Part shown: positions 1-64,000 of the stretch, in pieces
How positions within the stretch are numbered: the stretch's first letter is position 1
How the letters are laid out: every line of letters begins with the position of its first letter
Source: Podarcis bocagei
Taxonomy: Eukaryota
Length of the DNA: 64,000 nt
NCBI GenBank assembly: GCA_964188305.1
Contig: OZ076885.1
Reading direction: 5' to 3' (one strand)
Position numbers and translations under genes: made by a program
The notes under the pieces: model-generated
The model's input: only the letters and a program-made list of their open reading frames with translations
What the model was told of the DNA's origin: nothing
Databases searched by the model: none

Positions 1-79
1 TCACCTGACACACATCCAGTATGTAAAAATGTATTTCCTACACCCGTTGGGGGAGATGGCTTGCTGCCAATATCCACTG

Positions 80-106
80 CAGCAGCAGCAGCAGCAGCAG
101 CAGCAG
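80..106 (+). repeat. (CAG)9 trinucleotide microsatellite
   Basis: Read directly; lies downstream of the BRSK2 3' end. Confidence 0.9.
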
Positions 107-734
107 CTGTTGCATATTACATGCCCTGAACAATTCCCTTTCCCACCACTCCCAGTGTAGCAATGGAGGTAATATGAAAAGACCCATAGCAAGTTCTGCA
201 ACTGTAATGTGATTTAAATTCCTCCTGGCTTTGTTATTTGTATGCTAGGTTTACATGCCAGCAAATCAGATGTTGGTCCGGCTGCTAACCTGCCCTTCCT
301 CAAGGCTCCAGGTAGCCTGTCTGTGAACACTTAAGCCTGCCTGTCCTTAAAAATGAATAAATAATATAAAACAGCACATCTCCCTTCCTTTTAAAAAATA
401 AAAATAAAAGAAACATATAGCAAAAATGCACTGGGGATAAGGGCAAGGAAAGTAGTTAATCAACTACCAACTACCTACAGCTGCCCTCTAGCTGCAAATT
501 GCAATATGTACTTGTGCCCCCCCCCCCCACTCCACCCTGAGCCAGCCAGACACTTCAGTTTGAAAGGTATGCTTGAATTTGATGAGGTGAGGCTAGTCAA
601 CTCTGCCTCCAGATCTACTAAGGGCTCCCACCTTAAATGTGGCCTTTAGTAAGGCATCGGCTTGGTACTTACCTGAACTATATCTTGCTCGAAGGTGCTC
701 CTCCAGTCACAGACGTAAACAAGACACACTGACA

Positions 735-3135
735 GCCAGTATCTTTACTGAATGAATTTATTGTTTTTTTGAACTAAAGTTGCTCACAGTTATTTAACAA
801 GGGATACATCAGAAGGTTCTTCTTTGTCCATTTTGACTGTTAAATAATGTCAGTTTGTGTGTCCACATGTGCGTGTGTGTTTGTGTCTTCAAAGTACAAA
901 ATAGGAAGGATAACAAGAGGTATTGCTTTCGTTTATTCTTATGTCTTGTGTAAATAATCCCCTTCCTGCTTGTACTGTATGGGTTTTGCTGTATTACTAT
1001 TATTATTAGTAGTAGTAGCATTTATTATTCTGTATTGAAATCCCAGCCTTTTGTAGAGGTACAATGTAACAGAAGCATCAAAATCTATACACAAGGGGAG
1101 ATAAAAGAGGGGAAAGGGGCCTGAGGGTGGTGGAAGGGAAGCCTGGGGGGGAGGGAAGCAGAAGGCGGAGGCAGAAAAGACAACAAAAGCAAAAGAGACT
1201 AATTTACATCAATATCATGCAATTAAAACTGCCCCCGAACCTCCCCTCCCTCCATCTCCAACCATCACCCTTCCTGTGTCCGACATGCACACAGCAATAC
1301 AAGATAAAATTTCCAGATTAGAAAACAAAGCAAAACAAAGGAACACCTTCCCACTTTTGTGTGTCTCTTAAAAAAAAAGGATTTCCCCCTTCAAACCTAT
1401 GTACAAGAAAAATGGGTCCAAGAAAGGGGGGTGGGGGTGGGGGTGGGGAGAATCCATGAACAACAAAGACAAATGAAATTAAAAAAACAAAGGGAAGGGA
1501 AATAAGAGTGAGGGAGAAATCTAACATTATCTTTAAAAAACCTTGCAATACAACATACACTCATAAAAACTCAACAAACAACAATTGAAGGTAATAAGAG
1601 AATTGAACACTAATACTAAAATCTACATTTAAAAGATATTGGTCAAGGAGATTTACTCCTGCTGTTTTCTTCTTCTTTTTTTGTCTTTGACACATATGAT
1701 CATGGTTTGGGAAACCTTTGCATGTGGGCCAGATTGAGTTACACTTGGTGATAGTTGGAGAGAGAAAAAAGACAGAAGCCAAACAAAAAATGGAATATTG
1801 GTGAGAGGATGAAGTTAAGTGGTCTTGTCATCATTCTTTTCCCCTCTCCCCAAAAATAAATAGGAATCAGTGTTACCTCTACACAGTAATGAAAGCAGAA
1901 GATTTATCTAACAGCTTAAATTTTTAAATATATATTTATATATATGCATTATAAATAATAACCAAGACCTAATAATAACTTAAACACACACAAGGAAGTT
2001 CCAGCCCACCCACCCACTTTTGAAAAAAAAATTATAAAAATATCTTGCAATACTTTTAGAAGTTTACAGTAGCTTTGTGGTTTTGTTTTTGTTTTTTAAC
2101 TCGCCCATAGTGCTATCTCCTCCATATCTTGCTCCGATGAACTACCAGTGGTTGTACACACACGCGCACCCACACAGGAAGGGGAAGTTTGTTTGTTTTT
2201 AACTCTCATTTCATGTTCTTCCTTTGCATTAAAATTAAATAAAAGAACAACAAACGCACGCAACCCAAATGAATAAATAATTAAATAAATTAAATAACAA
2301 ATAAATAAACGAAACCAGCAAATAAATAATACTGATATATCAATGCAGCACTAACGACACAATAGTTGCATCCAAATGCACGAGGCAGGAGAGAATTCAG
2401 CCGGCGGAAGGAAGTCCCAGTGCAGAAGGAAGGAAGGAACTGAGAGAGAGAGAGCAGGTTGAGGAGAGAAGCAGCAGCAGCAGCAACTTGACAGTGGTGG
2501 TGTAGGTGGCAAGAGTGCATGGCAGCAGCAGAGATTGTCCTCCAACAGGTGGATTCTTGTCCCTCCTCCTTGCTGCCGGAAGCTGCGTTCCCCCCTAAGT
2601 TTCAGTGTTCTTATTTGATTTGACTTCCATCTTGTAGTTTTTCCCTAAGTTTGTGTTCTGCCCCTCCAGCAGGCTGGGAGGGGGAAAAATTTGGAGATTA
2701 TAAAAACAAAAACACAATTGGAGGGGGCGGGTTGAAGGAGTTGGGTGGTATGGGAAAAGGATCTGGGGTGGTGAAATTTGAGGACAACTTTCCTGTGGTA
2801 AAGCTCCTTAACAAAACATCGCCTGAATATGTCGTAATACTGCCCTCCCGCAGTCTGGATTTGCCAATGGGGAAGTGTGCTGTCAAGGGCAACGACGTCA
2901 CTCCAGTGACTCCGACTGTGCAATTTTTATAACTGAGCAGTTCTCCAGCGCAGAGCACCGAAAAGAAAAAGTGTGTGTGGTAGGGCGAGGGAAAAGGAGG
3001 AGACCCATTTCCTGCAGTGGGAGAGGGGAGGCTGGGAGTCCCCAAACAGAACCAGTCCGTGGACAGTCTTACATCAGTGGCCTTCCGTGAACAAGTGTTC
3101 GCAGAGCACAGAAGGTGAAGCTGTTGGCTGACATG
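735..3135 (-). other. BRSK2: BRSK2 shared 3'UTR (U-rich on the transcribed strand)
   Basis: Lies between the GIIPKS stop and the distal poly(A) signal. Strong U/pyrimidine bias on the minus strand ends near position 740. Confidence 0.7.
757..762 (-). terminator. Polyadenylation signal AATAAA with downstream GU-rich element
   Basis: tttatt at 757-762 on the plus strand. About 25-60 nt downstream the minus strand reads ggctgtcagtgtgtcttgtttacgtctgtg. Weaker alternative hexamers at 932-937 and 1021-1026. Confidence 0.65.
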
Positions 3136-3155
3136 TTAACTTTTCGGGATAATTC
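3136..3155 (-). CDS. BRSK2: BRSK2 short terminal coding segment (G)IIPKS*
   Basis: Reads ctctgctaccag|GA ATT ATC CCG AAA AGT TAA. Matches the recalled short mammalian SAD-A C-terminus. Candidate CTGAC branch point at 3189-3185. Confidence 0.9.
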
Positions 3156-3684
3156 CTGGTAGCAGAGTGGAAACAAGCGGTGGTGTCAGAAACACAGAGA
3201 AAACAGAACAAGGACAAAACAGGGCAGGGCAGGGCAGCAAATCAGAAGGTGACTGGGGTGGGGGTAGGAAGTAAAAGAAAAGAGCTTGGAGAAGATAAAG
3301 AAACCAAAAAACAACAACCCAAGATTTGCCAAACTGGGTTTGTCATCTGTGCTACCTTTTCATTCTTTTCTCATTGCTTTTGTGTTTTGTTTCAGAGAGA
3401 TATATTATATCATATAAATATATATATATGTGTGTGTTTGTGTTTTATATATAATATATATATATATATATGTACACAGTCATTCCTTCATACAAAAGTT
3501 GTCTATAGACAGTTTTGTACTGTTGTAGCAATATATATACACATCCATCTGTTTTAGAGGCTAGCTTGCTAAAGAATACTCAGTCATTTTCGTTTGCGTC
3601 TCTCCGTGTGTGTGTGTGTGTGTTTAGTTATTTAAACTGTTTCTTTTTCCTTTTCCTCTTTTTTTATTTAAAAATTGCATTTAT

Positions 3685-3908
3685 TTAAGGTTGGTCTTGT
3701 AGGCCGAGTGACGAGGCCATCTTTGCCTTCTCTTTGCCAGCGGGGTACTTAGTGTCTCCTCTAGACCCATAGTCATTAGCATCGGAATCGCTCCGCTTGC
3801 TGTTTGCGCTATGCTTGGTTGGCGTGCCGGGGGGATGGCTCACCTGCCCGTTCTTCTCGTCTGAAAAAAGTTGTTTAATTACGTCAAAGAAGTTACTCAA
3901 TGGGCTGC
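3685..3908 (-). CDS. BRSK2: BRSK2 long terminal coding segment (G)SPLSNFFDVIKQLFSDEKNGQ...LQDQP*; internal alternative acceptor at 3860 gives (D)EKNGQ...
   Basis: Lies within ORF 3685..4149(-). Acceptor gtatacccag|GC; second acceptor cttttttcag|AC 48 nt downstream; TAA at 3687-3685. Confidence 0.94.
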
Positions 3909-6327
3909 CTGGGTATACAAAACAGAGGAGACAAAAAGAAAACAAAGAAAGCAAGAGAAAGAGAAAAGAGAGAGAGAGAGAGAAAAGAGAGAGAAAAAAG
4001 AGAACAAACAAACAAATGAACAATGGGGTTTTAAACGAGAAGAACGTGATGAGCGGTCCAGAGCCACGTGCATGGGTGTATGTGGAGGATGAAGACAATG
4101 AGCAGAAGAGGAAGAGCATCAGGATGGGAGCACTGAACTGCCTACGCATATGGAAAGCCTGGGGTCAAGAATGCCACACCTGGTGGTTGGAATCTTGCAC
4201 TGTATAGCAAAAAGCAGAACTTTTGCCTAGAAGGGCAACTGGCATGTCTGGAGAATGCCATGATGCTGGATAATACTGGGCCTACATGAAACTCCTCTGA
4301 AAAAATGTCCTGAGTGAAGGAATTCAAGAGTAATGCAAAACCACCAAAACTCTGATCCTAAGCATGCTCACTGGGAAGTCAGTTCTATTGCTTCCAATGG
4401 TGTTTTCTTCTAAGCACCTGTGATCAAGTATGTAATCTAAATTATGCCTCGAATCTTCAGTGATATCTCATTTGCCTGATCCGTAGCCACACATGTACTC
4501 TTATGATCACACACAGAGCTTCTGTATACACAAGCTGCTCCCTTAATTTAAAGGAGAAGAGAAGATTTGCTTGCACAAAGGAATTAATCTGCAAATCTAC
4601 TTTCTCTATTGAACTGAATGGGGGAACCTTTGTGGCCAGTAGAACTGTGTGTGAGCACAGGAGTTCAAGCACTTGTAAAAATACAACTCAGGATCTGTAT
4701 CTATGATTCCACTCTTCTCCATCATTCCATTTCTGTGTGATTTGTTCCAAACTTTAGGAATGCTCACTAAACTTTTTATGTCTATTTCTATCATCCATTG
4801 CACACCGATTATGCTACTTACATTAAGTACTTTAGCTTGCATGAATTTTAGCAGCAAAGGAGCATCCCCACCCCCCAAAAGCATGTGAACACTGCCATCA
4901 ACCTGTGTCAAATGTGCACAGGTAGCATCCCAATCTACAAAGTGTTCATATACCCCTGAACTACGTCTGCTGCTGTTTCCCTAAGGCAGGATTCCATACT
5001 CTAGCAGTAATGCCTAAATCCAGTAATCATATGCAACAGACAATTCATGTTTAACATTTCCACAGCAGCGCCATATGCCCCTGTGAGTCAAGGGCCCTGG
5101 ATTGTCAATCCCCTCCCTGTGCACTCTTCCACATTATCACTGAATTTAGGGACCAATCCAAACTTTGGAAGCCAACTGCTGGGCTTTGTCGAGTGGTGGG
5201 GCCACTGGCACTTCTGCAGCCCTGCCACACATGGCAGCCAGGGTAGAAGGTGAGAGTGAGGACCAGCACAATTGTGGTGCCAGCCTGGAGCTTATGCCTT
5301 GATCAGGACTGGATTGAGCCCAATGCCACTGTGCAACAGCAGTGGGACTGGTTCGGCAGGCAGTGAACCATGGGTCAACTCAGCCTCCCCCTGCTTCTCA
5401 AATGCTTGATTTGGGTGCATTTCTTTCTGGTTGCTGCCAGGGGGAATTCTGCTTGCAACATTCCCGCACATTTGGATGGTAGAAATGGAAGATACACAGC
5501 AGAGCTGTAATGCTTTAGTCACCCTAGTGGTGGCAGCAGACCTCAGTGGAGGGACAATCCAACACACTGCCCAGGCAACAGGGGTCTGCATTGTTCTGCC
5601 TGATGTTGCTTATTGTGGTGTGAGATCTGGCCCTAGGAGCCTATGAAACTTATTTAAAATAATAACTAAGATGCATCTTAGCCACCATATATCTCATGTG
5701 GCATCCAAAAGAGAGTTACTGCCTCTCTTGAAAATAAGATGAATTCTAGGAAACTACCTAAGATGCATAAGGCTAAATCTGACACAGTGTTAAGTGCATT
5801 TAAGCCCACTGATTCCAATGGGTTTATGGGTGCTTAACTCTGTGCTGAATTGTGACAAGAGCGTATAACAACAGTTGCTAGTTACTAGAAACCACTGATG
5901 AGTCCATGGGGAATGTAGATGCTGGAAGACTGACAATTCTGGGAACTTCTATTTTGTTTTAGTGAACAAAACGAAGGACTAGATATTGCCTAAGAGAACA
6001 CTGGATGCAACTGGACAAGTTTTCTGGGACTGATAATTTAAATAAATAAGTATGTCAGTACCCTGCAGTAAACAGAGAAACGAAAATGTTTTACCAAGAC
6101 TTGGGATTAATCTGAACAAGGGACCAGTTCAACTCAATCCAATTTTTCTCCCAGGGTATGTCCTGGAAAAGTTAACACCATTTACACCGCATCCTGGAGA
6201 AGTTCCTGGTGGGTTTGGTTGCAGTAAATCCACAGTGAAATCCTTGTTAAAATCTTGCTTCTAGCAATCTTTGTGTGACGTGTGAACAGACATACCAAGG
6301 ATCACTGTATGTGTTAGTCATGCATAA

Positions 6328-6420
6328 CAGCACAATCTGATACATGTCTACTCATGAGTAAACCCCACTGAGTTCAGTGGTGCTCATTCCTAAGAAAGTG
6401 GTTGTAGGATTGTAGCTTAA
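6328..6420. mobile_element. Short quasi-palindromic repeat family (caatcct...tactca...agtaa..ccactgagttca...ggattg); related copies at ~4355-4430, ~19358-19410, ~31152-31230, ~33590-33677
   Basis: Recurrent internal motif with inverted ends; family identity not determined. Confidence 0.5.
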
Positions 6421-6895
6421 GCAACCCAAACTGTTCTGTGAAGTGGCAGCCATGGCACTTAAGATCAAGTTCATTCTGGCTCAAATAGAGTCATTGTGTG
6501 TGTGTGTGTGAATGTAACCATTGTTTATTTGCAAATATTGATTATTTTAAATATCAGTAGATACAAAAATGGCCACCAATTGCACAATGGTTAGAACTGA
6601 AGTGACCAAACTAGAAGGCAATTCTCTCTCCACTTGCCCTATCCAGCTGGCAACTTGAGCAGAACAACACCAGCCACACTACCAGAAGGACCAATTGCAA
6701 GGGAAGTGTAACTTGGATACTCTTTACTTCTCATAAGACAGCCTTTCACACTTTTCACTTTCACAGAAAGCAGTCCCTTTCCTTAGGGCCAGTTGCCAGC
6801 AAACCATCAATATTAGTTTTCAATAGCAAAGACTTAGAAATCTCTGTTTTTAGCAGGCATTTATGTGCAGATCTTCCCCTGGTTTGTGAAAAAGC

Positions 6896-7042
6896 CAGTG
6901 GCGTAGCGTGGGGGGTGCAGGGTGGGCCGGCCACACCGGGCGCAACATCTGGGGGTTAGGGTTAGGGGACACAAATCCATGGGTTAGGGGGCGCAAATTA
7001 CTTGCCTTGCCCCGGGTGCTGACAACCCACGCTACGCCACTG
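6896..7042. mobile_element. 147-bp non-autonomous hAT-type DNA transposon (MITE)
   Basis: Perfect 17-bp TIRs CAGTGGCGTAGCGTGGG / CCCACGCTACGCCACTG. Exact 8-bp TSD GAAAAAGC at 6888-6895 and 7043-7050. Confidence 0.9.
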
Positions 7043-9763
7043 GAAAAAGCCACACACCCATTCGCTCTCCTGCATTCCGTCTACAACAACAAGGCTTACA
7101 CTGGCCATAATCCTTCACAAACCAAGTTAAGCACACACAAGACCATTGATTTCAGTGGTCTTCCGTTCACTTAACTCGGTGTTGCAGTCACAGAAATTAA
7201 GACATGGTTTGTGACTATATAGGCTATATAGGACTGATATAAAAAAGTACAGAGAAATAGTAGAAAGCAGAGCATCCTCCAGAGGTGCCATGATTAAGAA
7301 CAACTGAGACACAACTGCCCCACTGTTTCTCGCATGATGCTGGAGCAAAAGGAATAATGGAGAGATAAGATTTCCAGAATTTTGAAGGGAATCAAAAGTT
7401 TTATCTCCCTCAGATTTAAAGACATAACGAACCAAACCCTGAAATCTTGCACACACGCAAAATGATATGTATATGACACTTTGTTATATGCTCTGGTCCT
7501 CATGCTCACATGTAAACAGGCTTCTGGGTGTGATTGTGTTGTTATTTTGTAAATTCCGCCTCCTCTAACTTTTTAAAAATAGCAAATTTAGTCTTGCATA
7601 TTATACAACAGCTTCTTGTGTACACTTTGTCAAAATTTCCAGCTAGAATTACACACACACACAATAGATGTGTGTGTTAATTACTAATTTATAGCAGAAA
7701 CAAGTTTAAAGACACACATCCCTCTGCACTGATTCTCTGCAAAGTGTTTGTAAGGAATGAATATGGCAGAGTCTTGCTCCATAACAGCAAAAGAAGGCAG
7801 ACAGAGGTTGTTGTATGCTTAAAAAACAAGCAAACAACAAAAAACCCCTCACTACTTTCTGGAGGTAACTGAATATGTACTACTCAGCCTAATTTTGCAT
7901 TTTTCTGAAAAGTACCTGTTCCATGCAGCTGCTAGAGACAGCCACTGGAAGAATGGCGTAACTTCAGAAATAAATATGAAAACGGTAACAGCAATGGTAA
8001 AGTTGTGGTTGTACTTCTGCTATGCATGAAATGGTCGTGCTGGAGTAGTTTGTGAGATAAAATGACATTTCCTTGATCTTTTAAAAATTATTATTCCAAA
8101 CAAGTACAACATCTGACATACTGCACTGGATGGACTTAATATTAAATATTTTAGCAGGAATATTTACTATTCAAATTATTCCAGAGGTTGTTTTTTTTGG
8201 GGGGGGATATTGCTTTTACAGTTGCCTTACATACATCTCCTGCATTTTCCTAATTTGCCCTACAAATCTGTGACCCTCCAGATGATGTTGGGACTACAAT
8301 TCCCATGACCCATGACCATTTCTTTTTATTTTGCAAACTGCCTGGAGAATTGAACTGATGAGTGGCCATATACATTTAAATAAGAATACATGATAGTAAT
8401 AACGAGGAGCCATGCTGCCTGGGGATGATGGGAGCTGGGAACTCAGCAATAACAATAACTAGAGAGAGAAAGGTCCCCAAGCCCTCATCTACAGACGTCA
8501 CTAATCTCTGCTCAGCCTACATTACCAAGGTAGCAATTTACATCACTTGACAACACGCTAACCCAGCTGCCTGACAGAAGCCCATTCCCTGCTAGCAATT
8601 CCCCTAGCTCCTGTACATGTCTAAGGAGAAGACCATGCTGCTAGAGTCTTCATAATTTCTCTCTCTCCCAAACAGGTGGAGAGGTATTGATTATGCTTGG
8701 CTACATTTTTGTGACGTCAGTGCCATCTCCAAATAGATTTCAGCTTCTAGAATTACAATCTAATCTGTAAAGTTATACTCAAAGGAAATTATCTAGGTTT
8801 CTGAACTCTCAGAATGCAGTTGTATTATAAATCACCATCATCTCCACCCCCCATCATATCTTTATGGTGGTGATACACATCTATACAGAAACTTTGGGTC
8901 GCAAGGTAGAAAACAGACCTACATTGGCCACAATACTAATTCCCATTACAAAGGCCTCTCTTCTTCCATAGTCTTCTGCCTTACCAGTAATCAGACATTA
9001 GCACAAGAAGCTCAAGAGTCTTGTGAAATAGCATGAGAGAGATTTAAAGCTCATGTACGAACATGATCCTAGAAGAGAAAGAAGAAGCATGCAAGTTTCA
9101 CCCTGTGGTTAAGTTGGATTCTCACGTGGCTTTGGACCCCATGCCTTCACACGCTAAATGGAACCAGTAAACAAAAAGTGTGAAATAAAGCGCAAAAAAA
9201 GAGCTACAAGTGCTGCCGAGAAGGGTAAAAGAACGTGCATATGTTTTTGAACTATGAGCTGATCAATTTATTCAGGAAGATCAGAGGCAAAAGGAAGTGC
9301 AGAAAAAGCAGGCAGAAGAAAGGCAGAAGGAGAATGGATACTGAGCTGTTTTCACAGAGGAATATAGAAGACAACCAGGAACCAAGAACATCAGTACTAT
9401 TTATGTAAAAATGCAAAGCACTTGGCAAAATTCTTAAAGGAGATTTATAATTTTAATATTATGTATATTAATCTTAATACAGGGTCTATACTTGCCTAAT
9501 TCCCCTTTGCATTTTCAAACACCCTCAATCATCTGGGTTGCCCTTCTTTAAAATACAAAGAAGGCTGACCTTTGTCGCTACTATATTAATCAGAATTTTT
9601 AGATGGAATATCAATGGGGTCTACGGGAAATCTTTGTGAAAGTATTCCCGGGAGCTGAAAGTAGGAGAACCTGGGATTGATGTATTCAGCACTTTCATTT
9701 GTTTTTACCATGCCACCCATGTTGGGAATGAAATAAATGTCCTGTTAGTGGCAGGGCAGGGGC

Positions 9764-9764
<1 letters not shown>

Positions 9765-9800
<36 letters not shown>
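9765..9800. repeat. (GT)n microsatellite
   Basis: Read directly. Confidence 0.95.
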
Positions 9801-9802
<2 letters not shown>

Positions 9803-11200
9803 AGAGGGAATCAAACTGCTGGCCCTTGGACAATTTTTGTCTGCTGATTTGCAAACAACCAGGGGCCTGGTAATCACAAAATTGAAGGTTCCCATTCATT
9901 CTTTCCTTTAATGCATCAGTAGATGGGCTTTAATGAATAGCAAATTGTGTAAAAAAAGGGGGGGTTATTGCATGTATCCTTGAAGTTCTGTAGCAAAAGA
10001 TAACTCATGTTAAGTGTCAACAGTGCTTTTTTTCCTGGGGGGACACAGGGATACACATACCCTTAAACATTTTGTGAATCTAAGTTTGGCCGCATTAAGG
10101 GGGCAGTATTTCAATATGAGTAGGAAAACAAGAGTACCCCTAAATATATTTTTTATAAAAAAAAAGCACTGAGTGTCAACCACTGTAGTGCTGTTCAATG
10201 CAGTGGAAAAACTCAGCTTATAGGTATTTAGACTCATGTGACAAATTAGTCGTGCGTCAGTAGACTATGAGTGCAAGTCAATAAAGTTTTACTCAGAGGA
10301 GACTCAATGAAACGAACATGACTAAGTTAGGTCCATTCATTTCAATGGGTCCACTCTGGGTAAAACTCAGCTGGCTAACACTCTGTGCATGTGTTTTCCT
10401 TCTTCTACATTATAAGATCTTTGAAGCAACGCTTGTTTTCTGTTATGCACCCATAATCGTTGTCCGCAAGAGTACCGTATATTGTAGCTATGCTGGGGCT
10501 GGAACACATTAACAGAATGTGTTTGAATCCCCTTGCTTGAGGAGTTGTAGCCTATAAACCCAGCTTGGATTACTGGAAAGTCATTGAAATATCAGAATAT
10601 GTTCAGAGAGGAATGCACCCTCTTGAATAAGCTGGTCTGATAACACTAACCAACCTTCTGTATAGAAATGTATAAGGATAAGTAGTTCCAAAGAGCTGAC
10701 AACTTAAACAGCAGAGGATAAAAAGAATCATAGCTACAAGGATCAGTTTATGAGAAAACGGAAGTGATGGATGTTGCCTGAGTATCAGATAAGGAGGCAA
10801 ATACTTGGATACAACGGAAGTGCCAAAGTCCCAAGGAAGCAGATTAATACCAGCCAATTCATGAATGTAGCAGAGATGCTACTTAAGGCCACAAGGAAAG
10901 CACTGCAATCGAATGTAGACCAAAACAGAAGTTTCAAAGTATGAAAGAAGACAGTATCCAGATGGAGAGTGCAATAGACACTAGTTCTAAATATAGTCAC
11001 CATTTGTTAGGAAGCTATTGTGACACATGAAGTTCAATGTTGCAGGCAACTTTGCCAAAGAAGCCAACATATTCTCTTTTGCTTCGGTCAAGTAAGAGAA
11101 ATGATGCGCTTTTGATGCCATATACATGGATATATCAAGAGAAAAGATGGTGATGTTATTCAAATTTTGTTTGAAAGTTGATGATGTTAGAAACTTGAAT

Positions 11201-11367
11201 GGGAAGGATAATGGCTCAGTGGCAGAACAACTCCTTTGCATTCAGAAGGTCCCACATTTGATCTTCAAGGAGATTCCTGTTTGAAACCCTGGAGGCCTGC
11301 TGCCAATCAGCATAGACAATACTGAGCGGATAGACCAATGGCCTGACTCAGTATAGGGCAATTTTCT
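11201..11367 (+). mobile_element. tRNA-derived squamate SINE (Squam3-like), degenerate
   Basis: A-box-like head tggctcagtggcaga...cagaaggtccca. Tail ctgccaatcagcatagacaatactgagc...gactcagtatagggca matches the recalled consensus. Confidence 0.7.
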
Positions 11368-13234
11368 TTCAGAGGCTCCACCTTACCCTCAAAAATGCAA
11401 GTGGAAACCCCTCCTTAACTTTAGCTGAACCCTTAAGGTCATATCTCTCTCTAACAGACCAACACATTTTTTTAAAAAATCACTTGTCCTTGAGGTATTT
11501 GGACATAAATAAGATCACAGCAAGCAAATAGTCTATGCTTTTCTCATGAGAAAAGTTTTGCTCAGTCTCTGGTTTTGTTCACTGTAAATGTCTGCTCTTA
11601 GGAGACATGTCATGTTTCACTGAAAAGATGATTGGGGAGGGAGGTGTTGTCAATTTCAAAACGAAACAACCATCCCACAACAGTCCAATTTTTACTTCTG
11701 GTATTATTCCTATATCCATATTTTTTCCAGAAACCTCAGTGTATCTCTGTTACCACTCTTTCAGCTCTTCCCTTAAGGCTCCTTATCAGTACTGTATTCA
11801 TTAGTAAGGAATTATAAGCACAAAGAAATGATGCCAAAGTCTGATACATTGTTGGGAGAGCTCAACTCTGACCAGGGCCAATGGGCCTCCTTTGTGATGA
11901 GAAGTCTTGTGGTGGCCACTGCCTCCATTTCTGGTTTCCCCACCTCACAAATGATGATACAGAGTTAGAAAAGGTATTGAAAAGGGCACATAAAATAATG
12001 GAAAGATAGGAACATCTTCCCAAAGAAGAACGGCTAAAGCATTTTGAGTATTCAAACTTAAAATGTCTAGGGCAGGAGAGGGAACTGTTTTGACTCCATG
12101 GGCCAGTTCCTTATCAGGATCAGTCTTGTGGGTCAAATGTGACAGGCAGATGGGATCACCCACCTGTCAATTTTGTGATAATCACATGAATGACAGAGTG
12201 GGCAGCCCGCTCACCTGTTAAAATCCCTTGCTGGAGAGCTGTTAAAATGCAGGGTAGGGGAGGTGCTTTGGAAAGCAGTTTGGCAGTTTGGCCCCTGCTC
12301 AGCATGCACCTCTCGGGAAAAGGGATAAAGAAGCCCTTTTGCAAGGAGCAGCCTTCTTTAAGGGGTTCTTTCCCCCCTCCTCTTGGGAGGCATGACTTTT
12401 TGTGCGGCGATCCAGAAAAATACTGGGTCTGTGTGATTCAGCTGCAACCACCTCTTCCCAGGGGAAAGGCACACACAGCGAAAGCAAGCAGACTAGGCAT
12501 TTTTCTGCTGTGTTCTTTGGCTGTGTGTGCCTGTTCTGAAGAGTGAGCAGGCGCACTTGACCAAACTAAGCATGATTTGTCCACTGCATGTCAGCTGTTA
12601 AGTGGGGGTTAAATCCTACAGTGCAGAATTGTGCCAAATGACACTAGGCAATGGTAAATGTTATTATACCCAGTGGCTGAACTAGAAACAGAAATCTGTA
12701 AGTGAATGGCACCGTTTTCTAATTTCAGGCACCCTTTCCTCAATATGCTAAAGGCTCAACAGTACAGGAATTGAAGAAGGCCCTGTGACATGTGTCAGGG
12801 AGCCATTACAAAGCACACCCTCTTGGGCATCTGGGAGCATCAGACCTCCTTCACATTTTGTTTCCCCACAACCAGCACACCAGCGCACCCAGGCTGCTGT
12901 GCAAAGCGTGAAATGACTCTTAGTAAATTTGCAAGTCATTTCTGAGGGAATATATTTTAAGGAATTCTACAAAGGTTTCATTTGTGTAAGTTGGATCCAG
13001 CTGCTAAGTATCTGAAAATCTGACCCAAGGCATTCACTGTGACATTAAAACCAGTAACACTAAGGAAAATGTCAGGATTTAAAAACAAAACAGAACTCCT
13101 CATTGGTAGCCATTCTACACTGTAGTGCAATTGTAACAATTCCCCTTCATGTCCATCGTAATGAGCAGCTTAAAACATAGTAAATTTAGGCCAGCACTGA
13201 ATTTCCAATAGTGATCAATTCCTAATGCACTATA

Positions 13235-13434
13235 AAAGGTAAAGGGACCCCTGACCATTAGGTCCAGTCATGGACGACTCTGGGGTTGCTGCGCTCATCT
13301 CGCTTTACTGTCCAAGGGAGCCGGCGTACAGCTTCTGGGTCATGTGGCCAGCAGGACTAAGCCGCTTCTAGCGAACCAGAGCAGCGCACGGAAACTCCGT
13401 TTACCTTCCTGCCAGAGCAGTACCTATTTATCTA
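13235..13434 (-). mobile_element. Sauria/Squam1-type SINE, 5'-truncated (tRNA head missing)
   Basis: aaaggtaaagggacccctgaccattaggtccagtc...tacctatttatcta is the reverse complement of the recalled lacertid Sauria SINE 3' half with (ACCTTT)n tail. CpGs are retained, suggesting a young copy. Confidence 0.85.
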
Positions 13435-16354
13435 TGAAGCATTAATAAATCACTTTGTTCTCTGTTGTTCACTCCAGCAATTTAAGGTCAAGGAATACAG
13501 TGAGCGTGTCTTGTCCTGAACTTCTTCGGCAATAGCCATTGACAGTCATGTCAGCTGTTAATTAATTTAGCTACTCTTGTCTTGTTTACATGGTCACTTG
13601 AAGCAACACCTAATTGGCAGATATGGTCACATTTGCTTACAGCACCAAGGAGTAATTCAAAGTCTACATAAAACTGAAAGAAAGACTATCCAGAATGCAT
13701 ATACCTCCTTATTGTCACCAGGATACATGGCAATGAAAAGAATACTGTGGCTCACTGTAGTAACTGATTTGGGCTGAGCCACAGGAAGCACAAGGTGATC
13801 GGGACAACTCAGAAGTAAAAAGCATGGAGGAGCAGCTTATTCTGCTCTGTAAGATTCCCTCTGTAAGCTAAATTGGAACACTGGTATTTATATAGGGTAA
13901 CAACTACAATTTAACATCCTTCAAAACAGTTTGGAAATCATCAGTTAAGTAAGGAAGTCCTGGCTGTGCTGACTATACTTCCATTAGATAAAACAGAATC
14001 TAACTGTGGAAGGATGTGTGGATCCAGAATTGGCCTCCACAGCCACTTATGGATACACCTTTAAGACCGTGCTCATGGAAGACAATCTTACTCATCCACG
14101 AGTGATCGCCAAAGAAGAGAGAAATAGAAGGACACTCACAGCAGGAAACTGCCAATAAAGATAGATGGATTAGAAAAAATATAACAGGACACCTGTTAGC
14201 CATGAAGTGTTCCTGGCTTCACAACTGAAATAACAGATGTGCATACCAGCCAACAAGCTCAGCCGTCACTTGTTCCAATTCCTATGCTTCTGGCCACTTT
14301 TTCATTTTAAAAGTACTGCATAAAGAATTAAAGTGTTTATCTATTCATTTCTCCAAAAGTAGTGAAACTTCCTTAAAAGTGTGAAACTACTCCAACCAGG
14401 GGAAGAACTGATGGTGACACTGTGGGGTGGGACGAGGCATCCAATCTGTGCAGTGCATAGTGTGCAGAACTCAACCCTAGAGAGGAACATGAATGCTTCA
14501 AGAGAATACAGGGACCCCACTTGCAGTCCCAAACCCAGCCACTCTATGCCTGCTCTATCTGCCTTCTTCCACACTTCTTGTTCTTCCCTTTTTTCTTATT
14601 CTCCTTAAGAGAGTATCTTCAGGTGTACTTTCTCCCAGATGCTTTAGGACTTCCACAGAATACAGTATGCTGTATTATTCATGCCTGTTCATTAACTTAT
14701 AGTCTTTATTTTTTAAAGGTGGATCTCATTAGTGTCACAATGACAATTATGTCACTATACCTGTGTTCCATGGCAAAGTGACAAAGGCAGCAACCCATGT
14801 CTAATAGATAGCCAATGGCAGCACAATGTCCATTTTACTCTTGGTGTTTCAAGAATCATGAAGTAGATCTTAGGTTTCTACGTAGATAGAGCTAACAGGA
14901 CCAATTCAGCAGAACTGTTTCACATTAATAGCTCTCTGTTGCTGAAGCCCATGGGTGGGAAACCTGGAAGCCTGTAGGTCTGATTTGGCCACTGAGGCCA
15001 TCCTCATCCCAACGCACCCACCTGTTACTCACCTGATGTCGCATGAGAGCCACGGCTGCTAAGGAACTATTGGGAACCTTAGGGTGTGCTTCCATTGTTC
15101 CTTTGCAAGTGCAGCCTGTATTGAGTCCAGTTTAAATTTTGCAACGGTGTCATATGTCATCAGGTGATTGACAGCTGCATAGCTCTGCCCATCTGACAAA
15201 TGTGGTTGGTGCACTGGTCATAACTAGATCCAGCCTGCCACCTGAAAATGGATCCTCACAACTGCTGAAGTCAATTGGTGATCGCTCTGGGTTGGTGCTC
15301 CATGTGACCACCTTGCTTGTGCCAGCTGCTGATTTCTTCCACAAATGGGTGCTCTAGGTTGTTCCCTTTGAGCAGAAGCTGCAGTTCTGTACACTAGCAC
15401 GGCAGCAGCAGCAGCAGTAGAAGCAAGGGTCACTGTCTCCTGGCCTTGCTCCTGTGCCTCTAACAAGAGCCTGCCAGTGTCATGCAGAAATTTAGCAGCT
15501 GAAATATTTGCTGGCATGGAGGTAAGTGTTATGGAAAGCTTTGCCTTCTTTATTTCTGCTGTAAAAGAAACAGGAGCAGGGCTAGGGAGCGGCAGGGCGA
15601 TGAGTGGCAACCCCAGTAGCAGAGTTGGGTAGTGCTCTGCAAAACTGTGGCTTCTGTTGGGATGAGTGAATCAGAGAGCCACATGCCCTTGTCTTCATTC
15701 TGACTGATCAGCTTGAATTATTATGGGGTTTTAGTGCTGCATTTCTGCAAGATAGTGGAGTGTTCCACTTGGTGATTACTTACACAAATTCTGAATGTTA
15801 CCCTTTGCTAAACAGATGACTGCTTCGCCCCAATTCTGTGCCTCTGAAGGAATCCCCATGGCTCCTTTATGGGCAGGGAGCAATTCTCTCAAGTGATCCT
15901 AGGCAGGTCACTTCACAATGGGGCGGGCAGAAGCTGAGCCTCGTTGGCTGAGTCTTTTTGCAAGGGAGGGAGGGAGGGTCACTCCCTGGTCCCCACTTTT
16001 TAGGAGAGGGAGGGGGCTTGGGGAGGGGGCTTCTTCCCACCCTCCACCAGCCCACCTGCCTGTTCTCATGATGGAAGACCGTTGTGACTCTTGGACAGGC
16101 TAGCTGGGGCTGGGACAAACTGCAGCACACTCATTTGCAACATACTATTGGGGGTCCCTGCTTGCTTCTTGTTTCTATATAAGGCTGACATACAAGGTGA
16201 ATCCCCACTTTGGAAAACAGGTACTGGAGCATTCATTGGGTATCTACCACAGCAATAATTAAGGACAGAAACCGAAGGCCTCCCTGTCCAGTGGCCAACT
16301 GGCCATATCAATTTTCTCTGTTGGCTCTCCCTGACAAAAGAGCATCTTCTGCCC

Positions 16355-16430
16355 TTCTGAGCACCCTAACTTAAGAAGGATATTGACAAGCTGGAAGGTG
16401 TGCAGAGGAAAGCAACCAAGATTATGTACA
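16355..16430 (+). mobile_element. CR1 LINE ORF2 fragment
   Basis: aagaaggatattgacaagctggaaggtgtgcagaggaaagcaaccaag translates as KKDIDKLEGVQRKATK, a typical CR1 ORF2 C-terminal motif. Confidence 0.65.
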
Positions 16431-17330
16431 ACAGAAAAATGGTATGCAGCCCAATCCAGATCGGGGCCAGCTACTTTCTTTCTAAAAACAAAGGAGGTTG
16501 ATTTAAGCATGCTTGTGTTAAAACACTTGATTAATGTCATCTGTAGTTGGGTCCTCAGTCTCTGTTCTGAGTTGCCATATTCTATTTTTGGAAAGAACTA
16601 TAGAAAGAAAGGAGATAACTTTGGTGACAGAGGAGTAGAGAGAACAGGGATTAAGCATGAGTCTCTCAAACCAAGGGGGGTGAGCTGTTCAGTGGAAATT
16701 TGTTCACTTTACACTTGTAGGCCTCACAGTTTGTTTCCATCAAAAGCAAAACAGTGAGCTGGGCTGCAGTTAAGCTTATTTACAGTAGCTAAGGATGCAA
16801 CCACCAGATGAGATGTTTCATCTGTAGTGGGAGCAAGAGAGGAATTTCCCTAGGAACAGTGGGGTGAGACTGATGGAATGAAGGCAGAACCTTGTTGTCC
16901 TCTTTTCAGCATGAGCTGGGGGAAGGGGGGAGCCAGGCAGTAGCACAGCAGAGAGGCAAGTGGTATATGGCTGCAGAACAGAGAAAGGTTGATTTGAAAG
17001 TGAAGTCAGAGTAAAGGCTTAAAAGCATGTATAACATCACCAGACATCTTTTTTGGAGGGTGGGGGTGGGGTGGAGGAGGTAGTGTGAGAACAGGAATTT
17101 GCAAGATTGTGGAACCACGGATGCAGTGGTTGTGCAACATGGCAGGTCTGCGCACACGTGGAGGAAAAAACTGGGTGATGTGTGTGTTCAAAAGGCAAGC
17201 AAGAGGTAAAGTGGGTGGTCATAAAGAGTGTCCAGAAAAGGGAGAAGGGAAAGGGTAGTCAGGTAGTCAGGTTGTTCAGTGGAGGCTGGGGGCTGGTGGG
17301 GGGGAGAGGAGGTGGAAGGGAAGTTCTTAC

Positions 17331-17378
17331 CACATTTGGAAAGTCTCCCAGTCATCAACTCCATACAGTTAGTGGTGT
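17331..17378 (-). CDS. BRSK2: BRSK2 cassette exon, 48 nt, (D)TTNCMELMTGRLSKC
   Basis: Lies within ORF 17188..17505(-). Acceptor ctcttacgatctag|AC, donor TGTG|gtaaga; phase 1-1. Confidence 0.94.
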
Positions 17379-18384
17379 CTAGATCGTAAGAGTGGAAAGA
17401 GGAAGGAGGGAAAACAATATAAAAAATCGTTTCCAGATCTCTTCGTAGAAGGCAGTAATGTAGCAATTTTTTCCCTGGAGCAGAAACTATATATGGGATT
17501 GGCATTTCTACACTTAGTTGAGAGTCTTCCTAAACTCATGATAGAAGGTTGTTGTTTTTTGAATCAATCATGTAACACAGAGCAAACACTTTCTCCTCCC
17601 TATCGCTGCCGTATATTTAATATATGTGTTACAATGAATGTCCAAGATTTGGTGACTTTTACATCCTGGCTACCTCAGACAAATTTTGTGAAAAATATCC
17701 AAAAATCTAAAGGCCCACAAGTGAATTCTGAGAGCTAATCAAATGTCAGCATTTACATGGGTATGTCTGAAAGATGAGGGAAATACAACAAATGACAACT
17801 AGGACTGGCTTCATTCCCACATGAATGCTGACATTTGCCAAATTTCATACATTCACTGTAAAACCTACAGAAAGAAAAATAAAATACTTTGCAACATAGA
17901 AATCCCTGGAAAAGGCTGTTCAGCTAGATCAAATGTGTGAGTCCATTATGATGACTCATAGCACTATGAACATCATTGTCACTAAAATAAAAGCAAAGTA
18001 TTATTCTACATGTACTCAAGATGCCAAGCTATCTTCTCTCACTACTACCTCGTCCACCTCGGGAGCTATAAATGCTATGATATCTTGGGCTTCTCCAGAC
18101 AACTTATTTTATCCCTTAAAACATTCATAGCCTGCTTCTTCTAAGAGTTTATGGCAGCTAGTAAAATGGAAAGAATTACAAAAGAGTGAAAAAAAGTATA
18201 TTTATTTATTTAAAACTACCTCCAAAAAGTTCTTCCTATTGCTAGCAATAAAGTAATGCAGTTTCCACTTGGCGCCAGCAGTAATAATAGCATCCCCCAT
18301 GAAAAGGGTTGGGGCTATCCCTCTTTCAAAGGAGGGGGCAGTAATTCTCCTACTTGCAGAGCTGTGTTTTGGGAGAAGGGATTA

Positions 18385-18625
18385 CAGTGGAACCTAGGTT
18401 GTCAAACGTAATCCGCTCCAGAAGACTGTTCGACTTCCGAAATGTTTGACAACAGAGGCGCAATTGCTGGTCGGCAAATTCCTTTGAAAAAATGGAGAAA
18501 TGTGCCTTGGAAGCCATTCGACTTCCGAGGCGCGTTCGAAAACAGAAGCATTCACTTCCAGGTTGTCGGTGTTCAGGTTCTGAATTGTTTGGCTTCTGAA
18601 GCGTTCGACAACCGAGGGTCTACTG
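18385..18625. mobile_element. 241-bp Tc1/mariner (Tigger-like) MITE
   Basis: TA flanks both ends. Imperfect ~24-bp TIRs CAGTGGAACCTAGGTTGTCAAACG / CGTTCGACAACCGAGGGTCTACTG. Internal ttcgacttccga repeats; CpG-rich. Confidence 0.85.
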
Positions 18626-19799
18626 TACTTCAAAAATGAGACACATTCAGGATGGCAGCCATAAGGGGTGGGTCAGGGCAAGAATATGTTTTGACAGTAA
18701 CAGCACAAGTTTGGGGCTTGTGAAAAGTAATGACTCCAGGAGCAGCCCATTCTGTTTTGGCACCTGAGGCGAAAAGGGAAGTTTCAATTTTCCCCTCTCC
18801 CAACGCTAAAGCCAGAGTTTTGCTGCTGCCGATTCTCTTTAGTTCTCTAGGGAAGGCAAGAGGTACCTGGGGAACTCTGTTTGCTGGAGAAGAAAGAAGT
18901 GGCAGTAGCAAGAGCTCTTCCTGGCAGAATCCTGCTGCCTGAGGCAATTGCCTTGGCGAGCCTAATCATAACGCTGGCTAGGCTTGACTCACAAAGGAAG
19001 CAGTTGGTGGTAGGCCCAACTCAAGGTTTTTGGCTGCCACCCCCATGTGTCTTATCTTATGCTGAGCAACATAACGACAGAGCATCTTAAGGCAGCTTCT
19101 GCACTAGGGCTCTTTAACGCTGCTCAGACATTGCTCTCCTGTGATGAGCCTGAAGCAAAAAGAAACAGTGGCTCTGCAATATAGCACCATATATTGCCTG
19201 TAACCACGATGGCGGTGTCCATCTCCATGGGCAAGGAGGGCATGGGCATGTTAACCTAGCAGCAAGTTCCTTACAGCCATGTTTCTGCTTCTTGTGGCTA
19301 ATGGCCCTTTAATTAGGTCCTTCCTCCTTTGTCTCATTTCTATTAAAACAACGCCAGAGCAATCCTATGCATATCTACTCAGAAGCATGTCCCACTGAAT
19401 TCAGTTGGTATGGCAGCCCTCAGAGACATTCCAGCACTTCCTCCTTTGCAAAGTGGGAAACGCATTGCTAGCAAAGATGGCTAAAGATAGACGTTCTCTG
19501 AAAGGGGTTAGGCTGTATAAATATTAGGGTAGAAGAGCAAAGCAAAAGGATAGGTATGCACCAAACAATCCAGCAGGAAGGGATCTTGGAAAAGAGAGGC
19601 AGGTCTAGGGTGACTGTAGATAAGGAAGCATGATCAGAAATAGCAATGTGAGGAAGGGTCCAGCAGAGTTGAGAATCTGACTGAGAAAGGGCAGCCACCT
19701 CTTCCTGCAGAGGCCTTGCACAAGGTGAGAATGTTACAGAAAACAAGGAAAACTAGTCATTTAAAAAGTGAAAGGAGAACCTGGAAAGAGTGCATCCAT

Positions 19800-19997
19800 G
19801 GGACAAAGATGAAAGACAAGGCTATCAATGGCCACCAAGTCATGATGGCTCTATATACTGTCTTCATTTGCTGGGGAACAACAGAAGAGGGCCACTGAAC
19901 TCGTGTCCTGCTTTTGGGCTTCCCAGGGGCATCTGGCTGGCCACTGTGGGAAACTGAGTGCTGGAACAGATAGGCCTTGGACAGGGCTCCTCTTATT
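19800..19997 (+). mobile_element. CR1 LINE 3' end remnant
   Basis: Contains ggctatcaatggc...cttcccaggggcatctggctggccactgtgggaaac...gctgga...ggccttgg...cagggctc, resembling recalled reptile CR1 3'UTRs. Confidence 0.6.
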
Positions 19998-20501
19998 TAC
20001 AAGACGTTGAAATCATTCCCATGCATGGGTGGATGTTTTATTTATTTATATATATGGGGGAGGGGGGCTACTGTGATTAACAAGTAACCTGTGTGCTGGC
20101 TTCTGTCTCCATCAGTTGTTCTAAGAAAAGTGGAGCTGTTTCCAAGGTGGGAGTTATAGAGCTTTGAGGATGGAAAGCTCAGAAGGGTTTTATTTGTGAT
20201 GCTGGTGAGTCTTATACTCCAGGTTGAGGCCATGCAGTGTTAAGTGTACCAGTGTGTACATCCTTGTATTTTCCCTCTTTGCTAACACTTCTGCATCTGT
20301 TAGCATATCTATAGCAATTATTGAAAAGTCTGACAGGTTCTCAGGACTGAAATGTTTAGCAACTGGCTTCACCCCCTTTTTTGGTTTCTAAAACATGTTG
20401 GTTGTAGTTTTTATTATGTTCTGGATATGACATCCCTTTTTTGCAGTCAATTATATGGATTATAATTATATATGGATTATATTATATGGATTATAATTAT
20501 A

Positions 20502-20536
20502 TGGACCTAATGGTCAGGGGTCCCTTTACCTTTACC
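20502..20536 (+). mobile_element. 35-nt 3' tail of a Sauria SINE inside a tandemly repeated target site
   Basis: tggacctaatggtcaggggtccctttacctttacc is the reverse complement of the SINE end at 13235-13266. It is flanked by TATATGGATTATA copies. Confidence 0.8.
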
Positions 20537-23500
20537 TATATGGATTATATTGCAAGATTTGCTGGTGATGTTCTGTTTTGACAAAAAAAGGTAGAGAAAT
20601 CCGTAATGGCTATCTTGAAAAAAGCTTCATTTAATTTTACCAGAGCAGCTGATGAAGGCAGAAGCTGACACACTTTGTTACATAAATAAAGCTCTTTTTG
20701 TTAATAAAAATAACATATATATTATTTTAGTGATTAACCAAATCCTAAAAGGAATCCAGAACTGGCTTGTATGAAGTACTATTTGACACCCCTCCCCCCG
20801 TGTGTGTACACATACACAAAACTGGGCATCCATGCAATTTTTTGGTGAAGATTTCTGTCAACTGGAGCTCTCCAATAACCCAGCCATATACCAGACCTGG
20901 TCTGCATATGCAGCAGAACGCTGAGGAGGTGGAATAAACTGTGTCTCTTTGGACTGCAGATATGAGATACCATGTCTGAATGCTCTCCTGTGTGAAAATT
21001 CTCTACAAACGGGAAACTAGAGCATTGTGGAGACAGTTTCAGTCCACCTTTCTGTTGTGCAAGTCTCCTACTTATAGAGTCTCTTATTGTTGTTTAAACA
21101 CAGAGAATTATTACCAAAATAACCCCCCACCAGTAGCTCGTAGTGATAAAGTATGTTCTGCAATTTCAACACGCATATCATCTCCTCCTCATTTTCTCAA
21201 TGAATGGCAGCTTTATTTCACAAACACAGATGCTGGAAACTGCAGTCCTATTCAGAGATTGTTGCATTTCATAAATAACCAATGATTTCTACTAAAGCTT
21301 CTGTGTAAAAAGTTCAGCAAGATTCACATCAAGACCTACCAAAGAATAAAGCACTACAATTATGCAGGCCTCCCCTTCATCCCACAGGACATTTAAAACA
21401 GCTTATCAAAATAATAAGCGTTTAAGTTTGCATAAATACATAAAGATGAGATGAAGGAACTGTGTGGGACCTACTTTAAATACATCGGTTTCTGATGCTT
21501 ATCTGATTCTGAAAATAAAGTCAGCAGGTTGCAATCCAGAAATCCCAACCTTTCCTTAATATTAACAATGCAGGAAGTGTAGTAAGCACAAAATGTCCCA
21601 CTGCATTGTTAACGGTTACGTATAGCCTATTGCTGGAAGCTGGAACTTGCAACAATGGCTGAAAAGTTTAGGAACCACCACAGACATAAAACAGGGCAGG
21701 GGGAAAGCAGAGAATTCACTGCTCGGATGAAACAATGGATTATTTTAATACTGCCATTTATGGAAAAGGATACACAGACAGTTAACTCCTTCCCAGAGGA
21801 GGTGTCTGCTAGAGGAAAGCAATCAGTCCTGATAACAGAACTGGTATCATATGGAAATAATCACTATTCATTCTCAGAAACATCATTTCTTACTAACGGC
21901 TATAGATTTGTTCTGTGGAACAAAAAGAATGCACACAATTGAGACATGGGCAAAAGTGTGGTACTTTTTTTTCTATCTACCCAGGCAGGATTCTCCTTTC
22001 ATTCAATAAGGACTTCTTGGCAGAGTGAATATCCATGGAGATGGTATTCTCTTTTCACTCTGAAGATCATGGAGCTTCCAGAATTCAGGTGCATGAATGA
22101 AAGTGTGTACCTAAGACTGCCTGATCAGTGATCATTTCAAGGAAGAAATCTCCAGTGGCTCAGGGAGCACAGCTCTGAAGTGCTTTGGTGCTGAGTGGCA
22201 TTTTAGTGGTGCACTTAGCTTTCACCTGTGCACTGGGCTTGTTCCAGTTTGCATTAGATCAAAAGTAATAAGCAGAGCGAGTCCCAAGAAGCAGAAATGA
22301 GAATGAGAATGGAAGATACTAACTGGGATGTGCAGGTGTGACACAGGAACGCACCACTGAAATGAGATACACGCACAGACAAGGAAACGACGCGATGTCT
22401 ATTAATATTGGTGTGAGCTTGCAAAGAATGAGAGACAACAGAAAACAGTCCTGTTCTGAAACCCAGGCAAACCAGTTTAATGGGCTGGCCCACAGCTCAG
22501 CAGACCAAGCAGGGTCCGGAGATGTAGCAAGCATCACCTCCACGAAGTCACAAGTCCTTGCTGGCAGTGATGGAGCTGGAGACACGTTCAGAGATGGGGT
22601 CACCTAGCTGCAAGGTACATCTGTTGCAATATACTGTATCATCCCTCTCCCTCTCGCAGTACATACAGTATATGTTTGTGCACAGAGAGGCCTCCAGTCA
22701 CTCACCTGTAATGGCACCTGACCTGGAAGGTGGGGAACACTGCTTTGCTAGAGCAGGTGAGCTCTCTGAACTTCTCCAGAGGCTAGAATCAGTTAAAAAT
22801 GCTTTGCACTTTAATCTGTGAGTTACAGATTAAATGAACATTGATTTCGACTGAGGCTGCTTTTGAAGTAAGCAACTGTTCCTCACAGAATGTAGCTTGA
22901 TTTGGTGTTACCCAGGCTGCAAAGACATTATGCTAAGCTGAATGGCCCCTCGTGATTCTATGATCTCCTGGGTGCCAGGGGACAAGAAGGTGGCTTTTGT
23001 GTTGGAAGGAGAGCAGCATTCCTTCCCATGCCCATTCAAGTCTCATCTGGCAATCATCTGGGAACAATTCTTCATTAATTCTATTCCATTTTAAAACAGT
23101 GCCATTTGGTGCCAACTTCCCAATAATTCCTATCCCATTTCAAAATTTCCTATCCCATTTCAAACGAGCATTATTTTGGTGACATTTTTGCTTCCCTGTT
23201 TTCTCTACCACAGCCTGGACATCCATATAATTTTTAAATCACAGCCACATACGAAATAAATGTTTCTTGTCAAGAATTCCATCCAGTCACAGGTTTATTT
23301 TAGTCTGAATTCACAGAAAGTGGAGGCTGTTTAATAAGTCACTATGAGTAAATGCTACACATGGAAAGTTTGTTCTCTGTTGTTGTTAGCCTCAAAAAGA
23401 TGCTAACCTTACTGAACTCTTCTAAAAGCATGAAGAGCTGGGGCTAGTGAGGACAAAGGCAACTTTCTTCCCATGTGGCTACAACCACTGCATGATGAAT

Positions 23501-24678
23501 TTATATAAGAAGCAGTCATCCTGCAGTACTGAGTCTTGGAATCTACCCTGATGCTCCCTTTGCTTATTGATTTGAAACTCCTTGTTTCCTATCCTAGACC
23601 AGCCAGACATCTGCAGATGCAAAGTAAGTGACAGCAGTCTGTCTGACCAGATTCAAATTATATTGACCAGTTTTAGACATCTAGTAATTCTTTCCCAATC
23701 CTTGCTCTCAAGTTGTGAAAGGCTGCCCATCTCCTCCCGTTGATATATTTCTCACATGCTTGTCATCACAAGGGTGGCTTTAAAGGGTGAGATGAGCTAC
23801 CATTGGCATAGAGAGAAATTGGACTTTGGGTCTATGTACCTCATGTTTTGTTCTGTTTTCCCCATACACTTTACAACAGACAAAAGTTTCCTGTAGTGTT
23901 GCAGAGTTGTTGTTTGCTTGGAAGAAGCTAAATCCGCTTATCCTAGTGACCTTCACGAGGTGAAGCAGTGAAGATCAGGGCTTGTGGAAGGCTAGAGAGG
24001 TAGTAGGGGAATTGCTAAATGAAGAGATTGCCAGTAGATAAATGTTCATCCCATTCATGAAAGGGGCTAAAGGGTAATAAAAAATTATTTCCTCATGGAG
24101 TGTGGCATAAAACTGTAACAGGCAAGATATTTCTGCCATTGCTCAGCCATTTCCACTTCATTAGAGTGAGCAGATAAAATGGCATGTGGCTTCTTCAGAG
24201 TAAGTGACTTTCCAAAAATCAGTCTTGCTCTAAACTTCCAGTAATTCCCATTTGCTAGCAAAAGTCACTTCCTCCCCAGGAGCTAACTCAGGCCATTGTT
24301 TCTTTTAAAAAATGGTTTGTAGAGGACTCTTTCATCTGATACATTTTGAGGCATGTCCATGATTTTGGGGTGGGGGGGATTTTTGGAATTAAACAAACTG
24401 CTGATGACACTTCCTGTGAAAAGGGGGACAAATGGCTCTTGGGGCAGGGCAGGGCAAGGCAGTTCACGTGGAGGTGGGGGGGATGCATTTAGGAAATGGG
24501 AATTGGTGCAAGGCAGGTGGGAGTGGAGCAAATGGCAAGGGAGAGATGTGCAGAGGAGTCTTACTGTTTGTGCTGAATGAAACTAGTTTTCTAGGTGCAA
24601 CTTGAGGGCTATGCTGATAGGTGCTTCCAATTCATGTCCTTGCCTGAAGCAAAGCACTGAGCTGTGGAAGCTACTTAC

Positions 24679-24768
24679 CTGATAACTGCTGCACTGAAGG
24701 CTGGTCATGTGTGCTTAACAACTGTGCCTGAATGGTTTCTACTACCCTCTTAAAGCGACGGCTTGGAC
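24679..24768 (-). CDS. BRSK2: BRSK2 coding exon, 90 nt, (G)[29 protein letters not shown]
   Basis: Acceptor gtcttttcacag|GT, donor TCAG|gtaagt; phase 1 to 1. Confidence 0.96.
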
Positions 24769-26088
24769 CTGTGAAAAGACACATCGGACTGTGAGTTGTG
24801 GAAGAACTGAACAGTGCTGTGGAAGGGAGAGTGTAGGAAGAGAACACATTTCCATTAACTTTTCTGCTCAGTATTAGACTTCATCTGAAAGCTTCTCATC
24901 CTTATGTTTACAAATATGTCCAATTCCCTTCTGTTAATTATTTCTTCTCCTTTATATTCCCCCCATGCCACCATTTTGCTGCTCCTCTGCCAGCCCCTCT
25001 GGCTTCTCTCTCTCACTCCTGCCTCTGGGCTTCCAGCCATGCTGCTCCCTATGCTCAGAATAGACCCCACCTCTCTGTTCAACAAATAATTTCATTTTTC
25101 TCTCCAAAGTCCTTATCTCAAGACTCACTTATGCAAAAAAGTTTTTTTCAGAACCAGCTACCAGAGGCTCACTTTACCTGCTCCTCCATTACTAATTTAG
25201 TCTCTCTTTCTTGATCCCTATGACTTTCTATCAATCCTTGAGCTTTCTTCTATCTTGCCTAGTTAATGAAAATGGCAAATCCTCTAGAAAGGAATGGTGT
25301 CACTTTTATGTTCTGTACAGCATGCACCTAAGGACCTTGTTCCAGCTCTATGAAAGTTTAATATTAGTAGCAGTAGGTTATGCCTATCATATTCTTAATA
25401 AAGCTTTATGAAGACACACTTCCCTCTGAAACTTACTAGACCTTCCAGCTCCCTTGCAACATCTGTAGATCTCATTATATTATACTTAACTACCTAGTTT
25501 GTATACCCCTGGTACCTCTACCATTTCTCCCCAACATGGCCAGCAAAACAACACTGTTCCTTGTTTGTTTGTTTGTATTTTTTTAAAAAAAACACTGCTT
25601 AGTCTCCAGGATTTTGTGTAACCCAAATCCCCAAAACAAAGTAGAACTATATGTAATCTAAATAACCATCCATTTCCAAAGCTTTTGCCTTTTTTTAAAG
25701 CACTCCAGAACAGCTGGCGTCCCATGAAGCTAAACACAGCCAGTATGACTAAAGAGGGTGGAGTGGTAAACTCAACCCACCTCAATTTGAATACTGCTAG
25801 TCATGTAATGTGGCTTACCAAGTGTTTGACAGGCCTACCATTTTTTTTTTTTTAAGTTTCAGGCAGGCAACAAAAGCAGATTTACTGAGTCCCTGTTGGA
25901 CCGCCATACCTGGATGATGGACAGTGTTCATCCGGGCAAGTCACAAGCTACACGTACCTGCTCTACTAGGCTAAATGCCCCAAATAACATCTTAAGGGCA
26001 CCAACTTTGAAAGCTCTCTTCCAGAATTCTGAAGAACAATTTGACTGCTAAAATGTTTCCTTTTGAAGCTGCCTCAAACACAAACAAA

Positions 26089-26165
26089 TCCAGAGAGGCA
26101 GCTGTGTTAATCTGTTGCAGCGAAAACAACAGAAAGTTTTGTGGCACTTTTAAAGACTAATGAAT
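26089..26165. mobile_element. Penelope-like element terminal fragment
   Basis: gcagctgtgttaatctgttgcagcgaaaacaacagaaagttttgtggcacttttaaagactaa resembles a recalled reptile Penelope terminal repeat. Confidence 0.45.
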
Positions 26166-26711
26166 GGTATATTTGATTTTCAACCCTACACAGGAAAAGA
26201 AATACAAACTATGTAAATCATCGTGTGTGATAAGTGCATTTCACAGCATATATATCTGACATTCACACACAAGGAAAACATAAGCTGTGTTAGTAAGCTA
26301 CAACTGTTAGCAGTATAATTATGCACATGCATGGCAAAAAAGTGTGATGTGCAATTTTCCACACATGATGACCAGCAATTTGGATGGCTTTAAGAGAAGA
26401 TTAGACATGTCCATAAAAGATAACGCTATCAATGGCTATTAGCCACAATGCCTGTGTTCTGACTCTACTGTGTGAGACAGTCTGTGAATGCCAGATGTTG
26501 GGAATCACAACTGGGGAGGCTGTGGTTGCACCCAGGGGCCCTGATCCAGCAGGGATTTTCTTACAACAATTTAGACACCATTTGAACACTTCCACATACA
26601 TGCAAACTGCTGCTGCCTGTTGAAGAAATTAACTACAATTAAGGCCGCCCTCACTATTTTGTCTGTGCTCCTCCACCTCCTCCATGCAGACAGCAAGCGT
26701 GCGACAATTAC

Positions 26712-26892
26712 CTGATAAAAGTGTGAAAGTGACTGAGTAGATCCCGTTCTCTTTCTGGGCCTCCCCACCTTCTGTGTATGTTATGTCCACTTGGAACTTC
26801 ACTGGCTTCTGAAAGACAGCAGGGCCCCCTGTGGATTTGTACTCTGCGCGGAAGCTTGTCTGTGAGATGACGCTGTGACTGAGGCTGGGGAT
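26712..26892 (-). CDS. BRSK2: BRSK2 coding exon, 181 nt, [60 protein letters not shown](G) (KA1 domain)
   Basis: Manual translation. Acceptor gtttcctactag|ATC, donor TCAG|gtaatt; phase 0 to 1. Confidence 0.96.
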
Positions 26893-27516
26893 CTAGTAGG
26901 AAACAACAGCATGAAGAACAAATGGTACTACCACTCTAAAACCAGTGGCAACACACCAATTTAAAAAGCATCAAAATCTGAATGGGAAAGACTGCTGTTT
27001 TGTGGGACTGCCCTTTCTTTCAGAATGAAGGAGCATTCCAGTCTGATCTGCAGCAATAAAAAATGAACTTCAATAAGATCTCATCAGCTAGCCATTTATT
27101 AAAAATTGTTAAATGCCCAAACTCCTGGCTACGAGGACTGCTCTCACACAGCATCTCCGCCTTACCAGGATTCAATTTCAGTTTACTGGCTCTGATCTAG
27201 TCCACCACTGTGTCTAGGCACCAGTCTGGAACACCCATGGCTTCTCTTGATTCAGATGTTACAGAGAAACAGAGCAAGGTGACATTTGCACATTGTTGAC
27301 ACCACACTCCAAATCTCCTAATGATTGCTTCCAGAATCTTTCATATGGATGTTAAGCAGCACTAGGGGCAAAATAGTCTCCCAAGGCATTCAAGAACAAC
27401 GTTTACAGAGTGCAGGCACATAGTCATTCTGTGCTCTTCTCTGGACCAGCCCTGCAGATTTGAGTGGGACCATGGTAAAACACTGCCATGTGCGTTCGTG
27501 GGAGTATTGCACAAGT

Positions 27517-27606
27517 CATAGCTGTCAACTTTTCCCCTTTTTAAAGGGAAATCCTATTCGGAATAAGGGAATTTCCCTTTAAAAAAGGGAAACGTTGACA
27601 GCTATG
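27517..27606. mobile_element. 90-bp palindromic hAT-type MITE
   Basis: TIRs CATAGCTGTCAAC / GTTGACAGCTATG extend to ~36-bp near-perfect arms. Exact 8-bp TSD GCACAAGT at 27509-27516 and 27607-27614. Confidence 0.9.
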
Positions 27607-27694
27607 GCACAAGTGTCAAAATGTATAGGAAGCACTCTTGGATTGATAATGTGGCAAGGACAAGAAGAAACATTTTGAAGTTATTAATATAGTG

Positions 27695-27875
27695 TTGAAA
27701 GCACTTTGCACACACTATCTTCATGCATCTTAGATCAAACCTGCAACTCTTATTACCTCCATATTACAGGTTTGGGGAGGGCTGTGAGGTAGCAATTTGA
27801 CTTTGGTCCCCAATGAGCTGAGATTTGAATCAGCACCGTGTTGCTCATGCTGTTAACTACTCTGCCACACTAGCT
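27695..27875 (-). mobile_element. Old MIR/CORE-like SINE remnant
   Basis: Pattern aaagcactttgcacac...ttattacctccatattacag...gagctgagatttgaatc is typical of a reversed MIR-like SINE. Confidence 0.45.
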
Positions 27876-29305
27876 CCCAATAATTATTTGGGGCTGTAAC
27901 CTTTGATCTGGGAGTAGGTCCTATTGTTATCCAACTTAAACCATACTCAGATACACCAAAATCAATAGACTTGAGTTACTTATGCCCATTTATTTCAGGT
28001 CAAATCTGAGTATGACTAACATTAGATTTCACCCAGTGCCAACTTCTGAGTAGATCTATATGGTGTTGCACTCTGAGGGACTTAAAACTGGCAAAGATCA
28101 TTTGGGATTTTTGCTCCTACACACACGACTGTATCACACTCCACTTTAAAAGAAGCCCCAAAGATTAATTGTTTCAGTGAGAGTTCCAGAACATGTCTTG
28201 AGATTGCGTTCTCCCAAGGGCAGAGTTTGCTATGGCCCCCAGAAAAGGGTAAGAAATAAGCTACTAGATGGGAATGTAAAGGAATCACCCCGTTATGTAT
28301 AGCCACAGTGATTTTATGTGCAATTTTGCTTGGAGTATGGCTGGATTTATACACCATGCTCTGGGGAACCTGAAAAATATGCCTAAGAAGTTAATCTTTT
28401 AAAAATCTTATTTCTCAGGGAAGTTCTGCTAAGAAAGCCAGCTCTGAGTCTGGCATATATGAGTGAGAAATGAATACATAAAAAAGAAAATGAGTAACGG
28501 TGAGGGAAAGATGGTGTAATTGAAGAACAAAGAGGCAAAGGTCACTTATACACTAGCCATTTAATATGGAGCAGACATAATCTCTTCATTCAGTTTTTAC
28601 AGAGAATTTAGATGACAGCATTTCCAACTCAATGTACTCCAGAATTCTTCATATTGTCCTCCCACCTTTATCAGATCTGATCTGTGATTTTTAAAAATAG
28701 CTTGTATTTTTTAAAATAAAAAATAAAGATTACATTATAGCTATATAGCCATAGTAACAATAAAAAACACTACACCAATGGAAAGAAGCTTTCCTACCAC
28801 TGTATATTATCCTGCATTCTAGTACCATAAAGCACCCCTACTCATTTTGTTAAAATGCAGTTCAGAACGGCATTGAGCCTTCCTGGGGCTACTGTCTCTT
28901 TAATTTCCCTCCATTCTTTGTTTTAAAGTGGCTTCTGCTTCTGGCTCTTACATTAGTCAGTTCCTGTTCCTTGTGTGGTTGGTTGGTGATAATTACTAGT
29001 TTTGTCTTTGCAATCAAAGCAAATGTTCATTAATTTTATTATCACAAGTACATGGTTAAAGTAATAAAAAATAAAATTTCTAAAAAACAATTACTCCAGC
29101 TGAAAAGAAACCCAAAATAAAACTGCCTCCCACAGATAACAGGAACTGATTAGTCAATAACCAAGAAACATTGTGGCCACAGGAGAGAACAGAAAGAAAT
29201 TTTAGTTTTAAAGGGCACTAGTGTGGAATGTGTCTGGAACTAGAGGCTGAGGAACCACAGCTCATCAAGTTTCACTTGCGTGTTTATGTTTATGTCCGTA
29301 CTTAC

Positions 29306-29429
29306 CGAGAGGAATGCATGGACTATGTCAGCCTTGATAGAACTCAGCGGTTTGTCCTTAATAACCACAAAGATCTGTTCTTCTTTCTCTAGGTTGATAA
29401 AGTTACCAAACCAGGATTTTTTGGCAAGC
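29306..29429 (-). CDS. BRSK2: BRSK2 coding exon, 124 nt, (E)[41 protein letters not shown] (autoinhibitory segment and start of KA1)
   Basis: Lies within ORF 29240..29479(-). Acceptor ttggtcag|G, donor TCG|gtaagt; phase 2 to 0. Confidence 0.97.
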
Positions 29430-32400
29430 CTGACCAATCCAGGAGGGAGAGAAAGAAAAGGCGAAAAAACAGAAAGCAAAGAGAAGATTTAGAGAAGAAA
29501 AGCACAGGCAATTATAATACACAGCCAACTAGGCCTTAGCTACGCTGTGCGTTAATGGTATAAGTCATTGTGTCGAGAGAGTCATATTTGCTCAGAGACA
29601 GAAAGCACCCCAGTGATGCATTTGGCTTTGCTACAACAGTTGGAAACAGAAGACTAGGTACTGTACTGTTCAAGTAAACCTAGAAGGGCAGAGGCACTAA
29701 TGGATACAACCATGAAACAGCTTTACAAGATACAGCAGGGAGCTGAATAAGGAGGACATTGATAGGTCTCTTTGTGTGTGCCACTGATATGCACACATGC
29801 AGTCCATGCACACCCTGCTTTCTGTAAGCACTCTGCACATGAATGGAATGTGTTCTCCGGCACCCTAAAAATCCAGCGTGCACTGTGCTCATTGACAGCC
29901 TCCTGGACACTCATTATAATGTCTAGTCCTGAGGTTATTTAATCTATAGTAATATCACACATTTAAGAGAGAAATGTTTTACACTAGTAGCTTTCGAAAT
30001 CAAGCTGGCTTAAAAAAAATAAAAAGCATCTACATCTGCCTGCCTGCCTAACAGAGGAAAAGAAAACAATCACACTTTGGCAAATCTCTCCCAGTTCCTC
30101 TTTTAAAACTGGGTTGGGAAAGCACAACTCTCTGAAATATTAATAAGCAGCTATAGCTGACCACAAGCCAAAGATTAGCATGGGGAACAGTAAAGAGAAA
30201 GGGCCACTCATTTAAATAGGCTATTAAGAAGCCTGGGCTTTTGTCTTCCTCAAACACAGCAGAATGACTCTGTAGGCCTCAGAACAATTATGCTGTCTGT
30301 TCCTTGCACATTAAAAGCCTTTGCTGATTAGATCTTTATATGTATAGTTATCCAGCCAACTGCCCCAGTCCCCTCAGACTTCAGGTTGCTGCAATACACC
30401 TCTGAATAGAAACATATGAAGGATGGAGCAAGTGCTTTTTCTAGCACAGGTACATGGACCACACAGCGGGTACATGCTGCTGCTGGATATGTCCACGGCC
30501 CACTAAACACATGCTACCTTTCCATATGCCACAATATATACATTTTAATAACTGGGGTTTATTTCCTTCTCTCATTTAAACAGGGAGAGACAATTCTAGC
30601 GAAATCCTCATGGGTGGGTTGCAGAGTTTTTGATGAACTTACTTTACTTCTGTGGTGGATGAGGGGTGTTTTTGATGGTCCTTTCATTCTGCAAAGCTAG
30701 CTCACCAATGGCCTGTGCCCCGCAGCCTCCATGCGCCCTGCAGCTTTCTGCAATTCAGTTACAGCTCAGGGAAAGGCATCATGAGGTAACTCCTCCCACA
30801 GAGTTTTTCCAAGTTAGGAAGCAGGGCAGCTGAAGAGGCTGCAGTGTGCTGGCAAAATGTTTACAGAAAATAAAAGGAAAAATGCAATCCTACCCTGCAA
30901 TAAAGCAAGCTTAAAACTCAAGGAAATTCTCAAGTCTCCTGAGAATGAGGTGGAAAAAAGGAAAAGATATTTTGCAAGGAAAGAAAACTTTGGAGAAATT
31001 GAAGGAGAGGTTTTGGCACAGCACTCGTCTGCATGATCTAAGCAGTGCTGCTTCCAACAGAGAGAATCAGTGCTATCCGAAAAATTATTAACTCTACACA
31101 GGGGGAGAAAAAAGGGTGGGAGCATGCAGCCTCAGTTATTCAAGATTCACGGCACAATTTTCTAAGCATGTTTACTCAGGAGTAAACTCAGGCCACTATG
31201 TTCAATGAGCCTTACTCCCTTATAAGTGTACTAAGTAAAAGTTTTTTTAAATGAAATGGTACACTGCTTTCTTTTTAAAGTGCTGCCAACCAAGCAAAAC
31301 ACTGCATTAGAGAGAAGCGAAACTTGCTTCCCCAATAAGGCCTTAAGCATTATGAACATTATTAAATTGACATTAAAAATCTCGAAGACCATTTTGTAAA
31401 ATTAAAAACTGGGATATTTCAATTGCCTCTGAGCCGTGATAAAGGATGTACTGTATCCATTCTGACACTTCATATAATCACAAGAGTAGGGTCTGTTCTG
31501 AAACGAATGTTTTAATTCACAGCCAGTGGTAGGAGATTTAAAAGAAAAACCCAGTTTAAAAGAAGAAGAAGGGATAAAAAGGTGCATACTATTGGTAAAA
31601 CTGTATCTCATGAATGATCACCAGGAATAAAGGTTATAGGGGCCTGCTTAAGCTTCCAGTGATACCCTGGAGCCTGTAACTGCTTGCAATACAGAGTTCT
31701 TCTGATGAGATACAAGACAGAATAGATTCTTGCGAGTTCTCCTGATGTAACTGTGCTGGGTCTGCAGGGCAAAGAGGCATAGATAGTGGCACTGATGTTT
31801 TATAATGAAGGAGGGAAATTCAGCAGACCTGGCAGAATATCCATATTGCATAGACTTATCAGGTACTAGTTTAACAAGTAAGGGTTGGGGGCAAGGAAGG
31901 AGAGATTTATATACACCAGTGGCTCAATTAGTTTGGTGTATTCCTAGACACTCGTGTGATCAAAGTAATCCCAGAACTATATGGTACATATTCCTATTGA
32001 CTGTACCAGTGGGTCTGTGGATACTATTGTCTAAGACCACCCCACTCAGAACCTGCAGTCCTACAGCTTACTCACTGTCTGGACATATTGTAGATACATC
32101 AGCTGAAGGCTAAAGTAATGATTTTTTAAATAAAGTGAAGCAGTATGCACAGGAATCTGAATTCTGACTGGGTTTAGCACCCTGCTCACTCGGGCTTGAA
32201 TCCCGAGGGTTCCCTAGATTCATTACTGCAACTCATATTCCATTTTGTGGGGGCTGTTGGGATCTTCCTAGACCAATCTGCACATAGAACAAGAATCAGA
32301 CAAGACCCACTTCTCAACACCTGCAACGGTTCCCCCAGCACATCTTAGGACCCACAGAAAATCAGTGTACCTGAAGGGAAACCTTAGGCTCCCAGCACAG

Positions 32401-32589
32401 GAAAATGGGAACCCTGAGAACTGGGGGATCTGGTAGATCCTTACCTTAACTCTGCCATTCTGGGTCCTGCTACGATCTGGGTCAGGGATAATATTCCAAA
32501 TGTTGTTGGACTACAACCCCAGCAAAATGGGCAGGGATGGTAGGTCCTGTAGTGTGATATCTGAAGGTTCTATATTGGCTACCATGTAA

Positions 32590-33135
32590 TTGCAATTCAC
32601 ATATTATCACCTCAAATCTAGATGAATGTAATGGGAAGAATTCAACGTGGTGCTAGAGAGATTGTTCTGGTGTAAGAATCTCCCCTCTCCTGCCACGCTG
32701 TTCTGGTGGTTCTCCTCCCTCCCTTCAATTGGGGCAGGGGGAGGATGGGGGTCAAACTCCGCTGCTCTAGTGGAAGTCCTCTAGTGGAAGCATCTGCTAG
32801 CAGGACTGGTTAGTTGAATCTGGCCCAACGTTTTACTTTAAAGGTGGGTTGGAATTTCCAGATTGAAAGCTGGCTGTCATATTCAGCACTAGCAGTGCTC
32901 CCAGTTGCTGCACTATTGCTTTAGGGACATAATTCAGGGTGCTAATTTTGATATATAAAGCCTCACCCCAGTAGCCCTTAAAGGCCACCTCCTCCCTTAT
33001 GCAACTCCCAACGTTGACTGAGAGAATCTGTTTAGCAATACCATCGATGGGTGAGATTCAAACAGTAAGGGAGCACAGGGAGATATTCTCAGTGGCTGCA
33101 CCACAACTACAGAACTCTCTTCCCTTGGAAACGTT
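32590..33135 (+). mobile_element. Highly degraded L2 LINE 3' region interrupted by a short element at ~32633-32826
   Basis: Relic motifs atcacctcaaatctagatgaatgtaat (TSxLDxCN-like), ttcagggtgctaattttgatatataaagcc and ttctcagtggctgcaccacaactacagaactctct parallel the L2 at 53572. Confidence 0.5.
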
Positions 33136-34049
33136 CAGAAGCCCAAAACAGGATGTTGTTGGGAAGCACTGTTCTACGGCCTTTGACCCTTTTTCTTTTG
33201 GAAGGTAGGGTGTCATTACTGACTTAGCAGATGTTTTGGGGGTTTTGATAATGAAAATAACCCTAAAGGAAGGAGAGTGAAACATAAAAAAGAAATAAAG
33301 GGGAGAAAACACACCAGGGGCAACCTTGGGATTCAGAGGAAAAGCTTGCACAACATATCTGAAGGGTAGGAAGTCCATAGGGGGGAAACGACCTTGAAAA
33401 ACACTGAAGAATCAACTTGACATCTATCTTAAGAAAGGTTTTCCACCCCAAGAGATTGGTAGAAAGCAACAAGGTGTACTGGAGAAAGTATGCAATTTTA
33501 CATCATGTTGTAGACAAACAATGACAGTCATTCTCTATATCTAAAATAAACCCATGGATTTAAACAGAATTGTCTCTCTGTTGACCAGTGCTGCAATTCT
33601 ATTTCCACTTTACTAGGAGTAAGCCACACTGAACTCAACAAGACTTATTCCCGAGTAGACATGTATAGGATTGCATTGTAAAACATGCTTATACACCATC
33701 TCAATTGGTATTAGAGGCTCTAGCTTCTACAGAGGATTTCTGAAGCCCCTATGGGCTAAATTCTAAGTCAAAATACTAGTGGACACATACATACAGCCCA
33801 GTTCAAACAAGTCCCATGATTCAGGACTTTGCTGAATTGAGGCCCTGCTGCAAATCAGCATAACTCCATCATCTGGCACACATGGTGCAATGCTTTTTTA
33901 AAATGTCAGATTTATAGAAGGTGATAGCAAACAGAAATACCAAGAGAATAAAAGTTAGGCAACCACCAATTCCATTATGTTTCTAATGGCTTGTGGCTCA
34001 AAGGCAGCTCTATCCATGAATTGCTTCCTGTGCCTGCAGTCCTGTACAC

Positions 34050-34394
34050 TAGGGAAGGCTAACCTTTTTTATCCCCAAGGGCTGCGTTCACCCTTGGCCA
34101 ACGCTGCAAGGGCTGCATGTTGTATACTAGCAGTGAGTATGGCCACCCCATATTCTCACTCACCAACACAGGTAGGCAAAATGCCCTCCTCAGCTGGCCC
34201 ATGCAGATCAGCTGAGAAGGTTGATTATTATCCCTCCCTGTTCATATGACCCATCTGATGACTGGAGTGGGAAGATTTGCTTACCCAACAGGGTGCTGAG
34301 TCTACTTTAACTTTCACCCTTTTTTGAAATCAGTGGGGCCCTGGAGGGGCAGAAAAAATGTGCTGGGAGCCCTCCATAGCTGTTAGCCACCCCT
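34050..34394. mobile_element. Old non-autonomous hAT/Charlie-like DNA transposon remnant
   Basis: Degenerate inverted ends tagggaaggctaac ... gttagccaccccta; no clear TSD. Confidence 0.4.
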
Positions 34395-37300
34395 AATGTA
34401 TGCATTTAAAATGTTTCAGTCCAACTGATCTCAATAGGAACTAAGCAGCCTAACTAAAGGATTGCAACTTGAGTTTCTCTATCCAGCCAGACATGCAGTA
34501 AGTGGAGAATATATCTCTGCAGAAATGGCATATCTGTACCAACATTATTAGCATGAGAAGTCACTGCAAGATACCAATGAGAAAGATCACAGGGTTTTGC
34601 CTAAAATGTGTTTGAAACCTATCCAATGTATCATTTTTTATGGTAGTTTCCAGACCCAAGCCCCGGGTCTGTGCTGCCACAGTAGAATAAGGTCCCTGTC
34701 ACCCGCAAATAAAAAAGCAATATATATATTTGTAAAGTTGACCAAGGTGTTTTAAAGACCTTTTGTTTACATATTTTTCTTATATCTTAAGTTCCTTTGC
34801 ATTAACAGATAAGTCCTCAGGATAAAGACTGAACTAGCAAGTGATGCTAGGATCCCACTCTAGTTATCCTTTTATATCTAATTGTTCTAGAATGTGTATC
34901 GTTAGAGACATGTGAACTAGTACAGTATGGCAAATGCTTCTCCAGTTTCTTTGAAGTTTTCTTCCCTGTGAAAGAGGCTTCCATTTTTTTGTCTCATTCT
35001 CAGGGCACTAGAAAAATAATTTCTTTTGAATTTTGGTGGGTATTGAGATTTTGAGCTAACTTTATTATTGCAAGGTAGCGGAGGTTGGTATGTGTAAACC
35101 TTTCTGCAGCACTCCGCAGTCTCCCCAGCTGCCTGTGCTTCCTAATCTGAAAAGGGCTCATGGGAGGAGTTATCTCATAATGTCTTCTCCTGAGCTTTAA
35201 CTGAAGCATGGACACCCGGGAAGGCTGCTGGAGTGCAGACACCACTGGTGAGATGATTTGTGGAATGACACCAAAAATATCCCTTGGCCACTGCAAAAGT
35301 AAGGTGAGTACAGTGAAAACACAGCACCCAAACAATAATAATTTCACAAATATGTTCCGTCTCCTCTGATAATTTTCACATGTAATTTATTTTCTCAATA
35401 ATTGATGGGAAGGATAAAGCTGATTAGCGATATCTGGTCATTCAATCCACGTGGCGACAGTTGTGCAGAGTGGGAGAGGACTGCTGTGCAGAACTGGCAC
35501 TTCCCCTGTCATTGTGTCCTCAACAGCCCATTCCCTGTTGTCCATGCGGTGGGAATAATGCCTGCAGAGGGGATGCTCATAGGCTCCCCGCCCCCAATTT
35601 TTGGTTCTAGCTCATGGAGGGGGCATAGGTGCAACGAGCAAATTTTAAACATGCTCACCAACATGCAGGCAGACAGCAGGAGGGAGGTCCTGACTGAGTT
35701 GTGATGGTAGGGCCAGGGCCAGTAGGTATGGCTCTGCTCCCCTGCTCCACAGCATTATAATTGCCCAAACAAGGCAACTGGAAGCTGATTTTTAAAAACA
35801 CACACGTGAAAATGTTTTGGATGGAGGTGCCTGTTTAATGTTTGTAAAGTTTAAAATATTATGCACAATTTGGATTATTATCAATTTTTTCTTCTTAAAT
35901 ACATGTACTGCTATACAGAATGTTAAAAAGCAGATGGAGTCATGCTGCTTTACACCAGAAGGGGATATGGGCTTATCCATTTAATTTCTATGAGCTTATC
36001 TAGGCTTTCCCACAAATAAAATGATACACATTACCTAGACATGTCAAGGTATAATATCCAGTCCTCAGAACTGTTAAACGAATTAGATTCATTAAAAGAT
36101 GCAGCAACAGAGTAAGGAAGCACATTTCAATCATGGGGCCAGTAAGGGCTCTTTTGCAACGGAGACATCTTGCTCTCAGAGCAAAAACAATACAGAACTT
36201 TAGAGTGGCCACAGAGCATAAAGGCACTGACGATTGAAATAAAAATGCAGTTCATTATTTTTTACAACTTTTATTATGTTTACTGCAGGGTGCCATCCAA
36301 TTGAACTCATTAATTCAGCAATTATATTGGAAAGGGGGGAAAGGCCTTAGGCTTTGAGTTGCATCCAAACTGCCTACTAAGAATGCCTTTACTTCTACCC
36401 GGCAGTTCTTAAAGAGAGAGCTCAGAGAAAGGCAGCACATTCACAAAGGATCTCACACAAAAAGAAGGGGAGAGAGAAGGGAGAGAGAATATGGTGGAAA
36501 AGAAAGAATAGGATCCCATTAAGTCCCTCCCACCACTCTTTACTGCCCTGACTGCTGTTGCATCAGGGTTGCACTACTCAGTTTTCACACTTCAAAATGG
36601 CAAGGGCCATATCACCATCTCCAGTTAAGAGATCTTCTCGGTTCAAAATTTAATCTAGAGCTCATGATTATTTCACTCTGTGCCTTAACCAATATAAGAT
36701 CATTCCAGCAGCCAAGAAAGCAGCAATCTGGAACGTAGCAGAAAATGCTGTGCAAATTATGGAGGATTATTTTGCACTTAGAGTGCCTAGAAGGGAATCT
36801 CTGGAGAAATGTTCACAGGCAAAGTACCCCAAAAAGGCATTTAGTCATATGTAATTCTTCAATGACATTTTTGTTAAAATTACTTTGGGTCTAATGCAAT
36901 TGAGAAAACACATTATTTCTGAATGGCTACTGTATTTCGTGTGTAGCCCTTTCTGAACTGTTATAGAAACTACCATCCCTACACCAGCTTTCACCTCCTA
37001 CTGTATGAGTTACTTCCTACTAGGCTTCAAAGAAAGTCAGAAAGGTCAGCAGTTCACTGTGACTTTGAACAATATATGAAGTCGAGACACTGCTTAAGTT
37101 TTCAAGGCTGTTTGCTCTATTGATCCCAAAGAGAAACACAGGGTCCTGTGTAAGTAAGATTGCTTGAAAAAGCTGTTCACTAAAGCCTATGGAAAGGAGT
37201 GTGTTAAATACATGAAGAATTGGATGTTGGTTTTCCTTTTTAAGACTTTTCCTATGAAGTGAGGGTGGAGAGGAATGCACTGAAGGACTGAAAAAAAAAT

Positions 37301-38016
37301 GCACTGGATTTTGTTTTCTCAAAAATCCTTATCAGACAAACAAAGCAATCCATTTGTTTTCTTGAGCTCCTGCAGTTTCCTAAATCAGGAGTAGCTAACC
37401 ATTATCAGGCTGTGGGCTGCACTGACCAATGGTCAACACCCGGGGGACAACGTGTCCAAGTGTAAAAATGGCCAATTGATTTTTTATAGAGTCAAATTCT
37501 GGGGAATCTTTGGGTGAGGTCACAAAGGTCTTTTGCCATGAGAGAATCAGAGTGGAAAGAGCAGTCAGCAACTTTAAAAGAATTAATGAGACTTTTCTCT
37601 TTTTGAGTGGGGTGGGGTGGGGGGTGGGTGGGTGGGAATCAGAAGCCACAACAATATTCAGCTTCATAACATAACAGCAGGAGATTCACAAGAACAGTAA
37701 TTAAAAACAAAAACAAAAAACACTTTATTTTTTTTTTAATAACAAATTTTGGGTGTCCAAAAACCCCTCGAGGAGTTGTATGAGTCCTATGTGCTAGCTA
37801 CCCTTGTCCTAAATTTATCCCTTAACCTAGCACTACCCTTGAGGGTTTATATTAACTGCCCTGACAACTTGTTTGTGACCTGCTGCAACCAGAGTGGTAT
37901 GAATTCATTTGTTAGGAGTGCTAGATAAAGAACATTCTGTCCCACTCTGATCTATTGTCAAGTACACAGGAAACAAATTGGTGCTGATACTAATAGTACT
38001 GTAGTGAGCTACTTAC

Positions 38017-38065
38017 TCTGGGGAAGATTCTGGAGTTAAATTCGACATCTCTTCTGGCGTCGGTA
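38017..38065 (-). CDS. BRSK2: BRSK2 coding exon, 49 nt, (V)PTPEEMSNLTPESSP(E)
   Basis: Acceptor gtatatatag|TA, donor GA|gtaagt; phase 1 to 2. Confidence 0.96.
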
Positions 38066-39234
38066 CTATATATACATACACAGACAGAGACAAAGCATAA
38101 GAGGAGGAGAAAAAGGAAATGCTGATTCCCAATTCAAAGTCAATAAATGCGGAATCAAAGTTCACCCAGAATATATTTCAAGCACTTCATTGTTTTAATA
38201 TCAAATAATTGACCCACACTGCTCCTATATCCACATGTACCTAACTTGAACACTTATATACTGAGATTTCATAGTTTGGCTTGGGCTCTTAAACTGTATC
38301 TATTCAACTTAGAATTGATGGCTGTTGTGAAAGTAATTTGCAGCATAACTGTATCTGCCAAGATGTCTGGGGCTGATTTTTACTAGTAGCATTGAAATAG
38401 TTCTATAACCCACAAAAAACTAAAAACTGGTATGCTGCACACTTAGCCCTACAACGCCCTGATTATGTGCAAAGTCCGTAGATGGAATATTGTTACCCTT
38501 TCCCCTTGAAACAGAGAATAAGAAATCTGCCATATACTACAGCAGACATTTCAGCAAAGATACAAATGAGCTGGAATGCTGAGCTGCGGAAATTTCCTAT
38601 TTGCATATTTTAACCAATCTTGAATTAGGAAAGAAAAGAGATTTCCAGTAATAGACAGGAATGTATTTGCTCATAAACACATAAAGCAGTAATTTTGCTT
38701 TATGTAACCTTTATTAACATGAGTCCTCATGGAGTTCCTCTCCATCCAAAAAAACAACAACAACAACGCTGGGGCACTGGCACATCAGTGAAGACAACAC
38801 CTTGCTCAGAACTCAGCTATTCAAAAAGCCACACTTTGGCTAGGCAAACCATGGTTTAGTGACATGTGTAAACCAGGCCAGTGTGTGCCTCAAGTCAGAA
38901 ACAACTGAAAATCAGCAGGCTAGAAGCATAGTGCAAGTATCAAAGTCATGAGCAGAAGGCACAGGATGGAGAGATTGGATAGTATAACAACACTTGTAAT
39001 CTTAGTATAAAAACTGGTACTTTTGCCTTGTTCAGGTAGTCCAGGGATGTCCATCTTCCAAGAGACTGCGATCTACTCACAGTATATAAAAAAAACTGGC
39101 AGTGATCTACCCATTGTCACTGAAGGATGACAATGTCATCTACTACAATGTTATCTACTAACCAACCACTCTTTACACTGATATGTACTTCTACCTGCCA
39201 ACCTAACACTGCCGCATTTTGAGGTCAGATGTAC

Positions 39235-39442
39235 CTTGCAATTTCCTGCGATGGAAGCGTGGAGATCCCAGGAAGCTGTTCTTGATCGAGTTGAGCCGTG
39301 TTCTCCAGGGCATTCCTCCAATGCTGGGGCTGGATGGTGGCGTAGGGTTGGGTGTGCCTGCTGGGCTCTCCTTTGGCGTATGGACAGGTGTCCCCTTGGG
39401 GGTAGGGAGGGGACTGCCCCTTGGAGAGGGGTGAGGGGTGAC
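39235..39442 (-). CDS. BRSK2: BRSK2 coding exon, 208 nt, [69 protein letters not shown](V)
   Basis: Lies within ORF 39203..39688(-). Acceptor catcatacag|GTC, donor CAAG|gtacat; phase 0 to 1. Confidence 0.96.
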
Positions 39443-39847
39443 CTGTATGATGGGGATAGATTTGGTGCTTGGGTCAGTACTAGAAGGGAGCAATCTAACA
39501 GGAGACATAGGGTTGGTTTGCACAGTAGGAACAGCCAGCTGCGGGCTAAACCCAGGAGCAGGTGGACGGCTCTGAGTGTTCTGTGCAGGAGAATTTGGGG
39601 AAGGAGGGACTGTAGCATTGCTAGAGGGCAGGGGATTGGATTTGGTAGACTGGAGTGGTTTTTCAGCCAATCTGTTCTTGGATGGCAAAGTCTGTGTCTT
39701 TGGATTGGGTTGAAGTGCTGGCTTTGGCTGGAGAACATGTCCGGGCCTGGAAGCATTCCTACAAGCATCGGAGTCCAGGGAGACTTGGGGGCGGGGGGTG
39801 AAAGGGAGGTCAGGAGTCTGAGGGGGGATGAAAAATTTTCTGATAGG
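39443..39847 (-). CDS. BRSK2: Candidate in-frame 5' extension (405 nt, 135 aa, Pro/Ser/Thr-rich) of the VTPHPSP exon via an upstream alternative 3' splice site
   Basis: Acceptor ctttctctgtgtgtatcttgtag|CCT at 39848/39847, phase 0. The frame is open through [15 protein letters not shown]...KSIPIIQ into VTPHPSP. A 230-nt AG-free zone lies upstream. Confidence 0.72.
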
Positions 39848-40068
39848 CTACAAGATACACACAGAGAAAGTACCCATGCATTTCAAGAAAAGCAAAACGC
39901 ACACGCACATACGCACAAAGTGGGTGAATAGAGAAATAAAGCCCATTTGAGTTGCGGTTGTGAGCCACATCACAAGGAGATCAGAGTTATGGAGGTGAGG
40001 GTGAAGGAGGTGGGGGGTTAGGGAATTGCAAAGAAACAAAAAACAAACACAAACAAAAAACAAAAAGA

Positions 40069-40079
40069 CATGCAGTTAG
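40069..40079 (-). promoter_or_regulatory. Candidate distal branch point CTAAC abutting an RBFOX motif TGCATG
   Basis: The minus strand reads CTAACTGCATG at the 5' edge of the 230-nt AG-free zone. A second CTAAC is at 40021-40017 and a second TGCATG at 39880-39875. Confidence 0.55.
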
Positions 40080-41450
40080 CTGGGAACACAGCATAGTCAA
40101 CAACAGCAGCAGTGGCGGTAGTGAAAACAACAGTTTTGTCACAAGCTTCATCATATTAACCAACCATGTGTCAGCAAATAAAAAAACCACAGAGCAAAAA
40201 CTAACATGAAGGAAAAGAAAATAAGAAACTAAAAGGGTGGGCGAGGGAGGGGAAGCAGCAAGAGAGAGCGAGAGAGAGCGAGAGCGAGAGCGAGAGAGAA
40301 AAGGCCGTACCCCTGAGCTGTTCTGACTGTCTCACAGATAGAGAGAGAGAGAAGAACAGGGCTGAAGGGAGGTGGGGAAGAGGAAGGAAGCATCATTCAA
40401 GCCACAGGGAAACCTGACATGTAAGCATGTAAGGCTGAGTGTGCCCTCTCTCCCAGCTCAAAACGTCTACCACAATCAAAAACAGCAAGGAAATGCAGAT
40501 CAAAATAACATGTGTGCAGCAGGTAATGATAGAAGCACACAGATTACTACACACATCGACTCTCCTCAGTCAAAGCACCACAAGTTTCAATAACATGGAG
40601 AGAGTTTGTGAGTGAGGCTGAGGAGGGGGAAAGCCTCTATCATTTCATCACCATTCCTTTCCTGGCCTTCCACCCAGAGGGACCCAGTTTTCTCTGGCAG
40701 GCTTTACTATATGAAATCTTAACAGCTCATGGAACCATGGGCCAGTTTGGGCTTCAAATTTTAAGAGACCGTGGAACTACGGCCACTTTAGGGTTTAAGT
40801 AAAATACCCCAAGGGTCACCAAAGAAGGTTTGCTTTCTAAGTGCCCCTTTTACATCTAAGTCCTCCTGTCATCAGACAGTCTTATAGTTTTAAAAAACAA
40901 AAGAAAGAAACAGTCCTCAGTTTTTATGACACAGTACCAGAATTCCATTCTGTGGCTGATCATTGTGTTTTATGCAGTAACCCCCCCAAAAAAACACACA
41001 ATTCATAATCAGCCATAAATGAAGTCAGAAAAGGGGATTATGTTGTTTTGTAAAACAACAACAAAACTTAACTAGCAAGTGTTAGATTCAAGAACAGTCC
41101 AAGAAAAAATAGAAATTCAATACACTCAGGGAACAAAACGCAAAAAAGAATACTGTTAGAATAAAAGTGTGTTTTTTTAAAAAAAGCAGAACATATTCCT
41201 TTCATAGAGCATGGATTAGGAAAAAAGTAACAATTAAATTGTAGTTACTCTTCATTTGTGAATGAGTTCAAGCCCATTAGAAGAATCACAAATATGTAAC
41301 AATGTATTGCCCTGCAGTTTGGGCAATTAACTTATATAAGAAGTGAAAACTGCATAAAACTGTGATAATGGCATATAACTGTATGTAAGAACAGAAGCTG
41401 AATTGACTAAGAACAGCAGAAGTGTAAATGAACTGGTTCCCTGCCTGCAT

Positions 41451-41451
<1 letters not shown>

Positions 41452-41486
<35 letters not shown>
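41452..41486. repeat. (TG)n microsatellite within a TG-rich low-complexity tract extending to ~41630
   Basis: Read directly. Confidence 0.9.
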
Positions 41487-41489
<3 letters not shown>

Positions 41490-42346
41490 ATGTCTGCGTA
41501 ACTCTTTGTGTAACAGAGGGTGGGGGAACGTGTGCATGCCTGTAGGTGTAGTGAGGATAGATGCTGTTTGTTTTTTGTATGGTGGTGAGTGTGCATGTGT
41601 GGAATGTATGTCTGTGGTGTGTGCATGTAGAAATATGTACTGGCCACACCCATTATTGGCATGCACCCCTTAGAGAAGTACCTGACTTTCAGCACTACCT
41701 TTGAGCCAACATTATTTTAGCCACCTGTGAGTTAAAACATATATTTAGACAAGCTACTGCCTGTTTTTTTTAAAAAAGAACCAATCAAGCTTTGACTTGC
41801 CCAAGGACTAACAAAAAAGGGCCTGTTCAAGCAGACTCTCTAAGACTGCACAATTTCTTACTTCTTCGGAATGATTCTCTTTCTGCCCTTCAAATCCAAG
41901 CGACTTTCAGCTTCCTTACTGGAACACCCTAATCCAACTCTGTATGATTCTTGTTCAGACTAGAGTTCATTGTTTTTCCAGCTTTCTTCAGCTGTGCTAT
42001 TCAGTCCCAAAGTAGCTCTAGCTGTTATGGTTCAGTGCCTCACCATGGGCTTGCAATAAGCAGCAGATGTTTCCTTCATCGTGTGATAAACTCTCTTAAC
42101 AGGGTTATATACGTTGGCATCATGTTAGGCCACAATGATACTTTAGGTAGCAACAATGCCGGAAGCACAGGCAGCCCTGCAGAAGGACCCTATCCCAACA
42201 TTCACAAACAGCAAGCTGTGCTTTATAGCTGCCCCATATCCCTAGCTAACAAAACCACCATTCAAAATGGGGAAAGAGATATTAGATGTCACCGAGCTCA
42301 CATGAGAGAGCAGTTATAAACCATGACCCCAAATAATCCCACTTAC

Positions 42347-42407
42347 CCTTGGACTGCTGAGTGGGCTGGTCGACAGGCCAGAGGAAGCTCCACTGATTGA
42401 GCGAGAC
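42347..42407 (-). CDS. BRSK2: BRSK2 coding exon, 61 nt, (R)SRSISGASSGLSTSPLSSPR
   Basis: Manual translation. Acceptor tgtttactcag|G, donor AGG|gtaagt; phase 2 to 0. Confidence 0.96.
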
Positions 42408-45400
42408 CTGAGTAAACACAACAGGAAGACAAGGCCCTGAGAAACCCCTGTCAAAAGACACACCACCCTGCTGTGCCAGCCACCACCATATTAAACCTCT
42501 GCATTAAGTTGTGGCTCACATTTCTAACAAGAAACTGCATATATAGCTGACATTTGTTTTCAAAGGGCAGATGTACATGAAGATGCCCATCCCTTTGTTC
42601 ATCAGTCTTACATTTTACAATAATATTTTTTTTCTGTGTGCATCTGGAAATACCTCCCTTATAAGATCCCCATCCTATCCCCCATGATCTCACTCTGAAG
42701 GAGCTTTGATCTCCATTGTAAAGATCAGGTAAAAAGAGAAATGTCTGGCAAGGAAAGAAATAGACTGCACTGCTGCAGCCATTTTTACCATGGCAGACCA
42801 ACAAGTATATAAATCACCTATTCTCCTGTTGGTTGAGAACACCATCATTTTGAAATCAGATGGATCTTTCTTAACCTTCCATTTAGGAAATATTTTTTCC
42901 CCACTGACTAGCAAGGTATTTCATATGAAATCATTGGCCCATATGTTTACAGGCACAATACTACTTCCAAAGGCCTCAGCCCCTCGCTATCACCATTCAT
43001 CAAAATGATTATGCATAGATAAGTGGTTCAGAAACAGCATGGAATTCACACGGCCGAATACAGAAGCAAAGGAGCTCCTTGTCAATCCCAGTTATCAATG
43101 CTAACACACATTACCAAAGATATTTTCACCTCTCTGGTTACGTCTAATGTCTGAGAGAAACCTACATTGGCTATAAATAATGCACATTCAAATTTTCCTC
43201 CTCTTTCAATTCCACAGCAGCACCATTGATCCATAGCACAAATCAAAAGCATGTTCAACAGCCCCATATGTGAAAAATGTTAAAGAAATTGCCAGCTTAT
43301 GTTGGCATTTCTTGAAATCTTTGACTTGACCTTCCTCATCTCTGCTGGAACCATGGTCTTTAAAAAGGATGATACAACAATGGAAGCAAACCCAGTCAAC
43401 AAGATAATATGCAATATATCACTTAGTCCTAATCTGTATGTCACTATATTGCAACCTTACGGTGGGGAGACTGCTTTCAGTAAATCAAATTAACGAATGT
43501 ATAGATTTCTCAAAGAGAACATTTTGATTCCGCTCATACAACTAGATCTATGACATGCAAGTTATAAGGTAAGAGATATATAATGGATGTATATAATGTA
43601 CATCTGTATAGCTCATCAACAGGAAAACCTGGCTCGGAAAGAGCTTTTAAGCTCTCCACCCTGTGTGTGCTTAATGTGTATGATTTAAGCTGCTGGCTGG
43701 CAAGCACATAAGACTGAAATTGTGCAAGTTAAATGTGTGCAAGTTGCAAGTTGCCCATACATACATATATAACTAGCATCAGATAGCAGGTCTACCATTT
43801 CTCATAAATCTGGTGACTGAGAAATATGGGCACTGGGTCTACCAAGCTGAGTAGTCCTAGCCTCTACCCCGCTGTTGCATCTCAATGGGCAGATTTGCTA
43901 GCCATCAAAAGGTACACCTGGTGTCCAGATGACATCTTCTCACCCTTGACTGAAACCTTGTTCTTTCCCTGGCCTTTAATTAACTGCTGAAACTCTCCAT
44001 TCTTGCCTTTTGTTGCTGCAATCAATTTCACAGCTCCCTTGCATCTCCCTAAAAAAGATAACATGCCAGGAGACTAGTTAACTGCACTGAACAGTTGTTA
44101 CTTGTCACCCCAACGCCCCCTTTCCCCCTGTTATAACAACACTGAGCTAAGCCATGTCCTCTCTGCCAGTCCCTTCCTCCCACCTGCAATACAGGTTTAA
44201 TATGGATGGACTTTATCTGTACTGGCAGGGTTATTAAAAAACGTGTACAGCCCTGGGTATGCGTGGGTTACATTTTAGGGTATGAAATAAGTCCTTAGTT
44301 AGAAAGATGCTACCTTTTGGCAGGGTAGACACACTACTGTCCAGATAAAAGTGAATCAGGAAGTTGCTCCTACAACCAGTGGGTGTGGCATCCTAGCCTT
44401 CCTTTTGTCTAATTGGCTAGCTCTGCTGTCCTAAATGAACCATGACTTCATTTGTTAATGAACAACCCTATAAAGCAGGAGCTGGCTTGCTTTGTAAACG
44501 GGCAGAATTGGTGCGGACACATTTTGCTTCCTGTCTCAGGTTCTACAACAGCTAGAGAAGGATTTGGTTTTTTAAAAACAAACAAATCCGAAAGGTGATA
44601 ATCTGGGAGATATGGTTCAGCCCTCTGACACCTATGACGGGAGGCAGCAAATGTCAGCCCACTAGCTGTCTTTTCCTCATTGCCATGGCAGCAGGCATGC
44701 CTTCCTGAATTATCATGAGAACAAGGATCACACACAGCTTAGGGGGCACTTTTAGAAGACCGGGGAGTGGCTGGCCAAGGATGATCCTCCCTTGGGTTCC
44801 AGAGGGAGTGCTGTAGATGTCCCCTCTCTTTGAAACCCCTCTTCTCAAGGCTGCTTATTTGTTGGAAGACCCTGAGGCCTGCATGCCTCACTCCACCAAT
44901 GTGGGAGATAGTGGGGATCAGCATGAGAAAGAATGAAACAAAGGCACATAGGGCAGAGAGGGAGAGAGATACATAGTGAGGGGAGAGTTATATGCTATGC
45001 TATTTATCAGCCAGGAAATTGGCTGTGGGCCTTTAGTGAATAAACTACAGTTTTATTAATCTAGTTTTAAAGCTTGCAGCTATAAAGAAAATGTTACACT
45101 TAAATACGTCAAAGCTTGTTTATAAAGAATAACCTCCAAACTGAACCTAGAAGCATCCTTGTAGCTCAATGCCTTAAAGGAAATGAAAATAAGAAGTGGG
45201 GTTTTGTAGGTCTTACACTCCTGTCAGTATCACCGTTGCAGGTTAAGAAAACAGAGCACCCCAGCCACACTATTTAAAATTTCTGAAGGAAGGTTCTTTG
45301 GTGCTGTTCTTCACCCGTCAGCCATCAGCAAAGAAACCAGGGGTCAGCTCCTTCTCATGAAACTGGCCCAGAGCACTGAGAATTCAGACTCAAGCAAAGA

Positions 45401-48400
45401 CAGAGATCGAGCACTGGGTAGCAATATGGATTCTCCTTTTGGGGAAGCTCCATAGACATTATCACCAGCATGAGTAACCCGAGTAGTCACACTGGGAGGA
45501 CAAAAATAAGGAATTGTGACACCTTACTTTGCTGAAAGGGTTTTTTTATCTATGGATCTGAAAGACAATTATTTAACAGGAAACATCCATTTGCATATAA
45601 TCTTCACATAATCTCTGGAGGAATTAAGGTGAGTCTTGTCTCTCATTATTCTGGTCTGGTAAATTTCTAACAATTGGTCATACTTTGAGCAGGTATCTTC
45701 TTTTGAGGGTTGAACATATTTTAGACACTCCTCTCCACCCCTAATGAGTGACACAGTGTGTTGTGAACATTTTAGTACCATGAGTTTGTAAGAGCAGTAT
45801 TGCTGAGAAATGCTAGAAGGTCATCATGGCAATGATGAGGCAATCCTGGCTCCATCTGTAAGCCAAAGAAGGAGCAGCTGCAAGAAGTTTGTCCTTCCCC
45901 CTCCCATGCCCCCCTCCCATGAATGAACAGCCTGCTCCCACTACCAGGAACTCGGGGCTGCAGAATCGAAAAGAGCCACTCTCTGCCCTCTTCCAATAGT
46001 CAAGGCAATCCTTGCCTCCCAGGAAGACCGTACAGGCAGGGAAGAGATCAGCCTGACCCCATACATTGGCCAATGAAAGATCAGCTGCTTTCTTCTTTCC
46101 ATCTCTTTTTTCTTTTATATTATGTCTATATGATTGAAACCTGTGGACAGGGACTACATGATCTTTTATTAAATTTCAGGCCCTAAACAACAGCAATAAC
46201 AATAACAGCAACAACAGCAACTCTGAATGTGTGTCTGTTAGAAATTATACCAGAATATCTGAAACATGTTTGATCCTTATCCTGCTTCACAGTAAAACTA
46301 TTTTAGAAACTGGAAACATTTTTCACACCTGTAAAGGGAAAGGCTGTAGAAAGACCATGAATCACAGAATGTAAACAGACATGTGACACGCAACAGTTCC
46401 ACACGTCTGCTCCTTAAGGTGGAATGGAAATGTCAACACCTCTTCATCAGCCTGCCACATTCCTGTGTCTCACAGTTCCCCTTATGATGAACTATAGGCA
46501 GTTTGGTTTGTTAACTGGGCAACCAAATCTCTTCTGATGTGATTGATTTTTTTTAAAAAATGCTTTAAATGATCTAACTGCCCCGAAGTGATTATTTCTC
46601 AGGATTCAAAACAAACAAACAAAAACCTGTAAGTTCCTCCCCCCCCCAAAAAAAAAATAAAACAAAAAAAGCAAACTGGGCAAATATGACCTTCAGGGTT
46701 TATTTTGCTTAAGAAAGTGGATGGTTGGGATCTTTCTGCTTCTATAATCTGCTGTTCCCCAGGAAAGCAACACAACATGTCAGAAGCATGAGTACTAATT
46801 CAACAGTAATAATAATAAGAAAAGGACGGATATGAGAGAGAAAGAGAGGTGTGTCTGGTGCCTTTCGCCCCCAGACAGGGCTCTTGTGCCTTTGACACAG
46901 CTTAATAAATAGAAATTCAACAGGAAAAGCATTGCCTATTTTGTATCTCCATGCCAGAAAAAAATAACACCTGACAAATTTATGCTGCTACTTTTTGTTG
47001 TTCTTGCATTTGTTAGAGGCAGAAAGGCCATGCCACAGCAGATTGCAGAAATTCTACTCAGGAATGTGAGTAGGTTATACTTGTAGCATGAAGATAGGGT
47101 TTGAGAATTCTACAGAGTCAGGAGGTTCCATTCAGACTGGGGGCCCTTTCATGTACATTTTTAACAGCACCTCTGGGCTCTTTTAAAATTCTGAAAGTTG
47201 CCTGCTCAGTTTCATCACAGGGGATCAGTAGTCATGTTCCAAGTTGTGGAAAAATGTAAAATGCTAGTAGTTTTCAGCAGGAGGAGAGAAGGGTGTCAAC
47301 ATTCATGCCTTCTAGTGTTTGTTTAAGTAGAGGCTGGTGAGAGGGTGACTCAGATAAGAGAATGGGACTCTATATATTTCACTACAGGACCCTCTTTAGG
47401 GATGTTTCACGTTCTAAAATTTTGCATGTGCACACGCATACATACACACATACGATATTCATGCCAGTGGGGCTTTTGTCATTTGGTACAGCACTCCTTT
47501 TCTTCAGAAGGTGCTTAGATATTGGAAGCAGAGTCAGGATGATTAGACAATAGTGGAAGCAATGCATTCACAGAGACATATTGGTTTTGCTGTCGCTTTG
47601 ACTAAATAGGTGACAGAAAATTCACCACCATGGAATCCTGAAGCCAATTGAGCAGACCAAACACCTGCTCTGAAACTGCAGCAGCTCCTTCTGACTATCA
47701 AGTTTCACATTTCACCTGTATCAGCCATCATTTAAGCACATCCCACACCATGAAGACAATAAGGAGCTGCATAAGAACTGGGGCCAGTTTGTTGATTAAA
47801 TAATTTTATATCCCTCCCTTCCTCTCAATACGGTGCACAGGGCAGCTTACAACAACCATGTAGGCCATTCTGAGGTTGCAGTATCTTTTACCCAACCACA
47901 AAGGATGGCGGCACTTGGAAAAAACAACCCTGTGTGTAAGTTCAATATAGCCTAATGGAGATGAGAAGGAACTGTTACTATTGTGGTTGGCCTGATGCGG
48001 ACTTTTCTGCCCAGCTGCTTGTTATGTAAGTGTGAGCACTGGACATAGCAGCAAGAGATGGAGGCAGTTGGCTCCACTCCCTGCTGGCTCCCCTTGAGTC
48101 TCCGTTGATAGAGCACAGAAAGCAGGATGGCCCAGCACTGTGACCATGGCTATAAAGGTCTTGCTTTGCAGTTCAACTGCCAGGGGGCTTTTCTTTATTA
48201 GGCATTATGCACAAAGCCATCCTAAGTCATATAAATATGAATTCATACCACAGGGAGGCTCCCCCATAAAACCTTGTGGCTTGACAACAGGTTTCGGGGG
48301 GACCTGTGGTCCTCCAGATGCTACTGGATTACAAATACCATCTGTCACACACACACCCATACACCCACCCACCCACCCCATCCTACATGGCATACGTTAC

Positions 48401-49063
48401 ATTTTAGGCTATGCCCTCAGTGTAAGGATGAGGTAGTTTTGTTAGTGGGCCAAGCAAGACATTCAAAAATAAAATAAAATGTAAAAGCAGCTGGAGGGGG
48501 GAGGATAACTCTTCCCTCCTGCACTATTTTCCTGGTCTACGTTGCCTCCTCCAAAGATGCTATATGTTCTTTGAGGGGGAAATATAGGTTCCAATATAGT
48601 ATTTGTAAGTGTCCCCCCCCCCCGGACGAATAGCAGCTGGAAGGGTTTTAGCTGGGAAGATGATAGGAAGAAAAAAGTTTAACTGCTCTTCCCCACCACA
48701 GTGACCTTGATTCAGTTCAGCTCCCTTCCCCAAGCTGGTTTTAATATTTACCTTTTCAAAAACAAATGTAAAAGAAAAAAATTATAGGAGATCTGATCAC
48801 AGTTGCCAAGATGTCATATTGAGATTTGCCCTCACTATGTACTAGGCCTCTAAGATGCATGTGAAGTCAGAGCAAGCGCTTTCTCCCCCTCACTAACACA
48901 CACACAAACATTGTTGTATAATTTCCCCCCCCCTGTTCGTTCCCCCCCCCGTAACACAGTTTCATGATAAATAATATTTATACTGTGATCATTAAAAGAA
49001 ACTTCTCCACCCAGAAGAAAACAACAGGTCCCACAACAGGTATAATCCAAAACTGGAGCTTAC

Positions 49064-49087
49064 CCCAATGCGTCAGCACTTGTCATC
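49064..49087 (-). CDS. BRSK2: Candidate BRSK2 24-nt microexon, (R)MTSADAL(G)
   Basis: A ~90-nt AG-free pyrimidine tract ends in ccactgccaag|G; donor GG|gtaagc; phase 2-2 with no stop codon. No transcript evidence available. Confidence 0.6.
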
Positions 49088-50839
49088 CTTGGCAGTGGGG
49101 AATAAATAGAGGAGAAGGAGAGAGGAAGAAAGGGACGTGGAAGCAGGTGGAGAAAAGAGTACGAAAAGCAGAGTGAAATACTGTTCGGAGAACTACATGG
49201 TCATAATTATTGCCACAGGCATCTGCTGCTGATGGAAGCACCAGTGGGGAATTACGCATGGGAAGGGGGAGGTTTTCATTTCCTAAACAAATATTTCCAT
49301 ATAGCTCAAAATCATAGAAGTAGTTTGCATCTGGGATTATGGGGGCAGACACATCAAGTGTAAACGTGAAAAATAAAACATTGCTTGCCCACCCTCATTA
49401 AGCCAGTCTGTGGAGTTAGCAGTCCAGATCTGATTTTCGGTTGTTTTTATTTATGGCAAATAATCAGATTTTGCACAGTGGGCCGTACTGAAAAGGATGT
49501 GGATCTTCCTCCATTTTGCTCAGGTAACATTCTCCTGCCCAGTGATGTCCAGCTAGGAATCTCCTTTTCCACTGTGTATATCTATACTTTATATGTAGTG
49601 TTAAATGCACTGATAATTAAGACCAATATTTCTGAGTGGGTATGAGGCTCGGGTGAACAAAGCTACAAGTGAAGGATGTAACTCACTGGGAGTTTCTACT
49701 GGTCTGCTGAAATGTATAAAAACATATATGTATTGCCTTTCATGGCTGCTATTCATCTGAGTGAGACTCATGTAGAAATCCTGAGTAGGTTGTGTTCAAA
49801 GTTGCAACTCTACTTTAATTCTGGCTGAAAGGACCTTCAACTTTTTCCAAAATAGATAAAAATCTATTTTTATTAAATTTAAATTAAAACCAGGGGTTCT
49901 ATGCCTAAAAACAGTGGGAAATAATTGCACAATATAAAATAAATGCAGCCTTAAGCACAAGCTATTAAAGAGATGTTAACTGTTTCTCTGTCCTACTACA
50001 AATTATAACACTGCTAAGTTACATTTCTACCCTGGTTTTCATTTTAATGTTGCTCAAGTCACATCACACTTGTGATGGGCAAGCAGAAATCTGTAGATGT
50101 ATTGTGGAATAAACTTGCATGATTATTATTCATCCCCCCCCCCATATCCCAATTTTGTCTCCCTCTTCCCAACTTCTGTAGGGATCATTTTAAAAAGCTT
50201 TCATTTAAGTCTTAATCTTAATCTTAAACTTTTAAACCCGGTACTGTGCATCGTTGGTTGGTTATTTGCCCCACCAACCAAGTCATCTAACTTTCTCTAG
50301 GAGGCTGTCATAGAAACAAAAGAGCCTGTTGGTTAAGCCAATCTCAAACAACATGCTAATTTCCTATGGGAAACTTTAAAGGACTTGAGTGCAAAACACT
50401 AGATACACCAAAGAATGGCCTTTCCTCATGTTTCTGAAGTACTGTATATTTCACAAGTTTGCTCAGCATTGAGACTGTGCAACATGGAAGCTGTAAAGAA
50501 ATACTATGTCTTAGGCAACAATTAAGTAATGTCCCTTCCAACTCCACAGTTCTACCTAATTGTATGATAACATGTTGATTGCCACAGGATATTCAAACTA
50601 CTTCCTCTTTCTACTTTAGGAGACTCATCTCCACAGCCGGCCTCTTCTGTTCTGGCAGTGGAAATTTACTGCCCTATCCTAACATGCACTATTGGGCCAT
50701 AAGCCAGAAACAGCAGCTTAGAAGACACAGAGAAGGTGAAATTGCTCTCCCTCAAGCTGATCCCGTCTTCTGCTTCTGAAATAGAGTCTGATAAAGCATC
50801 CAGTGAACTGTCTTGTCTTATTTTATGGGATCAGTCTCA

Positions 50840-52420
50840 GTTTTTTTGAGGCCTGGGGATGTGGACAAGATGCTTGCCTATTTACTTACTATTTACTCTC
50901 TTGACCCTTGCTCATCATGCCTGATCAAAGCTAGTCATGCAGAGTTAACCAGGTGGATCCAGGGATTGGTAAATGCATCACTTTGTGAAACTGCATTTCA
51001 CTGTGTGACCACTTCTGAAAAACCTGTACTGGGATCCAGAGGTTTATTCCAACTACCACCTGTTTACTAATACTCCTTTTGGGGGCAGTGTGCTTGAGAA
51101 GGTGGTGGTTGCTCACCTACAGGTGCACTCTTGGAGGAAACGGATTATCTGCACCTATTTCAATCTGAATTCAGACGTGGTTTTAAGACAGAATTGGCCC
51201 TGATCACTCTGATGGATGACTTCCAGCAGAGAAGCAGAGGGAGTGCAACCCAGTTTATCTTGTTGGATCTCTCAGTAGCTTTTGATACTGCTGACCACAG
51301 TATTCTCCTGGATCATCTCCATGGGCTGGTAGGAGGAAGCACTTTATTATGGTGGACACTACCTGCAGAAATAGTTCCAGTGAGTAGCATTGGAGGACTG
51401 TGCCTTGGTTTAATGTTTAATTATGTTTTTGTATGTGCTGGAAGCCACCAAAGTAATCTGATGGATAATAATAAGAATAATAATACTAATAATATAACCC
51501 CCCTCTCCAATTCCTATGGGCTGTTCTGGTGGTTCTCCCTCCCCCCAACAATTTGGGGAGAGTGCAGGGAAAATCACTTCTGCACAAGCAGAAGTCCTTG
51601 TGCAGAGCTTCCATCGACAGAGTTCCTTAGATGAATCCCATCCAATGTCCCCAATACTATTTAACAACTACGGTACATGCAGCCACTGGGAGCAGCCATT
51701 AGGAGATTTGAAGCAAATGGTCACCAATATGCAGATGATGCAGAGCTCTGTTTCACTGTAACATCTGGGTCAGGCAAGGATGTGAATTTCCTGAACCAGT
51801 GTCTGGCCACAGTAATGGAATAAACTGAGAATGACTCCTGGGAAGACAGAAACCCTATACAGTAGATAGGTCTTTCTCATGGTCAAGAAATTAGACGTCT
51901 GCTTGTTCTGGATGTGTTTGCATTTCCTCCACCGGAGTAGGTACATAGTATCCTAGATCAATCTTTGTCAATAGAGACCAAAGTGACTAATGCGGCACAT
52001 AGTGTTCACTACCAACTTTGGTTGGTGTGACAGATATGCCCATTCCTTGGCAGCGATAGTGGTCCATTGTGTAACATGCTGTTTGGGGTGCTGCTCTTAA
52101 ACTTGGTTTGGAAGCTGCAGCTTGTGCAGAATATTGTGGCTGGAGTACTGAGTGTCTAGGTATGTACACCAGTGCTTGAAGGTCTGCACCAGGTGGCTAT
52201 CTACTATCGAGCCGAATTCAAAGTTTTATTATTAACATGTAAAGCCCTAAACAACTTGGGACCAGTATACCTAGATGACCACCTCCCCTGTTATAGGCCA
52301 AATCATCCTTTACAATAACCAGGCCCTGTTCACTGTAGGATGGCCAGTGGATTGCCAGCTGGAAACCATTTGGAAACAGGCCTCTTCAGTTATAGCACTA
52401 ACCCTCTGTCCCCCACAAGA
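50840..52420 (+). mobile_element. Degenerate L2-clade LINE reverse transcriptase fragment, frameshifted, with a nested insertion at ~51410-51640
   Basis: ORF 51131 has FQSEFRRGFKTELAL and ILLDLSVAFDTADH (RT motifs). MSPILFNNY is at ~51645, HQYADD at ~51723-51740, and an L2 C-terminal relic at ~52100-52300. Confidence 0.85.
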
Positions 52421-53571
52421 GAGATAGAAGAAGCTCAATCTCAGTTGTCTACTCAGGCGTATTTGGATGCTTGAGAGCGTTATCCTGTTCAGATTTGCTG
52501 TTTAAATGATTGTCTTATTAACAATGCATTCATTGCAATTTGTTGTATTTTGATGTCCTAATTTTTGTAAACCACTTAGGGATTTTGCCAAAAATGTAAA
52601 ATAAATAAAACACTCAACTCTCCTCCATTTCATAAATGATATTGCCATTTGGATAGATGTCCTTTCAATCAGATTTGAGGTGTTACTAGAAGGTCCATCA
52701 GACACATATTTCTAACTTATTTACACCCATACACATTATTCTTTGTGTATCCCTTATAGTCCTTGTATACATTCCATCTTTGTGAAGTTCTGGTGAATAT
52801 TACTGATGTAGAGAAGGAATATATTAAACTTATAAACCCACATTTTCATATATAAAAGGCCACATTTTCTTGCCAGATTTAGCAGTGTAGATATTTTTAC
52901 AATTGATGTTCCCAAGTACATTATCTGGTTATCTGGATGTGCATGTAAATCAATGTGCAAGTGACTGCACATAACACATACACAAATGCTGAGAAAGTAA
53001 GCAGAATTTGTGTGTGTGTGTTTATATCAATGTGGACACATAAATGCTATTAATCTTTAGTTTTCCCAGAAAGGGAAAGGCACTTAGGATTTTAACGATG
53101 AGTATGGACATCACATTGACAATGGGGAAAGAAAGTAGGGAAATGAGGTTATTTAAACAAAAATAATAATCCCAGAACACAATAAACCCAGCAGCGCAGA
53201 CATGTGCATTTCCTACAGTACTGAAGCATGTGAACTACGGAGCTGCAGCAACCCAGATGTAGAAGAAGCACTGAGGGACAGGGCAACAGATGAGAGACAC
53301 AGAAAGCTAGAAAGACTAGAAAAGAGAGAAAGAGATTGAGAGAGAGAGAGAAAATGGAGGGAGAGAGGGAGGGAAAGAAACAGTGGCCTCAGCTACCAAG
53401 ACAACTGTGTGCATCTAGAGGGGCAGGATCCTTAAAGATGCAGTATTCCTTTTAAAATAAACCAAGAGTGAGAGAAATATTAAGACATTGACCAGGCACC
53501 ATTTCAAATGTGTGATTTGTTATCCCAACAAGGAAATATTTTGATGGGGTTTTCTTTGTTGCACTTCTTTT

Positions 53572-54258
53572 CTTGACTACTGTAACTCGCTCTACGCGGG
53601 GCTGCCCTTGAAGCTGTCCCAGAAACTCCAGCAGGTACAGAATGCTGCAGCGAGGCTCCTCACAGGGTCTCTGCCATGGGAGCATATTCATCCAGTGCTT
53701 TTCAAGCTGCACTGGCTCCCGGTGGAGTACAGGGTCAGATTTAAGGTGCTGCTTTTGACCTTTAAAGCCCTTCACGGCCTAGGACCCTCGTACCTACGGG
53801 ACCGCCTCGCCTGGTATGCCCCACGGAGAGCCTCAAGGTCCATAAATAACAACACCCTAGTGGTCCCAGGCCCTAAGGAAGTTAGGTTGGCTTCAACCAG
53901 AGCCAGGGCCTTTTCAGCACTGGCCCCAACTTGGTGGAACGCTCTGTCTCATGAGACCAGGGCCCTGCAGGATCTGATCTCTTTCCGCAGGGCCTGTAAG
54001 ACAGAGTTGTTCCGCCTGGCCTTTGGATTGGAGCCAATTTGATTCCCTCCGCCCCCTTTTTCTTTTTTCTTTTCCTTCTCCTGCAATGAGGCTCCATTTT
54101 AATATTTTAATGTTCCATTATTTTAATGTTGTATTTTATTTTTGTTTTTAAGTTGTAATCACTCATCTTGTTTTTATTATTGCTTGTAAGCCGCTCTGAG
54201 CCCGGCCTTGGCTGGGGAGGGCGGGGTATAAATAAAAAATTATTATTATTATTATTAT
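53572..54258 (+). mobile_element. Young 5'-truncated L2-clade LINE (ORF2 C-terminus, 3'UTR, (TTA)n tail)
   Basis: Open frame LDYCNSLYAGLPLKLSQKLQQVQNAAARLL...LHWLPVEYRVRFK...KTELFRLAF with stop at 54042. Tail gtaagccgctctgag...gggcggggtataaataaa plus (TTA)n. Confidence 0.9.
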
Positions 54259-56029
54259 TTTCTGCTCCTGCACTTGGACCTATATTTTCTCATCTTCCCA
54301 TAACCTTTTCCTCAGTGTACATAAAAAAGACCTAACCCATAAAATTTTAGAAATCCCCCTTTCCCCTTTGTGGATCACACATGCCCCTCCCCTCCATTTT
54401 CTTCATCCTTTCGTAGATCAGAAAACTGCCACTTTGGGTCAGAGTTAAGATTGTGCTGTTTGTAACTGATTTCTGCAATGGCTTTCAAATCATAATTATT
54501 TCTATAGATGGGAGTACAATCACCATATATTCGTCTCATACAAAAGGTTATGGAGCATGGTTGATCTTTTCTGTGGATTTGTATTTGCTAAACTATTCTT
54601 ACAAATGGTTTACCTTCAAATTGTGATGCTGCATGTCCTACTTCAACAAACTTTTCTATGAAATAGTTGAGACTTGTGGTGAGTTGTGATCTGTTTATGA
54701 ATCGAGCCATTCCCAAAAATTGTTCAGCTCATGCATACCCACTGTAAAAGTCCATTTGTATTGACTTCAAGATGTGAAATGGAGCCTACTTTTGTCAGTT
54801 CTTCCAGGAAGGACCAGAACTGGAAATGTTACTCCTGTCACTAATAAAATATTGATGCATTTATAGAGGTCTCCACCTCCTAAGCATTCCATGTGCTTCA
54901 CAAACACTGTCTCAACAATGCTCAACATATAAAATAGGCCAGCATTACATTTCCCCTGTTACAGAACCAGTTCAAAACTAAGAGAGGCTGCTGTAGCAAA
55001 GTGAGACTTGTCTGTTTTTCAAAAGAAAAGAAAAAACATTGGTCAGGCACCCATTCTGGGGAAATGGTAAGTTGGCTGAGACTTGTGTAACTACAGGAGA
55101 AAAAAGGTTAAGGTGGGTTGAATGATGGTGGGAGGATCTAGTAAAACCTTTTTTTTTTTCTTAAGGGAAATGCATCAAAAGCCACTGTAGTGATAAGGAA
55201 GGGGGAAATGGCCAAGGCTGGGCTATCGTCCTGATGTGTCTGGCAAGAACTTTGACAGGGATAACAAGATGTGGTTAGGTTTCCAGAACCCCATCCCACA
55301 ACCGTCACTCCAGGCTGAGATTTGTATCAAGGCTCTGGCTCCCGCAACAGAGCTTGGGGACTCCCTGACGAGCACTGCACAAGACAGCAGCTCATTATTT
55401 TTCCCCAGCTTGTGAACTTTTTATGAGTTCCTGGCAGCTTGGCTGCAATGCTCTCTTCCTGCAGGCCCTCATAAAAATGAGTGCCTTGTATGCTGCGCCA
55501 GAATCAGACCATCCATCTGCTGACAGGCAGAGTTCCTTCTATCTGCAGCTTCTAAATGAGAAACCTGCAGGTCCTTTAAAAAGTTTATTTAGTGGACTTT
55601 CTTGGCCTACAAAAGCAGTTTCTAGGCTTAATTTGAGCCAAGGTTCGCAAAAGCTCAGTCCAAGAGCCCATTTTCAATATTATGAATACCAGCTCAAGTG
55701 CAGTGCAGTGGCTAAGCGACTGAGGGCTCATCCACAATTCCACTTGCCCCATGCTTAGAAAGCACAGGTCCAAGCAGTCCCGTCCCCCCTGCTCTGCTTC
55801 TTTCCCAGGAAAAACCCGATCTTTAGCTCTAAATCAGAACAAACAACAATCTGCGGAAAACCCAATAGCTGCTTGCTCTTATTTAGCGCTAAAGAGTGGT
55901 TTTCCCCAGGGGAAAAGCAGAGGGACAACAGTGGATAAACAAAAGTGTGGATAACACTAGGAAGCAACCAGTTCAAATCTTGCCCCTGCAATGTGCTCAC
56001 TAGTCAGATCAGAGCCAGTGGGGGTGGGG

Positions 56030-56193
56030 TGGGTAGAGTGTTGGACTAGAACCTGGAAGCCCTGGGTTCAAATTTTCACTAAACTGGGAAGCCAGTCTCT
56101 CAGTCTAATTTACCTCATAGGGGATTATGAGGATTAAATAGGGAAGAACCACATATGAGGAAAGGTGGGATATAATTGTATATATAAATAATA
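56030..56193 (+). mobile_element. tRNA-derived SINE with L2-like tail (MIR/Squam2-like), followed by a second MIR-like relic to ~56310
   Basis: Head ggtagagtgttggactag...ctgggttcaaat (B box); core ctcagtctaatttacctcataggg; tail ggtgggatataa...aataataa. Confidence 0.6.
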
Positions 56194-57098
56194 ACTCTCT
56201 TCTGCTCTTAGCTCCCAAACTACAAAAATGGATATAGTGAATTACCTAATAGGGCAACTGTAATGATTAAAAGACAATGTATATGGAGCAGTTTGAATAC
56301 TCAAGTGTTATTCATAATGCAGTGGCTAGGACTTCTTTCCCCCGGTCTGCAGGTTGAGTGTAGACCAATGTGCCTTTGAGTACATGCAGAATATTTTTCT
56401 TTGCCCATGTGTAACTACAGTGAGACTCCACATGCTTAAGTATATGTCATGCATCCTTACAGATTATATGAGTGTAGTTGCAAAAGGTTTCTAGGTGATA
56501 AACTAGGGGTACAATCCACAACTAGAAAACTCTCATCTATCTCAGTGGAATTTGGACACTACCTGCTGTCTATGTTCAAAAGGAAAGGACTTAAATGGTT
56601 CAAAACCTAGTTAATGTTCTAGAGCAATGAATAATTCTCCAGATGATTAGAAAAGAGTAGATTCCATTTTTCAAGTGAATGAACTGGGTGCTGCCTTTGT
56701 CACTGTTAACAAGACAGGAAATATTACAGTGTTATTACTTCTATGCCTCATTTTTATCACTGTTAAAGGTTTTAAAAATGAAACAACTCAAAAGTAGCAA
56801 CAATGCCTTCAACAGCTGCACCAAAACAACACCAACACAGAGTTTTGGCTGGTGCATTTTGTCATGCAGAGATGAGAAAAGCTGCACCTTTGGAAACTCC
56901 GTCTGCTACACCAGTCTTAGCCAACCTGGTGCCCTCCAGATGTTTTGGATAACAACCCCCTTCAGATGCCAAAGGCAGCACTGCACAATTATTAAGCCCA
57001 CTTTCCCATTAACAGTCTTGCTCCTGTCTCTTATGGCAGAGCGCAGCACCTTTTGGCAGCTGAACTGTCATGGCTGAGGAGGGCAAGGAAAGTCAGCC

Positions 57099-57099
<1 letters not shown>

Positions 57100-57130
<31 letters not shown>
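57100..57130. repeat. (AAT)n microsatellite
   Basis: Read directly. Confidence 0.95.
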
Positions 57131-57409
57131 GAGTAGCTAACATATTTTATGTAGTTTGCTTAAGGATTGGGGGCCCTTCTACTGCTGGTTAAATGGTTTA
57201 CCAATACCATTGGCTTCCCCAGGAGTACCACTGCCTTCCTCCATTTGCCAGCACAGAGGCAAGAAAGGTATATGGAGGAAGAGGTGGCTTCATCCCAGGG
57301 ACTTTGGGAGATGGAGGAACCCTGGCTTGTCACCACCTGTTCCTTCCTCACTGTAGCTCTCCTGTAAATTAGTTACTGACTCATGGTCACAGAACACACT
57401 AGTGCAACC

Positions 57410-57525
57410 CCAACCCAGTGCCCTCCAGATATTATTGGACTACAACTCCCATCATCCCTTGTCAGCACGGTCAGTAGTCAGGGATAGTCCAGCATCTGGA
57501 AGGTGCCAGGCTGGGGAAGGCTGGA
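57410..57525. mobile_element. Short squamate non-autonomous element (ccctccagat...ggactacaactcccatc family); related copies at ~8274-8450, ~32490-32570, ~56920-56965
   Basis: The core motif is shared at four loci in the window; ends are degenerate and inverted. Confidence 0.6.
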
Positions 57526-57687
57526 ATAGTGTGCTGATGTGGAAGAAAACTAGCTATTGGTCCACCCAAAACTGGGTCTCTTTCTCTCAAGTGCAAGCAA
57601 ATTTTTCCCCAGTGGAGAAGGTAAGTACTGCATCTTTAAGGAATAGCAGTGAGGTAAAGGAGAGGAACAGATTGTTGGTGTTTATAC

Positions 57688-57753
57688 CTTTCTTCTTTGT
57701 TGAATTTGGGATTGGCGTCACAGATATCCAGGCTTTTACTGAACATTGTTTTA
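57688..57753 (-). CDS. BRSK2: BRSK2 alternative cassette exon, 66 nt, (S)KTMFSKSLDICDANPKFNKEE(R)
   Basis: Acceptor ctttgttcctgccatag|T, donor AG|gtataa; phase 2-2 and frame preserving. Resembles the recalled mammalian isoform insert SKAMFSKSLDIAEAHPQFSKEDR. Confidence 0.88.
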
Positions 57754-60700
57754 CTATGGCAGGAACAAAGTGAGAAAACAGAGTTACTAATGTGGACATT
57801 CATATGAGATTTGCCTGACGCAGTCCCTGAGACCCACCCACCCAAAGTTACCCCACCCATTTTGAAGAAATGCTCTGGAACAGGGATCAGAACTGTGTTC
57901 CTTTACCAATTGGGTGTCTTGCCCCAGAAAGGTACCAAATTTATGGGTGTACTCAACTTAGATTTGGCTTATACTACACCAATGAAGCAGGTGGGGAGAT
58001 TTTGATACTGAATTTGATGATGCAGGCTCAAACCGCAACTCTCAAGTTGGTCATGGTGGCATGAGGCAAGATTCATTTTATACAAACCATGTCTCTAAAA
58101 CTTCTTGCACATGCCTTCCCCAAACCCAAGTTAGCCGATGAGGAAATGCTGACCCAAAGTAGAATCATATTCCTCACAGACATTTGTGAGACATGTCAGA
58201 ATTCAGCTGAGGCCATCAATATTAAACATGGTCTGAAGAATGCAGATTCAGTTAAGTGGTTCAAAATGGCCTCTGCTATACATACCTTGTTCCCACAAGT
58301 CCCCCCTCCCCCCATGGCCTCAGCTGCAAACAAAGGCCTAAAAGACAGGTCTGGCCTATGGACAGTTGATGTGGAGTATACCAGACCCAAATGAAAGTTG
58401 TCATTCCAGATAATCAGTGTAAAGTACCCACAAGAAAAAGGACACCAGTTTGTTGATGGAACCAACTCTCTCAGCTCCCCTTCTAGTTCTTAATCTGCTC
58501 CCTGTACTTCATTCTGTTTGCTTTAAGAGAAACCTAAAAGCCTATGACACCCATCTTTGGAGAGAGAAAAAAAGAACCCCTTGCAGGAAAATGCACCATG
58601 AACATGGCAGCTGCTATGGCATTGATGTATCTTGGGGGAGATGAAAGGCTGAGTTTAAATATGATGAAGAACAATGTACTAAAGTCCCCAGAATAGAAAG
58701 AATAAAAGGAAATGATGTTTACAGTAACCAAAACAGCAAATGGAGGAAGCAGGATTTTCAGTAGAGAAGTACTGAAAGCCAAGTAGGTTTTGGGATATTC
58801 AACACTGCATTTTATCTCTTCCCTCAGTAATAGTGAACAGGGAGGGAAGAGGCAAGGAATATATAAAGAGTCAGATACACTGAAAAAAAAATGTAAAGCA
58901 CTGAAGAAGCTAAGTAACACTTTTTCCTCACAGTACATTAGGGTTGGCAACTAGCAGGATTACAATAGGCCAGTCAAACCAGCACAACAGATACCTGTGC
59001 ACTTTTGAGTCTCAGGCAGCCAGGAAGACAATGCATGGCAACAAAACATTCCAAGCACAGACAGACAGAAAGCAACTGAAGGTAGAGTTATGCTGGTACA
59101 TAGCTCCCTCACCCCACCCCTTGGCAGGTTTCGCATGCTATTAAATATTCTTCACAAATATGTCAAAGAAAGGATAGAGGTTCTTTCCAAAGCCCATTAA
59201 TATTTGTCCTTTCAGCTGCATTAACTATGAACCCCAACTCTTATTTCCCCCCAAAACCTATGCCAAGCTTTTGTGTGGTTTTGTGCCACAAACCTTGGGT
59301 TTTGTACCACCACCTGCGGTGTATTGACAGATCAAAGGTTCCTAGGTAAGGATGCTGAGAATTATCTGCTATAAATCCTGTTAGAACCACAATTTCCAAA
59401 CTGTCTTAGGAAAGGGAATTAGTGCTGGACGACTCATGTCTATAGTGAACATACACCTTGAGAATGTTGTTCTTAAGGGCAGATGGAACTCTAACAAAAA
59501 TTACCTTTCAAATGCTACTTGGAGCATAATACTATGCTGAAAGCCTTACAAAGTTTGCCTCTTTGTTGGATCTACTTGGGTTTTATTACTGATGGTACTG
59601 ACAGTCTTCCTGTCAAACGGTCACCATCTCCAAACACCTTTGTTGTTTATGAACAGTCCATGTTCTGAATGAGTACACTGCCAGTAGTCTATGCTGTATG
59701 CCTTTGCAATCTGAAGATGAGGTGGCTCATTTGATTTACCAAAGTACAGTCAAAAAATAATAATTCATTCTATGTCTGTTCCATTTCCCTGTTCACAATC
59801 ACACATTGGTACCTTCCTTTAGCAGCTATGGCCTAGCAATCAACTATATGAGCAAAAGCGCAGATGTTGTGTTTGGCATGCAATCTGACTCACAAAAATA
59901 TGGACACATCCTTTGCTGTGTGGCACAACCTTTTGTATAAAAGCATCACTTCAGAAAAAATTCTCTGGACTTCTGTCAGTTTATCAGTTTCTACTAAAGC
60001 AGTGTTCATGCTCCCCATCCCCTGCCAACATTCAAATAAATAAAAGCACACACTCTCATTTGGTGAGAGACAAAGCTGTGTAATATTTGCACTTTCCTGA
60101 GAATCTGCTATGCAACTGCCATCCCAAGGTGAGAGATAGCAGGAATTGTGCAAGCTACTTTGATGTATCAGGATTAAGGCAAGATCTTAGAATCAGGAAA
60201 TGACATTCTTCCTAATATGGGTTTTCTTTCTCAGTTGGCTAGCCCTAGCAAATTCTACCCAGACAAGTGCCTGATGTAAACAACTGGAATGCAAAACAGC
60301 ATGGTAACTGTCTGCAGGTGAGTTTCTGATATTATCACAAGCTGTCTCCATTATTCTGTTCCTGAAGAGCTTCATTGTTAGGTAAGCAAAATTCTTAGCA
60401 CCCAAAATGGACTTTTAGAGTTGAGACAAGGGAGCCTATGTAATCAATGGTGATAGCTCAGTATTGTAGCAGTTTAGCCTCACAAAGCTTACACTTGCTT
60501 CTTAGCCTGTCAGCTCTGATCAAATTGGCCTCAACCACTACATCAGAATACATTTACCAAATTACCATTTCACTACTTACTTTTCAGGCATCCTGTTGCT
60601 GCATATCTCAGACCAAAAACTGTACAGTGCACAGCTATGTACCCCCAGCAATCAAATTTGGTTAGTCTTGGCAAATTGCTCTTTGCACACACTAGAGGTT

Positions 60701-60978
60701 TAACTGCACTGGACTACAGGCCCTCTTGTGTTTTCTACTTGGCGACTGGACATCAGTTAAAGTTGGGGAGGATAACTGCTAACAACTGAGGCACAGGTCT
60801 GTGTTGGAAAAATTAAATTAAGCTAGATGTACAGAGTTCTTTAGTACATTTCTATATAGTTTTAACACACATGGGGATTTCCTTTCATCCCTTGAGCCTT
60901 TAGACTTTCAGTCCCATTCAAAATATAACCAGAAGACCCCAAAGAAGTTCACTGAGCTTATGCCTTCTGGGAACACAG

Positions 60979-61013
<35 letters not shown>

Positions 61014-61014
61014 T
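60979..61014. repeat. (TTTA)n microsatellite
   Basis: Read directly. Confidence 0.95.
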
Positions 61015-61437
61015 GGCTGTCTGCTGCTCACTGCAACACCATGGCTGCCATGTTTCTTCAGACAGAGATCGGAAATAATTGATTTTCAGGTAAGAAACAA
61101 GCACACATTTTTGGATGAGACCAGAGGCTATGGTGACACTTTTATTTATCTTTAGCCTATGCAAGCTTCTATTGGTGATTATTCCCTCCCCCCAGCACTG
61201 CTCTGAAATGCTGGATGCAAAGGAGTAAAAAAGTATACATATAATTTTTTAAAAAGCAACAGTAAGTAGAGTAATTAAGTAATTAAGTAATCTTCCTTAC
61301 AGATTTCTGCACAGGCTACTGTGAGAAAACCTAGACTGCTGCTCCTTCACCTGGATAAACATTATGGTGCCAGCTGAGATGGCTTCCGAAACTCTGATGG
61401 CACAGACTTCCTGACTTTTGGCTTTGGGGACCACCTA

Positions 61438-61728
<291 letters not shown>

Positions 61729-62328
61729 TTAAGACTCCTCTGTACAATATCACACATGAAAAACCCCTCTTCACTCCATGAATATCTCTCAACTATGAGT
61801 TGCCATTCAGAATGGAAACCATGAGTATCTCTCAACAGCTTTTCAAAAATGATCTTCAACAAATGTAAGTAAACAAGTAAAAAACAGAGCTGTGATTATC
61901 TGGAGGGTGAAATGAAAAACAAACTTCTCCCACTTGCACATAAGGTTAAAACACTGTTAAAATAAATTATGGTTTAAGGTGGGTAAGCTGGAATGATAAG
62001 AATACTCACTTCACTCCTCCACACTGTTCTTGCCTTGCTGCTGGGAACAAACCAGAGTCTGTTTAAGTCTGAATCCAGGCTTGTGATTTATTTCTCTCCA
62101 AACAAACCATGCACAGAAACCATGCTTTGCTCTTGGCTTACTGCTTGTAGCTTGTTTGGAGGAAGCAATGAGTTCTGGTTCAGGCATCATAGTAAGCCAG
62201 ACCCTGGCTTGCTTCCCAGTAGCACAGCAGAAGCGGGAGATGAACAAAGCAAGCTTGCTGCTCGCTTGCATTAAGCCATAGTTAATTTTAATCTTTGGTT
62301 TAGCTTTACGTGCTAACCAGGCCAATGT

Positions 62329-62406
62329 AGCAGTCACTGAAATGGAGATTACAATATTCCAGACAAATAGCAGCAGTCACTGAAATGGAGACTACAATAT
62401 TCCAGA
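62329..62406. repeat. 35-bp direct tandem duplication (period 43, one mismatch)
   Basis: agcagtcactgaaatggagaYtacaatattccaga at 62329-62363 and 62372-62406. Confidence 0.9.
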
Positions 62407-64000
62407 TGTAGAGACATTTTAGGTAAGAAGGTTTTATATTTGCCTGTAAGCAGCTACTTAAAAGTTAAATGAAGGCATCTTAGAAGGGCAAACAAGATAG
62501 AGCCTAAACTGCCAATGGGTCTTGTAATAAAAAAATAGCAAACATGGAGTTTGGCATTTACTGGAGGATACTGTACAGGAATCTGCCACTTTTAGCCTAT
62601 GAAACACTCAGGAATGGTCCAACAGTGTTCTGCCCCAGTTCTCCAGCAACTTGCCTTTTCAATATGTTGTGTGTGTTAAAAACCCTCGTTTTGCACTGAA
62701 GAAACTACTGCCCTCTGACAAAACAGGGGTTTTCAACTATACCATATTTTATACCGTCACGTCTTGATTTATGTGACCTTTCATATCATCATCCCTCTTC
62801 CCCAAGGAACCAAAACAATGTTACAGCCAGGCAGAATGGAAACAAATAAGCATTCTTGCATGTGTGCTGATGAGTTTGTTCTTGACAGTAGGGCTGCTAG
62901 AGCAAAGTTTTAAAAAGAAGAAATGCTGCTTTCTATTCTCATAAATCTGCAGTGGCCTGTATAGAGAGATATCTGTGTGCTTTGTGCAACTGTGGAATAA
63001 TGTCAGACTACATTGCAGGAGAAATTTTGGTTCAATAGAGAGGAAGAAAACATACTTCTGAGAGAAGGGAACCACACACATGCACAGGATCAAAAAGAGG
63101 AAAGTTAAAAAAACAAAAAAAACAACAGACTACCAGAGTTGAATCATTCATTTAGCATCAGCTAGAATTCCAAAGCCTGAACTATTGCTCTAAGGTTTCT
63201 CAAACTTGCCCATGTGTACCTAGACAGATGAACACTTATTCTGCATGGCATGCATCTTTGAAGTAAGTAACATCTCCAAGCAACTATTATTACACCATCA
63301 CTACTTCCCTGATCCTTTCCTCTCATCTCTTTGTTTGAGGCCACAGTTAATGGCTAATGATGAGATATTCATCAGAAGCATGATTGCTCTCAATTAAACC
63401 TTGCTCTGCATTGCCAGAGATATTGCTAGGAGCAAAGAGCTAAACTTATCCACCATGCTTCCCTTGGGAAAGGAAGCACAACTAACACTTGAATAATAAT
63501 GCACATGAATTCTAAAATATGATGACACATCACACAGATATATGCAGCTCAGAGATAATGTTAACACATTCAGGGAAGACATTTTTCTTCCTGCACAGAA
63601 AAATCCAGACAATAGTTTGCATTAGTGCATGAAACGAATGTTATGCTACATCTGTGGCATGCAAAGAGAAGGAGGAAAGCCTACCTCAGATGCACAACTG
63701 AGGCATAAAATTGCACTTGTCTGCGCAGGAAGTCAAAATTCAACCACTTAAATAATAAGTAGCAGAATTATCTTTTGTGCCAAAGCATTTAGCCAAATCA
63801 ATTTGTTGTCTATGGAGCTTACTTTAAGAAACTCCCCTATATGTATACGTAATTCATTGTCTAGGGAGTATACCTTAAGAAGTCAGAAACAGCACATCAG
63901 AAAAGACTCTCCCATATTTTTCTATAAGCATTATGTGAGATATAGTAAGAGAGCAAGTATGCTGCATCCATATTATTTAAATCCACTGGATTCACTGGAA

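Follow-up and report, generated by a model that had tools for sequence, protein, structure and literature searches.

BRSK2 (SAD-A) controls neuronal polarity, the maturation of synapses and the secretion of insulin, and the gene is linked to neurodevelopmental disorders. Human BRSK1 (SAD-B) has a constitutive longer linker, which runs from ...LSSPR to a TP-rich block and includes ...KTQTLPS.... In mouse SAD-A, the AIS corresponds to residues 519–530, and the authors of the SAD-A structure called the role of the UBA-AIS linker an open question; the mouse work studied the short form, and only a short linker was described (PMC4686854). With regard to splicing, AG-exclusion zones of at least 100 nt are present in 0.68% of introns; they indicate distant branch points and are over-represented in alternative splicing (PMC1431707, which does not mention BRSK2). 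Rbfox bound upstream usually inhibits; its secondary motifs include GCACG, and its partner hnRNP M is bound by GUGUGU/GUUGUU (PMC11874969). A literature search returned no paper describing a long BRSK2 exon or isoform, none linking Rbfox to Brsk2 at this exon and none on the motif KTQTLPS.

Here, we analysed a 64,000-nt stretch of DNA from the squamate Podarcis bocagei (the window). The combined evidence makes it likely that positions 39847–39443 form the 5' portion of an ancient, long BRSK2 (SAD-A) exon with two competing 3' splice sites.

Exon layout and open reading frame

The gene is encoded on the minus strand, as are all features described below. A motif scan of the window identified it as BRSK2-like, with neighbouring exons encoding BRSK-specific sequence, including FFDVIKQLF. 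The identity is further indicated by relatives named BRSK2 and by an orthologous transcript product (P0027) carrying PF21122 (KA1_BRSK). The upstream constitutive exon (42407–42347, cag|G...AGG|gtaagt) ends in ...LSSPR in phase 0, with its donor GT at 42346–42345, while the common exon part (VTPHPSP...RRKLQ) spans 39442–39235. A micro-exon lies further downstream, at about 38063–38015. The extension, located at 39847–39443, comprises 405 nt or 135 codons, of which 22% encode proline, and is in frame with both flanking exon parts. The sequence-only reading had described a phase-0 open frame of this length, and this was confirmed: the 135 codons contain no stop, are in phase with the 42347 donor and run into VTPHPSP at 39442.

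The proximal ("canonical") 3' splice site AG (39444–39443) forms the last two bases of the final extension codon, CAG (Q). Within the extension, about 32 nt before this acceptor, the sequence TACTGAC (39479–39473) is a candidate branch point for the short form, and the codons matching it (T-[DE]) are kept in other loci. The distal, upstream 3' splice site AG (39849–39848) lies within the in-frame TAG (39850–39848) that bounds the open frame. Since this AG doubles as part of a stop, the description of the frame as open exactly to the acceptor is partly true by construction, and any TAG-bounded ORF would seem to have such an acceptor. The local pyrimidine tract of the distal acceptor is broken by G's.

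Frame 0 remained open in 0.5% of dinucleotide shuffles (n = 5000), and in none of the 5000 were two or more frames open together. Three-base periodicity over the extension (chi2 21.8, p = 0.0013) ranked 15 among 1414 windows. The same stretch is also open in a second sense frame and in one antisense frame. Pfam searches of the 135-aa peptide and of the antisense ORF returned no family, and a search of phage DNA returned no match. A chance ORF was ruled out by the shuffles, the periodicity, dN/dS and the conservation of the peptide across species. An antisense gene was likewise rejected, as the antisense ORF belongs to no Pfam family and the evidence for the exon junction comes from the minus strand. 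For the extension itself, AlphaFold2 predicted no secondary structure (pTM 0.12); the inserted residues are proline-rich and predicted to be unstructured.

Conservation and transcript evidence

The extension was identified without stops in nine loci, where it comprises 122–158 codons with 26 invariant columns and shows 37–59% identity to the window. All 26 invariant residues are present in the window. Length changes within the extension involve whole codons only, without frameshifts, and similarity begins exactly at the distal acceptor, with none before it. The loci are termed "mammal-like" on the basis of one named rodent model and "teleost" on the basis of named fish models. The eight other loci likewise have an in-frame acceptor, after which the frame stays open as far as the proximal acceptor. 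An AG occupies the place of the distal acceptor in all of them, as ...tgtag|CCT in L002, L005, L006 and L007, as ...cag|CC in L004, L001 and L008, and as ...aag|CC in L009. The proximal acceptor, ...atacag|GT[CGA]AC[CG]CC, is conserved in all loci.

The invariant residues form the blocks P-x-R-[KR]-[FL]-x-x-P-P, [KR]TQTLP[SA]K, PLQ and SNPLP, and conserved amino-acid blocks are also observed far from either splice site. Judged by its residues, the invariant [KR]TQTLP would fit a basophilic-kinase/14-3-3 mode-1-like pattern. For the last 10 extension codons, conservation may serve the proximal splice site and not the protein. Among the mammal-like loci, the extension shows a p-distance of 0.11–0.16, ungapped, compared with 0.28–0.41, gapped, for the flanking intron, about 2.5-fold less. 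The dN/dS comparison proposed in the sequence-only reading gave values of 0.25–0.35 in all 10 mammal-like pairs, which indicates coding-type selection. These results support the view that the extension is a conserved coding sequence from fish to mammal-like loci under purifying selection. The same reading had pointed to additional S/T-P and PxxP sites. Six S/T-P sites are indeed found in the extension of the window, but evolution conserves other blocks; mammal-like copies contain 0–2 such sites, so that S/T-P is not a conserved feature.

The relatives were retrieved by two types of search. An exhaustive representative-protein search (E ≤ 0.001) identified four ORFs of 255–292 aa that run from extension-like sequence into VTPHPSP, and a further 22 teleost and 10 mammal-like proteins came from word searches. 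BRSK1 was absent from the four matches at this threshold, and any similarity to BRSK1 is therefore limited to a short motif. If the KTQTLPS-containing linker of human BRSK1 is indeed a counterpart, the extension would be older than the BRSK1/BRSK2 duplication. A homologous-protein search with the bare 135-aa peptide, over a length range of 74–236 aa, gave no match. This range accounts for much of the negative outcome, as the four ORFs above are longer, although some later relatives of 176–236 aa were missed as well. No sauropsid relatives were retrieved; the word search covered a length range below that of full-length named isoforms, which exceed about 500 aa. Because the searches retrieved only extension-containing proteins, short forms were invisible to them.

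At the transcript level, the junction is documented by L003, a single assembled contig from one teleost run. This intron-free, spliced transcript contig of 1956 nt joins ...LSSPR directly to the extension and continues via the common exon and the KA1_BRSK domain to the C-terminus. The same exon-exon junction is found in P0030, a UniRef entry named "BRSK2" from the goby Knipowitschia caucasica. In P0038 ("BRSK2", from the rodent Apodemus speciosus), ...SSPR is joined to PVRKF and most of the extension is included; the LSSPR-exon peptide thus directly precedes the extension in L003, P0030 and P0038. Furthermore, P0020 ("BRSK2 isoform X1, partial", from the catfish Tachysurus ichikawai) begins at the first extension residue, and P0028 (Larimichthys crocea) and P0029 (Pleuronectes platessa) are BRSK2 models with the long exon. 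Gene models that contain the extension may have been predicted ab initio. Among the sequencing runs listed for the stretch, none is recorded as RNA; shares of 0.3–0.66 in organisms A–K, which may reflect divergence or partial coverage alike, were left out of the evidence. The long isoform is already present in public fish and rodent gene models and is not new. The expectation that predicted isoforms of this kind exist in non-mammals is borne out by the goby, the catfish and the further teleost models, whereas the accompanying guess of a restriction to non-mammals was wrong, as mammal-like genomes retain the long form.

AG-free zone, candidate branch point and GCATG motifs

Upstream of the distal acceptor, an AG-exclusion zone of 230 nt extends from 40079 to 39850; no AG-free run on this strand of the window is longer. 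Within 40120–39840, minus-strand AGs are found only at 40081–40080, 39849–39848 and 39841–39840, in agreement with the limits originally proposed for the zone. The resulting AG gap of 232 nt is the largest of 4410 on the strand (median 10, 99.9th percentile 120). The zone is 67% pyrimidine and remained AG-free in 24 of 20000 mononucleotide shuffles (0.12%).

Directly after the last upstream AG, and about 229 nt before the distal acceptor, lies CTAAC (40079–40075), a candidate distant branch point. It is abutted by TGCATG (40074–40069), an RBFOX-type motif, and a T/GT-rich tract (40068–40030) directly downstream of the candidate branch point provides a polypyrimidine tract with GU-rich stretches. 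A second TGCATG (39880–39875) is located 28–33 nt before the distal acceptor and is followed by GTGTGT. All of these elements, namely CTAAC with its adjoining TGCATG and the TGCATG about 28 nt before the acceptor, were thus found where the sequence-only reading had placed them. The background for a TGCATG within 80 nt is 4.2% in the window.

The arrangement is also observed elsewhere, with AG-free zones of 198–276 nt preceding the same acceptor in seven other loci. An element consisting of CTAA[CT]nGCA[TC]G and a T-rich run is invariant across eight aligned loci (squamate, mammal-like and teleost), at positions −140 to −230. Next to the branch point, the motif is TGCATG in the window and in the teleost locus L009, GCATG in the teleost loci L001 and L008, and TGCACG, not GCAUG, in four mammal-like loci. 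Closer to the acceptor, (T)GCATG is found at 16–75 nt in 8 of the 9 loci (including L001, L002 and L004–L008); in L009 the GCAUG near the acceptor is missing, and in L005 the motif at this place is GCATG, lacking the leading T. Taken together, the conserved AG-free zone and the CTAA[CT]nGCA[TC]G/T-rich element support a distant branch point with RBFOX-type motifs, and CTAAC is the probable branch point of the distal acceptor.

Proposed competing 3' splice sites and comparison with known systems

The core of the sequence-only reading, an in-frame long form with an upstream 3' splice site, a distant branch point and an enlarged disordered linker, is supported by the cross-species evidence. In the proposed arrangement, the distal AG (39849–39848) would be served by the distant branch point CTAAC at 40079–40075 and by the polypyrimidine tract immediately downstream of it. 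With the 230-nt zone kept AG-free, the distal acceptor provides the first AG downstream of this branch point. The proximal AG (39444–39443) would instead be served by TACTGAC (39479–39473) inside the extension. We infer that the 42347->39847 junction is used in Podarcis bocagei. RBFOX, possibly with GU-binding partners, would bind both GCAUG motifs, one next to the branch point and one about 30 nt before the acceptor, and could thereby block the distal site. If so, the short form would be expected in RBFOX-rich mature neurons and the long form in RBFOX-poor cells. The insert would be expected to alter docking or autoinhibition, not catalysis.

The order of importance of the two forms could also be the reverse, with the long exon as the main or sole form here and the proximal acceptor as the minor, regulated one. 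The goby model and the single transcript contig are spliced long, the extension is found in several further BRSK2 models from teleosts, and a consensus CTAAC next to a long tract precedes the distal site. However, every locus retains the proximal acceptor ...atacag|GT together with the branch-like site upstream of it, and the search design hid short forms. Moreover, a distant branch point with motifs inside an AG-free zone is typical of regulated sites, not of constitutive ones (PMC1431707). We therefore consider this explanation unlikely.

A relic or intronic control region, once coding and still so in fish, which here only aids recognition of the proximal acceptor, appears quite unlikely. 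In its favour, the junction is seen at the RNA level in the teleost contig alone, and the proximal acceptor has its branch site and tract in the 3' end of the extension. The curated mammalian literature also describes the short linker only (PMC4686854), and no long-form paper was found. On the other hand, the frame is intact here although squamates separated long ago from both mammals and teleosts, and the window keeps the 26 invariant residues, the acceptor, the AG-free zone and CTAAC-TGCATG. Blocks far from the splice sites are kept as amino acids, and the mammal-like loci show coding-type selection. Finally, a plain intron without any long isoform, in which the frame stays open owing to C-rich, G-poor composition and the lack of AG reflects a pyrimidine-rich tract, would agree with the two sense frames and one antisense frame open over the stretch, with the bounding TAG that supplies an AG automatically and with the 67% pyrimidine content, but it is highly improbable given that shuffles leave frame 0 open in 0.5% and the zone AG-free in 0.12%, that the peptide is conserved between squamate and teleosts with whole-codon length changes and a dN/dS of 0.25–0.35, that the junction is present in the spliced contig L003, and that the codon periodicity of a real coding frame itself yields open +1 and antisense frames.

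The preferred explanation thus remains an exon with two competing 3' splice sites. A broader version of it is put forward only tentatively, and we hold it to be possible rather than probable: throughout vertebrates, RBFOX-type motifs placed at the distant branch point would gate the choice between the two branch points and so toggle a UBA-AIS linker module of 122–158 residues tuning autoinhibition, docking or localisation. According to this switch reading, the module would have escaped functional study because mammalian work used the short form. A deeply conserved, alternatively included linker module would provide a concrete handle on the question of the UBA-AIS linker. For splicing, the locus would offer a natural example of competing 3' splice sites, one of them dependent on a branch point at a distance of over 200 nt, with a GCAUG element abutting the branch point that has been retained since the fish-tetrapod split. 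In terms of annotation, the stretch 39847–39443 should be treated as coding in squamates too. If it is also missing from curated clinical transcripts, variants there would be interpreted as deep-intronic changes in a gene for neurodevelopmental disorders.

The closest counterparts are the long BRSK2 exons of teleosts, which share with the window the P-x-R-[KR]-[FL] start, the invariant motifs and the ending ...KS[IV]P.IQ|VTPHPSP. They differ in length (148–158 codons versus 135), show 37–43% identity, contain 6–12 S/T-P sites and carry GCATG after CTAAT instead of CTAAC. The mammal-like set comprises P0038 and the unnamed ORFs P0001, P0002 and P0031–P0037. Like the window, 4 of the 5 mammal-like loci have the acceptor ...tgtag|CCT (...cag|CCT in L004). 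Their extensions of 122–123 codons show 54–59% identity to the window, and their AG-free zones of 219–273 nt contain CTAAC at −189 to −209. Unlike the window, they have TGCACG in place of TGCATG beside the branch point and 0–2 S/T-P sites. The Apodemus model P0038 lacks an internal stretch following PVRKF, perhaps as an artefact of gene prediction.

Exons with distant branch points (Gooding et al. 2006, PMC1431707) resemble this locus in having a zone of more than 100 nt, a consensus branch sequence and pyrimidine tract at its 5' end, and regulatory motifs inside the zone. In contrast to those cassette or mutually exclusive exons, the zone here precedes one of two competing 3' splice sites, and its branch point is a candidate. 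RBFOX-repressed exons and Rbfox1-LASR modules (PMC11874969) likewise have (U)GCAUG upstream of the splice site beside GU-rich sequence, here GTGTGT and GTTTGT as read from the DNA, and the GCACG of the mammal-like copies corresponds to the secondary motif of the Rbfox1/LASR system. Unlike in RBFOX-repressed exons, one motif here abuts the putative branch point itself, which by analogy suggests direct competition with branch-site recognition. A precedent for such competition between an RBFOX motif and branch-site recognition is calcitonin/CGRP exon 4.

The BRSK2 gene and the open frame of the extension

Motif scanning placed a BRSK2 (SAD-A)-like gene on the minus strand, with its 3' two-thirds within the window. 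BRSK2-like coding exons were found at about 61.5 kb, 29.4 kb (18-residue motif) and 24.7 kb (11-residue motif), together with the VTPHPSP...RRKLQ exon (starting at 39442) and exons encoding VPTPEEMSNLTPESSPE (about 38.06 kb), FRAEYK.../YSVTF (about 26.8 kb) and GSPLSNFFDVIKQLF (about 3.9 kb), all on the minus strand. The upstream exon at 42407-42347 (-) ends in phase 0 and is followed by gtaagt. Elsewhere, a 444-nt stop-free ORF at 15670-15227 (-), within 15760-15086, showed the top three-base periodicity of the window (chi2 about 30). Its translation contains an Ala-rich run and nothing BRSK2-like; a repeat, the remnant of a retro-element or chance may explain it.

The 135-codon stop-free frame at 39847-39443 (-), proposed in a sequence-only reading as an extension of a BRSK2 exon, was confirmed to run straight into VTPHPSP at 39442. 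The codon immediately 5' of it in frame is TAG (39850-39848), whose AG is the proposed distal acceptor, with the caveat that any TAG-bounded ORF brings such an AG automatically. The extension frame exceeds chance: it was open in 0.5% of dinucleotide-preserving shuffles, and two or more frames were open in 0 of 5000. Besides this frame, two others are open over the extension, one sense and one antisense, and the window's three longest stretches without a stop, both strands counted, all lie within 39150-39930. All 8 sense-strand stop trinucleotides of the extension fall in one frame, and the extension shows three-base periodicity in composition (chi2 21.8, p 0.0013, rank 15 of 1414 windows), as a real coding frame would. 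The additional open frames are read as a side effect of the codon periodicity of the true coding frame in a Pro/Ser/Thr-rich coding region. At 39154-39928, the entire long exon is open in the +1 sense frame over 729 nt and in the antisense frame over 747 nt; a Pfam search of part of the antisense frame gave no match.

Conservation, spliced transcript and gene models

Nine loci were compared, namely the window, five mammal-like loci (L002 and L004-L007, so called after one named rodent model) and three genomic teleost loci (L001, L008 and L009), with the transcript contig L003 in addition. The extension is stop-free in 9/9 loci, with a length of 122-158 codons and an identity to the window of 54-59% in the mammal-like loci and 37-43% in the teleosts. 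The 26 invariant columns form three groups, at the start (P-x-R-[KR]-[FL]-x-x-P-P), in the middle ([KR]TQTLP[SA]K...PLQ...SNPLP) and at the end (K...Q). Similarity starts at the distal acceptor, 5' of which the in-frame translations are unrelated or a stop is present. The dN/dS, which the sequence-only reading had suggested computing, was 0.25-0.35 in 10/10 mammal-like pairs (Nei-Gojobori). Among these loci, the extension is gap-free with a nucleotide p-distance of 0.11-0.16, compared with 0.28-0.41 and 4-31% gaps in the flanking intron. These sequence comparisons argue for constraint on the extension at the protein level. A chance ORF is excluded by the cross-species conservation, the dN/dS and the gap-free extension with its lower divergence than the flanking intron.

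A word search with the bare 135-aa peptide gave no match, a blank explained in good part by its 74-236 aa length filter, which excluded named full-length isoforms. An exhaustive search of 1.84 billion representatives returned four proteins (255-292 aa, E 4e-12 to 2e-6), with a Cirrhinus mrigala (carp-family) protein included in one of the clusters. All four pass from extension-like sequence through the common exon (...RRKLQ) into intron-like text and are therefore ORFs called on unspliced DNA. Searches with the extension part of the database proteins gave 22 teleost and 10 mammal-like proteins; among the proteins and contigs retrieved, no sauropsid relatives were found. The database protein P0004 was called with TGA as Trp, so that under the code applied in the analysis its locus (L001:1315-1325) gives a different translation; its N-terminal 30 residues are therefore meaningless, with the extension part intact.

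The protein P0027 is encoded on the 1956-nt contig L003, the assembly product of a single sequencing run. The translation of L003:3-260 runs across the exon junction into the extension (...RTQTLPAKPRPSEKPLQT), and from there the ORF spans the common exon, the VPTQEDMS micro-exon, AIS and KA1_BRSK up to the C-terminus. Since this ORF is intron-free, at least one teleost makes the long form as a spliced mRNA, and the junction matches exactly the position given by the sequence-only reading.

The suspicion that the long form already exists among predicted isoforms of non-mammalian vertebrates also proved right: a catfish 'isoform X1' and further fish models contain it, and it occurs in a rodent model too. 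The extension is contained in the UniRef 'Serine/threonine-protein kinase BRSK2' of Knipowitschia caucasica (P0030, where it directly follows ...LSSPR), in the 'BRSK2 isoform X1, partial' of Tachysurus ichikawai (P0020, whose first residues are exactly PLRKFCVPPQ) and in further named fish models (P0028, P0029 and P0023). The 'Serine/threonine-protein kinase BRSK2' of the rodent Apodemus speciosus (P0038) includes parts of it, with ...SSPR joined to PVRKF. Because public gene models hold the long exon, the isoform is not newly discovered. In P0038, PVRKF is also joined directly to AALRPNPKTQ. The roughly 38 codons missing there form an open, conserved frame in the remaining mammal-like loci, and the gap would stem either from an artefact of ab initio prediction or from additional splicing inside the extension (TTT/gtcctg ... 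ccacag/GCC in L002).

Splice signals and a proposed mechanism

The 230-nt AG-free zone noted upstream of the distal acceptor (40079-39850, -) is real, since 40120-39840 (-) holds AGs only at 40081-40080, 39849-39848 and 39841-39840. The resulting AG-to-AG gap of 232 nt is the largest of 4410 on the strand (median 10, 99.9th percentile 120), and of 20000 mononucleotide-shuffled versions of the zone only 24 lacked AG. The corresponding zone is 269, 273, 219 or 258 nt long in the mammal-like loci; the teleost values are 198, 276 and 198 nt. According to Gooding et al. (PMC1431707), an AG-exclusion zone of at least 100 nt is present in 0.68% of introns and signals a distant branch point, and alternative splicing is over-represented among these cases.

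As described from the sequence, the zone opens with CTAAC (40079-40075, -), a candidate distant branch point. TGCATG (40074-40069, -) abuts it, then comes a tract rich in T and GT, and TGCATG recurs at 39880-39875 (-). Alignment of 8 loci revealed an invariant CTAA[CT]-n-GCA[TC]-G, then a T-rich tract, at -140 to -230, the element being CTAACTGCATG in the window, CTAACTGCACG in mammal-like loci and CTAAT[ATG]GCATG in teleosts. Such an arrangement is what would be expected of a distant branch point and an accompanying pyrimidine tract. The proximal acceptor (...atacag/GT, AG 39444-39443, -), inside the extension, is also conserved across loci, as is a branch-like TACTGAC/ACTGA[AC] about 30 nt 5' of it, likewise inside the extension.

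(T)GCATG occurs 16-75 nt 5' of the distal acceptor in 8/9 loci, against a background in this window of 4.2% for TGCATG within 80 nt, and GTGTGT/GTTTGT runs lie beside the motifs in the window and mammal-like loci. Upstream-bound Rbfox is typically inhibitory; its secondary motifs include GCACG, and its partner hnRNP M binds GU-rich runs (PMC11874969).

Most likely, two competing branch points would be at work. The distant CTAAC with its adjoining tract would commit splicing to the first AG downstream, the distal acceptor, yielding the long form, and the branch site within the extension would yield the short form. With one GCAUG abutting the distant branch point and another close to the distal acceptor, abundant RBFOX may well block the long-form pathway.

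Additionally, a CT/CTCTCG microsatellite and, after it, a C-rich run occupy 40300-40235 (-), about 150 nt 5' of the candidate branch point; these pyrimidine repeats could be bound by PTB-type proteins. The second-longest AG-free run on the strand (4134-3910, -; 224 nt), a long CT-rich tract, lies directly 5' of the GSPLSNFFDVIKQLF exon (acceptor ...tataccccag/GC at about 3910), a possible second exon of the distant-branch-point type in the same gene. Alternative skipping of a BRSK2 'exon 19', which may be this exon, has been reported for human cells (bioRxiv 10.1101/2025.03.02.641068).

The long product and its relation to known forms

The long product would carry 135 additional residues between ...LSSPR and VTPHPSP..., in a linker whose role is an open question according to the authors of the SAD-A structure (PMC4686854). 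AlphaFold2 on the nine-sequence alignment predicted no secondary structure (mean pLDDT 59.9, pTM 0.12), in agreement with the enlarged disordered linker envisaged earlier and consistent with a disordered segment with short linear motifs. The extra S/T-P sites noted earlier number six in the window's extension, but their number varies from 0 to 12 between lineages, and they are therefore not the conserved function, which lies in the invariant motifs. Judged by its sequence, [KR]TQTLP may be likened to a basophilic-kinase/14-3-3 mode-1 pattern. BRSK1 may have a related longer linker with KTQTLPS.

The literature search found no paper on the long exon, its distant-branch-point architecture or its control by Rbfox. 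We rate the squamate extension as joining a known class, that of conserved alternative 3' splice-site extensions of the distant-branch-point type.

Follow-up and report, generated by a model that had tools for sequence, protein, structure and literature searches.

The N1 exon of c-src, an 18-nt neuron-specific exon, has CU-rich motifs of the PTB type upstream and a conserved downstream control element that contains a G-run. Among the neural microexons that depend on SRRM3/4, 74-79% have a UGC between the branch point and the AG, a motif that is helpful, not strictly required (10.1101/2024.09.17.613571). In human and chick, an extended region between the branch point and the 3′ splice site is typical of neural microexons (PMC12871342). 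BRSK2 (SAD-A) controls neuronal polarity and the development of axons and synapses, and loss-of-function variants of it lead to a neurodevelopmental disorder (as cited in PMC13542418).

The window, that is, the whole stretch of 64,000 nt of Podarcis bocagei DNA that was analysed, carries the C-terminal half of the lizard BRSK2 (SAD-A kinase) gene on its minus strand. The exons were analysed one by one, with public proteins as the reference, and the following features were assigned:

61439..61589, minus strand: upstream constitutive BRSK2 exon (tblastn), reading ..DPPRKRVDS...AIEMAQHGQ and closing on AG, two bases of a split codon; its donor is 61439.

57688..57753, minus strand: 66-nt alternative BRSK2 exon, reading SKTMFSKSLDICDANPKFNKEE plus AG, in the same phase as the upstream exon.

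49088..49182, minus strand: 3′ splice region of the candidate microexon, with the last upstream AG (49182-49181), a branch-point candidate, the pyrimidine tract and the acceptor.

49064..49087, minus strand: 24-nt candidate microexon, G ATG ACA AGT GCT GAC GCA TTG GG, read as (R)MTSADAL(G).

49018..49063, minus strand: 5′ splice site (gtaagc), followed by a conserved intronic element, gtaagctccagttttggattat.cctgttgtgggacctgttg, that has a GGG run at +32.

48975..49364, minus strand: conservation island around the candidate microexon, 70% identical to Pipra over 398 nt (E 6e-49).

42347..42407, minus strand: downstream BRSK2 exon of 61 nt, with its acceptor at 42407 and a single G first (tblastn 42412-42347).

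The upstream exon is contained in an ORF (61435-61677), and 49 residues of it match BRSK2 proteins at 100%. Mammalian, avian, reptilian and shark isoforms in public databases contain the 66-nt exon, with a difference of one residue from some species (ICDANP vs ICEANP), and the block around it (57880-57606) aligns to Pipra at 84%. Farther downstream, positions 39363-39424 lie in a highly conserved coding exon.

Read on the minus strand, the sequence runs from ccccacTGCcaag through GATGACAAGTGCTGACGCATTGGG into gtaagc, with the acceptor AG at 49089-49088 and the donor gtaagc at 49063-49058. Two bases are left by each of the upstream donors, 61439 (..CAG AG) and 57688 (..GAA AG), and one base is contributed by the acceptor at 42407 (G TCT CGC). 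The 24 nt between AG and GT are a multiple of 3 and free of stops, and their phase, 2-2, matches the flanking exons: the first base completes AG+G to Arg, the final GG is completed to Gly by the next exon, and the product is ..R-MTSADAL-G-SRSIS regardless of the upstream donor used. The original prediction had described an AG, 24 nt, GTAAGC unit behind a tract of about 90 nt free of AG, and the sequence agrees with this in every detail; the accompanying statement, that the length is a multiple of 3 and that the phase fits the 61439 and 57688 donors and the 42407 acceptor, was read directly from the same letters.

An AG...GT unit of this kind might arise by chance and be unspliced in Podarcis bocagei, as in-frame AG..GT units of 3-27 nt are abundant. 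The interval 61438-42408 (19 kb) was compared with 100 dinucleotide shuffles: it contains 513 stop-free units of this type vs 497 in the shuffles, and 14 vs 17 once a GTRAG donor is added. With a GTRAG donor and at least 75% upstream pyrimidines a single unit is found, that at 49087-49064, vs 0.05 expected from the dinucleotide shuffles; no other candidate combines a pyrimidine tract with a GTRAG donor. The splice signals by themselves are suggestive, and it is the comparative evidence that is decisive.

Full-length BRSK2 representatives were collected by using HMMER with the upstream exon peptide, and these searches were followed by junction-centred word searches. Many public BRSK2 isoforms have an insert exactly between ..KEER (or HGQR) and SRSIS, which is the junction at which an insert of eight amino acids just before RSRSIS had been proposed from the window. 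The inserts, by lineage, are:

MTSADALG: the geckos Euleptes, Heteronotia and Sphaerodactylus; Anolis sagrei X6/X7; Phrynosoma platyrhinos KAH0620980.1; Podarcis muralis X1 and P. raffonei X2.

MTSADTLG: Paroedura (gecko) and Crotalus (rattlesnake).

MASADALG: the turtle Caretta caretta, isoform X9.

MASADPLG: 75 bird entries, several of them Ensembl-derived UniProt records.

MASASALG / MASALG: the marsupials Tasmanian devil and koala.

MAGAGAQG: whales and bovids.

MAGAQG: deer.

TASADTFG: axolotl.

In the 90% cluster of the Heteronotia protein, the 66-nt and 24-nt exons are combined in each of the four possible ways among lizard isoforms: neither exon is present in Anolis sagrei X8, 66 nt alone in Pogona X2, 24 nt alone in Anolis sagrei X7 and Paroedura X5, and both exons in many lizard isoforms. 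The +24, +66 and +90 nt products that had been foreseen from the window have their counterparts among these public isoforms. Annotated carriers include Anolis sagrei XP_060624878.2 (24-nt exon only) and XP_060624869.2 (both exons), Podarcis muralis XP_028590336.2 and Heteronotia binoei XP_060117762.1. The expectation that annotation tends to miss such exons was not borne out, as RefSeq/GenBank models of at least eight squamates contain the identical peptide, and the microexon, lizards with this peptide included, is already known at the level of annotation. The literature on BRSK2 splicing yielded no paper on the microexon and none linking BRSK2 splicing to SRRM4, and nothing on a BRSK2 microexon was found in the supplements of two microexon papers. 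A word search for transcript-derived fragments (P0311:361-460) returned only genomic read-through ORFs and BRSK1-like fragments.

Two further inserts were noted at or around the same position. Sus scrofa BRSK2 isoform X3 (P0304) reads ..KEDSPLRMGGAGAQGSRSIS, a longer insert, which suggests that another acceptor or donor may be chosen around the same microexon. A 691-aa BRSK-like representative (P0042) has a different insert of 18 aa (GRLLRRLHEDNDDVTVDI) at the HGQR/SRSIS junction, and this junction may be a preferred site of alternative exons elsewhere among the lineages.

For comparison at the level of genomic DNA, BRSK2 loci of Phrynosoma (L001), Orcinus (L002), Pipra (L003), Scyliorhinus (L004) and Cervus (L005) were used, together with two further loci from Onychomys (L006) and Mustela (L007). 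The microexon, with its AG and GT ends, was located in the DNA of Phrynosoma, Pipra, Orcinus and Cervus, and the order of the exons (upstream, 66-nt, microexon, downstream) is identical in the window and in these four loci. The orthologous units are:

Phrynosoma, L001 9998-10021: three differences from the window, all synonymous.

Pipra, L003 19937-19960: AG/GT ends.

Orcinus, L002 51464-51487: AG/GT ends.

Cervus, L005: 18 nt, AG/GT ends.

The length is 18-24 nt in the lineages with intact exon DNA examined. Just four blocks of the 19-kb interval align to Pipra, and the island around the microexon is one of them. Within it, the segment from -130 to -51 is 88% identical to Phrynosoma and 90% to Pipra, and that from +1 to +45 is 87% and 91% identical, respectively; the proximal tract (-50 to -1) reaches 76% (Phrynosoma) and 62% (Pipra), and beyond +45 identity to Pipra drops to 27% (9/33). 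Since the flanks are as similar to the bird as to the other lizard, strong constraint on intronic regulatory sequence is indicated. Conservation had been put forward as a check on the exon, and both the AG/GT ends and the 24-nt length are kept in Phrynosoma DNA, within an island shared by bird and lizard. Set against the mere abundance of short AG...GT units, the identical peptide in models of other lizards, the exclusively synonymous changes relative to Phrynosoma and flanks conserved at about 90% to a bird make a chance, unspliced unit very unlikely.

The majority of carriers are computed XP_ models, and the exon of the public models could on that account be an annotation artefact that was spread between species by homology-based prediction. 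The annotations come, however, from independent sources, namely NCBI Gnomon, Ensembl-derived UniProt (with entries for Zonotrichia, Corvus and Anas) and the submitter annotation of Phrynosoma; length and sequence track the genomic DNA of each lineage, the intron flanks are strongly constrained, and the listed rodent and carnivore isoforms, whose DNA is disabled, are without the exon. An artefact is thus highly improbable. The 24 nt at 49087-49064 are very probably the lizard ortholog of a conserved, frame-preserving BRSK2 cassette microexon that inserts MTSADALG, and this insert would be included alone or along with the upstream 66-nt alternative exon.

Disabled copies were found in two placentals. 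In the ferret (Mustela, L007 46673-46696) the donor GT is changed to CT and the ATG to GTG; in Onychomys (L006 41618-41640) the equivalent unit has 23 nt, by which the frame would be broken, and the branch-point candidate TTCAC is lost. No isoform with the insert was seen among those listed for ferret and Onychomys, which is weak evidence, as clustering at 90% can hide isoforms. In the 1.4-kb orthologous intron of Scyliorhinus, the 66-nt exon is present and no credible candidate for the microexon was found. The insert of the axolotl indicates that the microexon is at least as old as tetrapods. By the comparison of isoforms and loci, sauropsids keep it tightly, and in placentals it varies and has in some cases been lost; the drift of peptide and length in mammals, taken with the disablement in ferret and Onychomys, speaks for a function that placentals, at least, can do without.

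The region 5′ of the microexon has the layout of an extended 3′ splice site. The zone free of AG is 91 nt long (49180-49090), with a pyrimidine fraction of 0.81 from -100 to -4 and with UCUC and UCUU/CUCUCU motifs inside the pyrimidine tract; in the four species measured (window, Phrynosoma, Pipra and orca) this zone extends over 88-101 nt. Just 3′ of the last AG lies the candidate branch point TTCAC (49177-49173, with the A at 49174, i.e., -87). No other yUnAy match occurs between -110 and -15 in any of the five species examined; TTCAC stands at -82 and -92 in the two remaining sauropsids and, closer to the exon, at -62 in orca and deer. These lengths and distances stand against a median of 45-47 nt in neural microexons (PMC12871342). 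A purine occupies position -3 of the acceptor in all five (cAAG, cGAG or tAAG; cAAG in the window), which makes the acceptor weak. The donor, GTAAGC or GTGAGC after GGG, can pair with U1 over six contiguous positions (-1 to +5), and its sequence is kept among sauropsids; a G-run follows at +32 in sauropsids and at +7 in two mammals. No RBFOX motif (GCATG) is present within 290 nt downstream in the five species examined, and the nearest ones were located at -94 and +292 in Cervus and at -333 in Pipra.

The window has UGC motifs at -83 (49170-49168), -58 (49145-49143) and -7 (49094-49092). The original prediction had regarded a UGC close to the 3′ splice site as an SRRM4-type signature, and this was sustained in part: each of the five species has one or more UGC motifs between candidate branch point and AG, whereas the proximal UGC, at -7 in both lizards and at -9 in orca, is missing from Pipra and Cervus. 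The exon would be too short for ordinary exon definition, with a poor acceptor, and recognition may rely on the single distal branch point TTCAC and the long AG-free UCUC/UGC pyrimidine tract and, further, on the putatively strong donor and the conserved downstream element with its G-run. Such an architecture is that described for neural microexons activated by SRRM4/SRRM3, and SRRM3/4-dependent neural inclusion is plausible. Outside neurons, inclusion could be counteracted by PTB proteins on the CU-rich tract.

It is also possible, and we hold this tentatively, that a real conserved microexon is included mainly under factors other than SRRM3/4, such as PTBP1 derepression on the CU-rich tract, hnRNP H/F on the G-run, or factors acting at the downstream element. 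The absence of the proximal UGC from Pipra and Cervus would fit such control, as would the sharing of a CU-rich tract, a distal branch point and a downstream G-run among the species, and the best-conserved flanks (-130 to -51 and +1 to +45) are other than the UGC-proximal part; moreover, a sizeable share of dynamic chick brain microexons is without UGC (PMC12871342). On the other hand, all five species retain a UGC between candidate branch point and AG, a UGC is not strictly required for the response to SRRM4 (10.1101/2024.09.17.613571), and the overall architecture is that of the described SRRM3/4 targets.

Folding of three sauropsid sequences with RNAalifold gave a weak consensus (-27.7 kcal/mol, covariation -1.4), which was rejected as evidence of structure. 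In this consensus the GCUU..GUCCC part of the tract (49146-49134) is paired with the 5′ splice site GGGGUAAGC (49067-49058) in all three sauropsids; the changes within the helix are one-sided and none is compensatory, and it was not counted as structure. Two long G-runs (of about 10 and 9 bases) occur on the minus strand at 48946-48921, some 120-140 nt 3′ of the microexon and just outside the block conserved in the bird.

Between the 66-nt exon and the microexon, a deep-intronic element on the minus strand (53470-53040) consists of blocks of about 95 nt and 210 nt, which are conserved in the window, Phrynosoma and Pipra and have a CT-rich stretch of variable sequence between them. The element contains in-frame stops, is absent from the public isoforms examined and found no match in Rfam; a poison exon, a splicing element and an enhancer are all possible roles for it. 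Rfam gave no family match within 48800-53800, and no convincing long-range complementarity was found between the island around the microexon and the second of the conserved intronic blocks. On the plus strand, 53608-54042 holds an ORF of 144 aa (..LQQVQNAAARLLTG..LHWLPVEYRVRFK..), which may be of a repeat-derived kind that is widespread in reptile genomes.

In the Podarcis isoform P0311, Pfam places the kinase domain at residues 20-270, UBA at 300-342 and KA1 at 689-801, and the insert comprises residues 433-440; the solved structures of BRSK2 span just 1-348 and 684-813 (PDB). As the insert falls outside both the Pfam domains and the solved structures, it is placed in the unstructured linker that separates UBA from the AIS-KA1 module, where the Ser/Pro-rich regulatory tail begins. 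All lineages seen have R-S-R-S-I-S when the exon is skipped and G-S-R-S-I-S when it is included. Skipping would thereby yield a motif of the RxRxxS basophilic-kinase type, in which inclusion would exchange the Arg at -5 for Gly; inclusion would also add Ser/Thr and Asp, and the isoforms could differ in phosphorylation or docking at the entrance of the Ser/Pro-rich tail. The Ser of RSRSIS may be phosphorylated. A microexon that acts as a phospho-switch, its inclusion removing an RxRxxS (AGC-kinase type) site in front of the inhibitory Ser/Pro-rich tail and so tuning the BRSK2 kinase in particular neurons, is a doubtful proposal; such a layer appears to be strongly constrained in sauropsids and to be on its way to loss in several placental lineages (ferret and a cricetid rodent).

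Two alternative exons that can be combined in the BRSK2 linker are useful for the interpretation of isoforms and variants. The recognition of a true 24-nt exon from raw sequence without tools has mostly the value of a positive control. What goes beyond annotation is the unusually strong conservation of the flanks between lizard and bird, the apparent erosion in some placentals and the proposed change from RxRxxS to GxRxxS.

Compared with the SRRM3/SRRM4 (nSR100, eMIC domain) programme, the BRSK2 exon shares a length within 3-27 nt, preservation of the frame, a long AG-free tract, a distal branch point, a UGC between branch point and AG and conserved introns, and its host gene is likewise neuronal or endocrine; its donor may be strong as well. 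It departs from that programme in its proximal UGC, which is not conserved across lineages, and in its erosion in some placentals, whereas typical members are deeply conserved. With c-src N1 it has in common a very short cassette, CU-rich motifs upstream and a downstream element with a G-run, but unlike N1 it has no UGCAUG (RBFOX) element nearby. Closest of all are the annotated lizard isoforms, which have the gene, intron and phase in common with the window and the identical peptide MTSADALG; in Phrynosoma the AG/GT ends and the exon length match in DNA as well, and the intron flanks are homologous. There is no substantive difference between these isoforms and the microexon of the window, which is another lizard's copy of it.
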